Shown here: positions 1-64,000 of the stretch, piece after piece | Layout of the letters: each line of letters starts with the position of its first letter | How positions within the stretch are numbered: the first letter of the stretch is position 1 | The notes under the pieces: generated by a model | What the model was told of the DNA's origin: nothing | The model's input: the letters and a program-made list of their open reading frames with translations, nothing else | Database searches by the model: none | From: Sphyrna mokarran | Taxonomy: Eukaryota | Assembly: GCA_024679065.1 (NCBI GenBank) | Contig: JAGIQG010000011.1 | Coordinates: forward strand, 44,454,001 to 44,518,000 | Direction of reading: 5' to 3' | Length of the DNA stretch: 64,000 nucleotides | Made by a program: the position numbers and the translations under genes

Positions 1-243
1 GGTTTTAGGACCGATGTCAGAGGTAGGTTCTTTACCCAGAGGGTGGTAAGGGTATGGAATGCTTTGCCTGCGTCAGTTGTAGATGCGCCAAGTTTGGTGG
101 CGTTTAAGAAGTTAGTAGATAGGTTTATGGACGAAAAGGGAAGGGTTTAGGTTAGAGGGTCACTGCTTGTTCCTAATTGGTCGGCGCAACACCGAGGGCC
201 GAAGGGCCTGTTCTGTGCTGTAATGTTCTATGTTCTATGTTTC
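1..243 (+). mobile_element. CR1 LINE 3' end (ORF2 C-terminus, 3' UTR, (TTCTATG)n tail), relatively young
   Basis: Translates to GFRTDVRGRFFTQRVVRVWNALP. Terminal motif gggccgaagggcctgttctgtgctgtaatgttctatgttctatg. CpGs retained. Confidence 0.9.
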
Positions 244-978
244 TGTAATAGGGTGACGAGAATTGCACACAGTATTCCAAGTATGACCTTGCCAATGTCT
301 TGTACGACTTCAACAAGATATCCCAACTACTGTATTCAATGTTCTGACCGATGAAACCAAGCATGCCAACTGCTTCTTCACCACTCTGTCCACCTGTGAC
401 TCCACTTTCAAGAAGATATGAACATGTACCTAGGTCACTTTGTTCTGTAATTCTCCCTAATGCCCTACCATTAACTGAGTAAGTCCTGCCCTGGTTCAAT
501 CTATCAAAATGCATCTCCTTGCATTTATCTAAATTAAATTCCATCTGCCATTCGTCAGCCTACTGGCCCAATTGATCAAGATCCTGTTGCAATTGGAGAT
601 AACTTTCTTCACTGTCCACCAATCTTAGTGTCATCTGCAAACTTACTAACCATGCTTCTTATATTCTCATCCAAATCATTAATATAAATGACAAATAAAA
701 GTGGACCTAGCACTGATCTGATGCACATTGCTGGTCACAGGCCTCCAGTTTGAAAAACAACCCTCTACAACCATCCTCTGGTTTCTGTCAAGAAGCCAAT
801 TTTTTATCCATTTACATACCTAATCCTATTGAACAACCTACCATGTGGTACCTTGTCAAAAGCCTTGCTAAAGTCCTTGTAGACAATATCAACTGCACTC
901 CCCTCATCAACTTTCTTGGTTACCCTTCAAAAAACTCAATCAAATTTGTGAGACATGATTTTCCATTCACAAAGCCAG
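244..978 (-). mobile_element. CR1 LINE ORF2 RT fragment (decayed)
   Basis: ORF 173..544 gives MEFNLDKCKEMHF...LEYCVQFSSPYYR. Minus strand also reads FADDTKIGG and an AFDKVPH-like motif. Confidence 0.9.
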
Positions 979-1495
979 TTTTAAAAGGTTTACCCCTTAT
1001 CCTCAAACTGTGAGCTCTAGTTCTGGACACCTCTACCATTGAGAACATTTCTTCTGAATCTATCCTGTCAAACCCTGTTAAAATTTTATAAGTTCCTATG
1101 AGATTCCCCTCTCAATCTTCTAAAAACCAGTGAATATAATCCTAACCAACTTAGACTCTCCTCATTTGACAGATCTGCCATCCCAGGGATCAGTCTGGTA
1201 AATGTTTGCTGAACTCCCTCTGTAGTAAAGACCTCCCTTCTCAGATAAGGACACCAAAATGCAGACAATATTCTAGGTGTAGTCTCACCAAGACCCTATA
1301 CAATTGCAGTAAAACATTTCTACTCCTATAAGCAAATCCTCTCACTATGAAGGTCTACATATTACATGCCTTCTTTACTGCCTGCTGTATCTGTGTGCTA
1401 ACCTTCAGCGACTGATGTATGAGGACACCAAAGTATTCAGCCACAGTGGCTGCGTAGCTACCTCTCTCAATTTACACCCATTCAAATATTATCTG
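979..1495 (-). mobile_element. Second CR1 ORF2 C-terminal fragment
   Basis: ORF 1086..1268 AFWCPYLRR...FTRLIPGM...LGLYSLVFRRLRG matches the CR1 ORF2 C-terminus. Confidence 0.85.
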
Positions 1496-1899
1496 ACAGA
1501 CATTATTAAGATTCTATTAAATTATTATTCATGCTCCAGTTTAGTGAACTCTTCAGGTAAAGATTGGCGGCATTATTGAATGGCAGGAAGGCTGTGGTTG
1601 CTGCCAGTACAACACTCCTCTGAGGCCTTGTTTCATCGCTGGATCCCATTCCACAGGTGAGTGATAGCCCAGGGAACTCATGGGGTGGGGGTTGGCAGCA
1701 AGGGAGTGGGATGTGGCTTTCAATGACTCCCTCCTCTTCCTGATGCTAGGTCCCTCAATCAGACACTAAATACCGTTGAACGAGGCATACCCCCAGACTA
1801 CTGTTGCGTTAATGGCAGGTTCAGCAGGATTTCAAGCTACTACAACAACTTTGCTGCCTGAGAAAAGGTCACTGATTAGCTGACAAGTCAACATTCCCC

Positions 1900-2110
1900 C
1901 AGGCAGAAAAATATGGAATGGATCGAAGTACTGTGCTATTACTGCATCAATGAATCGTGATGGACATTAAACAATGGTAGGAAGAGGCCCCATAAACAAG
2001 CACATCCTCAACAATGGCAAATTGCAACGCGCATCTATAAAAGAGAAGGCTGAGGCATTAGTAATAATCTTCAGCCGTAAGTATCAAATGAATGATCTAA
2101 CTTAACCTAC
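1900..2110 (+). mobile_element. Internal fragment of a CR1-superfamily (Daphne/Crack/L2-like) LINE
   Basis: Decayed reading resembling ...ILNNG...KEKAEALVIIFSRKYQMND, the linker upstream of RT in this family. Confidence 0.55.
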
Positions 2111-2124
2111 ATCTACAGTTTGTT

Positions 2125-3165
2125 GGTTAAAAATATAAAAGAACTGTAAGGATATTCATAAATATGTACAAAGTGAAAGTAATGTTTAGGCTGATCAGAA
2201 GAAATTATAATGCAGAAGAAGGAAACAACAAAGATGTTTAAATAACTATTTTATCAGTATATCTGTCTAAACACAAAAATACCATAAAGAACCAAAGGTC
2301 TAACAAGAGCAAAGAATTTAAAGTAATTAAGTAATAAAGGACTAGATAAACCAATAGCACTGAAAGACAACAAATTCCTTATATGAATGACCACCTGGAC
2401 TTCTAAAGGAAGCACCTGCAGATATAGTGGATGCACTAGTTGTGATTTTGCAAAATTCCCTGGATTGCAGAACAGTTCTGATGGATTGGAAGATAAAAAT
2501 GTATTAGTTATTCAAAAACAGAGAAAACATGGAATGCAAGTCAATTAAATTGACATCAGTTATTGGAAAAATATTAGAATTCATTATTTAAGAAGTTGTA
2601 ATAGGCATTGAAAAGATCATGAGTGAGCAGACTCAACATAATTTAAAGAAAGGTAGTTTGAGAAATTCGTGAGTCATTTGAGGACGTAACTAGCCATGTA
2701 GATAAAAATCATTGATGCAATATATTTGTTTTTTTCGAAAGCATTTGATAAAGTATCCACAAAAGGTTGTCACACAAGATAAGGATTATGGGATTGGAGG
2801 ATAGCAACTAATTAAAGGACAGAAAACAGAGTGAAAATAAAAAGGGTGTTTTTCAAGTTGGCAAACTGTTACTAGCGGACTGGCAGAAAAGTCAATGGTG
2901 AGACATCAGTTATTTACAAAGTATAGTAACTTAGATGAAAGGGCATGTGTAAAGTATCCAAGTTTGCTGACAATGCAAGGTTAGGTTGGGAATAAAACTG
3001 AGGATATGTAGTGTCTGCAAATGTTAATGAATGGACAAGTGGGTGCCAAATGAAGTATACCACGGGGAAATGTCAGATTGTTCACTTTAGTGGGAATAAT
3101 GTAAAACATTTTTAAAATTATAACTACTAAAAGTTGTTGTTCTGAGGGATTTGTGTGCCCTTGTA
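2125..3165 (+). mobile_element. Old decayed CR1 ORF2 (RT region)
   Basis: Remnant motifs LTSVIGKILE, KAFDKVSTK and SKFADNARLG with many frameshifts. Confidence 0.8.
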
Positions 3166-3169
3166 CATT

Positions 3170-3715
3170 TTTATTCCTCAATGGATGTGAACATTGTTGT
3201 CAATCCCTAATTGTCCTTAAGTGATGGTGAGCTTCCCTCTTAAACTGCAGTCCATTTGATGTGGGTACATCACAGTGCTGTTAGGAAGGCAGTTCCAGGG
3301 TTTTGATTGAGACAGTGAAGGGACAGTAATATAGTTCTAAGTCAAGATAATGTGTGGCTCGGAGGGAAACTTCAAGTAGTGGTGTTTCATGCACCTCCTG
3401 CCTTTGTCGTTCTAAGAGGTTGTGGATTAGCAGTGTTGCCAAAGAAAGCTTGGTGAGTTGCAGCAGTGCATCTTGTGCATCAGTATGGAGGTAGTGAAAG
3501 TTTATTGTGGTGATCGTGGAAAGGGTGACAATCAAGCAGACTGGGTAGTACTAGGCTTCTTGAGTGTTGTTGGAACCCCACTCATCCAAATAAATGGCAA
3601 GGACCCCTGATTTGTGCCTTGTCGATGGTGAACAGGCTTTAAGATGAGTTACTTGCCACAAAGCTCCCAGCCTTTGACCTTTATTTATATGGCTGGTCAA
3701 GTTTGTTCCTATTAG
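3170..3715 (-). mobile_element. 3' end of CR1-superfamily (Daphne-like) LINE
   Basis: Reverse complement of the tail seen at 63850-63922 (caattagggatggg...aataaa), followed by ORF C-terminal remnants. Confidence 0.7.
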
Positions 3716-4959
3716 CCCACAAGAATGCAGCTAGAGCACTAAGCAAATGGTTCCAATTTCCTTTTCCCTGACAAGTTTTCTGTGAAGCTAAACAATGTAA
3801 GTTTTTTTTTAAAGCCTATTTTAATTTAAAGACATCTAGCTTTCTTTTGTAGCTTTAGTGAATAACTTATTTGCTTGGAGTAGATTGGTTGGCCACCTTC
3901 CATAAAACAGGAAGTGGGAAGATTTAAGGCAGCTTGAGCATAACGTTTTCACTTCCCAGTGACTCAAACCCAATGTGTTTAGAAGTTAAAATGATACCCA
4001 TGGTCTCTATGTCCGTACTGTGTTCTCACTGCTGCTCTGTTTCTATCACTACCTTATTCCTGTTTGCAGGCTGTTATTATCAATTTTGCCTCTGTACCAA
4101 TGTGTTGTTTGTCTTCTGTTTTCATTTTGGGTAAAGAAATAGTGTGGCATCAAGACCAAACCAAAACATTGGAAAACACTACACTTATAAGCAAGTAGTA
4201 TCAGTAGCCTGTCCATCTTTTTAATTGCAAGAAGCAAGGAAAAGTGAGCTGACAATGGGATAAGTTTTGGAAGCTCACGACAGAAAACTGTTTGTAAATA
4301 TAAAAATGTAACATCAAAACTGAGGCAAAAACAATTTTTTCACTCACACAATTTAACTTGACCACAGTAAATAGCCAGAACTAGAAAAATGCAATGGCCT
4401 GAGGTTGACAGAGTATTAGGGGCTGAAAACATGACAGAACAACAGGCAGGAAAATCAGCAGGAGATGACTATGGATCAATCAATGAGAGCCATGCAGAGC
4501 TAAGAACATGGGACTCGAGCTATATCAGTAGCAGCCATGTGCAAGGAAAAGAAAAGGCAAGGTAGAGAGAAAGCTGGAAGCATAATGAGAATGATGAATT
4601 TGTCAATGTGAAGGAACAGTGAAAACAGGGAATGGGAGAATGGCAGAATTGTAAGTAGGTCATTTTGAAACAACAGGGTAGTTTATCATGAGGGAGCTGG
4701 GATGGGTTAGGTGAGGAAGAGAACCAAAGAAAAGGGACTGGAGACTAGAAGAGACAAAAGTTTAAAAATTAAAATATCACCATAAAGGTATTTAAAATAT
4801 GTAGAAAGGTAAAAGCAAAATTAGAATGTGAAATCAAAATTGAGACATTAAAACATTAAGCAATCTCAATTGTAAAGTATTATCCTAAGCACTTTCAATG
4901 TTAAAAGTTTCACAAGAAATTGTGACAACTAGGAGTGATTTAATAGGGCAGGAAATATT

Positions 4960-5105
4960 CTGGCTAGGTTGATTGACCATGCTAAATTGACCCCATGTTA
5001 GGGGGATTACCAGAGTAAGTTTATAGGGTTATGGGAATAGGGCCTATGTGGGATTGTAGCCTGATCGGTCAAATGGCCTTGTTCCACACTGTAGGAGTTC
5101 AATGA
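4960..5105 (+). mobile_element. 3' half of HE1-like V-SINE with CR1-type tail
   Basis: taggttgattgaccatgctaaattg...aaatggcct...cactgtagg matches the full copies, e.g. 24278-24618. Confidence 0.75.
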
Positions 5106-5649
5106 AATATGTACAGATTTTTAGTTAAATGTACATACAATAAGTAGGATATTAAACATGGCTTTTAGATTCATTCTTGGCTGATGAGACATTACTTAAG
5201 CAATCTTTAATTGATAACATGCTTAGACTTGGTGAGTGCTGCACCTATACATTCCTTACACGTCATGTAAATTCATTAATTTCTGGTCTATACTTGCAGA
5301 ATTGTGTTAAGCACATTGTATTTCCAGTTGTTGTAATAGCTTTTTAAAATCTATTATTACACTAGGCAAGTCAGCTTAGGTTGGAGTTGTATTGCTAATT
5401 CTGAATTGATGAAAACAAATTTTAAAAGCAGATCAACATGAAACTGCCAGTCTAACTCAGGAATCACATTTCAATTTTAATCAGATAGCACGGAAGCCAA
5501 ACTCCTTCCAAGAAGCCATCACATACTTTTTCTTTTAATCCTTTCATGAGCTGTGGGCGTTGCTGGTATGGTTGCATTTTTTGCCCATCCCTAACTGCCT
5601 TCAGAAAATGGTGGTATTACAGATGGGAAAGAGATGGTAGAATGGTTTC

Positions 5650-6290
5650 GTTTTTTTTAACCTCTCGACTGACTGGAAACAGGTATGTTTTAAAGAGAAA
5701 CAATGTTTTAATCTCCTGAGTGGTTAACAAACAAAAAATAGGTTTACTTGCAAGTTTAAAAAAAGGATGTGTTTATTTCTCAACACCTGAATGTATTTCT
5801 AACAGCATCCATTCACACATGTACAGAAACACACACATACATATATAAATATAAAAGGATGATTACAAAAGAGATCTTAAAAGTCCAAAATTTCACTATT
5901 ATCCTGGATTATCTTGTGATGCAGTCTTGAAATACTGCGAGCTTGTGATTTCCTTTTGGCTCACTGAATAAAGGTAAATTGGAAGTTTTTGATGATGGAT
6001 TCGGTTCACCACATTCGGTAGTAGATTTCTGGCTTTACTCCAGTCACAGTAAAGTCTGTTATGTATTTGTATTTATTCTTATTGGCTCACTGAAGTTATG
6101 CTGTATTAATGCACGCACTGGAAATATTATAACAGAAACAGAGAGAAAACAGCAGCCACTTAAGAGATCACACACCATTGATAAAGCTGTTTTTAATCAA
6201 AGTCTGTCCCACATATCACATCTCCAATACACAACAATAACTGGTTACAAGGACTATGGATGTAGCTTGCTAGCCAGCCAGAAAGAAGAA
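5650..6290. mobile_element. Probable decayed LTR-like repeat
   Basis: Composition and motifs resemble 46070-47130. No coding motif seen. Confidence 0.3.
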
Positions 6291-6529
6291 ATTAACTGAG
6301 GAAAAGTTGGAATAAAAAACCTTTCACATGTGCTAGGAAGTCTAATAGGCTAAGTGGACATGAGTAAAATGATACTCTGCAAGTAGCTGTTAAAGCGGGT
6401 TGCAATAAATAAGAGGCTAAAGTTCAATTCAGCGTGTAAGAAAATTGAAGTAGCTGTGGGAAATGCAGGTGTGGAGCATGCATACGGAAACCTGCTGAAG
6501 TGAAAAAATTGTGGGAGGGGGACCTTTTG

Positions 6530-8354
6530 ATGAAAATTGGGAGTAATGTAGCTTTAATAGTGAACATTTTTACTATTTCATGCAGACAAAGTTGCTGAAG
6601 ATACTATGGTGCCACTTTCTTGAGCCTGATAGGGGGAAGCATTTTAATCTCCTGTGTCATTTCATGCAAACTGACAAACCTGGCACTAAAACATACAGAT
6701 TGTGGACATTCTGCAAACACATTTTTCATCAAAAGCCCTTGTGATTGCAGAGCACTTCAGATTCCATAGAAGAAACCAACAGGGGGTCTCAATCGCACAA
6801 TTCATGGCAGACTTTCAGAATATTGAGAGTTTGGAGATGTGCTGAATGATACTATTCACGAAAGATCTGTTTGTGGTGTATGCATTGAAATGACACAGAA
6901 ACCTCTATTAATGGAGAATAATCTTATTCACCAGCAGACTATTGGAAGTGCTGTTTCTAAGTCCAGCAACGGAGTTGTGTACTTGGATACACAAAATGTT
7001 TGCTGAGTCGACACCCAAAGCCATCGAGACTTGTCCATGATACCAATGTGCAAAACCAGGACATTCTGCTGCTGAAAGACATAAAATATCGAAACTAGGA
7101 AAAAAAAGATAGACCACACTGCAAGAAGAAAAAACAAGGTATGAATAAAAATAATAGAGCAAGATTTAAACAAAATAAGAAATGTCCATGTTGTACAAAA
7201 GGGTTGTAGAGACTCAGTCAGAGAAGGAGTTATTGCTAAATATGCTAGCCATCGCTGATATTACATGGAAATTTTGGGTCACACCATTGGGATAGATAAG
7301 TAAGGATGGAAGTTGACACTGGAGCAGAATTCTTACTGGTGCCCAGAGACTTGATGCCAGAGACTATCTATAATAAGAAACTCAAACATACTTCCTCAAG
7401 ATCATCAACAATTGCGCTGAAGATGTACACACGTCAACTTGTCCCTCTGACTGGCTGCATTAAAGTAGCTGTGCAACTCACTGGGCAAACAGCAGATTTG
7501 CCTCTACAGCGAAACTATCCAGTGTTGATGGGGCACACATGGCTGGAGAAGATTGGGCTAAGCTGGGTAAAAGTCAACTTGATGACCAGCGGAGTTCCAG
7601 CCCTCATTAAAATCTTAAAGAAGCATACTATTGTTTTTGATGGAGAATCAGGGAGGAAGAAGGATATTATAATATTATTATATTACAAGTCCAAAGATTT
7701 GTGGGTTAGGTTGATTGTCCATGCTAAAAATTGCTCCCTAGAGTTGTGAGATGCATAAGTTAGGGGGATCAGCAGGTAAATATGTAGGGATGTGGGGGCA
7801 ACACTTGGGTGGGGATTGTGGTCGATGCAGACTCGATGGGTCAAATGGCCTTCATCTGCACTGTAGGTTTTCTATGATCTTCTATAATCAAACTGAAAAT
7901 AACAAGATGGAAGCCAAGTAAAATGCTTGAAGGCAAGGTCTGAATCATATGCTATTAGGTCAAAAGTGGAGACTGACCTGGAGCGACTTATGAAAACTGG
8001 AGTTCTGGAAACTGTTTGCATCAATGAAAGGGCCACACCTATTCCAGTCATCAAGAAAGATGGATTTGTAAGTATTTGCAATGACTTCAAGGTCACTATC
8101 AATCCAGTGTTGTCTGCTGAACAGTACTCATTACCTCACACTGAAGTCCAGTTTGCAAGATTGACAGAAGGCCAAGATTTCAGCAAAATTAACTGAGCCA
8201 GACTTACTTGCAGATGAATATGGACAATAAGTCACAGGAACATTTGACAATCATAACACATAAAGACTTGTTCCAGTACCAAAGATTGACATTTGGTATC
8301 ACATCTACTCCTACATTGTTTCAAACGGCAAAGGATCAGATGCTGAGTGGACTT
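6530..8354 (+). mobile_element. Gypsy LTR retrotransposon remnant (gag, protease, RT)
   Basis: Decayed gag from 6530. Protease motif MEVDTGA (7306). RT N-terminus ATPIPVIKKDGFVSICNDFKVTINPVL...FSKIN (ORF 7927..8196), then THKDLFQYQRLTFGI. Confidence 0.9.
7685..7880 (+). mobile_element. 5'-truncated V-SINE inserted in Gypsy pol
   Basis: gtccaaagatttgtgggttagg...aaatggccttcatctgcactgtaggttttctatgat. Confidence 0.85.
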
Positions 8355-8935
8355 TTAGGACCTCACCTTTTTTAACCTGTGTTGTTTGTACCAACGTGTA
8401 GTATGACCGCTGGCTGTCTGCCCTCTTCCTTCAGAATGTCTGCAGCCAGTCTGAGACATCCTTGACCTAGTACTAGGGAGGCAACATACTATCCTAGGGT
8501 CTCGTTTGCAACCACAATAGTATCTATCTATTCTCCTTACAATTGAATCTCCTATAACAGTTGCATTTCCGCACATTTTACTTCTCCCCTCTGCAGCAGA
8601 ACCATCCATGGTGCAATGGATTTGATTGATGCTGTTTTTCCCTGAAAAACTACTTTCCTCAATAGCATAAAAGACAATATATTTGTTTTTAAAAGGGAAC
8701 AGCCTCAGGAGATTCCTGCATTGCCTGGCGATCATCCATTCTCTTCCTGCCTGTGGAGTCTGAACTTTCGGTGGGACCACCTCTCTATACGAGCTATCCA
8801 CGATATGCTCCGTTTTACAGATGCTCAACAGAGTCGCTAGCCGGCGCTCCAGCTCTGAAACACGGGCTTCCAGGAGTTGCAGCTGGAGACACTTACTGCA
8901 CATGTGCTTGTTCTGGGCACTGGAAATCACTCCTT
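8355..8935 (-). mobile_element. CR1 ORF1 fragment (zinc finger/leucine zipper plus SGNH esterase domain)
   Basis: ORF 8355..8930: CSKCLQLQLLEARVSELERRL (zf/lz) and VIGDSIVRRIDR...VCCLP (GDSL-type esterase of CR1 ORF1). Confidence 0.85.
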
Positions 8936-9120
8936 GACACCAATTCTTCCTCTAGCCACTATATAGTCAGGGTGACTGCAACCTTACACAGAATGGTCCT
9001 CTGTGAAGTTTCTGCTGGATGGTTCAATGTTGTGAATTAACAGACTGTGGTGGGAGCTGAAGAGATGGGGGCAGGAGTCCAGCCCAGAGCCAGGCACCCT
9101 GGGAGAGCAAGACAAGCAAC

Positions 9121-9601
9121 AGCTGGACTCCCAAGGCTGGTACAGACAGCTGGGCCCCCAAAGCTGGTATTACAGATAGCTGGGCCCCCAAAGCTGGTAT
9201 TACAGATAGCTGGACCCCCAAGGCTGGTATTACAGATAGCTGGGTCCCCAAGGCTGGTATTACAGATAGCTGGGTCCCCAAAGCTGGTATTACAGATAGC
9301 TGGACCCCCAAGGCTGGTATTACAGATAGCTGGACCCCCAAGGCTGGTATTACAGACAGCTGGACCCCCAAGGCTGGTATTACAGATAGCTGGACCCCCA
9401 AGGCTGGTATTACAGACAGCTGGACCCCCAAGGCTGGTATTACAGATAGCTGGACCCCCAAGGCTGGTATTACAGATAGCTGGGTCCCCAAAGCTGGTAT
9501 TACAGATAGCTGGACCCCCAAGGCTGGTATTACAGATAGCTGGACCCCCAAGGCTGGTATTACAGACAGCTGGACCCCCAAGGCTGGTATTACAGATAGC
9601 T
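9121..9601. repeat. 30-bp minisatellite, ~16 near-identical copies
   Basis: Unit agctggacccccaaggctggtattacagat repeated head-to-tail. Fifteen full units at 9148-9597 plus one 27-bp unit. Confidence 0.98.
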
Positions 9602-9604
9602 AGG

Positions 9605-9950
9605 CCTCGGTTGCTGGGGTTGAGACCCCACCACTCCCACCCCCAACACGATGCGGGATTCACCAGGAGAGGGAACAAGTATCCCAGGAAAAGTAAATGT
9701 GCAAGTTTATTCATCAATATCATGTCGCCGGCCCGAGAATCGGCACTGGGAGGAGCACAGCTGAAAAGTAGATTTTGAGGAGAAGTATGAAACAGGGGCT
9801 GTGTGTTGATGAAGGTGGTGAACAGTAAGCGGAATGTAAATGTTTTTAAACCCACCTCAGCTCCTGTCCACAATGGCGCCGGCTCGGGGAAGAGAGAGAG
9901 AAAGGCGCTTCACTGCACCATCCAGCGGCCGGGCCAGGTAACTGCCGCAG
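9605..9950 (-). promoter_or_regulatory. Small CpG-rich patch; candidate promoter and first exon (TCT/5'TOP-like start ~9904, YY1-like motif, donor after 9856)
   Basis: Local CpG excess. Minus strand reads gcCTTTCTCTCTCTCTTCCCC...CGCCATT...GAG|GTGGGT. Plus strand also has ACAATGG (9873) and CAG|GTAACT (9937). Confidence 0.55.
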
Positions 9951-9957
9951 GCTCCCC

Positions 9958-11310
9958 TTTAGAATCCAATATCATTCCACAGACCCTCAACTCTATCCTC
10001 ATGCAAGACTCCAACCTCACCCCATTCCAAAACTTCGTCTATTAGACCCCAACTTTCACTCTCTAGACTCTGATACCATCCTACAGACCTCAAACTCCAT
10101 CGTTATTCCAAGACTCCAACTCACCCCATTCCCAAACCTCAGACATTAGACCCCAACTTTCACTCTCTAGACTCCAATATCATCTCACAGACCCCAAACT
10201 CGATCCTCCCCAAGACTCCAATCTCACCCCGTTCCCAAACCTCGCTCACTAGCCCCAACTTTCACTCTGTAGACTCCAATACCATCCCACAGACCCCAAA
10301 CTCTATCCTCCCCAAGACTCCAATCTCGTCCTGTTCCCAAACCTCGCTCACTAGCCCCAACTTTTACTCTCTAGACTCCAATACTGTCCTACAAACATCA
10401 AATTCGATCCTCCGCAAGACTCCAACCTCACCCCATTTCCAAACCTCGTCCACTAGACCCCCAAATTTCACTCTCTAGACTCCAATACCATCCACCAACC
10501 CCAAACTTAGTCCTCACTGAAGACTCCAAACTTACCCCATTCCCAAACCTCATCTGCTAGACCCCAACCTCACCCTCATTCCCAAACCTCACCCACTAGA
10601 CCTCAACCTCGATCCTTGCCCCAGCCACTAAGGCTCCAACCTCACCCACTCCAATCTCATCCTCACCCCCTTAACCTCGCCTTCACCTCCTAGGTTCCAA
10701 CCTCAACCTTTGGGGTGGCACAGTGGTTAGCGCTGCTGCTCACAGTGCCAGGGACCCAGATTCAATTCCCAGCTTGGGTCACTGTCTGTGTGGAATTTGC
10801 ATGTTCTCCCAGTGTCTATGTGCTCTGGTTTCCCCCCACAGATTGAAAGACATGCTGGTTTCGTGCATTGACCCAAACAGCACTGAAGTGTGAATTTCAC
10901 AATATACCTTAGTTGCACTGTTAATGTAAGCCTTATTTGTGACTAATAAATTAACTTTACCTTTCATCCCTAGGCATCAGCACCACCAGTATACCCAACA
11001 CCAGCCATACATCTCAACCATGGTCTTCCTCCTAACTCTCAGACTTTACCTTATGCCCTTACAACTCCCTTAGACCCTATTACCCTTAGACCCCAAACTT
11101 GATCCTCACTCTCAGCCCCTGGATCCCAAGCTCAATCCACAACACCATCAACTAGACCCCAACACCATCCCCTAGACCCCAACCTGACCCTCACCCCCTC
11201 CACCCCAACTTCAATCCTCACTCTTGCCCCGGACCCAAACTGTGCCCCTTTCCGAAACTCACCCTCTAGACTCTAACCTCAACCTTCTCCCCCTAGAATC
11301 CCAACTCATT
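9958..11310. repeat. C-rich ~102-104-bp tandem array, ~6 clear copies then degenerating, interrupted by a SINE
   Basis: tagactccaat-like motif recurs at ~9960, 10063, 10168, 10270, 10372 and 10476. Degenerate copies continue to ~11310. Confidence 0.9.
10712..10960 (+). mobile_element. HE1-like V-SINE with non-CR1 (Rex1/Babar-like) tail
   Basis: A box tggcacagtgg, B box gattcaattcc, V-core ctgtgtggaatttgcatgttctcccc, tail gtgactaataaa. Confidence 0.9.
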
Positions 11311-11329
11311 ATCAGGAAAACAAAGGTAG

Positions 11330-12290
11330 TTTTATGAGATTTATATACTTGTGTTGGTAAACATTAGAAATAAGGTGTAGTTTTAAGTCGGTTTAATTTA
11401 GTATTTCTGTGTAAGGAAAGGTAAAAGTATTTTTATGATTCCTGTTGGGCAAAGGTGTTTGTATGTGTGAGAATTTGATTTATGTCCAAACTGTGCTGCT
11501 ATTGTGTTTAGGGAAGTTACGATGTGAAGAGTAAATTAAAGCTAGCAGAAGCATGAGATTATTGCTTAGCAACTGGGGTATTTTTAAGGTAGGAAAATTT
11601 GTTGAATTTAGTTTAATTGTTAATTTAGAAGGCTAGAGGGGAAGCATCTCTCTCAGCTTTACTAGAAGAATGTCATACCATGGAGAAGTGTTTAAGAAAA
11701 CAAGTGCGAAGAGCTAAAGTCAGTTATCACATCAACTGGGACTGTAACAAAAGTGGTCTCGTACAGGATTTCAAAACATGGCAAAGCAATTAGAAATGCA
11801 GTAAAAATAAAAAGAAGTAGAAATGAGAAAACTCAAAGTGAAATGGACAAATTAACAAAGGGCTAAAGAAAAAGGAGAAAGAAAGAATTTCAACTTTAAA
11901 TATTGGCAGTTAAAAAAAGAGGCAAGTTGAGGTAGAAGGTAACTTTAGACAAGAACCTAATGGAGAGATGTTTAGATTTGTATAGGCACTTCCAAAATTT
12001 TGAAGGAAAAGATTTGGAAGCATTTTTGATTTATTTTGAAAAGGTAGCTTGACAGATGAAATAACCAAAAAAAAAATTTGGTTATTAGCTTTACAAAGTA
12101 GACTGGGAGGAAAAACTAGTGAAGTATTTGTTGGAAGAAGTATCTGTAGATTATGATGTAGTAAAGAAAGTTTTCCTTAGTGAGTTTCTACCTGAAGCAC
12201 GCAAGCAGAAATTTCAGAACAGAAGAACACAACCTGAAAAACATACATAAATTTGAGAGGATGAAGCAAACTAATTTTGACTACTGGATA
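11330..12290 (+). mobile_element. LTR-like sequence plus decayed Gypsy (Gmr1-like) gag
   Basis: Remnant ALPKF..KDLEAF...FEKVA...LQSRLGGK...DYDVVKK...PEARKQKFQN. The 5' part resembles 35910-36500. Confidence 0.65.
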
Positions 12291-12294
12291 CATA

Positions 12295-14030
12295 CTGATA
12301 TGGAATTCCGCTGCTGTCCAGGGAATGTGCACCTTGCACCTTGATAGACCAGCTGTAACTTTCAGAGTTTTAAAATTAGCCTTTTATTCAAGCTATAATG
12401 AGGAAGTCTGTCTTCCACAAAGTAGCGTACAGACTTACTGAGTGATACATGGCATGGATAGACATATTTATCTTACAAGTGATTGCATATACCAATCACA
12501 AGTGTACATTATTCTGAAGTCGCTGACATCCAATTACAATGAATTAAACTTTACTCCCAAATACGCTTCATGACTTTGGTTGACCAGTTACAGTCACTAT
12601 TGATCACTAATAAAATATGTCTACATAGCTACATGTCTACATAGCATCCAAATATGACACCTGCTGTTGTGGCTGAAGGACTTCCTGATTTTGAGATGAC
12701 CTAAGTGCTTTTTAAGGGTTTTTAACTTGAACTTTGACCTTGTAAGATACTGGTCCTGTTTTCTCCATAAGGATCCCAATGACCCATCTGGGACCAGCCC
12801 TGAAATTGCTTACCTGAACCAGATCACTCATTGCAAAAGTTATTTTTGTCCTTGCAGAATCAAAGTTTTTTTTTGGTTTTCATGTTGGGACCGCATCTTC
12901 CCCACCAAGTTTGAGAATAGCAGGCTCAATCTGGTACAATGTGATCCCAACAACAGCCTTGCTGGAGCAACACACATTGATTGCGATGTGGCCCTATAAT
13001 AATTTGTGGCAGTTTCATCTCCAAGGATGTTTTTTAATACAATTTTTGAAGATTTCGATCATCCTTTCTGCCTGTCTATTTGGTGATGAGTGATAAAGTG
13101 CAGTTTAGACATGTTAGATACCACTGAAAGGCACAAAGTTATGGAAATCACCACCAGTGAAGGCCGTGCTGTTATCAGAAACCAGGACTTCTGGTATTCC
13201 ATGTATACTAAGTGTTGCCATAGTTTGTCGATTGTGGCTTGAGAAGTAGTGGAGCACATGCAGTGCACCTCCAACCATTTGGATCGGGAGTCCACCATGA
13301 CTAAAATCATAGAACCCATAAAGGGCCCTCAAAATCCACATGTACTCGCATCCATTGCTTGGTGGCCCCTCCCAATGATGTAGAAAAGTTGAGGGAGGGA
13401 GATTTTTTATTTTCCTGGCACAGGTCACATTGCTTCACCAAGTCTTTGTTGTCAGAGTCAAGACTGGGCAGCCAGATGTAACTCCTGGCCAGCATCTTCA
13501 TTTTGGATACTCCTGGATGCCAATATGTAGGTCTGTTAATATTGAGCATTATCCGGGGGGGGGGGGACACAATTATTCAGGATCCCCAAAGAATGATCCT
13601 GTCCTCAGCACTAAGTTCAATTTTCTTAATGAGGTAGAGTTTTGTTGGATAGTGGTCATAGAATCCATTGTGTAGGATCGTGTGCTTTATTTTGAGTAAG
13701 GTTGGATCTTTTTGGGGCCAGGCTTTAAGCTGCCTTGCTGACACAGGCTAGATCCCCAAAACGTTCAGGGTCATCACAGGCCCTTCCAATGCTGGGAATG
13801 GAGCCAGGCTTGTGGGCAATGGGAGGCAATCATAGTTATCTGGGTCCTAGGGTGGTGTTCCAGAAGGTATTCATAGGCCACCAAAAATGAGGCCCAGCGT
13901 TGAATCTGAGCAGGGGCGATGGGGGCAATTGACTTGTCCACTTAGAAGAGGCCTAATAAGAGTTTCTGGTCAGTAATAGATGTGTTGATGGAACTTTGTC
14001 ATACCAGATAGCACTGCCAACTCTTCTTTC
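12295..14030 (-). mobile_element. Gypsy pol 3' part (RNase H end, integrase) with probable 3' LTR (~12295-12659)
   Basis: HPGVSKMKMLARSYIW...CDLCQ (HHCC), WMRVHVDFEGP, VDSRSKWLEV, VLVSDNSTAF. Minus-strand AATAAA at ~12382. Confidence 0.9.
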
Positions 14031-14370
14031 TCAAACTGAGAATATCTTCACCCTGATCAGGAAAGTTCTTTTGCACATTGGAGAAAATATTCCCCCTCTT
14101 TGTCCTTCACACTCACTATCCCAGTTAATATTAGCAGAGCACAAATCTCCCACTCTAATTACGCCATAGTTTTTGCATCTTCCAGTAATTTGCCCTTTAC
14201 CTGTTCCCAGTGTATGCCCATCATAATGTTCCTTAATTCTAATCAATAAACTCTTTCTTTGACCTATCAACTATATCAAATTTTTCTAATGTTAAAATAT
14301 GTTATTTGATCAGCACTACCAGTTTCACAACTTCTTTCTTCCCGTCCCTGTTTTCCTTGCATACAATGTG
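14031..14370 (-). mobile_element. CR1 endonuclease-region fragment
   Basis: ORF 14031..14270 has an IRVGDL...NINWD motif similar to APE GDFN. Confidence 0.6.
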
Positions 14371-14769
14371 GAAATAAATATATGGATTGGATTTTACATT
14401 GGTGCTGTCATTCTGCCCTCTTCCATAAAAGCTAGGGGTAAATCCATTTCTGTTGGTAAAAGGAAAGCATTCTGTGCTGAGGCCAGGACTGGGTGGAAGT
14501 CTGTGGCTCCTGCTGGAGTCAAGACTGGCAGCCCTGATGAGGGGAGAGTTTGGGCAAGAAGGGTGAAGGACAAGGATAGACAGAGGGTAGAGGGTGCTAC
14601 TGGGGGATTTGGAAAGCTTAGGGACCCACCAACAGGCTCAAGGATTCATTAAGAAGGCTCCTTACTTTGCCCACTACCAAAATGAGAGACAACGGGACAC
14701 TTAGTGTTGGCCTCTCTCACCATTGGCCTCAAACGATCCTGCTACTAAATTTTCCAACTGAATGAGGAA

Positions 14770-16760
14770 AGGAATTCTGGATCTCGTTCCGGAGAATACA
14801 GTGGGGGCTAATGAAGTCAATTTCAGTGATTGAACATTTGAGGTATGGTGTTCATAATACTATTAGGTTTAGGATAGGAGTGAAAAATACAAGGAACAAA
14901 TAAATGTAAAAATACTTAATTGGACAGGGCTAATTATAATAAGATGTAAAGGGTACTGATGGATAGGAATGAAAAATTGATAAGCAAAACAATAATTGAG
15001 CAATGGTAGGGGCTTGAAAGAGGAGATACTTTAGATACAGAATAGACACGTTCCTACTTGGGTTTAATGAAGTATGTGTAAAACTCAAGTTGTTTGGATA
15101 ATTAAAAATGTGGAGATGAAAATAAAGTAACACGGAGACTTATGACATATATTAAGTGGATAATACAGAAGAGTCCATACTTATCAAGAAGGATAAGAAG
15201 AGATATAAGAAAAAAAATAAGATGGGCCAAGTGAGAATGAGTGAATTTGCAACCATATATTTTTTATAAATACATAAAGAGTAAAAGGATAGTTGGGAAC
15301 TAATTAGGAACTGAAAATGAGATCTTCTTGTGAAGGCAGTGAATGTGATTAAGATACTAAATGAGTACTTTTCAGCTATCTTCATTAGAGCAGAAGGTGC
15401 TGCCAATGTAGCAACAAAGGAAAAGGCAGTAACAGTATGGGATAGAATAAGAACAAAGAGAAGGCACTTTAAAGTTGTCTGTACTCAAAGTAAAAAAAGT
15501 CACTCAGTCCAGGTAGGATGCATTCTAAGTCACTGTTGGAAGTTAGGATAGAAATTCCAGAGATTCTAGCCACAATTTTCCAATTCTCCTTAGGCATTGG
15601 AGTGATGCCAGAATACTGGGGCATTAAAAGTGTGGATCAAAGCGGCAAAGATAATTCCAGCAATTACAAGCCAAGTAATCTCAGTGGTGAGGAAATCTTC
15701 AGAGACAATAACCCAGAAAAAAATTAACTGACACTTGATATAGGGTGGACTAATAAGTGAAAGGAAGTACAGATTTGTTACAGACGAATAATGATTTACG
15801 AATTTCATTGAGCTCCACATAATCGACTTATTAGCAAAATGAAAGCCCGTGGAATGAAAGGGACAGTGGAAACATGGATAAGAATATTACCTAAAGAAAT
15901 GAACGCACTCTGCATAGTTTTTTCAAACTAAAGGGAAATATAATTGGTGGTCCTCAGGGATTGGTATTAGGAACACTTCTTTTTAGTATATATCAATGAT
16001 CTAAACTTAAGAATAAAGGGCATAATTTCAAAGTTTGCAGATAACATGGAACTTGCAAATACTGTAAACATTAAGGATGACAGTCTCAGGCTTTAAGCGT
16101 ATAAAATGCACTGAAAAAAGGGAAGACTCATGATAAATTAAATTAATGCAGAGAAGGGCGAAGTCATATATTTTGGTCGGAAGAACAAGAAGAGATAATA
16201 TAAACTAAAAGATACAAAATGGTGCAATTTTAATGGAGAACAGATAAGAAACCTTTCATTGTATGTGCATAAATCTTCGAAGGTAGCAGTACAAATTGAG
16301 AAGGAGGTCAGAAGCAAATTGGATCCTTGATTTCATTAAAAGCGACATAGAATACAAAACCAAGCAAAAGTAAAATCTTTACAGAACATTGATTAGGCCT
16401 TAGCTAGTATATTGCATTCAATTCTGGATACCACACTTTATGAAGGATATTGAGGGCAAGAGTTTTACTTGAATAGTACCAGGGTGAATGGATTAAATTA
16501 TGTGGGGAGACTGTGAAGCTAGGATTGTTTGCCTTAGGGCAGAAAATATGATGGAAGTGTCCAAAAATAGATAGTTTTGATAAAATAAATATGGAAATAC
16601 AATCAACTGTAACTTTAAAAAAAAGTGGATAAATACTTGAAAAGAAATAAGTAACAAAGCTATGAGGACAGAGTAGATGAAATGGATAACTTAAGGAATG
16701 AGAGGACGAGGCATAATAGGTCAAATAGCCTTCTGTGTTAGATCATTCTATAATTCTATA
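14770..16760 (+). mobile_element. Decayed CR1 ORF2 with 3' tail
   Basis: ILNEYFSAIF, DNSSNYKP, GGPQGLVLG, SKFADN, LVYCIQFWIPH. Tail attctataattctat at ~16750. Confidence 0.85.
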
Positions 16761-16769
16761 TTACTGAAG

Positions 16770-17130
16770 TGGAGGTTATTAGTAGGAAACTAAGAAGTAG
16801 ACTTCGTTATCACAAACATGATAAATTTGGGTAAGATAAATTTGAATAAATTGGGATAATTGGTCAATGGATAGGACAAGTAGAGGACATAAACTTAAAA
16901 AGAATGAAAGGAGAAGTTAGGAAGATTGCTTTTATGTAGAGGATGAATGTCTTCCCTGAAAGTGATGCAAATGGAATGCATCAAAACATCAAAAATAATA
17001 AATGGATAAGTAACTGGAAAATAAATGTTTGAAGAAATATGGGAATGGTGATTAATTGGATACTTCTTTTAGAGAGCTGATGCACACATGAAGATCTGAA
17101 TGACTGCCAGACTGTAAAATTTGTTGATTC
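16770..17130 (+). mobile_element. Decayed CR1 3' fragment
   Basis: ORF2 C-terminal remnants (RGHKLK) and a degenerate 3' terminal motif. Confidence 0.55.
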
Positions 17131-17714
17131 TTGACCAATTCACTACGCCAAATTATGAGCAGACATGTCTTCCTTGAGGTACTAATAGCACCTAGTTTAT
17201 TTTCCTACTGTGAGTGTGAAGAATGTAACAACATTTTGAAACATTGGATGGGATTTTCAGATCCCTAATGGGGCAGGTACAGAGATGGACAAATGTGAAC
17301 ATTTACACTAGCCATTGCACCAGCTTGACATTGCCATTCTGGCTGTTGGAAACTTTGTTCAGAAGTGGCATTACGTAGAAATAAGCCATCTGATTTGAAT
17401 AATAGACCAATTAATATTGTTAATTAGAATGTTGTCAGCTCATCAAGTGTTTTTAAAAGCTTTGGTGGAGGCACAGAACTTTTATGAGGGATCAAGAATA
17501 GTCCAGAAGGAAGGAGGCAGTAACAGAACAGGAAGCTAGTCATGAGCTTTCTATGCTATTAGTTTGGCTCATAAAAGAGTGCACAGCTAAGAAACACTCG
17601 GCTATTGGCACATGGCGGCTATCAGTTGAGCAAAGTCACTGTGCCTTAGGACAATTGAACTACCCCTTGAACTGTATGCTTAATCCTAACCATGTTGGAC
17701 TTGGATGGACAAGA

Positions 17715-17849
17715 TGAGAAATCACACGACACCGGACTGTGTGCTTAATCCTAACTGTGTTGGACTGAGATGGACATGATGAGAAATCACATGACACTTG
17801 ATTATTTGAAAACACAAACCTTCAGAGCATTGCTCCTTCATCAGGCGAC
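17715..17849 (-). mobile_element. Penelope-like terminal-repeat fragment with hammerhead core remnant
   Basis: Minus strand reads cCTGATGAaggagcaatgctctGAAG, homologous to 21263-21350. Confidence 0.65.
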
Positions 17850-18246
17850 ATAATCCTAATCAAACGTAACTACTGAAGCACTTCGGAATACAGCATGACC
17901 AATGTATATAGCTTGACAAAATTGTACTCTCTGCAGCAAAAGGACTGAAATGTTTGTAATGTTCTTATTACTGAACTGAAAAACCTCAATGTGCACTTTG
18001 ATCTCTGGAGAAATTGTAAATAATATTACAATTTCTTGTTACAACAATTTGAAATGTTTTGCAATGTTTCTTTCAGATATTTCATAAAAATAAAATGTAT
18101 ATTTGCAAAAAAAAAGTTGAGGAGGTCATGACCCTCCTGGGATCATGGGATGCAGCAAGTAAGCATTGTGAGTGCAGCTGACTGCAAACTAGGCAATAGT
18201 TAGATATAGTATTAAGTTACTTGGAGATAGACACAAGAAGCAACGA

Positions 18247-18531
18247 GGGCAACATGGTAGCACAGTGGTTAGCACTAATGCCCCAATGCATTAGGGACCC
18301 AGGTTCAATCCCAGCCTTGGATCACTGTCTGTGTGGAGTTTGCACGTTTTCCCCATGTCTGGGTGCTTTGGTTTCCTCCCACAATCCAAAGATGCGCAGG
18401 TTAGGCCTCTTACTGTCAGGTGGACTCATGGGGTAAATACATAGGGTTGCAGTTTAAGGGGTGGAATTGTTGTCAGTGCATGCTTCATGGGCTGAATAGC
18501 CTTCTGCTGCACTGTAGGGATTCTATGATTC
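18247..18531 (+). mobile_element. HE1-like V-SINE, CR1-type tail
   Basis: A box tagcacagtgg, B box ggttcaatccc, V-core, tail cactgtagggattctatgattct. Confidence 0.92.
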
Positions 18532-18569
18532 TGGGATAGATATTCTAGGGAGCACTAGGTAGAATCTTA

Positions 18570-19260
18570 GATATGAGGGGGGCAGATAGAAGAAGTGAGG
18601 AGTAAGGAGGCAGTGGAGGCCATATCCAAATGTAGCAGCAATGAGGAAGCTACCTGGACATGTCAGAAAATAAGTGCCACAGGAGACTGTGCCTATCCAG
18701 GCAAGTATTATTGATATTTATACACTTGTTGGGAAAGACCTCAGATCTTGCAATGCATGCTTGCCATGCCCTGCCTGTACCAGTGAAAGTAACTATGATC
18801 TCAAACCTTTTTATCTCAGGTTCCTTACAAGGATCAGTAGCTAACTTTCATGGCATCCTTCAAGTGACTGCACACAATTGATCTCGCATGTCGTTGCTGC
18901 CTTATTTGTGAGAACTGGGAACTAGGTGGGATTTCAAATAGGTAGGACCTTACAGATGTAAAAGGCATTGGGATTCACCTCCATTGCTGGATTTCCATAA
19001 GTGCAGAGCATCACTGGTTACACTCATGTGGCCATCAAGGCACTGAGATTTATCAATAGGAAGGGTTCCGACTCCTTTGATTTTCAGATAGTCTGTGACC
19101 GCAGGAATTGGTATACATGTGTGTGCGTGCAACCCTGGCAACTGCCATGACTCATTCATCCTCCAGCAGACCAAGAAGCTGCAAATCTTCATGTCACAAC
19201 AAAAACCCTGTCAGTGGATACTTGGGACTAGATATATCTCTTGTCAATAAAGGGTACTCA
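18570..19260 (+). mobile_element. PIF/Harbinger transposase relic (HARBI1-like DDE)
   Basis: LPVPVKVTMISNLFISGSLQGS, THVAIKAL..INRKG, PGNCHDSFIL and a WILG-like remnant. Confidence 0.8.
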
Positions 19261-19514
19261 CCCTTTTACTTCACCCCAAGGCAGGTAAAAGGTAAATGCA
19301 GTTCTGGTACTCGTACCATTTGGGTGATGCCCTGCAATACACTCCTGCATCAATATGACACATTGCAAAGACAAAAGAGAGAGAGAGAGATAAGGCAGTG
19401 CCAGCCTACCTCTGCCAAAGCCAGCATCTCATTTCCATAAGCTTCATGTTTCAGTGTTGTTTGAAATCTCACAACACCAGGTTAAAATCCAACAGGTTTA
19501 TTTGGCAGCAAAAG

Positions 19515-19551
19515 CCACTAGCTTTCGGAGTGCTGCCCTTTCATCAGGTAA
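19515..19551 (-). ncRNA. Minimal type I hammerhead ribozyme motif in Penelope terminal repeat
   Basis: UUAC-CUGAUGA-stem II-GAAA-GC-UA-GUGG. Core intact, palindromic stem III AGCU, stem II degenerate. Confidence 0.65.
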
Positions 19552-21262
19552 GTGGGAGTTCTCTTCACAAACAGTGCATATAAAGGCACAAACTCAATTT
19601 ACAAAATAATGGTTGGAATGTGAGTTTTTACAGGTAATCATGTCTTAAAGTTCAGACAACGTAAGTAGAGAGAGGGTTAAACACAAGTTAAAGAGATGTG
19701 TGTTGTCTCCAGCCAGAACAATTAGTGAGATGTTGCAAGCCCAGGCAAGTAATGGAAGTTACAGGTAGTGTGACATGAACTCAAGATTCCAATTGAGGCT
19801 GCCTCATGAGTGCGGAACTTGGCTATCAGTCTCTGCTCAGCGATTCTGCGCTGTCATATGTCATGAAGGCTGCCTTGGAGAATGCTTATCCAAAGATCAG
19901 AAGCCGAATGCCCATGGTCGCTGAAGTGTTCCTCAACAGGGAGACAACACTCTTATTTGGTGACTGTCAAGCGGTGTTCATTCATTCATTATCGTAGCCT
20001 TTGGACTCATGGTGAATAATCACTGAAACAACTATATGATGATACCAACAAGCTCAATCCCACCATTAGTCACCATGGACTACTTTCCGGAATTGGTTAC
20101 GTTCTTGGATACATGTATCTCCATCAAGGACAGTCACCTCAGCACTTTGATGTACCGCAAGCCAATGGATAACCTCACGATGCTCCACTTCTCCAGCTTC
20201 CACTTAAACACGTTAAAGAAGCCATCCCCTATGTTAAGCCCTCCGCATACACAGAATCTGCTCAGATAAGGAGAATCACAACAGACACCTTCAAATGCTG
20301 AAAGATGCCCTTGTAAGAACAGCTTACGGTGCTTGACTCATTGATCAACAGTTTGAGGCGCCACAGCAAAAAACCATACTAACCTCCTCAGAAAACAAAC
20401 ATGGGACATGGCAGACAGAGTACCCTTCATCATCCAGTACTTCCCTGGAGTGGAGAAGCTATGACATCTTCTCTGGAGCCTTCAATATGTCATTGATGAA
20501 GATGAACATCTCACCAAGGCTATCCCCACACCCCCACTTTTTGCTTTCAAACAATGGGACAAGCTTTAACAAACCATTGTCCGCAGCAAACTACCCAGCC
20601 TTCAGGAGAACAGTGACCTCAACACCACCCAGACCTGCCACAGCGACCTCTGCAAGACATGCAGGATCTTCAACGCAGTTGCCATAATCTCACATGAGAA
20701 TACCATCCATTGGGTAGATGGTACATACTCTTGCAACTCAGCCAACATTATCTACCTGATACGCTGCAGGAAAAGATGTCCCGAATCATGGTACCTTGGG
20801 GAGATCATGTTGACGTCACAATAACAGATGAATGAACACCGCTTGACAATCACCAAGCAAGACTGTTCTCTTCCTGTTGGGGAACACTTTAGCGGTCATG
20901 GGCATTGGGCCTCTAATCTTTGGGTAAGTGTTCTCCAAGGCAACCTTCATGACACACAACACAGAGTCGCTGAGCAGAGACTGATGGTCAAGTTCCTCAC
21001 ACATGAGGAAGGCTTCAATCGGGATCTTGGGTGCATGTCACACACTACCTGTAATTTCTATCACCTACCTGGGCTTGCAAAATCTCACTAATTGTCCCAA
21101 CTGGAAACAATACACATCTCCTTAACCTGTGTTTAACCCTCTCTCCATTCACATTGTCTGTACCTTTAAGACTTGATTACCTGTAAAGACTTGGATTCCA
21201 ACCATTATTTTGTAAATTGAGGTTGTGTCTTTATATGCACTGTTTGTGAACAGAACTTCTAC

Positions 21263-21299
21263 TTACCTGATGAAGGAGCAACATTCCAAAAGCTAGTGA
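21263..21299 (+). ncRNA. Hammerhead motif (mutated, GAAA to AAAA) in Penelope 3' repeat
   Basis: UUAC-CUGAUGA-AGGAGCAACAUUCC-AAAA-GCUA-GUGA. Confidence 0.6.
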
Positions 21300-21512
21300 T
21301 TTTTGTTACCAAGTAAACCAGTTGGACTTTAACCTAACGTTGTGAGACTTCTTACTGTGTTTACTCCAATCCAACACTGGCATCTCCACATCATATTTCA
21401 GTGTTGCCAGATGATCAACATTATTCGAGATTTGAGCCTTGCTCACAGGTCAGTAAGTAATCAACCTGGGCACACATTTCTCCAATATTTGAAGCACCAG
21501 GTGCCTTTATTA

Positions 21513-21832
21513 TAGAACCCTACAGTGCAGAAGGAAGCCATTTGGCCCATCAAGTCTGCATCAACTCTCTACTCAGGCACTATCCCTATAATTCACATAT
21601 TTACCCTGATAATCCCCTTAATCTACACATCCTGGGACACTAAGGGGCAATTTAGCATGCCAATCCATCTAAGCAGAATGTCTTTTGACTGTGGAAGGAA
21701 ACAGGAGCACCCAGAGGAAACGCTTGCAAACATGGGGAGAATGTGCAAACTCCACACAGACAGTCACTCAAGGCCAGAATTGAACCCATGTGCCTAGTGC
21801 TGTGAGGTAGCAGTGTTAACCATTGTGCCACT
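21513..21832 (-). mobile_element. HE1-like V-SINE, CR1-type tail
   Basis: Reverse complement of head (ggcacaatggttaacact, ggttcaattct), V-core and tagggttcta tail. Confidence 0.9.
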
Positions 21833-23914
21833 GAGCTATCTACAGCTGAGACTGCTCAACTACTGTGGCTGTTGGAGGCTGGAGCTATGGAGGCCTGTCA
21901 TCTGGGTGTCATGTTATCTTCCCCTCCTTGAATAAAGAAGGTTATTAAAACTCATATGGAACTCTACATGATATTTCTGCTGTTCAACATATCTGTGACA
22001 TCTAATTAGGCTTGCTTTCTTCAATTGGGTAGCCTTACTATCTGGAAGCAAGATTTCTCAATTCTCTCAGCCTACAATAGCACCTGCAGGGCTGCATCAG
22101 TGAAACTTACTCTTCTTCAGTAATTGTTACCATCAAATTTTAAGTTAAATTTGATGGTAAAATACTCCTAGTGAAAAATAACCGTCATTGCACAATGTAG
22201 TTGAAACAGCTTGCTTAACGTGTTGTTCAAATTTAGCAAACAAAAGTCTTGCACATTTTTTTAATTAAACAGGAGCTTTCCATGTTGCTTTCACTCTGGC
22301 AAGACTTTGGCCAATCTGGATCAACTTGATAACCAATCATCACGCTTTTCTCCTGAAATTTCGATTGTTATCATTAGAAATTTAACACTCCAATGTTTGG
22401 CCTTGATGAAAAGATGAAAAGTTTTGACAGCATGTCTCCTTTCAGCAATATTCAACTTCTGTACTATCAAGCAACTCTTGAATATTTCTTTGACAGGATG
22501 ATTATTCTGTTATTAATAAAAAACCAAAAAAATTGTAAATTTAGCACTGGGCATTGTTTAATCATTTGTAGAAATCCATATGTAGCCTAACCAACATCAC
22601 AAATTTCAGATGTGACTGTTTTTATAATTATATTTATCTCCACACAATTATTTATCTATTTAATAAATCTAGGTGGAGTAGGTTATTGGCATTGTCTACA
22701 TTCTTGCTGATAAAACATACATTATGCCTATTCTATAGGTGAATCATAACTCCAGTACTAATGACTGAAACATATCTCTGGAGAATCCAAATATATTTTC
22801 AGTCCTGTCACTGTCATTTGAAAGGGGTTTTTGATGCCCTAAATCTGTTCCAGGACATATTTTCCAAGGATAGAAAAAAACTTCTGTTTGTGGTATCTGT
22901 TTGTTTCAGATCCCTGTGATTCAAACTGTTACATATACTTTAGTGAAAGGTTTTTATTGAATGTGCATTTCTGTATGCTACCATTGTTCACAAACTAATT
23001 CCTCTTTCACTGCTGTTATCTTACACAGACAGCAGTTGTTGAATGTTTGGAGCTTCTCTCCAGCATGTTAACTCCACTGCCCAAGAATACCCTAAACTGT
23101 AAAATTATACATTGATCTTAATCCTGATAGTCTAACTGCTCCCCAAATTTGTTTTCTTATAATTAGCTTCAACCTTTCAGAAATGAGTTTCTCTTGATAC
23201 ATTTAACAGCATTGATTATAGAAAGATAATTGTGACGGTAACTAAGACATTTGCTGTGATGGAAAGTTAACGGTATAAAAAAGACCCTCCATTTTTACAT
23301 TGCGTAATTTGGCTAGGCAAATATGGTTGCCCTATATATCCAGTCTTGCAAATTTGTATTTAGTTTTGCAACTGTCTGTGATAGAGAAGTGATTTTTTAA
23401 AAATTTCAATGTTTAAAGTTATTAATGTAATGTTTTATCCTATTCTTTCCAAATCTTATAGAATTATTGTAACTTTGATTCATAATGTTCACAAGCAGGC
23501 ACATACTGTATCCTTTTGCTTTCACTCCAATCTGCATGCATTCTGATTTAGGCTTAACAGTTTTATGGACAGTATCGTAAGTATAATTACACAGGAAAAC
23601 CTAAGGTAGCAGGATAATTTGAAACCTCGGGGGTTGGTTGTCCCTATCCTTTTATGAGTCTCCCCGGTGTAAGGAAGCTGTGGGAAAGAGTGGAATCAGT
23701 GGATTTCTGGTGGTGATGGTGAATAAGCAAGAATCTCAAGCCACACAGGTCTGAGTACTGCTGAAGCATCCTGCAAGAAAATGACTTGGGTTTCCTTTAA
23801 ACACATATGAGGTAGGAAACAGGAAACAATCTCATGTATTTTTTTCTCGTAATCATATCGTTCATGAGAACATAAGAGGAAATGTTGGACTGATCATCAC
23901 TACATGTTACATTG

Positions 23915-24100
23915 GATATAGGGCATAGAAACAGGCCATTTGGTCCAATCAGCCCATGCCAGTGCTTAAGTGCCACTCGAGTCTCCTCACATATTTCCTC
24001 ATTTAAATTTATCACCACAAACAGTGAACCAAGGCTGGGAATCAAACCCGGGTTCCTGGCATTGTGAGGCAGCAGTGTTAACCAATGTGCCACCATGCCA
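23915..24100 (-). mobile_element. SINE head fragment (24015-24100) adjoining a CR1-type tail fragment (23915-23995)
   Basis: gggaatcaaacccgggttcctggcattgtgaggcagcagtgttaaccaatgtgccacc is a reversed tRNA-derived head. aacaggccatttggtcc is a reversed CR1 terminus. Confidence 0.7.
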
Positions 24101-24277
24101 TCAGTGCAACGCACCAGGGTCAACACTGTGAGAGTGACATCCACAGTGGAGATCCTGTGGCATGATACGCAGTCCATAGCAGGAGATGTTGCAGCCTTTC
24201 TAGGAACGTCTGCTCAATGCCTGGGACATTGGCTTGCAAAGGGTTAACAGCTGGCTTCCACTAAACTGTGCCATAGA

Positions 24278-24618
24278 TGGCACAGTAGCACAGAGGTTAG
24301 TACTACTGCTTCACAGTTCCAAAGACCTGTATTCGATTCCTGGCTTTGGTTAGTGTCTGTGTGGAGTTTGCACATTCTCCTCATGCCTGTGTGGGTTTCC
24401 TCCAAGTGCTCCAGTTTCCTCCCACAGTCCAAAGATGTGCGGGTTAAGTTGATTGACCATGTTAAAATTGCTCCTTAGTGTCCTGAGAAGTGTAGGTTAG
24501 AGGGATTAGCAGGTAAATATGTAGGGATATGGGAACAGGACCTAGGTGAGATTATGGTCAGTGCAGACTCGATGGGCCAAATGGCCTTCTTCTGCACTGT
24601 AGGGTTTCTATGATTCTA
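24278..24618 (+). mobile_element. Full-length HE1-like V-SINE, CR1-type tail
   Basis: Head, V-core ctgtgtggagtttgcacattctcc...ggtttcctcccacagtccaaagatgtg, tail tttctatgattcta. Confidence 0.93.
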
Positions 24619-25738
24619 CACTGCAGTGCTGTTTGGCTGCACAGCATTTATTGGCATAATCACGAGTAAAGGAATGCTGGTTTGCCTATTCAGCCCAGTG
24701 TCTGCCTGTTGTGGCAGATGAGGCTCAGCTGAATTGTGTGGGACCAGCAATCAGCATGTCCAGTGTATTCCTAGAGGGCACCATGTTTCTCCCAGGTCAC
24801 AGTATGTACAGGGCTGAGCAGCCTTCCATTGAGAGCTACTATTACCAACAGCCCTGACAATTAGTTTTGGCTTTTTGGGGTGGTTTTTCTCCTTTGTCCT
24901 CATGCCACTGCCCAAGTGTGAATTTCAATCATACTGCAGCCATTCTCAGGCTGCATGAAGGGACACACAGCTCATTCCTGAATACTCCGTTCTGCCCTGA
25001 TATCCTGGCCTCTCATGGAATCTCACCTTGTTAACTCACTTTCACCCCTAGTGCTGAGCCTCTTGTTTTCAAACTTCTCCCATCCTCTTACCTCTTCCAC
25101 TAAGGAAGGGTATTCCTTCAATTGCAACATGGAAAGGAACCCAGGAAGGAGAACATGGGAAGAAGCACTGCCTGCATACCAGCCTTCACAATCCCTATGA
25201 AGTCCCAAACTGAAGGGAAAGTAAAGCCTGCAAGTGAGCCCTCTCCCCAAAACAGTGATTCTGGCACCCCACCCCGGCCCCGAGTTGAACTTCTCTGTAT
25301 CACGTAAGTCTTTTCTGATGTCCCCTGAGCAGTGAATATCCCAGAGGGTTTTGGCTGCTTCAGCACTTATCATCGAAATCTCCCTTGGGGGGGAGATAGC
25401 GTCACACTTATATTGAGCTGTTGCAAATGGGGTGACGTCATGCCAGTGCCTGCTGTGTATCCAGTAAGTGGGAAGTTCCGGAGAGAATGCTCACTAATGC
25501 CTTGCTAATCTATTAATACGAGCTTTCTGTGGCTCCGCAGAGTATTTCGTGCCATTACACCGACAAGGGGCTGGGAAGATTGGAAACTTGCTGACATGAA
25601 TCACACCTTCTAGATTTTGAGTTGGCACTGCTATTCCTGCAGGTAAAGTGTAGAGGATCAAAATCCCATCACTATCTCTAAACAACAGAATGAACTAAAA
25701 CCAATAACAGATCATTTCACATCAAGTAGTACTTGCTT

Positions 25739-27082
25739 GATGGCTGGACTTGCCGATAGTGAGGAGCATTGTCAGGCGATGCAGCAGGACATAGATAGGC
25801 TGGTAGCTTGGGCAGATAGATGGCAGATGGAATTCAATCCTAATAAATGCGAGGTGATGCATTGCGGGAGAAAGAATGTAGGGGGGAGGTATATAATAAA
25901 GGGTAGACCTATTAAGAGTGTAGAAACACAGAGGGACCTGGGGGCGCAGGTGCACAAGTCTCTGAAGGTGGCAGAGCAGGTGGAGCAGGTTGTGAAGAAA
26001 GCATATGGTATGCTAGCCTTTATAGGAAGGGGTATAGAGTACAAGAGCTGGCCTTTAATGTTGCAGTTGTATAAAACATTTGTTAGGCCTCATTTGGAAT
26101 ACTGCGTCCAGTTCTGGTCGCCTTACTACCGGAAGGACGTGGAGACTCTGGAGAGAGTGCAGAGGAGGTTTACCAGGATGCTACCTAGTATGGAAGGTCT
26201 GAGTTACGAGGGGAGGTTAGGCAAATTGGGACTGTTTTCCTTAGAAAGACGTAGACTTAGAGGAGATCTAATAGAGCTGTACAAGATTATGAGGGGAATA
26301 GATAGAGTAAACAGGGTTAAGCTTTTTCCTAGGGTGGACTCAAATAGCACGAGGGGTCATGGGCTTAGGATGAGGAGGGTAAGGTATAATTTGGATGCTA
26401 GAGGGAGTTTTTTCACACAGAGGGTGTTGGGGGTATGGAATGCGCTGCCAAGTAAAGTGGTGGAGGCAGGAACTCTGGAGTTATTTAAGAGACACTTAGA
26501 TGGGCACATGAATAGAATGGAAATGGAGGGGTATAGAAAACTGGTTTAAAATAGGGATCATGAGCCTTGGGAGTCCCTGGGAAGTGTGTAAATAGGTGAT
26601 GATATTGATGTACTTGTTTTTATCCTACAGGTGCTTTGGTCCGCCTTGTTGTCTAACAAGGGGCATACACGCAATGGGTCGTGAGAGGGCTGCCCTTGGA
26701 TTTTTCGAGAGTATCCTAGTGCGTCACCTCGTTAGTGTATGCTTGACCTGGACCATTTGTTGGGCAACACGACAGCTCAGTGACTATCGCTGTGCTGTGC
26801 AGATACATGGATTTGGGCCTGTTTCTGTGGGAGTTTACGCATTCTCCCCGTGCTTACATAGGTTTTCTCCAGGTGCTCTGGTTTCCTCCCACACCCCAAA
26901 GACGTGCTCTCAGGCTAATTGGCAGAACAAATTCTCCCTAAATTGTCTCAAATTTGGTTTCAATCCATAGATCTATAAACATAGACAGGATCACGGGTAG
27001 AGATGGGAACATTGGGATGGCAGCGTGGCTCATTGGGCTGAAGGTCCTGTTTCCCGTGCTTTTTTGTTCTTTGTTCTTTGTT
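25739..27082 (+). mobile_element. Young 5'-truncated CR1 LINE (ORF2 C-terminus open to 26549) with extended V-SINE-containing 3' UTR
   Basis: ORF 25737..26549 has WQMEFNPNKCEVMH, RPHLEYCVQFWSPY and FFTQRVLGVWNALP. (TTCTTTG)n tail. Aligns closely with 52460-53803. Confidence 0.95.
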
Positions 27083-27814
27083 AACTCCTTGTAAGTTTTA
27101 AGGCATGGGTATGAAAGAAATGGCCCTTTTTATTGTGCAGGTAAAGCAGAAACAATCATTAATTTTCAGCATTAAATGTTAAAACCATCTGACTGGAACC
27201 TTCTTAAACCTGAAATCTTCTCCCTCTGTTGGTCCAGTGAACCTCAGAAATACAAGCTCCAGGGAAGGTAATGAATGACCTGCATGCCTGCACTAACTCC
27301 ATACTGATCATCACATTTTTGTGAATGGTTGTGACATGTAAACAATGTGATGCATACCTTTCCTTTTCCTGAAGTAGAGGCCAGACGAAAACTATGTGTT
27401 TACCTGAAGTACAGGCATACATAAAATCAGAAGGCATGTTGAGTATATTACAGCTGAATTTAGCAGAGACATTGAGCACAATAGCAGCTCTACCCTCATG
27501 TCTGAAGGATCACATGTTGATGTCCTGAACTTCTTAATTAAGAAAGGCTTTTTTGTGCACAACAGTAGTTATTGCACTTAAACTAATCGTTAACCATGAA
27601 ACTTAATGCATTTATACTTTCCTGCTCATTAAGTGAGGGACATAAACACAAACTGAGCAACATTACTTTATAATAACTATTTTTAACTAAATTTGGCAAA
27701 GTAAATCATATCCTCCAGTGTAACAATCAAGATAAGTCTCATAATGTTTACCAGGTATAATGGTCTCCTATATCTCACTTCCTGCAAATAAGAGGTATAG
27801 CCAAGGATAAATAC

Positions 27815-28013
27815 ATGGGCCCCAGTTAGGCCTGATTTTTTTGGTTGTTTATGTGGAACATTCCTTGATCCAGTCCTACTCAGGCCTGCTCCCACAAGAC
27901 ATTTTCCATTACATCAATGACGGTATTAGTGTTGCTTCATGCTCACGTCTGCAGCTGGAAACATTTACTGATTTTGCTTCCAATTTCCACCCCTCTCTCA
28001 TCTTCACATGGCC
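27815..28013 (+). mobile_element. Penelope-like RT core fragment
   Basis: YVEHSLIQSYSG...FHYINDGI...FASNFHPSLIFTW (YIDD-type motif, decayed). Confidence 0.8.
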
Positions 28014-28014
28014 C

Positions 28015-28330
28015 ATAAAATCATAGAATTCCTACAGTGCAGGAAGAAGCCATTCAGCCCATCAAGCTTGCACCAACAACAATCCCACTCAGGTCCTATT
28101 CCCGTAACCCCAAGTATTTTACCCATTAATCCCCTAACACTAAGGGACAATTTAGCATGGCTAATGAACCTAACCTGCATACCCTTGGACTGTTGGAGGA
28201 AACTGGAGCACCCAGAGGAAACCCACTCAAACACAGGGAGAACATGCATGTTCCACACAGTTATCCTAGGACGGAATTGAACCCGAGTCCCTGGCAATGT
28301 GAAATAGTAGTGCTAATACTGTGCCACCCC
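28015..28330 (-). mobile_element. HE1-like V-SINE, CR1-type tail
   Basis: Reversed head, V-core and attctatga tail. Confidence 0.9.
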
Positions 28331-29644
28331 ATCTCCGGCACTTCTTTATTACATTCACATCTGTTTTATTTAAGAAGTGCTTTGTGATCTTAGGTGCTGT
28401 AATATTTATGACATCAGTATTTACATTCTTGTTCTTAATATAAATACGTAATTTATCTGGAGCATTCATTGTTTTGATAATAATTGAATATTTCAGCCAT
28501 TTGCTCTTCTCTCAGTTGGTACTAGGTTTGGGAATGATATGCCATTACTCAACCTGGCCAAATGCTTATGAGTAATTTTGTCCTTGAAAAATGTAGTCCG
28601 TTCTAAACGTAATGACCCCTTATAAGGAAGACTATGATGTGCATAAATGTCGCAACATGATTCATAAAATGGTATTTACAGGCTGCTGCCAATTATTACG
28701 CCAATAAACTGCAAATTTTGTTTTATCAAGTAAATGATGTTGACAAAGTTTAACAATGCAGTATAATTGTCATGTTGGTTTCTAAGGTTCTTAAATATAC
28801 AACAAGATACAAGATCATGGTTGGATATGACACTTTTAACATTGGCACTGTATAGAATAGAAGCAGAATTATTATGACCTGTTACACTCTGATTAGTATT
28901 GAGTCATTATTATTTGATATAGAATATCATAAATTAAAAACATGGTTAGAAATAAAATCTTTCCTTAACATCAAAATTAAATAATTCATTAAAACCAGAA
29001 AATTACTTTTCCAAATAAGAAAATGTTTTTCAATAAATAAATGTTTACTTTTCAAAACCTTCACCAAGTGGAATTTTGCTAACACTTACACATATAAATA
29101 GCAGATCCCTTATAGGTTACTCACAGTGAATCAGAAATGATGCTGTTGTTAAGCACGTTTCTATCTCTGCCTTATTGAAAATGACACAGTGTATGGTGAA
29201 ACAAATTATTTCATTCAGCCAAAGAGGTGGATTAATTGAGATCAGGCCATCACTCTTATCCACAATATAAAATTTGTAAGAAGTCATTGGAATTGACTAT
29301 ATATTAAATTCAGTACAAGAAAATGTGGGTTTCATTGAATTTCATTATAAGTACCTGTTAGTACTATACCTGGTGATGTCAAAGTATTTTTTTCAACATA
29401 AAGGCATCATGCTGCGTGACACACAATAGCTACTATTTAATAGTGATTCCACAATCTGCCTACTGTGCTCCTGCAATCATTCAAAATATTTTCTGAATGT
29501 TTTGTCACCTGCCTTTTTTTCCATTCTATTCCAGCCCTCTCTGTAAGATTTTATATTTCTCTATGTCCACATGTCCCATTCCTTCCTAGCTTTCCATTCC
29601 ACAATTTCAACTTTACGTGAATGCTACTCCTCACCCAAGTATCT

Positions 29645-29835
29645 CCTTGTCTCATCATTGGTGGCTGTGTCTTCAACTGCATGCCCTGGAATTCCCTCCC
29701 TAAATACATATTTCTCTCCAGCTCTATCTATTTTTCCAAGTTCTTTTTAAAAAATTTACCTTTGACCAAGCTTTTGGTCACCCCTCAATACTTCCTCCTT
29801 TGTCCAGTGTTAGTTTTTGTCAGATTACATCTCTA
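29645..29835 (+). mobile_element. L2-type LINE 3' end
   Basis: IGGCVFNC.PWNSLPK... followed by a KNxxFDQAF-like terminal remnant typical of L2 ORF2. Confidence 0.6.
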
Positions 29836-32800
29836 TGATGTGCCTGAGGGTGTCCCTTGGGGAATACTAATTGATCTTTCTGTGGGGGCCCGTTGAATAT
29901 GAGTTCCCATGGTAACAGGTACTTGCCTGCCCGGGTGGAACTTGACACCTGAGCCCTTTATAAGGTAGACACCAGGAAGGATCTGCAGAACTATTTTCCT
30001 CGTTGGGACTCACGTCCTTGAGTACTGGTTTTATTTTGTGTTCAATAATAAATACCGTTCTTTTCCAGTCGGACTCCCTGAGTTATTACATTAGTGATGA
30101 GGAACAAGGAAAGTGTCCTATAAGTGTCAATGGATGGAGTAAAATGATCACGGGGGCGATTTGAAAATGATTGGGAAACTGGAAATTATGATGCGGGTGA
30201 GAAGGATAGGCCCTAGTATGTTCAAAGAATGTGATATTTCTTCTGGGCAAATGAATTAGAAGGGAACAGCTGGCAAAATGTCATCCTCATGACTGCTTAT
30301 TGGGTCCAGACTTTCAGCATCATAAAGAATTTAATCTACCCAACAACCCAGCTTCAAAATCCTTTAATTAATTGATAGATTTGATAACAAGCCACTACGA
30401 CCCCAAACAAGCAATATTGCAGCATTATAAGGTTAACACGGCAAGTACTTTCTGGGAAGCCAGTTACAGAATTCTTGACAAGACTGCGGGAATTGGCAGA
30501 ACACTGAGTACAGGACCACTTGGTCTGTGGAATAAATGATATAGCGACCCAAAGGAAACTACTGACTGAATCTGGACGTGAGGAAAGCTGTAGAACTGGA
30601 TCTTTGACATGAAAACATTGAGAAAGAGGTCCAGGAGCTTCAGGGATCCTTTGATGGTCCTGTCCTCAGTTTTGAATGACCCCGCAGACCACAGAACCAA
30701 GTCTCCAGCAGATAACACTCGCATCTCCCATTTTATTGCAGTTGGACGAGGAGACCGTGAGATTCCAGAATTGGACGAGAGCTTTCTCCATAATATTGAG
30801 AGGAGTAAGCACATCCATGCTATGGTTACTGTCATAGGGTCTGCCTCAGACAAGGCTACTAAAACAGGTGAAATGCATATCGCCCAGGCCAAAGGGCCAC
30901 ATCAATACAAGACTTTCTAAATAAATCAGCCTGAGGATGAGGAATTGATGCAACTAAATTGCATTACTGCACCCAAAGTGGTCCCAATCCAGGTAAATGG
31001 GTGCTACCAAGACATGGCAGTAGACACAAGAGCTACTCTATCTATCATTAGGGAGCACACCTTTAGACAACTCCTATTAAGCATTTTGCCTTTAAGTCTG
31101 TGAGACACCAAGTCTAGATTTGCCACATTCAACAAGGAACCCCAATGCAACATTAGGACCACTGTAATTCCAGTTACACATGGGCAATAGACAGATTGAT
31201 TCCCCCTGCTAGTAATCCAAAGTCCAGGGCCCAGTCTCTTGGGAAGGGACTGGCTATGGAAAATTCAGCTGGATTGGAAACAGATCTTTAAAATAGATAT
31301 TGGCAAGTAGTTATTTTAAATAGGTACTGGGAAGTACCCCAAAATGTTCCAAGAAAGCCTCTAAATAATTAAAAGTGCCAGGCCAAGATCTATGCTAGAG
31401 GCACTATCAATCCCCTATGTCCTGCATGCCAAAATAGAGGCTGAATTGGAACATCTAGAGGAACTTGGCATAATACACTCAGTACAATTTGCCAAAAGGA
31501 CTGCATCAGTAGTCCCAGTTTTCAAGTCTGACAATTCATTCCTTCTCTGTAAATAGTGAACAGAACTTCCCACTAAGACAGATGCCATGTACCGAAGACT
31601 TATACACAAAATAGGCTGGGGGGGGTGGGGTCACATATTTTCAAAATTGAATATAAACCATGCCTACCTACAACTGTAGATTGAGGTGTCATCCAGGAAG
31701 TATATCACCATGAATACTCTCAAAGGATTGTATGAGTATACTTGTTTGCCTTTTAGGGTGTTTTCAGCTTGTGCCATTTTTCAAAGGATGATGGACAACA
31801 TCCTTCAAAGGGTGCCCAGAGTGGCAGTTTACCAGGATGATGTTTTAATCTCAGGAACTTCTGCAAAGGAAAATTTGGAGGAACATTTCTTTGATGTTGA
31901 TGTCAGGCTAAAAAAAGGAAAGGTGTGAGTTCCAGGTGAATAAAGTAATGTACCTTGGGTACAGAGTCGACAAGGATACACTGCACCCTATTGAAGAGAA
32001 GTTGAAGGCCATAAGGAAAACAATGGAATTGAAGACTTTCCTAGGTTTCATAAACTATTATAGGAAATTTGTACTGAACCTGGCAATCTTGCTGGCACTC
32101 CTCCAGGTCCTGCTTAAAAAAAATCAGAAATGATTGTGGTAAATACCACAGGAGAAAGTCTTTACAAGTGTCAAACCGAAATTGATGTCAACAAACATGT
32201 TAGCCCATTACTGAGATCACTTATCGTAACCCGTGACGTCTTCCCATATGGGATAGGAGTGGTATTGTCACACCATTAGACTAATACGACAGAACGTCCA
32301 ATTGCAAATTTTTGCAGATGCAGAAAAGGGATGCACGCAGATTGAGTGAGACAGTTTGGTTGTCATGGTGGTATTCACAGTGAAAAAGCTCTACCGGTAT
32401 GTCTACATTTCGCTGAAGTGACGGATCACAAACCTCTAAGTCATCATGAACCCAACGCTGGGCACTGTTATTAGGTGCTAATGAATACACTGTAGCGCAT
32501 TATCCAGGGAGTCAGATAGTCAATATAGATTCCTTGAGCCATATACGTCACCCACCAGACTAATGCTCACCTACGAAGATGGATGAAATCTTCATAACTT
32601 TGAACTTCATGGACACTCTGCCAGCATCTGCCAAGCAAATTCAGGCTTGGACTCAAAATGAGCCTTTGTTAACAAACCTACATCATATTGTCCTAAGTGG
32701 TGGACCATTAGGGTGAATTATAAAGGATCTAAAACCTTTTACTTCCAAATATCAAGAGCTGAGCATTGAGCTTGGTATCATCTTGTGGAAAGCCCGGGTG

Positions 32801-33700
32801 TTTGTCCCGCTTCCAGATCAGCAACCTATACATCATGAATTCCATAACCGTCACATAGGGATTTATAAAATAAAAATGCTTGCAAGAAGCTATTTTTAGG
32901 TGGCCTGGTTCAGACAAGGACATTGAAAACCTGATCAAATGATGCAAAACCTGCCAGGAAAACCAGAAGCTCCCACCAGCAGCCTCACTGCACCTGGGAA
33001 TGGTTGGGGAGACCTGGGTGTGAGTACAGCAGACTTCGCATGGCCATTTATGGGCTTGATGTTCTTAATTCTGATTGATGTCCATTCAGAATGAATCAAA
33101 GTGCACCAAATGGCCTCTACTACCTCATACAACATCATAGAAAAACTCCAGCAATCTTTTTGCACACACTGAGGTCCCTGTAATGGGATTCCAATTACCA
33201 GTGGGGAGTTTCAGAGCTTCGTGAACATAAATTGAGTGAGGCACATCTGCGCTGCACCCTGTCACCCATCTTCAAACGGCCTGGCTGAGCGAGCAGTCCA
33301 GGTATTCAAAAATAACATGAAAATCTAACTATAGCCTTTTTGGAGATGAAGGTTGCACATTTCCTTTTCAATTATTAGACGGTGCCATACATAGGAATGG
33401 GAACAGCTCTGGTGGGGCTATTGATGGGCTGATACCTTCGGACCAGGCTTAGCCTTACTTTCCCAAACCTGGGCAGCAAAACTGAAGAAAAGCAAGAAGC
33501 CCCAATTAAGGGGCCATGATGGACACAAACCTGATTGGGGGATACTGTCCACGTATGGAATTTTGGAGATGGCTCCCTGTGGGGCCCAGTACTTGTCCTC
33601 TCAAAAATGGGACTAGTTTCATATACAGTAAAGACTGGGGAGGAGACTATAAAAAAAATGTCAATCACCTCTACTGCAGGAAACCCTCCAAAGGAGCATT
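29836..33700 (+). mobile_element. Decayed Gypsy LTR retrotransposon: 5' LTR (~29836-30090), PBS, gag, PR, RT, RH, IN; 3' LTR not found
   Basis: LTR ends ttattaCA, then PBS-like ttagtgatgagg. VDTRA protease. NTLKGLYEYTCLPF...YQDDVLISG. YLGYRVDK, FLGFINYYRKF. Integrase HPSSNGLAERAVQ. Confidence 0.92.
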
Positions 33701-34785
33701 GCTGCATTGGACACCCTGCTATTGGCACCTTAACACTGGCCTGCCGCTGGGAGGCTCCATTTTGTTATGTTTACCAGAAATGAATGTTTTGCTAACTATC
33801 TTTTCTGTCTCTCTGTCTCTCTCTATATATATGTAATATAAGAGATAGGTCTGTCTAATACTCATTTTGTTACCCTGATTGAAATAGAGCACTTGTTGCA
33901 GTTGGAAAGGAGTGAAGGAGCTTAGTGATGCACCACAGAAGCAGTTGAAATTTATGAAACAAAATGATTGTATGTTATGTTGCTGACCATTCAACTCCAC
34001 CTTGCTGAGCATCTTAGTAATTACATCAGAATAATGTATTCAGTAGAATACATTTTGAAGCAATTAAACACAGTAACTTGCATAAAAATCTGTTTCATCA
34101 ATTCAGATGCTGCAACTGTTCTGCTTTGTCTCAGAGGCTGCATATTCTAAGTATTATGTTATTCCGTGCATTGAGAAGTACTGTAGCATAATAGTAAGAC
34201 TACTGGACTGGTGATCCACAAGCCAGGACTAATGCCCTGGGAACGTGAGTTGAAGTTGTTTCGTACGCTAGTTGTATGGCCTAGCTTAGTAATTGGTCTG
34301 ACTAAGGTAATTACTCCAAACTGGTTTATTTATACTATAGACACTCTATACATGATGAGCTTCTGGGTAGGTACATCTCTATTGAGTACAGACTATCTGC
34401 TGTAGAAAGTCCCTAGTACATGACTGCTGATGTCACTGTTATATCATGATCTATACCACTAACTCATTAGCATAACTCTTCTAGTAACCCATTCTGCTAC
34501 ATCTTCCCCAAGTATACCATCAACTCCTCTAATAATGATGTTACACTATTTCTTAAAATACTTACATTACATTTGTCCTACCACCTCCTCCCCCAAAGTG
34601 CACCGGTCACAAATTAGGTCTTTCTGGTGCTTTCACAACTCTGCCTGATCATCTTGTTGTGACAACTGAGCATGGGTGGTGGCATTAAACCAGGACTCTG
34701 AATAGGTCAGCATTCTATAAGCTGTTGATGTGTCCTTGGGACATTCAACCAAAATCTAGATGAGCACTTGAAACACCACAGCGTA

Positions 34786-35075
34786 TATGGCACAGTGGTT
34801 AGCACTGCTACCTCGCAGCACCAGGAGCGTGGGTTCAATTCCCAGTTTGAGTCACTGTCTATTTGGAGTTTGCATGTTCTCCCTATGTCTGTGTGGATTT
34901 CCTCCAGGTGCACCAGTTTCCTCCCACAGTCCAAAAGGTGTGCTGGTTGTGTACATTGGCCATGTTAAATTCTCCCTCAGTGTACCCAAACAGGTGCTGG
35001 AATCTGGCAATTAAGGGATTTTCACAGTAACTTTATTGTAGTGTTAATGTAAGCCTATTTGTGACACTAATAAAT
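34786..35075 (+). mobile_element. HE1-like V-SINE with Rex1/Babar-like tail
   Basis: A and B boxes, V-core, tail gattttcacagtaac...gtgacactaataaa. Confidence 0.9.
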
Positions 35076-35164
35076 GAAAAGAAAACAAGGCTATAGACAC
35101 AGCGCTGGAAAATGGTGTTAGAATGGATTTGTGCTTGATAGCCAATGCAATCATAGTAGGCCAA

Positions 35165-35510
35165 AGGGCCTCTGAGATTGTGCTGAACTTCGCTGGAACA
35201 CAGTGATGCCATGGACAGAGAGATCAGCACAGGAGTAAGATGGAGAATTAAAATGACAAGCAACTGAAAGTTCGGGAGAACGCTCGCTGACTGAATGGAA
35301 GTGTTCCACAAGGCAGTCATTCAGTCTTTGTTTGGTCTACCTGGTGTAGAAGAAACCGCATTGTCAGCAACAAATACATTTTATTAAAGTTGAAGAAGAA
35401 CACGTAAATTGTTGTTGCATTTGGAAGGAGTATTTGAGGCCTTGATAGTGAAAATGGCAGAAGTGAAAGGCAGGTGTTACATCTCCTATGCTTGCATAGA
35501 AAGATGCAAT
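35165..35510 (-). mobile_element. Penelope GIY-YIG endonuclease fragment
   Basis: CKHRRCNTC...QQFTC...CIC...CGFFY...TKQRL...EH remnant. Confidence 0.7.
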
Positions 35511-35608
35511 TTTGCAGAAGTTTAAGCAATTTGAAATATTGTTCCTATTGTCAGGAAACAGAAATAGGTTTAACTGATCTATATTTATATTGTTAAATCT
35601 TAGAAATG

Positions 35609-35895
35609 AGGTGGCATGATGGTTAGCACTGCTCTCTCAGTGCCAGGAACCTGAGTTCAATTCCCAGCTTGGGTCACTATCTGTGTGGAGTCTACATGTT
35701 TTCCTTGTGTCTGCGTGAGTTTCCTCTGGTTTCCTCCCACAGTCCAAAAGATAGGCTAGTTAGGAGCATTGGTCATGCAAAATTCTTCCCCAGTATACCC
35801 GAACAGGTGTTGGAATGTGGTGACTGTTGGATTTTCACAATAACTTCATTGCAGTGTTAATATAAGCCTACATGTGACATTGACAAATAAACTTT
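35609..35895 (+). mobile_element. HE1-like V-SINE with Rex1/Babar-like tail
   Basis: B box gagttcaattccc, V-core, tail gattttcacaataac...gtgacattgacaaataaac. Confidence 0.88.
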
Positions 35896-36544
35896 AAAAA
35901 AACTTAAAACTTAAGCTTAGATATAGATTTAAATGTGTTTAATTTCATGTTTTGTGTAGGAAAGGGATGATTCTAGTTTGATTTGTGTTAAACATAGATG
36001 TTTGCATCTATAAGGGTTTGGTTTCAATTTGAACTGTTTTTCTAATATGCTGGGAGGGAGTTTACATGTTCTTCTTCAACTTCAATAAACTGTATTTGTT
36101 TATGGGAAAAGTAAACGTGAGCTTGGAAAAGGATGAGATGTTGCCTCACTTATACAGAAAAGACCTTTTTGAGTTTAGTTTGAGCTGGAAGCAAAGGTAG
36201 AAGGAGCTTAGCAGTAAAAGAAGGAGCATCTCTTACAGCTTTGCTATAGGAAAAGCCATATATTAGCGTGAAAGGCAAGAAAACAAGTGCCAGAAATCTA
36301 AAGAACAGCTAGTTGAGGAAACTAGAAATATGAAGAGAAGTTTCCAAGAAGTCTGAAATTAAAGAAATAGAGAAAACTGGAATTAGAATAGGGTACCAAC
36401 AAAGTGAGAAGAAATTGTCTGGTGAGAAGCCAAAGGTGACTCATGTGATCCTACGATGTATGGTATTTTACCACAGTCATCGAAGCAATAGTTGAAGCAA
36501 TTGTGAAACAATTAGTGGTTAGATTGCTGAGAATTTTTGTAAAA

Positions 36545-36941
36545 GCTTGCAGCCCAGTCCATCACGGAAACTAACTTCCCATCCATTAACTCTGATATAT
36601 TTTCTGCTGTCTCCGTAAAGCAGCCAGCATAATTGAGGACCCCACGCACACTGGACATTTTCTTCCATCTTCTTCCTTCAGGAAAAAGATATAAAAGTCT
36701 GAGCTCAAGTACCAACCAACTCAAAATCAGCTTCTTCCCTGTTGCTGTCAGACTTTTGAATGGACTTACCTTGCATTAAGTTGATCTTTCTATGCATCCT
36801 AGCTATGACTGTAATACTATGCTCTGCACTGTCTCGTTTCCTTCTCTATGAACGTATGTTTTTGTCTGTATAATGCTCAAGAACCAATACTTTTCACTGT
36901 ATGTTAATATACGTGACAATAATAAGTCAAATCAAATCAAA
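36545..36941 (+). mobile_element. Rex1/Babar LINE 3' end
   Basis: KAASIIEDPTH...FHLLPSGKRYKSL...SFFPVAVRLLN. Tail gtgacaataataag(tcaaa)3. Confidence 0.88.
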
Positions 36942-37104
36942 GATTCAGGAATACTGAAAGAAGAGTTGGAAAACCTTGATATGGATCCATGATGAAAATA
37001 ATTGATGGAAAGCAGTGACTAAAAGAAGATTTCAAATCTTGTCCTTTTGGGAGTGGACCTTCGAAACATTTGTGTGACAATCATTTGGGCAGAGATTGAA
37101 GTAT

Positions 37105-37612
37105 ACCATAGAAAATTACAGCTCAGAAACAGACCTTTTGGCCCTTCTTGTCTGTTCCTAACCATTTTCTGCCTAGTCCTATTGACCTGCACTTGAACCA
37201 TATCTCTCCACACCCCTCTCATCCATGAACCTATTCAAGTTTTTCTTAAATGTTAAGAGTGACCCCGCATTTAACACTTTATCAGGCAGCTTATTCCACA
37301 CTCCCACCCAATATTCCCTTTAAACTTTTCTCCTTTCACCCTTAATCCATGCCCTCTGATTTTTCTCTGCCCTAGCCTCAGTGGAAAAAGCCTGCTTGCA
37401 TTCATTCTATATATACCCATCAAAATCTTATATACCTCTATCAAATCTCCCCTCATTCTTCTACACTCCGGGGAATAAAGGCCTAAACTATTCAATCTCT
37501 CTCTGTAACTCAACTTCTCAAGTCCCGGGAACATCCTTGTGAACCTTCTCTGCACTCTTGCAACGTTGTTTATATCCTTCCTGAAACTAGATGACCAAAA
37601 CTGTACACAATA
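37105..37612 (-). mobile_element. CR1 3' fragment
   Basis: ORF 37271..37555 QRRFTRMFPGLEKLSYRERL...RGDLIEVYKIL. Reversed terminal motif at ~37110-37150. Confidence 0.9.
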
Positions 37613-38744
37613 CAGAAATCCACAGAAGATTGATTAAGTGACATCTGCCATTTGGTTTTAGACTGGGATATTATCTTACCACAGTTGACCTGTTGGGTTA
37701 CAGAGACTGTGTGTTTTTAGACAAAATTATGGCATAAAATATATTGTATAATCTGTTATCCTAGAAATATGTGAACATTTGTGAAGATAAATCAGAATAA
37801 AGGAGTATTGTATTATAGTCAAACTTTTTAGATTTTTTTGAGGTTTGTAGTAAGTAACCCCTTTAAGGGGTGTTCTCCAACTCCCAATTGCTGATCTTCC
37901 AGATCACTCTGGGCTAGCTTCGATGTATCCATCCCTCAATCAGCCCCAACTCCCCACCCTACCCCTACCTGGATGGCCAACCACACACTTCCCTCCCTTT
38001 GCCCATGATCCAATGATCCCAAGTGCAGAGTGGCAGCAGAACCCCCCACCCCGACTGATTGACCCCTTTAGGCCCTACCCTCAACAGGTAAGCCTCTCTG
38101 GCCCCACCCACTTGTTAATGTCTAACATATGGTGGGCAAAGTCAAGATGCCCATTGGGCATTGCCACTTTGCCTCTTGGGCAGTGCCGAGGGTCAGAATG
38201 GCAGTGGTAGGCTGGCAATGTCCAGGGAGCATCCCCTTACCCTGATCTCCTGGGGGATATCATTGGTCTCTTTTCACTCCAGCAGGGTTGATCACCAGAT
38301 CCTCGTTAGTGTGGAGCTGTTGTAAACCCAATTGGAATGAACCACTCCAAGCAGAGTGGCGGGGGGGTGGGGTGATGCTAGTGGGTGGGAGGGGCCTGGA
38401 CACTTCAGTCTGTTGCAGCAGCACAACAGGCTGGGACAGTTGTTCTAGCTATCTCCTAATACAAATTTCTAAACTTTACTTATTTTCCTATACATCCACT
38501 TTACTGTAGCTTCATTAAAATGCATGCAACTTAGTATCTCCACTCCTTTTCCCTCAACTCTTTCAGTGAAATGGTCTTCAGCAACCTTTCCCCAACTTAA
38601 TTAAATCATTTGTGCACACATAGATACACAGCATTGTTTACAGAATAACTCAATATTCCCCCCAAAATATCAAAAATATAATGATCATTCTCACAATAAC
38701 CATGTTAAGTCTGTGCACAACATCACAAGTACCAGTTGAGGGTT

Positions 38745-39200
38745 TGACAAGTTGGTTTGCAATTTGTGAGTTGACGAAGGTTTTGATGTCAGTCAATGGT
38801 CCATGGTTTATGTCAGAAGTATTTAAAATATTTCTAATTAAGAATAGAATCAAATGGACTCGAATACCATCATATCACTCAATATTAAATGGTGCTACAG
38901 AAAAAAGATTGTGAATAAGTCTTTGCTAAATGACAAGCTGGGCAGTAATTCCCATGTTTTATTTTCAACACAGACTAGACAACCTTCTGTTGTCTCACAG
39001 ATTGACCCCACAGTCTATGCCAGGTTGCTCATATAATAGGTTAGTGTTTAAAGGCACTCCTAGGACAAGGTTTAGTTTTATTTAAACCTGATGTCAGTAG
39101 CAAAGTAAAAGAAAAGCAAGACAATGTGACAATGAGTCATGATACACAAGGCATAAAACTTAAGGAGTTTAGTGCTGCTTAGAAGGTCATGGTGAAAACT
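38745..39200 (+). mobile_element. Old Gypsy integrase fragment
   Basis: LMSVNGPWFMSEVFKIFLIKNRIKWTRIPSYHSILNGATEK resembles VSDNGPQF...PYHPxSNGxAER. Confidence 0.75.
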
Positions 39201-41729
39201 ATTGAGGTGATAAGAATATGTGATTAGATTTGCTGTAAAGAGACTACATGCATTTGTTTATCTGGTGAAAATTGGAGAAGGACTTGATTGGTGCCATTTG
39301 CTTGAAAGAGGAAATCTAATAAGGGAAGTTATGGGAAACTCCTGTGGTTCAATTTCCTTCCAAAGTCCAAAGTGAAGTCAGAAAGAAAACTACAGAATCC
39401 ACTGGTAAAGCAAGACTTGGGACCTGCTTCCTTTTCAAAGCCTGAACTATCCATTCTACCTTTACACAGCCACAACTTCTTCTTTGCCCACTGACCCTTC
39501 CTCCCTTCTTTGGTCATCATCCATGCAAATCTTGCTACTAACACTCGGATTCAAACATAGGTTGGCATTTACAGATATTGCCCAAAGAGGACAAGGCGGT
39601 GGCAACTCACCATTAATCAAGGCCGAAGTCAAGTTCGCCAGAAGCATCTCACCTATAGGCAGTTGTAAAAGTGAATATTCTAATTTTTTACTGGCAAGGA
39701 ACTTAATTAGTTCAGTTTGGAGGGGAACTTAATTCCAGCAAGGTGGCCTTTTAATGCATATGCATAACTTGCTAATGCATGCACAGGAACTTCCCAACAT
39801 TGTTCATCAGAAAGCTTGATCCGTCTTTAAGCCAATCCCCTTTAAAGTCCAAGGACTTAATTCCTAAAATTCACCCAGCTGTCAGAGAACTGACTTTTGG
39901 CTTCATGCTTCAGGTTTCCTGCTGTTGGAAGGACTGGAAGATGCTATCTCATGAGTAAATTAAGTTAAAATTGTCCCCAGTATCTTCTCATTTCAAATTT
40001 AAATCTGTTTCCTGTAGTACATACAAAAATGGGTACTTCCACCCTTCCTGTTATAACAGACTTTTCTCAATGGCATTTTTGGTGGTTGCACACAGATATT
40101 CTCTAATAGTAGCAGAATTAGATTTGAGACAGACTTGCCTCACAAGAACCAGTTGTTGTTCAATATGAGCCACCATTTAGAGGTGAATTGCCCTCAATGG
40201 TAGGCTGGTATTTGCATGAAAGGCTTGAGTAAACAATGCATCTGCACTTTATGCAAAATACCATTAGTCTTTTGCATCTGTAAAGGAGGAAATGTGGCTT
40301 TTTTGGACATGGTGAGGGGAAAGAATCACAAGTTCCTTTGGCAACTGCTTAAGATAACTATTTGATCTTCTCCTCAACCGCTAACCAGTGTTTGCCTATC
40401 ACAGAGCGAAACATTCATTTGTCTCCTTTACATCATCTTATCTGGAATAAAGACAAGACTCTCCTCCTATTTCTGCACCATCACTTTTCACACCTGCACT
40501 TGTTTTCCTATTCTTCACCAAAGTTTGGCATTTTGGCACAGTGGCTTTAATAACGGTCTCCACAGTAGATTGTGAGGGGTAACCAGAATTCTTCTTTAGA
40601 TGCTGCTGTCAATATAGTCATAACATATGTACGTTAAAGCAAAACAGAACAGTAGAGACCTTTAAAGTTTAGTTTTTAGCTGGCATAATAGATTACAACT
40701 CTCAATTATTAAAACACATTGGCCACAATAAAATAAGCTTCAGTAAACAATTTAGAATAGCAGATAAATCCATTTCTGGCATGAATCCTTCACAGTAAGG
40801 GTGGTTAGCTCAGTGGCTAGAAGACCTTTTTGCTCCTCCAGCACCATTTCCCTTCATTTAAAGCTTAACTTAAAAAAAAGGAATGTTGTCATGCTTGGAA
40901 AAATTCATTGTTTTATTCATTGCATTTGAATTTGAACCTTGAATTTAAAATTGGAGCAAAAATTGACTCTATTTACATTAGCTGTCTAATAATTCAAATA
41001 CGAATTTCACATATAGAACCAAATTATTTCATAAACATGTTAACATAAGTTAATGCAAATCTAGAACAAGGCATCTAAAAACCTATAGAATCCTACTAGG
41101 AATGTGATATATTTATAGCACATATAGTTATTACCCTTGGGTGTGGCTTTGAGAAATTTATTTTTTTCTTTTCCACATTAATGTGACCTACATTGAGTAG
41201 AGTACAGGGAATTTTTTGAAGCAAACCCCTTTCCCTGTAATAAATCACACTGAAGTGATGTTGTCTTGCTTTGTACAAGGTTCCAGCTCTAGACTATGAA
41301 GAGATGCTGCATAGTGCACTGCAACCTTTTTCACTATCCAGTGATTTGTACAGCTTTCAATAACAAACCATTTGAGTATTTTCAGATATTCTAATGAATT
41401 AGATAATGTTATTGTCATTTAATTAATGCATTAAATGATTATTGGCACAATTGAATTTAAATGATAAAAAACTTAGAAAGAGTATTTTTGAAATATCTTT
41501 GGAAAAATATGTTAAAAAAGCAATAAAATGGAATTGAAATTTGGAATGTATGTTTTTCAATGAATGTATTGTCTTTTTTTAATCAACTATTGATTTGCAA
41601 GTTACTTTCTGGACACAAAACTGGCTTTCTGGATAGTTCTTCATTCAGTGATTTCAATCAAAATATAAATTGGGAGACTGTTAAAGGGTAGTTGATCCAT
41701 AAACTTGAGTGATAAATTGCAAATTTATG

Positions 41730-42080
41730 GGGAGGTGACAGTCTAGTATTATTGTCATACTATTAATCCCAAAAACTCAACTAATGTTCTGGGGACCCAG
41801 CTTTGAATCCTGCCTCGGCAGATGGTGGAATTTGAATTCAATAAAAAAAGTCTGGAATTAAGAATCTACCGATAACCATGAAACCATTGTTGATTGTTGG
41901 AAAATCCATCTGGTTCACTAATGCCCTCTGAGGAAGGAAATTTCCTGTCCTTACTCAGTATGGTCTACATGTCACTCCAGAGCCACTGCAATGTGGTTGA
42001 CTCTCAACTGCCTTTGGGCAACGAGAGATGGATAATAAACACTGGCCAGCCAGCAATGCCCATATCCCATGAATGAATAA
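41730..42080 (+). mobile_element. tRNA-headed SINE matching both ends of the CR1-superfamily LINE at 60170-63925
   Basis: B-box-like ctttgaatcct. Body matches 60185-60367 and tail matches 63850-63922. Confidence 0.8.
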
Positions 42081-42289
42081 TGCTGTACAGGCTTATTGGA
42101 GACCACTTACTGTGGTGTGAATTGTTGTCACGTATAATAGTGTTGTCATTGACTGGAAACTTAGGCAGATTGCAACAGGTATTAGTACAATGTCACGTCA
42201 TGTGTACTCTGCATGAGCCTTGACTGGTTGTCTACTAATGCTTTGTCCTGAGACTTCTAATTGGCAGTTTTTTTGTCTGTGCTGATTTG

Positions 42290-42426
42290 CCTTTGTCTTC
42301 CCCTCTCAGAACAGTGCAGGAAGGAAGGCCGAAAATCTATCTCAGCTGGAATGAGAATTGAACCTAGCTGTTGGTATTATTCTAACCGCATGCTAACATC
42401 TGGTCAACTGAACTAAAGAGCTCCCC
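42290..42426 (-). mobile_element. Decayed tRNA-derived SINE head (different family)
   Basis: Minus strand reads ttagttcagttga...ggttcaattct (A/B-box-like). Confidence 0.5.
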
Positions 42427-43009
42427 GTATTAGTGCAATCTTGGTAACAAATTCACACCAAAATGGTGCCAATCCTGAAAATCTGAAGTAATGATGGAAA
42501 TGTTAGAAGTACTCAGAAAATCTGACAGCATCAATAGAAAGAAAAACATAATTAATTGGCTATTTAGGCCAATGGCTATTTCCTTTATTTCCTGTCTTGT
42601 TAGTAAATGTGTTTGAAAATGTTACCATATAAATAAACAAAGCCAAGGTTAAGAAAAGCACCCTCAATGTAAGGAAGCTTAGAGATTGTGGACAGGCTTG
42701 GGAATTCAGGAGTTGAGTTACGCGCCACAGGATTCCTAGCCTCTGACCTGCATATATAGCATAACCAGAGGTGGACTCACAATGAAACACATCATACCTA
42801 GACTCATGCCCAGACACAGGGCCCCAATCAATGTGGCGGCCATGTTGACCGGTGCAAACTAACATCAGGTTCTGATTGATGGAGACCTCTTAGAGTGGGA
42901 AAACAGTGTGTAACATCATTGAGGGTTTGATGACTTTGGAGGAGAAAGCAGTAGGATCAAGGATCTGTAAAAATATTTTTTAAAACTGTAGCAGCCCATT
43001 TCTTTACTA

Positions 43010-43580
43010 GGCTGAGAAGGTCAGATAACCAGGGAGACAGCCTAAGCCAACAGCAAGCTTGCCATGGATGCTGGTGATTGTCAAGGGGAACTGTGGGGCG
43101 ACTTGACCAAGCCAGCAACAAAACTGAGAGGAATGCTGGGCAATGAATGGAAAGCTGAGGTGAGGTGAGGTGAAGCAAAGCAGCCAGTGAGCCAGGGCCA
43201 AGGCCGTACTTGAGCAGAGGTGATGTGTAAGGGCCAAGAAAGCGCCAGCAGTTGTTGAAGTGAACAATGGGGTGACTCGATCAGGCCAGCAGCAAGGCTG
43301 AGAGGACTGGTAGGCAATGAATCAAGAGCTAGGTAAGGAGGTCAGCAAGGTAGCAGATCAGACAGCCAGTGAGTGAAGGAGCATGATTCCTGAGGTTGTT
43401 ATCAAGCAGAGGTGATGTGTAAAAGCCAAGGTAGAGCCGTCCGTTATCGAGTAGAAAAGCAGGGTGACTTGACCAGGCCATCAGGGCACAGGCGGGCTGG
43501 TCAATGAGCCAAGGGTAAAGTGAGAAGGTCAGATAGCCAGGCAGGCAGCCAATGGACCAGCAGGACAGCAAGGTCATCAA
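43010..43580. repeat. Degenerate tandem repeat, period ~175-190 bp
   Basis: acttgacca(a/g)gcca...caatga recurs at ~43101, 43275 and 43467. agcagaggtgatgtgtaa at 43213 and 43405. Confidence 0.65.
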
Positions 43581-43589
43581 GTGAGTGGG

Positions 43590-45318
43590 GACAACTTGAA
43601 ACCCATGACAAAGGAGGGGAAAAAAGGCCTGTTCTTTGAGAAAATTCATTCCTTAAAATCAGAAATGATCAGTCAATGTGAAGCAACACTATCAATCTGG
43701 CTGTCAAAAGTGCAGAAAATTCAAGCAAGGCCAGAAGATGAAGTTTGGCAAAAAGACAGTTTGTCATTTTACTTTAGAATGTTTGAAGTGTTAAACAGTG
43801 TACAAACTGCACTTTCATCCTTATCAACAAAATGTATGAGTGAATTAGCTGATGAGTTTGACTTGCTGATTTCCGGAGAAACCACATTGCCTAAAAAAAT
43901 TGAACAAGAAGTTCAAGAACAAGAAGTGGACTCTGAAATGGGAACGGAACTACAAATTGCTGCTCAAGCTCAATTCTTCTATATGTGAAGGAAGAAACCT
44001 ACCCTGAAAATGTTGCCTTATGGCCAAAATCTTTCCACTGGGTATGATTGAATATTTCATAATAAATGGACCAGAAAACACAGGTAATATGGAAAATTTG
44101 AGAAAAGAATTTGATGTTGGAAGCCAAAAGCAGTTTAGAAGTCTTTGTGAGAGCCATTTTCTGAGGGGGAAGGGAAACGGCAAGACGGAAAGGAGACCTT
44201 GGTTTATTTTGTTCAGAAACTTCTGAGGCAGTCTACTGTTATGTTTGTAAATTATTCTATGACCCTAAAAAAAAATCATGCATTCATCGCTGGTTACTCT
44301 AACCAGAGAAATGTTGGAAGAGATCTTGCTTATTGTAATACTTCCAAAAGTCATGTTAAGGCTATATGTATATCCATTCAATGATGCAAATCATTTGGGA
44401 GAATTGATTCTGCGTTATTGGCTGTTTGAATAGGAGGAAAGTGCTGAAATGTATTGTTGTCATAATCAAACTTCTGTCTTGGGATTTCCATTAAGAGGAC
44501 ATAGAATCATAGAATCATTGAAACCATAGAATCATAGAAACCCTACAGTGCAGAAAGAGGCCATCTGGCCCATTGAGTCTGCACCGACAACAATCCCACC
44601 CAGGCCGTACCCCTATATCCTTACATATTTACCTGTTAATCTTTCTAAGCAAATGCATCTCAGGACACTAAGTGGCAATTTTAGCATGACCAATTGACCT
44701 AACCCACACATCTTTGAACTGTGGGAGGAAACCCATTGCTGCTTCACAGTTCCAGGGACCCAGGTTCAAATCCTGGCTTGGGTCACTATCTGTGTGGAGT
44801 TTGCACATTCTCCCAATATCTGGGTGGCTTTCCTCCAGGTTCTCCGGTTTCCTCCCACAGTCTGAAGATGTACAGGTTATGTTGGTTGGCTGTGCTAAAA
44901 TAATTACCCCTTAGTGTCCTGAAATGCGTAGGTTAGAGGGAATAGTGAGTAAATATGGAGGGATATGGAGGTATGGCCTGGGTGGAATTGTGATTGACAT
45001 GGACTCGATGGGCCAAATGGCCTCTTCCTGCACTGTAGGGTTTCTATGATTTTATGATTCTATGAGGACATGATGAATCATTGGTGTCAAGTCTATAGAG
45101 GTAATTTTGTAGCTTGCCTTTTACACCTCAGTGAATTTTATGAGTTTCTCAAAGAGCATTTGAAAAACTATCAATATTGAGGCTTAAGGAAGATCAACTT
45201 TTTAAAGCACAGAGCCCATGGTGAATTCATCACTATAATTGCAAAGCCGCTCAGAAACCAGTTCACTAATGAAATTAAAGATGCCAGACATTATTTCACA
45301 ATAGTTGATTCAACACCT
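43590..45318 (+). mobile_element. hAT (Tip100/ZMYM1-like) transposase relic, interrupted by SINE pair
   Basis: GFPLRGH|DES is continuous across the SINE insertion. NEIKDAR.YF.IVDST remnant at 45265-45316. Confidence 0.65.
44503..45063. mobile_element. Head-to-head V-SINE pair (minus 44503-44734, plus 44735-45063) with 8-bp TSD GAGGACAT
   Basis: (CATAGAAT)n tail on the left and (TTCTATGA)n tail on the right. gaggacat at 44495-44502 and 45064-45071. Confidence 0.9.
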
Positions 45319-45446
45319 GGCCAGGATTTTCCAATCACGCTTGCCCCAATGTCGGAAAATCCCACCAGAGATCAACCGACCGCTGCATGGTTCGTGTCTC
45401 ATCGGCTGCAACTCCTGTGGCAGGTATTACAATAAAATTCCTCCCC
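45319..45446. mobile_element. ~125-bp MITE (Harbinger-type GGnnGGATTTT termini)
   Basis: ggccaggatttt...aaaattcctcccc. Reverse complement aligns with 54922-55046. Confidence 0.65.
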
Positions 45447-45689
45447 AGGTGTGAGTCATTTACTATCTTTTTTATATTTTGTGCTAATTTAATTTATAAT
45501 TTACTTGGCACAGATCCACAGCAATTAACTCTTAAATGCTCTCAGAGATGGGCAATAATTTTGACCCAGCTAGTGACACACACATGCCATGAACACATTT
45601 TAAAAAGTCCTGGGATGGGACTCGAACCTGGAGCTTCAGAGGCAGGGAAGCTACCAACTGCGCCATAAGACTTCCATTAAGCCTTTACT

Positions 45690-45970
45690 GTTTATTCGTA
45701 ATTGCTCTTGAGAAAGTGATGGTGAGTCACTTTTTTGAACCATTGTAGCCCAAGTGCTGTTAGGAAGGGATTCCAGCAATTTGACATTATAACAATGATC
45801 AGGTAGTGACATATTTCTAGCGGTGTTTTCATACATCTGTTACTCTTGTTTTAAATGGTAGAGGTCATGGGTTTAGAAGCTGCTGTTGAAAGAGGCTTGG
45901 CAAATTTCTGCAGTCCAACTTGTTGATGATATGAACACTTGCTATTGTATTCCAGTGAGGTAACGAGTGA
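45690..45970 (-). mobile_element. 3' fragment of CR1-superfamily (Daphne-like) LINE
   Basis: taattgctcttgagaaagtgatggtgag...gtgctgttaggaaggga, same as 3205-3300. Confidence 0.7.
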
Positions 45971-46453
45971 ATTCTAATAGACAGAAGGGAGATTAATTTA
46001 AACAATTCTGACTTCTCCTCTAATTACCTACTCTTAAACAAAAAAGTCTTTCTGATTTCTGATTTCCTACTTTATAAGTGGTGGTATATTTCCCCAACCC
46101 TTCAAAATGCAGAGCTCCAAAATTCTATGACGAGCCTCACAGCAAATTCAAAATAAGGTAAAATAAGAGGGTTTATTTATTTCATACAGACAAAAGCTTT
46201 GAAAGGGGTTTCACAATGTTGGCCTATCCCTTTTGCACTCAGACAATAAAAGGTATGAGGGAAAGAAAGGGAGACCACTGTAAAAATATGTGTTATGGTT
46301 TTATGTGAGTCCAGATTCCAGAATCAAAGTGTAATGGTGTATTCTTCAGAGGGTAGTTAGCCTTCTTTTACTGGAATCTTTCCAGAAGTGAGGACTTTCA
46401 TCATGGCAGAAAGCACATAGAGTTAAATTAGTCTCAAGGGCCCAAGTTCTAAT

Positions 46454-46552
46454 CCCAAACCAAAACAGAAAATGCTGGAAAATCTCAGCAGGTCTGACAG
46501 CATCTGTAAGAAGAGAAAAGAGCTAATGTTTCGAGTCCAGATGACTTTTTGT
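46454..46552 (-). mobile_element. ~100-bp Penelope-type terminal fragment with 12-bp TSD and truncated hammerhead
   Basis: Flanks ccaagttctaat (46442) and ccaagttccaat (46553). Minus strand reads agtc-atctg-gactc-GAAAC...cagatgctgtcagacctgctgag. Confidence 0.7.
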
Positions 46553-49500
46553 CCAAGTTCCAATGTTCCAGTAGTTCACAGTGTGGTTGAGGGCTAGCTA
46601 ATTATAAACCAGAGCATGCACTCTTTCTACTGCTACCTGTCAGACGGTAAATGGTAAACAGAGACAGACTGCTGTCTTCTGTTTCTCTTCTGAAGTCAAA
46701 AAAGTGACTGAAGATAATAAACAACAGCGTATTAATTAAGTTCGAACTGCTCCATTCTCAGTCATGTGATGGATGATTTCAGATTGACTAATGAGGCCCT
46801 TAGTTGAAACCCATTATTTTTGAAACAGGTAACAGTTGGACCATCAAACACTACATTGGAGATTCGGAGTCAGAAACAGCTGCCCTTGTCCATAGTTGGG
46901 TAGGGCAGACAGCTGATCTTCTAATTTATTATGTTCGTTTGCGTGGAACACTTACATGATATAAGGAGCATTATAATCCAGAGTGTTTGAAGTATTAAGC
47001 CTTTGTTCACTTTTAAAATGCTGAGATACTTCCAGGAGCCAGCATATGACCAGCCACAGTTATTTTATCAGCTCAACAATTGTCCATTTTGAAAAACAGA
47101 GAAATAAATTAATCTTATAAGGTAGCCAGGCTGACAGTGGTCTTCCTGTTTCCACTCCAGGATAGAATGTTTAGGATGGAGTTGATGGTGGGCTGCTTTG
47201 TCCTAGATGGTATTGAACTTCTTGAATGATTTTGAGGCTAAGCTCATTTAGGGTACTGGCAACTATATGGCACAAATACCTTCCTTGTTCTCCAAGATCT
47301 GCTTATGTTTTGAACTATTAATTATCCAAGAATATAAAAGACATGCTTAGTGGAGATCACCTGATTTTCCATTTATGATTTTCCATCCATTTAAAATTAG
47401 TGGATGAGTAATTGGGTATGCTCCAACACCAATGTGCAGTCTTCCCTGTCCAATTTTCTCACATGCAGTATATCTAATCTATTATTTACCAGCTGGTGCA
47501 AAAGTGTGAAATCTGCCCCGACTATCTAGTGTATTAGCTAGTTCAGGATAGAATCATTTAGCTGAATTAGGTTGGAAGGGAGATTTCTTACTAACTACCA
47601 TAATAGTTTCGTGTAAGTCAGTTGGGACTTACCACAGTATATTCCTATTTTTCATTAAACCTGTTGTTTTCAATGAGTCCTAATGCCTAACTATATGGTA
47701 ATTTTATATTTAAAGAACTCACACCATAGTTCTACACTACAGCACTTGGCCCCTCATTTAGGTTTTACAACAAAAACTGCAATATTTTAATCTTCCTCTT
47801 ATTTTTTCATCATAATAATTTATGATTACACATTGGTTTCATCCAGATAAATTGTAACCTGTCATGAACAAGGACAAAGATATATATTCATTGGGCTGAA
47901 TAATATGCTTCTAAATCAGGAGTGTACTCCATCCCACTGCTGTATTATCGGGTGTGATGACTTCCAGTTATATTTCTGACATTATCACACCAGTTTCAAA
48001 TAATACAGTAAGCAATTGGGCTTAAAAAATGCGTGCCTATCCATGTTATTCAAATTTTATGTAAATAGGTCATTAATAACCCAACTGACTGCAATAAAAT
48101 GTTCTGTCAGCAATACTACATTTGCAGAGTCTACTTGACACCATGTGGGTTTTCCTTCTTTATGAGGAAACTTGTTAATGTAGGTTTAAAATGTTCAGCT
48201 GAGACCTCGTCTTATTACTTCAGAGTTCTGTAACTGCTGGAAGTGCTTCATTCAAGGAGCAGAATTTTATTCATAATGATTTCTTACATTCACAGTAATT
48301 CACTCACATGTCCCGCTTGGTAACTACTGTGGAATTTTTTTGATATGTTTATACCTGCCGTAGTGCAGTGCTCCCCTCTGACTTGCTACTGCACTGGATA
48401 GAGGCAGCTGATCAGCCACCTCCTTCCCCCAAGTGGCTTTTGCTGTGCAGCTGTGTTTTTGAGCAGTCCACCATGTTAGAATAATCCTGCTGAGAGTCAA
48501 GAGGAGCTTCTACCACACTGCCTGTGCATGAGAACTTTGTTATTGGTGAATGGACGGAGGAGATGCGGCCACCATCAGAAGTGCCCTGAGAGATTTTCCA
48601 GGTGGCAGCAGCTGCTGCTTATTCTCCTACCACTTGGCCCTTTGATCCACACTACCAGCTGGCGAGGTGCCAGCGCTCAGTCTGTGCCCATGCCCCCAGT
48701 CTCCCTATCAGCTTGCCTATAGGCCCTTGAGCTCAGAATGATGGAGATGGTTTGCAGGTTGGAGCGCATCCCAATATTGGTTTGCCCCATCTCCCCCTGC
48801 CAGTATAGTCACTAGTTGGTCCTTGGAGGGAACTTGATACTCCAAAAAGCGGGTATTCATTGTGCATATAGTCTGGATGTACACCTCCACAGTCTTGGTC
48901 AGAGTGCACAATTGCCCGATGTACCTGTCAATCTTGACACATCTTGCACTGGACATCCAACATTTGCTGAGTTACGGATGACTTCAGAGGTTCATGATCC
49001 AATTTAGAATCAATCTGTGAATTACTCCAGACATTCCTCTGACTGCCTCCAGCCTGTTCCATCATTCTCCCTGGCAGCTGCATAAGCAAATGTGAAGTGC
49101 CCACACCAGACTGTGCATACCCCTGTTCTTGTACATAAATCCCTACCAGGTATCAGTATCTGCAATGATACTTCGGATAGAGAAAAGATGTGATATTGTA
49201 TCTTCTAAGGGGTCTTCCTCTTCCTCAGAGTGGTGTGGCAGCATGCCCTCATGAGGTTATTGAGCTTCTTCTGGCATCCAGATCAGCTTTTCCTCATTCA
49301 CCTCTGTGTATTATTCAGCCCATCGCTTCTATCTATTGATTCATCTAGCTAGCCAGAGTTTTGCAACTATGTACATGAGCCTGTGAGGAAAAATATCTAA
49401 AGCAAAAAATTGCTTCAGTCAAAAATTGCTATCTGTGTAAAAAGAAATTTGCATTTTTTAAATAGAAATGTCCATTCACCATTGAAAGACTATCAGTGAG

Positions 49501-51127
49501 TCCTAAATGCTAATTGTTGCCAGTTGTTCTGGTAGTGTATTGTATGGATGAAAAAAAGACCGGCAATCAGTAAAAAAATACAAATTTAGAGAAATTATTT
49601 ATAAGTAACTGTTTGCCAACAAAAAGTCACAACAAATAAATGACAACTAACACAAAGCAAAATTAATCTCTCAAACAAAATCAGTGTTAGGTTTTCCATA
49701 CAGTGTGCCCTTTCTATAAATCTTAACATCTTATCATTTATTGAATGATTCTATTTCCATGATGCTATTTCTATCAGACTATTAGCTTGCCTTATTTCTA
49801 ACTGAGTCCTTCACATTAGTCTCCATAATAATTGACACTGTTGCCTCCTTGCCTCTGAGATCTGCTAGCTGTGTTTATAGCCAGGTGCACTGTAGTAATC
49901 AGTCTCTTTTACAACCTACAGGCAATTTGTGTTCAAAAAAACTTATATTTGAAAAAAAATGTTTTTTTAACAAATTGTTTATTTTTCAGCTGGGTCACTG
50001 TCTGATTCCAAATCAATGGAGTCAGTTCCAACTTACATTATTCTCCACTCATCCTCAACAAATTGTAAAGTTTGAATGATGATTCCGTTTTGGAATGGTA
50101 TCTTTATCTGAAAGTAAAATGCAGAGGATCATATTATGAGGTCAGTTTGACAACAGGCCGAGGACAGTTACAGATTAAAGGGACACCTAGATTGTGTTAT
50201 GGGGTAATGGTGTAAGTTGTTCACTTTTGAAAACAATGGCAGCTGTCTCTGAATTCACAATGTTAGACTCTGGGAAATCTCAGAAAATGTATGGGTTGCA
50301 AACTGTCAACTGTCCATTTACATCTAAGGTGAAAGAGAGTTGGAGTCAAGATTAGCTAATCAATATTTTTACCTAGATGCAAGACTAATGTATTTCATGT
50401 TGCCATGGGGATAAGTGCAGAAGAAGCCACTTTTGAGATCAGGTCACAGGCTTCCCTTCAAATCAATTAACATTGCTGGCAGACAGCAGCTTTGCAAACT
50501 ACCACAGCCAAATGTGGGAGCAAGACAGTCTCTCGTCAAAGAGACATATTTGGAAGCCATGCAACGGCTCTGGCAAATTTGCCCTGGCATTGTCAGAGAA
50601 GAAGAATCATCAGGACAATTTAGGAAACTCTTTGAAAAATAAGGGGACTGCCTGCGGACAGTGACTTATAGTCACTACTTCGCAAAGCAGGGAAATGCGA
50701 ACCTGCTGGAAACTGGGAGCAATGGTAAACTGTTTGCTACAAGAATTGTAATTCCACGGAGAGTGCAATATGTGAAAAATAAAAAAGGAGAATATTCCTT
50801 TCTGTAGTTTAAAGTATAATTTTCCTGCAAAACAAAAAGGGTTTAGTCAATTTCAGTCATTTATTACAGTAAAAGGTTAAAATTGAAGTCTTGTACCATT
50901 CTTTCAATTATTAACAGGAAGTTTGAACTTTTTTTTATGAAAGTTTTCAGTCTCTATGGAAATTGTAATGGGGAGGGGAATCTAAAATTTTGCTTTGACC
51001 CCTTTAGACAATCAAAATTAATCAAGGATATTACTGTAACCTTGATTATTGTCATATGGTACTTATATTTTGTACAAGGTGATCTTTACCCTAACTAGGA
51101 ATAGGACCTAAAGAAATTCAATGAATT

Positions 51128-51270
51128 ATCACTTAACTGGCAACTTGTTTATAGGTTCACTGTTCTCTGTGTAAAAAGCACCTCCTAACATCCAACTAGT
51201 TCCATCCTTACAAAACTTGAAATTGTTACCTCTGGTCCTTGCCAACCTTAAGTTCACATAACTTTCCACC
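51128..51270 (-). mobile_element. Short diverged CR1 ORF2 C-terminal fragment
   Basis: ARTRGNNFK...GAFYTE...NKLPVK resembles TRGH.FK...FFTQRV..WN.LP. Confidence 0.55.
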
Positions 51271-51304
51271 ACTGAGGTATTCCTTTTGTATTTTCTTGCA
51301 CTAT

Positions 51305-53803
51305 AATGTTGCAAGAAAGATATGTGCCAGCTAAGAGGAAAGATAGGAAACGTAGGATGAGAGAGCTGTGGATTACTAGGGATATTGAGGATTTGGTTAG
51401 GAAGAAAAGAGAGGCGTATGAAAGGTCGAAGCAGCTGGGAACAGAGACAGTGTTGGAGGAATATAGAGAGAGTAGGAGGGAGCTCAAACGGGGCGTTAGA
51501 AGGGCAAAAAGGGGGCATGAAATGGTTTTGGTGGATAGGATTAAGGAAAATCCAAAGGCTTTTTACTCCTATGTTAGGAATAAAAGGGTGGTTAGAGGAA
51601 AAATAGGACCTCTTAGGGACAGAGGAGGGGAACTGTCCTTAGAGCCCGAGGGAATGGGGGAGATCCTGAATTAATGCTTTGCATCGGTATTCACGAAGGA
51701 GAGGGCTTGTTGACAGCTCCTGTCTCTGAGGGAGCTGTGGACCAGTTGAGGGAACTATCCATACCGAGGGAGAAAGTGTTAGAGCTTCTAGGTAGCATTA
51801 AAACAGAAAGATCTCAGGGGCCTGATGGCATTTATCCCAGGCTGCTTAGGGAGGTGCGAGGTGAAATTGCTGAGCCTCTGACGCAAATTTTTGTCTCTTC
51901 TTTGGTCACAGGTGAGGTCTCAGAGGACTGGAGATTAGCTAATGTTGTACCGTTGTTTAAAACCCTGGAAATTATAGGCTGGTGAGTTTGACGTCAGTGG
52001 TAGGGAAGTTGTTGGAGGGGATTCTTAGAGATAGGATGTATAGGCACTTACAGTGTTGCGATCTGATTAGGGATACACAGCATGGATTTGTTAAGGGGAG
52101 GTCGTGCCTTACAAATCTGGTAGAATTTTTTGAGGAGGTGACGAAAACGCTTGACGAAGGGCACGCCGTTGATGTCGTCTATATGGATTTCAGTAAGGCT
52201 TTTGACAAAGTCCCTTATGGGAGGTTAGTTGAAAAGGTCAAGGCTCATGGGAAAGAAGGACAGGTAGCTAAATGGATAAGTAACTGGCTTGGTAATAGGA
52301 GGCAGAAAGTACTAGTGGAAGGGTATTTTTCAAGCTGCAAGTCGGTCACTAGTGGTGTGCCACAGGGCTCGGTACTGGGACCTCTTCTATTTGTAATATA
52401 TATAAATGACTTGGAAGAGGGAGTAAGTGGAGTGATCAGCAAGTTTGCAGACGATACAAAGATGGCTGGACTTGCGGATAGTGAGGAGCATTGTCAGGCG
52501 ATGCAGCAGGACATAAATAGGCTGGTAGCTTGGGCAGACAGATGGCAGATGGAATTCAATCCTGATAAATGTGAGGTGATGCATTTCGGGAGAAAGAATG
52601 TAGGGGGGAGGTATATGATAAAGGGTAGACCTATTAAGAGTATAGAAACGCAGAGGGACCTGGGGGTGCAGGTGAACAAGTCTCTGAAGGTGGCAGAGCA
52701 AGTGGAGAAGGTTGTGAAGAAAGCATATAGTATGCTAGCCTTTATAGGAAGGGGTACAGAGTACAAGAGCTGGCCTTTAATGTTGCAGTTGTATAAAACG
52801 TTGGTTAGACCTCATTTGGAATACTGCGTCCAGTTCTGGTCGCCTTACTACCGGAAGGACATGGAGACTCTGGAGAGAGTGCAGAGGAGGTTTACCAGGA
52901 TGCTGCCTGGTATGGAAGGTCTGAGTTACGAGGAGAGGTTAGGCAAATTGGGGCTGTTTTCCTTAGAAAGACGTAGACTTAGAGGAGATCTAATAGAGGT
53001 GTACAAGATTATGAGGGATATAGATAGAGTAAACAGGGTTAAGCTTCTTCCTAGGATGGACTTAAATAGCACGAGGGATCATGGGCTTAGGGTGAGGGGG
53101 TTAAGGTATAATTTGGATGCTAGAGGGAGTTTTATCACATAGCGGGTGGTGGTGTATGGAATGCACTGCCAAGTAAAGTGGTGGAGGCAGGCACTCTGGA
53201 GTTATTTAAGAAATACTTAGATGGGCACATGAACAGAATGGGAATGGAGGGGTGTAGAAAACTGGTTTAAAATAGGGATCATGAGCCTTGGGAATCCCTG
53301 GGAAGTGTGTAAATAGGTGATGATATTTATGTTCTTGTTTTTATCCTACAGGTGCTTTGGTCCACCTTGTTGTCTAACAATGGGCATACACGCGATAGGT
53401 CGTGAGAGGGCTGCTCTTGGATTTTTCAAGAGTATCCTCGTGCTTCATGTCGTTAGTGTACGCTTGACCTGGACCATTTGTTGGGCAACACGACAGCTCA
53501 GTGACTATCGCTGCGCTGTGCGGATACATGGATTTGGGCCTGTGTCTGTGGGAGTTTGCACATTCTCCCCATGCTTGCGTGGGTTTTCTCCGGGTGCTCC
53601 GGTTTCCTCCCACATCCCAAAGATGTGCTCTTAGACTAATTGACAAAACAAATTTTCCCTAAATTGTCTCAAATTTGCTTTTTAATCCTTAGATGTATAA
53701 ACATAGACAGGGATCATGAGTAGAGGTGGGAACATCGGGATGGCGGTGCGGGCTCGTTGGGCTGAAAGGCCGGTTTCCCGTGCTGTTTTGTTCTTTGTTC
53801 TTT
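51305..53803 (+). mobile_element. Young 5'-truncated CR1 LINE with near-complete RT and extended V-SINE-containing 3' UTR
   Basis: ORF 51982..53142: QHGFVKGRSCLTNL, DFSKAFDKVP, GVPQGSVLGP, KFADDTK. A few frameshifts or stops. (TTCTTTG)n tail. Confidence 0.97.
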
Positions 53804-53814
53804 ATTTTTCCCTC

Positions 53815-53910
53815 TGTTCACTGAGTGTGGGTGTTGCTAGCTGAAGCCGCATTTGTTCCCCATCCCTAATTACCACTGAACTGAATGGTTTGCTCGACCA
53901 TTTCAGAAGG
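53815..53910 (-). mobile_element. 3' tail of Daphne-like SINE/LINE family
   Basis: gcatttgttccccatccctaatt is the reversed family tail. Confidence 0.6.
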
Positions 53911-54921
53911 TGGGGCATTCCTTGTGTCTTGTCTGAGTCCATTGTTGACTAATTGAAAGAGATTAATAGCTATTAGTTAACAACGCCTTATCATTGCATC
54001 ATACGATTCTCAGAATATTAGACTGCTAAGTCATGGGTACCAAATTCCTAATTGCCTATCACCCATATGTAGCTAATTTTTTATTGAAGTTGTAGATTTG
54101 TTCTCAGTCTGGTATTAGAAGGTGTGGACACTAATGCTAATAGCCTTGTTCTTTTGGCTGTAGTTTATTCTTAGTATAATTTTTGCTTTTGGTAGCAGGA
54201 GGAAGTAACCTCTCCTGAAATCTCTTCATTACACATGCCTCATTCATATAGTCTGTGAATATTATAAAGATTTTATTCATTCCAAGTCTGTTCATTTGTT
54301 GATGTCTACATTTTTGCTATGGCAGTCTATGGCACCAAAAACCACATCTTGTCAATATTTATTGACAAGTAATTAAAGTTATTTAATTACTTATTAAATT
54401 TATTAAATTTATTAAAGTTTATTTAAAGATGGCCGTCCATCCTCAGTGGGAGGGTTGGCCATTCAACAATCTCAACATCTAAAAGATGAGGATGCTATTG
54501 AAGCATGATGCCTTCCCAATCAGCTAATTGAGATCTGGGGCACAAGGCCAAGCTGGCACGCTCCAGGGAGGCAGAGTTATTGGTGATGGGTGATGGAAGG
54601 TTACTGTGGAATTGGCCATTGCTGCGAAGATGCCTTCCAAATAGGCAGACACCAGTTGCCAGGCCTACTGGGAGGCAACCAGGTTTCAACATGGTACAGG
54701 CCTCCAGTTCCCCTACCCCTATCACTGTTAAACTGTCAATGACAGCAAGAAGAGACTTGTCATTGGTGTCTGTGTGTGAGGTCATCTGCCACCTTCCCCA
54801 CCACTAGCAAGGTGGAGTCATGGATGTGCTACCTTACCTTTCGGCACCATTTTATTCCTCCCACCACACCCCCATGAACATCCTCTTCTCCCTATGCACA
54901 TAGCACTGCAATTGAGTACAT

Positions 54922-55046
54922 CGCCGGAATTCTACTGCCCCACCTGCCACAGAATTGGAGTGGGCGAGGGATGGACAATGGAAATGTCCATTGACCTTGG
55001 GCAGGATTTTCCAGTCTCGCTCAAGCAAGGCTGTAAAATCCTGTCC
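54922..55046. mobile_element. ~125-bp MITE, same family as 45319-45446
   Basis: gccggaattcta...gtaaaatcctgtcc. Internal hairpin 54999-55046 has 19 of 23 positions complementary. Confidence 0.65.
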
Positions 55047-55109
55047 ATTATCTGTTTCAGTACTTTTGCTGGAGGGGTTAAATATTGGTCAGCATAGCGA
55101 AAACAACTT

Positions 55110-55294
55110 CCCAATCTTTAGGTAATGCCATTAGATCTTTAAACACAGTTTAAGATCTCTTCCCAAATACAACACTCCCTCAGTAGTCTGGAGTGTCAGC
55201 CTTGATTTTGTGATTAAATTTCTGGCATGGGACTTGAACCCACAACTTTGTGACTCACAGGAAAGAGTGAAACCATTGAGTCACAACTGACACC
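55110..55294 (-). mobile_element. Deu-domain SINE (SacSINE1-like), decayed
   Basis: Minus strand reads gtgactcaatgg...gggttcaagtccc...ggctgacactccag.ctactgagggagtg (tRNA head plus start of Deu domain). Confidence 0.7.
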
Positions 55295-57049
55295 ATATAA
55301 AGGATTCCTAGTCTCCCAGCAACTACACAGAAACATTCTTTCCCTGGCTAATACTTAATGATTCACAAATCCTGTATGTGCCAATTTCTTGTCTCACAGG
55401 AGAAGTAGAAGCAATTATTTTTTGCACAAGGAGTACAAAAATCTTTAATGGCTGTGCACATGATATTACATAAAGATATTAATTCATTAAGGGTTGAGGA
55501 GCTTTCTGATTCTATATTTATTTTGTATTTTGTTTCTCTGATTGGTAAGATTAATATGTACACATATTTGCCTTCTTAAAAATCACAGCAAAAATAGGTC
55601 AGCAGAGATGTCATCTGACAATAACCATTTTAATCAGACATCTGTGCTCTGGGTGTTTCCAATGACTGGGACAACTGTTATTCATCTTTGAACTACTTTT
55701 AGACACAGCAGTGTTGTCAGATTCCTCTATGTTGTATCCGCAGGATTATATCAGATACTTTAATAAAAAGTTTTAAAAAAATGAAATAGAAGTATTTATT
55801 GCGAAGATATTTTAGAATCAAAGGCGAGAATTTTATGAATGATGTTGCACACAGCGAGTGGGAGCAGAAGCAGCAACATTTTTCGCTTCCGTCCGAGATC
55901 AATCAAGGAACACAATTAAGTGCTGACCAGTACGACATGTGTCCAGATAGGGTCGGTGGTGAAGGGCGACATGTCCAATGGCAGTCTGGTAGGAAGTTTA
56001 GAGGCAGCTGCAGGAAACCACTGAAGTTATTGGAGGCAAAGGAAGGTCTGTAACATAGTGCCAGCAGCACCCGGGAGGGCACTTCAGATTACACCTCTTT
56101 CCATGTGGGTTAAGGCTGGAGAGATCAGACACCCTGAGTGCATCAAAGAGTCAGGTGTGCAACAGCATTAGGAACATCTGCACATTTTGCAGGAGTGGAG
56201 AGAGGTGATATGGTGCTGGAGGTGGAAAGTTCAGTACTGAATGGAGCTTGCACTCGCAGGAAGAACATAGTGATAATAACACCAAGAGATCTACCACTAG
56301 TGGTGAGGTGACAAAGCTGGAAATCCCCCCACCTCTGAGCTGTGAGCCATGGGACTCAAGTGTGAGTGAGTAATCTCCTCAGATCATGGAGAGGCTGGTG
56401 TCTCTGAGGAACGTAAGAGCCTATTAGGTAGACATAAGACAGGCAGGGAATGAAAAGAATGAATGATTGTCTCATCCCTCAGAAGGACTTTAGGAAAACA
56501 ATGCTCAGTGATGCACCAAAGCCACTGTAATATAACAGATATCACTCAGACCTGGCCATATATCATGGACGTTGACTATGGGTGAAATGACTAATATTAC
56601 TGACCAATTAATTTTCTCCCTCTGATGAGCCATCCTCTAGAGCCAACCAGCTGACACTGGAGGACTATGCTTTGGTACATGCTCTTTCTGCACCAAACAT
56701 CAATATGGATATTGGCACTTTGGTGGACAATAGTGTGTTGTCTCAATTGGTGATCCACAGTGGTCAGGGCTGCTCTTTGGTGGAAGCAAGCCTTGACAGC
56801 TCAGCTGAAGGAATGCTGAAACAAGGCCTCCCTGGTGTCCCTACTTCACAAAAGGTTTCTTATTTCAGCTTCTTCTTCCTCACCATCTGCCTGCCTGGAC
56901 TGTTTATCTGAGCCTTCTCTGAGGCAGACACATCTGCATCAATACTATATTTTTAGCAAATCTATTGTCATCTCCACCATTGCCCTCGTAAAGTAATGAC
57001 AGCAATGGTACCTTTCCTCAGCTTTAGTCTTTAGGCGCCTGTGTGAAGT

Positions 57050-57800
57050 CATGAAGTCATTTTCAAGAGATACCCCATATCATCCAGTAACCACTGGTCA
57101 AGATGAGCTAGAGCCGCAAACAGCCTTGGCACCTATGAGTGGCTCAATATATAGGCATTGTGGCAACTGCCAAGGTATCTTGTACAAACTTGCAAAATCT
57201 AGAACCTGTGGTTGCACATGATTTGAACACTGATACAGTGAAACTCCTTTCTACTGACAAAGGCATCTGGTTGGCGCCTTGATGGCCACATGGGTGCAAT
57301 CTAGTGTTACCCTGGATTGGGAGAATCTTGTAATTGCAGCAAATCGCCTGGCCCACTTAGTGTGGCTGGCTTGGAAAGTACCGAAATGGATGAATTTGCT
57401 CACCTGCCGAAAAAGAACATCAGCAATCAGCTAGACATAGCTATGCACAGCTGACTGGGAGACTCCACAAAGATCACTGGTCAATCCTGGAAAGATCCAG
57501 AGATATAAAGGTTAAGTATGACAATAACCTTGAATGGACATTGGACATGTCAATGGACATTGGGTGTCACACAATTGGAAGCTATCTCTGGCCCAATCAT
57601 CTGACAAATGACCTTGTGACACTGGACATCTGTCATGTCCAGGTAGTTGGATCACTACCTGTACATCTTTGGGTAGTGGCATCTTCAGCAGGGTGTCTCC
57701 CTTGCCCTCCCTGCTGGCCCTGAACACTCTGTACTTGCAATTCTTCTCTGAGGTAATACAGCAATCATCTGGCTTCCTCAAGTCTTTGGCCGCTGTCTTC
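57050..57800 (-). mobile_element. PIF/Harbinger transposase relic, likely within a larger decayed element (~55820-58250)
   Basis: Minus strand reads LDCTHVAIKAP...FVSRKEFHCISVQ, matching the HARBI1-type DCTH motif. Confidence 0.75.
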
Positions 57801-58314
57801 CTTACAGGAAGTGCTCCCAACTGAATAGACAAGACCCACCAGCAGAAATGCAAATGGAGCCAACTCACGCAGTGAGGATGCCAAAGGTGCATGTCAGAGA
57901 GATGTCACAAGACTGAAATGTCCCAAAAACTCTAGGCAAAATGCACAAACCTCAAAAGAAAGCAATGAAAATGTTCACAATGCTCTAGTCTAAGCCCCCA
58001 TCAAACTCAGTAACTTCTACCAACTCAGTCTGTCATTGCTCCTGCCCCTTTTATTCAACTCTTGGATGACAAATGGCAAAAATAGCTTGTCTGCCTGTCC
58101 ATGTTGCTTGTGCAGTGACCTAGAAATGGCACGGGTGATGTCAAATCCAGGTCAATGGAATTTTAGTCCTCTCAATTAACTTCTTAATTGTCAGTGGACA
58201 TGCATCTGATTCGCACTCATACCCACTGACAGAACTATTGTACGAGTGTGATCAAATAGTATGAAGCATAATATTCAAAAGAAGAGCCATTTGTTCCTTA
58301 ATATTTGCCATTTT

Positions 58315-58460
58315 CTTGATCAGTAAGGGGATCGAATGTTGCAGGAAGAAGAACAGGAGAATGAGGATGAGAATCATATCAGCATGAATTAATGGTGATT
58401 AATGGTGGCAAACTTTATGGCCAAATGGTCTAATTGTACTCCTATGTCTTATGGTCGTAT
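58315..58460 (+). mobile_element. CR1 3' UTR fragment
   Basis: ggccaaatggtctaattgtactcctatgtcttatg terminal motif. Confidence 0.6.
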
Positions 58461-58484
58461 ATAAACACAATTGGTCTTAGTGTC

Positions 58485-59822
58485 ATAGAGTTATAGAGGT
58501 TTATAGCATGGAAATAGGTCCTTCGGCCCAACCTGTGCTGCCCTTATACATTTTTTTAAAACTCCTAAGCTAAACCCAATTGCCTGCATTTGGCCCATAT
58601 CCTTCTATATCCATCATACCTATGTAACTATCTAAATGCTTTTTAAAAGATAAAATTGTATCCGCCCCTATTATTTCTTCTGGCAGTTTGTTCCAGACAC
58701 TCACCACCCTCTGTGTGAAAAAGTCGCACCTCTGGACATTTTTGCATTTCTCCCCTCTCACTTTAAACCTCTGCCCTCTAGTTTTAGACTTCTCTACCTT
58801 TGGGAAAAGATATTGACTATCTATTTTGTCTATGCCCCTCACTATTTTATAGACCTTATAAAGTCTCCATACAGCCTCCTACGTTCCAGAGAAAAAAGTC
58901 CCAGTCTTTCCAGCCTCTCCTTATAATTTAAGCCATCAAATCCCGGTAACATGCTGTAAATCTTTTCTGCACTCTTTCTGGTTTAATAATATCCTTTTTA
59001 TAATAGGGGACCAAAATTGCACACAGTATTCCAAATGTAGCCTTACCAATGTCTTGTACAACTTCAACAAGATGCCCCAATTCCTGTATTCAACGTTCTG
59101 ACCGAACAAACCAAGCATGCCGAATGCCTTCTTCACCACCCTGTCCACCTGTGACTTTACATTCAAGGAGCTATGAACATGTACTCCTAGATCTTTTTGT
59201 TCTGTAACTCTCCCCAACGCCCTACCATTAACTGTGAAAGTCCTGCCCTGGTTCAATCTACCAAAATGCATTACCTTGCATTTGTCTAAATTACACTCCA
59301 TCTACCATTTGTCAGCCTACTGGCCAGTTGATCAAGATCCCACCACAATTGGAGATAACCTTCCTCACTGTCCACCAATCTTGGTATCATCTACAAACTT
59401 AGTAACCATGCCCCCTATATTCTGATCCAAATCATTAATATAAATGATAAATAACAGTGGGCCCTGTACTGATCCTTGAGGCATACCACTGGTCACAGGC
59501 CTCCAGTTTGAAAAACAACTCTCTACAAACACCTCTGTCTTCTGTCAAGAAGCCTATTTTGTATCCATTTAGATATCTCATCCCAAATCCCATGATATTT
59601 AAGTTTATGCAACAACCTACCATGTGGTACCTTGTCAAAGGCCTTGCTAAAGACAACATCAACTGCACTGCCCTTATCTACCTTCTTGATTACCCCTTCA
59701 AAAAACACAATTAAATTTGTGAGACATGATTTTCCACTCAAAAGTCATGCTGATTGGCCCAAATCAGTCCTTGCATCTCTAAATGTCTGTAGATCCTATC
59801 TCTCAAAATACCTTCCAATAAC
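58485..59822 (-). mobile_element. CR1 LINE (RT to 3' end), same family as 244-978
   Basis: ORFs 59523..59741 (SCLTNLIVFF, FSKAFDKVPH), 58936..59301 and 58570..58842 (FFTQRVVSVWNKLP). Confidence 0.93.
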
Positions 59823-61174
59823 TGGTAAGTATATGAGTTCCTTGCACCTTTCATTAAGCCTCATTCTTTTCCTTAATCACATGCATATTTGTTTAGTTTC
59901 CCTTTCTCATAATGCAAATTGAATATTTCCACACTCTTGGCATTGCTCATTGTCGATCGTATTTTGGTCTCAAGCATATTTTTCTGTCAAACTTGAAAAA
60001 TAACTCAATCTGGATCTATATGACAAAATCTAATCAGCTCCAGAATTTCTTTTGTGCAAATTGTATTAAAGAGATTCTTGCTGTGGCACATTCTCTGATT
60101 TCATTAAATTTCTGACCAGTTCCCTCTCTCCCTGATTCCCCACCATCACTTTCACACACATGACAGATATAGTGCAAGATGGCTTCTGGGGAATTTGAAT
60201 TCAGTTCATTAAATAAATCTAGAATCAGAATCTCATCAACCTGTTGGATTATCGTTATAAAATTTGGTTCACTTATACTCTTTAGAGAAAAAAATCAGCT
60301 GTCCTTACTCCACCTGACCTATGTGTGACTCCAGACAAACAGCAAAGTGGTTGGCAATTATCTGCCCTCTGAAAAGGCTGAACAAGACGCTCAGTTGCAC
60401 CAAATGACTACAACAAAGCTCAATAAAAGTAAAACCAGATACAATACTAGCATTGATTTAGGTACTGAAAATGACAGTGCATATCCTGCCCAGTTAACCT
60501 CACAAAATCCTCTGCGTTAATTTCTGAGGATTTGTATCAAAACTGGGCAAACTATCCCATAGGCTAGTCAAACAATCTGACACAGATATGATTCTGTGAC
60601 TATGGCTTTCAGCCAACATCGCAGATTCCTCTATTACAGTCCCTAGGAATGTTCTGTGCCATTTGCAGGACAGATCCAAAAGAGATGACAGCAAAGTGGT
60701 AAGTAGTCAGGATGAAATGGCCCTGAAGGTCTGAACATGGACTCCAGATCCCATGAGGTGTTATGGTCAAAAATGGACAAGGAAATCTCCTGATGATTAC
60801 CATATATCATTCTGCCTCATTTGACGAACCACTCCTCCATTTTGAACACCATTTGGAGAAAGTTTGCAGTCCCTGATGATTACAGCATCCAGTTTATCTG
60901 TGCAAAAGATAAGTTTGAAATATTTTCAAGCATCTTTAGTCATTAGCATTAAAAGATGATCCATTTTAGTCTCCTCTTGAGGTGCCCAAAAGAACGCAAA
61001 TCACTCCACGTGATATCAAGAATCAGCTAAACACATTTGATGTAGCAAAGGTTATGACCCTTGACAAAATCCTGACTACAATACAGACTTTTTATTGGCT
61101 GAAGTCATATCTAGCATGAAGGATGATGGTTGTGGTTGCTGGAGGTATTATTCAAATTAGTCCCAAGACATTTA

Positions 61175-61495
61175 GGGTGGCATAGTGGCACAGTGGTTAG
61201 CACTGGTGCCTCATAGCACCAGGGACCCTAGTTTGATTTCCGGCTTGGGCCATTCGATGTGGAGTTTGCACCTTCTCCCTGTGTCTGACAAGTATCTTCC
61301 TTTGAGTGCCCTGGTTTCCTCCCACAATTCAAAGATGTGTGGGTCAGGTGGATTGACCATGCTAAATTGCCTTAATGTCAGGCAGATTAGCTAGAGTAAA
61401 TGTATGGGAGTATGGGTAAAGGCCTGGGTGGGATTGTGATTGGTATAGACTTGATAGGCCGAATGTCTCCTTCTACACTGTAGGATTGTATGTAT
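61175..61495 (+). mobile_element. HE1-like V-SINE, CR1-type tail
   Basis: A box tggcacagtgg, V-core and tail. gacat occurs on both flanks (possible TSD). Confidence 0.88.
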
Positions 61496-61674
61496 ATGTT
61501 TATGACATCCCCACAGGAGTTCTTCAGAGCATTGTCCTGGTCTAAACATTTTCATCTGTTTCCCAGAGGTCAGAATTAAAGATGCTTCTTCATTATCATA
61601 TTCAGTTCCATTCACACTTAACGCAGAGCCAGTGATTGTCTCCACCAAGAGAGAATCCAACCACTTCCCCTTAA

Positions 61675-62830
61675 CAGGAACAGATATAGGCCATTTAGCC
61701 TTTTGAATCTGTTCTGCCGTTTAGTTAGATTATAGCTGACTTTATCCTAACTTCATATATCTTCATTTAGCCCATATCCCTCTGATCTCTTTGGCTAACA
61801 AAAATCTGTCAGTTTTAAAATTAACAAATAATCCAGCATCAATTGTTACTTGTGGAAGAGTAACAAGAGTAACAATCCAAAATTCTACTGTCCTTTACAT
61901 GAAGATAAGTTCCTAATTTCACTCCTGAAATCTAGCTGTAATTTTTAAACAATGCTTCCAGTTCTATAATCAGCAACCTGTAGAAATCTTTGATTCTATC
62001 CTATCAGTTCCTCTTAGTAGCTCAAAACTTCAACACCTGCAACCTTCAATATTCGAAGGAATATATCTTTAGTTTGTGCAAGCTATGCTCGTAGCTTAAC
62101 CTTTGGAGTCCAGATAACTGATAGATCTGTTTCGTAACTGCTTTGAGCCCTAGGTATCCTTTCTGCGATGTGTTCTCAGACCTGTTTACAATGCTCCAGG
62201 TGTGTTGAAACAGACTTTATATAGCTGAAGCCTGACTTGTACTTCCTTGTATTCTATTCCGCGAATTCTAAAGGTCTGCAATTTATTAGCCTTTTTGATT
62301 AGTTTGTTTCTTTTTTTGACATTTTAATATTGTGTGTGCATGAAACTCAAGTCTCTTCAAACCTTCACTATTTCTATTTTTTCATTATTATTGTGTATTT
62401 ATAGTGATGAGCAGCACTGAAACTGTTTTAAAATAAACTTTAAAATAATGCATGCATGATGACTTCAGAGGTGATATCATCGACCATTTGTGTGGGTAAT
62501 GGCGCAGATTAAGATCGTAGCCTGTAATGAACTTAGTTTGTTGAATTTCCGTGGCCTCCTAGCCTCTCCTGCAAACACCACAACAGTTTAGAAAGTAAAC
62601 CTTTTTATCCTTTCTAGGTCCAGAGATGATAATTTTACATGATCATGTAGTGAAATCCATTTACCACAGTTTTGGCCTCTCAATTAATCTATCAATATTC
62701 CTTTGTAATTTTATCCTTCCATCTGCACTGCTCACGGAATTGTCTATCTTTGTATCACCAGCAAATTTAGATCTGGAGTCTTCTACTCTATTATCTAAAT
62801 TAGTGAATAGTTGAGGCCACAACATAGATC
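61675..62830 (-). mobile_element. Old CR1 3' portion, interrupted at ~62400-62590
   Basis: Reversed terminus aggccatttagcc at 61688. Reversed KFAGDTKI (FADDTK-like) at 62745-62770. Confidence 0.7.
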
Positions 62831-64000
62831 CTTTCTTTTTAAGTCACAATGAGTCTAATTTATTAAATTATACGTTACTATAATCAGAACTATTTTAAAC
62901 TGAATGTGCTACACATTATTGGCCAACCAATTAAAAAATTTACAGTTGAATTTAAAATCTTTACATTTCCACAATGTGAGAATACTTGATAATCAACAGT
63001 TTTAAAATGATCTAGTACACTCACTATCTGTCCTATATGTAAAGATTCATGATGATGTGTCATAACTTGGTCAAGTTTCCAAAATGGTGATCCATTTTGC
63101 AGCCACTAGCTGCAAAGCTCTTTTTGTCTCCTTGGCTGCGACTCTAATAGCGGTGGAGATAGCTCCTGTCCCTTGTTTAACTTTGCTAGTTACATTCTAC
63201 CTCCCCAGTATCCCAACTCTCCATCTCCTTCTGCCTGGTTAATTTTCTAACCAGGTTATTGTCAATAAATTACTGTTCCATCAACTCCTGAGAGTCCCTT
63301 TTGACCAAAAGCTTAATTCTACCAGCAAGTTAAGAATTTGGATGCTCCACTGTAAGTAACTTACCTCCTGACCCCAAAGCATGTCCACCATCTAGAAGGT
63401 GCAACTTAAGAGTGTAATTGAATACTATCCACTTGTTTGAATAAGTGCAACTCCAATAACACTCAAGAAGCTCAACACCATCTAAGACAATGCATCTTGC
63501 TTGATTGATATCCTATTTTTCACCTTAAACATTCTCTCCCTCCACTGTTGGCAAGTAACAGCTGTGTTGTGCTCCATCAATAAGACACACAGCAATTTGC
63601 TACGGTTCCTCAACAGAACTTCAGAGTGCACAAACTCTGCCACATCAAAAGACAATTGCAGGAGGTGCCAGAGAACATTTCACCTGAAAGTGACTTTTCA
63701 ACTTATGTACCATCCTGACCTGGAAATGTATCAACATTCCTTTATCATTGTTGTGTGAAAGTCCTGAATTTCCTTCCCTAACATTACTGTGGTAGTATTT
63801 TCACTACAAGGACAGCAGCAGTTGTACAAGGCAATACATTAGTATTTTCTCAAGGGCAATTAGAGACGAACAATAAATGTTGACCTTGCCAGTGACACGC
63901 ATGACCTATGAGCGAATAAAAAGTATTGAGCTATTATTCATGAGTTTAATCAATAAGTAAAACATTCTACTTTTCTTCAAACTTCTACCCATTTGGTATA

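What the first reader, a model, noticed from the sequence alone, without database searches (positions are those of the whole stretch)
53270..53803. CR1 LINE family whose 3' UTR has captured a V-SINE core lacking its B box (LINE-SINE chimera mobilised as a unit)
Seen: two dispersed copies (26550-27082 and 53270-53803) carry the same ~530-nt tail after the ORF2 stop. It contains a degenerate SINE head (gggcaacacgacagctcagtgactatcgctg, similar to gggcagcacggtggcacagtggttagcactg) with no recognisable B box, then the V-domain (ctgtgggagtttgcacattctccccatgcttgcgtgggttttctccgggtgctccggtttcctcccaca, ~53545-53628), then the CR1 terminal motif and (TTCTTTG)n. Known: HE1 V-SINEs take their tail from CR1 LINEs, so transfer normally runs LINE to SINE. 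Inference: here the LINE took up the SINE core and amplified with it. That would put the V-domain, whose function is unresolved, inside an autonomous LINE mRNA.
Basis: partly seen in the sequence, partly recalled or inferred. Interest (0 to 1): 0.75.

Follow-up and report, generated by a model that had tools for sequence, protein, structure and literature searches.

The report
Shark LINE carrying a captured V-SINE
Two scattered copies of a jumping gene (a CR1 LINE, likely from a shark) carry the same promoter-broken piece of a smaller parasitic element (a V-SINE) in their tail, so the large element likely swallowed its own parasite once and then spread with it, most likely as a passenger.

Summary
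Two 5'-truncated CR1 copies (92.7% identical over 1,347 nt, unrelated flanks) share a 533-nt 3' UTR, far longer than that of three other CR1 copies in the window. It holds about 215 nt of unknown origin (acceptor-like site, long hairpin), a SINE head remnant about 20 nt short and lacking the B box, the V-domain, a weakly SINE-like body of full-SINE length, and a CR1-type terminal hairpin with (TTCTTTG)n. Both copies share the B-box gap and 14 V-domain changes, so capture happened once, before amplification. The captured piece is probably a nearly whole V-SINE, not only a core. Other copies of the ORF2 subfamily exist, but the chimeric junction outside this window, copy number, a full-length intact copy and Repbase/Dfam status could not be checked. 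Nothing shows that the V-domain works inside the LINE RNA; it is the most diverged part between the copies. Precedent: MER6 took up a headless V-SINE. Ten literature searches found no V-SINE in a CR1 3' UTR. Verdict: real, a new variant of a known kind (TE inside TE), moderate interest.

The parts
51266..53270 (+). Copy 1, CR1 ORF2, 5'-truncated (start approximate), broken by frameshifts near 51620-51670, 51960-51985 and 53150; reverse transcriptase domain
   Evidence: (RVT_1 E 3.6e-31)
53271..53285 (+). Start of the 3' UTR, with first copy of a 12-bp direct repeat (53274-53285)
   Evidence: exact 12-mer repeats in 24 of 2000 shuffles
53286..53482 (+). Spacer of unknown origin; no match elsewhere in the window except copy 2; splice-acceptor-like site ending 53351
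53368..53490 (+). Predicted long imperfect hairpin whose base pairs with the first bases of the SINE head; same fold in copy 2 (26647-26769)
   Evidence: z -4.55 and -2.42; region chosen after the whole-UTR fold
53483..53532 (+). Degenerate tRNA-type SINE head: A-box region kept, B box missing, about 20 nt short
53533..53632 (+). V-domain
   Evidence: 73 of 85 positions match the published V consensus by eye
53633..53744 (+). Post-V body, weakly SINE-like (44-60% to the local SINE majority), holds the second 12-bp repeat (53709-53720)
53745..53803 (+). Terminal stem-loop and (TTCTTTG)n; the last ~45 nt are closer to a CR1 end of the window than to its SINE ends
25739..26549 (+). Copy 2, last 269 codons of ORF2, open frame, 5'-truncated
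26550..27082 (+). Copy 2, the same 3' UTR (spacer, head at 26762, V about 26812-26911, body, terminal motif and repeats)

Best explanation
These are two retrotransposed copies of a CR1 LINE subfamily, likely of a shark, whose source element likely took a nearly whole V-SINE and about 215 nt of neighbouring DNA into its 3' UTR once, and then likely spread it as a passenger. Shown: the shared UTR, the head remnant without B box, the V-domain, one terminal CR1 hairpin, unrelated flanks, 5' truncation. Inferred route: the SINE and the LINE share a homologous 3' hairpin, and the two were joined there (template switch during reverse transcription, or read-through into a downstream SINE followed by collapse of the two tails), leaving SINE-length spacing and one LINE-type end. 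Inferred consequence: without the B box the piece cannot be transcribed by Pol III as a free SINE; the ORF2 protein would still bind the terminal stem-loop and copy the whole RNA, so everything upstream of the hairpin is carried along.
For: Dispersed copies with unrelated flanks and different 5' ends. Stop-to-terminal-motif distance about 490 nt vs 28-45 nt in 3 of 3 other CR1 ends of the window (read). Shared derived state: same 38-nt A-box-to-V spacing and 14 of 105 V columns where both copies differ from the SINE majority. One collinear profile hit over positions 70-315, E 7e-33 and 1e-24; V-end to terminal motif 136 and 133 nt vs 139, 133, 140, 122, 97 in five free SINEs. Only one terminal motif. 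ORF2 differences 9 synonymous, 25 non-synonymous in 227 codons, as expected for two dead copies of one source. Further members of the ORF2 subfamily: P0123 82%, P0150 88%. Stem-loop recognition by ORF2 is shown for zebrafish L2 (PMC4176376, passages).
Against: The post-V match is weak: 10.1 bits in copy 1 (0 of 300 shuffles), no hit in copy 2, and no hit in either once the terminal motif is left out; local z 3.0, 1.1, 0.5. The 12-bp repeat fits a simple insertion as well. About 23% of the word positions lie wholly in ORF2, so shares near 0.2-0.3 may not include the UTR; only X1 (0.87, possibly the window's own source) and X2 (0.44) exceed that. No third copy with the junction was read (searches gave 0; only distant CR1). 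V-to-end differs twice as much between the copies as the rest (32/268 vs 61/1072, p 7e-4; non-CpG p 0.03), unexplained. 'Passenger' rests on absence of evidence.
Confidence: 0.58

Rival explanations
1. Same family, other route: a 435-nt block (spacer, head, V, part of the body) was inserted inside the LINE's own short UTR, duplicating 12 bp; the last ~95 nt are all native LINE.
For: Exact 12-bp direct repeat in copy 1 (24 of 2000 shuffles). Removing the block leaves about 53 nt from stop to terminal motif, near the 28-45 nt of other CR1 ends. The last 45 nt are CR1-type.
Against: The repeat is broken in copy 2 (one gap, two changes). The block has no SINE tail or terminal repeat of its own. 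SINE-like letters continue beyond the second repeat up to the terminal motif (alignments).
Confidence: 0.2
2. The V-domain was kept by selection in the LINE RNA (stability, export, RNP assembly or priming), and the B box was purged because an inner Pol III unit would spawn a competing SINE.
For: Against the local SINE majority V is 86% and 77% identical (free copies 85%), while head (47-61%) and post-V (44-60%) have drifted far. The missing ~20 nt cover the B box. A long hairpin closes on the SINE 5' end in both copies.
Against: V is conserved across V-SINE families whose heads and tails differ (PMC4824008, passages), so a donor other than the local SINE gives the same pattern with no selection in the LINE. 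V is the most diverged part between the copies (12 of 100). MER6 also carries a headless V with no shown function (PMC6887750).
Confidence: 0.15
3. The chimera is non-autonomous: a broken CR1-SINE composite copied in trans by other CR1 proteins.
For: No ORF1, 5' UTR or full ORF2 in the window; copy 1 is frameshifted; neutral ORF2 differences give no sign of selection after the copies split.
Against: Copy 2 has 269 open codons; the ORF2 forms its own clade with coding relatives (100/99) and P0123 ends in nearly the same residues; 5' truncation is normal for LINE copies.
Confidence: 0.1
4. Local duplication or gene conversion of a single chance SINE-after-LINE insertion; no family.
For: Only two junction-bearing copies were read, 27 kb apart, same strand; 13 free SINE pieces in 64 kb make chance adjacency common.
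Against: Similarity stops exactly at the 3' repeat and at a 5' truncation inside ORF2; organism B holds 44% of the junction words.
Confidence: 0.04
5. Reverse direction: this LINE UTR is a source of the V-domain.
For: LINE parts have given SINE bodies elsewhere (RTE, Vingi; PMC5786205).
Against: A tRNA-type head remnant precedes V; V-SINEs reach from vertebrates to cnidarians and bivalves; other CR1 ends lack V.
Confidence: 0.03

Closest known systems
HE1 V-SINE / HER1 CR1 LINE pair of sharks and rays (listed in PMC3747384; Ogiwara 1999 and 2002 not read)
   Same: tRNA-type head, V-domain, CR1-type terminal hairpin; the window holds 13 free SINE pieces of this build. The name HE1 for them is recalled, no HE1 reference sequence was available.
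   Different: Here the SINE sits behind ORF2 in the LINE, lacks the B box, and its head and body are far from the local SINEs; terminal repeat TTCTTTG rather than the TTCTATGA type of the local SINEs.
MER6/MER6A (PMC6887750; parts 1-3 of 5 and supplement passages read)
   Same: A nearly whole V-SINE, disabled at its head, captured by another mobile element and spread by it.
   Different: Host is a non-autonomous Mariner DNA element in mammals, so V need not pass through an RNA; here the host is a LINE and V lies in the RNA that is reverse transcribed, 130 nt from the recognition hairpin.
Ingi-3_AC and RTE-1_DAn (PMC5786205, passages)
   Same: LINEs with a SINE-domain-like or tRNA-like stretch; recombination with a SINE is proposed for Ingi-3_AC.
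   Different: Ingi-3_AC has it in the 5' UTR, Ceph-domain, other clades; short pieces rather than head, domain and body in order.
BovB with SINE or CR1 pieces at its ends (recalled; paper not held)
   Same: A LINE consensus that took up pieces of other retroposons.
   Different: RTE clade; not checked here.

Membership tests
CR1 clade LINE | ORF2 reverse transcriptase grouping with CR1 | tested here: met
   RVT_1 hit; tree of the 2 copies and 39 of 120 listed hits places them among chondrichthyan-named CR1-like proteins
CR1 clade LINE | 3' stem-loop followed by short tandem repeats, no poly(A) | tested here: met
   Same outer stem and inner hairpin in the predicted folds as in another CR1 end and a SINE end; energies not significant alone (z -1.79, 0.49); no poly(A) signal
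CR1 clade LINE | Short 3' UTR as in neighbouring CR1 copies | tested here: not met
   About 490 nt vs 28-45 nt from stop to terminal motif; this is the variant feature
CR1 clade LINE (autonomous) | Full-length copy with 5' UTR, ORF1, endonuclease and intact ORF2 | not testable with these tools
   Both copies 5'-truncated; no genome held
V-SINE | V-domain | tested here: met
   73 of 85 positions match V_HCD of PMC6887750 Fig. S1 by eye; 86% and 77% to local SINE majority
V-SINE | tRNA-derived head with A and B boxes | tested here: not met
   A-box region present but degenerate; B box absent: a SINE relic, not a working SINE
V-SINE | Free-standing dispersed copies of this variant | tested here: inconclusive
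   None in the window; genome not searchable
HE1 family (as donor) | Head, body and tail match HE1 | tested here: inconclusive
   Collinear but only 44-62% outside V against the window's own SINEs; no HE1 reference sequence
HER1 or a catalogued Repbase/Dfam shark CR1 | Identity with a database consensus including the 3' UTR | not testable with these tools
   Shark CR1 consensuses in the supplement of PMC13343379 are cut at 400 characters, so the zero hit means nothing

The most novel reading that the evidence does not exclude
A long-lived shark CR1 lineage domesticated its parasite: it kept the V-domain under selection inside its Pol II RNA, lost the B box, and built a hairpin that closes on the SINE's 5' end. 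That would show the V-domain acts at the RNA level on retrotransposition, independent of Pol III, and give a natural autonomous element in which the function of a 600-million-year-old SINE domain can be tested by deletion.
Probability: 0.15. Interest if true: 0.8.

Novelty: new variant of a known kind. Interest (0 to 1): 0.48.

Why it matters
SINEs normally take their tails from LINEs; a LINE that carries a SINE near its recognition signal shows traffic the other way and that a stringent-type 3' UTR tolerates a 450-nt addition. The function of conserved SINE domains is open (PMC4824008); a LINE lineage with V, and sister lineages without, is a natural comparison and a possible assay system. 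Practically, repeat annotation will split each copy into CR1 plus SINE and inflate V-SINE counts in these genomes. If V is only a passenger it is a tidy parallel to MER6 and little more.

Tried and rejected
No genome is held, and no reads were laid, so copy number, expression and the junction in other species stay open. A junction motif found nothing in metagenome, prokaryote or viral contigs, as expected for vertebrate DNA. ORF2 searches there gave 27 loci of distant CR1 only. The 7 rows with share under 0.2 were not used. The 105-124 codon open frame in the UTR is not a gene as far as tested: no homologue among longer proteins and one hit in 1.84 billion, a repetitive fungal protein, rejected as an artefact of summed weak repeats. 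Rfam: nothing near a gathering score, so the spacer hairpin is no known RNA family. Whole-UTR folding is strong in copy 1 only (z -3.8 vs -0.8); not taken as evidence. Profile search of the head alone failed. Earlier findings: none. Ten paper searches showed no V-SINE in a CR1 3' UTR; passages of PMC1513397, PMC5499810, PMC13295347, PMC11303007 and PMC13343379 had none. Subscription papers, Repbase, Dfam, the Zenodo consensuses of PMC13343379 and file 1 of the PMC4824008 supplement were not seen and may hold this family.

Full report
Observation. The similarity runs from 52461 to 53806 and from 25739 to 27082, 92.7% over 1,347 nt. It ends at the (TTCTTTG)n repeat and, on the 5' side, where copy 2 is cut inside ORF2; copy 1 reaches back to about 51266. 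The flanks do not match. That is the pattern of two separate retrotransposition events from one RNA, not of a local duplication. ORF2 ends at 53270 and 26549, leaving UTRs of 534 and 533 nt. In the three other CR1 3' ends of the window the terminal motif lies 28-45 nt after the stop, against about 490 nt here (read).

The LINE. ORF2 has a reverse transcriptase domain. A tree of the two copies and 39 of the 120 listed homologues puts them in a clade with four unnamed ENA proteins (100/99), among proteins named from sharks, rays and a chimaera and apart from the bird ones. The host is therefore likely an elasmobranch; 'shark' is an inference. Two more ENA proteins are 82% and 88% identical and one ends in nearly the same residues; their UTRs could not be read. 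Between the two copies 9 codons differ synonymously and 25 non-synonymously out of 227, the ratio expected for neutral decay from one source element.

The UTR, part by part. The window holds 13 free SINE pieces (12 of them trained the profile). (1) 53271-53482: no likeness to them (z -0.9), to anything else in the window or to Rfam. Both copies have an acceptor-like site at 53351/26630 and fold a 123-nt hairpin that closes on the first bases of the SINE head (z -4.55 and -2.42, region chosen after the fact). (2) Head: a matrix from 9 SINE heads scores best at 53483 and 26762, matched by 1 and 5 of 1000 shuffles, though a profile search of the head alone failed. No B-box motif occurs in either UTR, while my pattern found one in 8 of 9 free heads; A box to V is 38 nt against 54-58 nt in 7 free copies. 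(3) V: z 30.8; 73 of 85 positions match the published V consensus by eye (PMC6887750 Fig. S1). (4) After V: the profile hit continues to position 315 of 350 (E 7e-33 and 1e-24) and V-end to terminal motif is 136 and 133 nt, like full-length free copies (139, 133, 140; two shorter ones 122, 97). On its own this part is weak: 10.1 bits in copy 1, nothing in copy 2, nothing without the terminal motif. (5) The last 45 nt align better with a CR1 end of the window than with the SINE ends and fold into the same type of stem-loop (energies not significant).

One capture, then spread. Both copies share the shortened head and 14 of 105 V columns that differ from the SINE majority, so the SINE was in the source element. 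Direction is SINE to LINE: a tRNA-type head has no place in a CR1 UTR, the other CR1 copies lack V, and V-SINEs are far older and wider than this clade (PMC4824008, passages). Outside the window the evidence is indirect. The 411-nt stretch 53150-53560 is held at share 0.20 or more by 11 of 19 listed runs, from 7 coded organisms and 7 studies; four of these runs have only 5-7 million letters, which a single-copy locus would rarely reach. About 23% of the word positions lie wholly in ORF2 (my arithmetic), so only X1 (0.87, possibly the window's own source) and X2 (0.44, another organism) point to the UTR itself. No reads were laid, so this is suggestive only.

Route. Two routes fit. Joining at the shared terminal hairpin (template switch, or read-through into a downstream SINE with collapse of the two tails) explains SINE-length spacing, a single terminal motif, a LINE-type end and a foreign spacer with an acceptor-like site. 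Insertion inside the native UTR is favoured by a 12-bp direct repeat 435 nt apart in copy 1 (24 of 2000 shuffles), whose removal leaves about 53 nt, but the repeat is broken in copy 2 and the block has no tail of its own. I put these at about 0.58 and 0.2. In both, ORF2 would bind the terminal stem-loop, as shown for zebrafish L2 (PMC4176376, passages), and copy all that lies upstream.

Does V do anything here? For: V is 86% and 77% identical to the local SINE majority (free copies 85%), while head and body are at 44-62%. Against: a donor from another V-SINE family gives the same pattern, and between the copies V-to-end is the most diverged part (32 of 268 vs 61 of 1072, p 7e-4; without CpG p 0.03), with 10 of the V differences on the side of copy 2 and 1 on copy 1, which I cannot explain. 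I give selection on V 0.15.

What is known. HE1 is the V-SINE of sharks and rays with HER1 as partner (table in PMC3747384); calling the window's SINEs HE1 is recalled, not tested. MER6 is a DNA element that took up a nearly whole, headless V-SINE and spread it (PMC6887750, parts 1-3 of 5). A survey of all Repbase LINE-SINE likenesses reported only RTE and Vingi parts in SINE bodies and noted Ingi-3_AC with a Ceph-like stretch and RTE-1_DAn with a tRNA-like one (PMC5786205, part 2 of 5 and passages); no V-domain in a CR1 appeared in what I read. A 2026 survey built many shark CR1 consensuses but mentions no such UTR in the passages seen (PMC13343379), and its sequences were cut at 400 characters, so the family may be catalogued without comment. 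Ten searches found no description. Ogiwara 1999 and 2002, Repbase and Dfam were not seen.

Verdict. Real and not a local artefact; a CR1 subfamily with a captured, promoter-dead V-SINE in its 3' UTR. It is a new variant of a known kind, element inside element. Autonomy, copy number and any role of V are untested.

Noticed in passing
window 44524-44733 (-) and 44734-45057 (+): A SINE piece inverted head-to-head against a 5'-truncated SINE copy with no gap, like a 5' inversion made during insertion.
   Followed up: no
window 34788-35078, 35605-35891, 10712-10960: Three V-SINE copies with head and V but a different tail lacking the CR1 terminal motif: a second V-SINE subfamily with another partner LINE.
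   Followed up: partly
window 24102-23920 (-): A SINE head and start of V running straight into a CR1-like 3' end, another short SINE-LINE junction.
   Followed up: no
window 53330-53351 and 26609-26630: Splice-acceptor-like site in the spacer of both copies; could let host or LINE transcripts splice into the UTR. A loose pattern of this type matched 14 times on the + strand.
   Followed up: partly
window 9119-9604 and 9957-10647: Tandem arrays with units of about 30 bp and about 104 bp.
   Followed up: no
window 19463-19985 and 20828-21351: Inverted pair of about 525 nt, 84% identical, 840 nt apart; possibly long terminal inverted repeats of a DNA element.
   Followed up: no
window 8355-8951 (-): Open stretch with a cysteine-rich start and a GDS motif, like a decayed CR1 ORF1 esterase (recalled likeness); no Pfam hit.
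   Followed up: partly
P0002, P0005; L027: Vertebrate CR1 ORF2 filed under Proteus mirabilis and Klebsiella pneumoniae, and a CR1 end in a Fredinandcohnia contig: likely host-DNA contamination of bacterial records.
   Followed up: no
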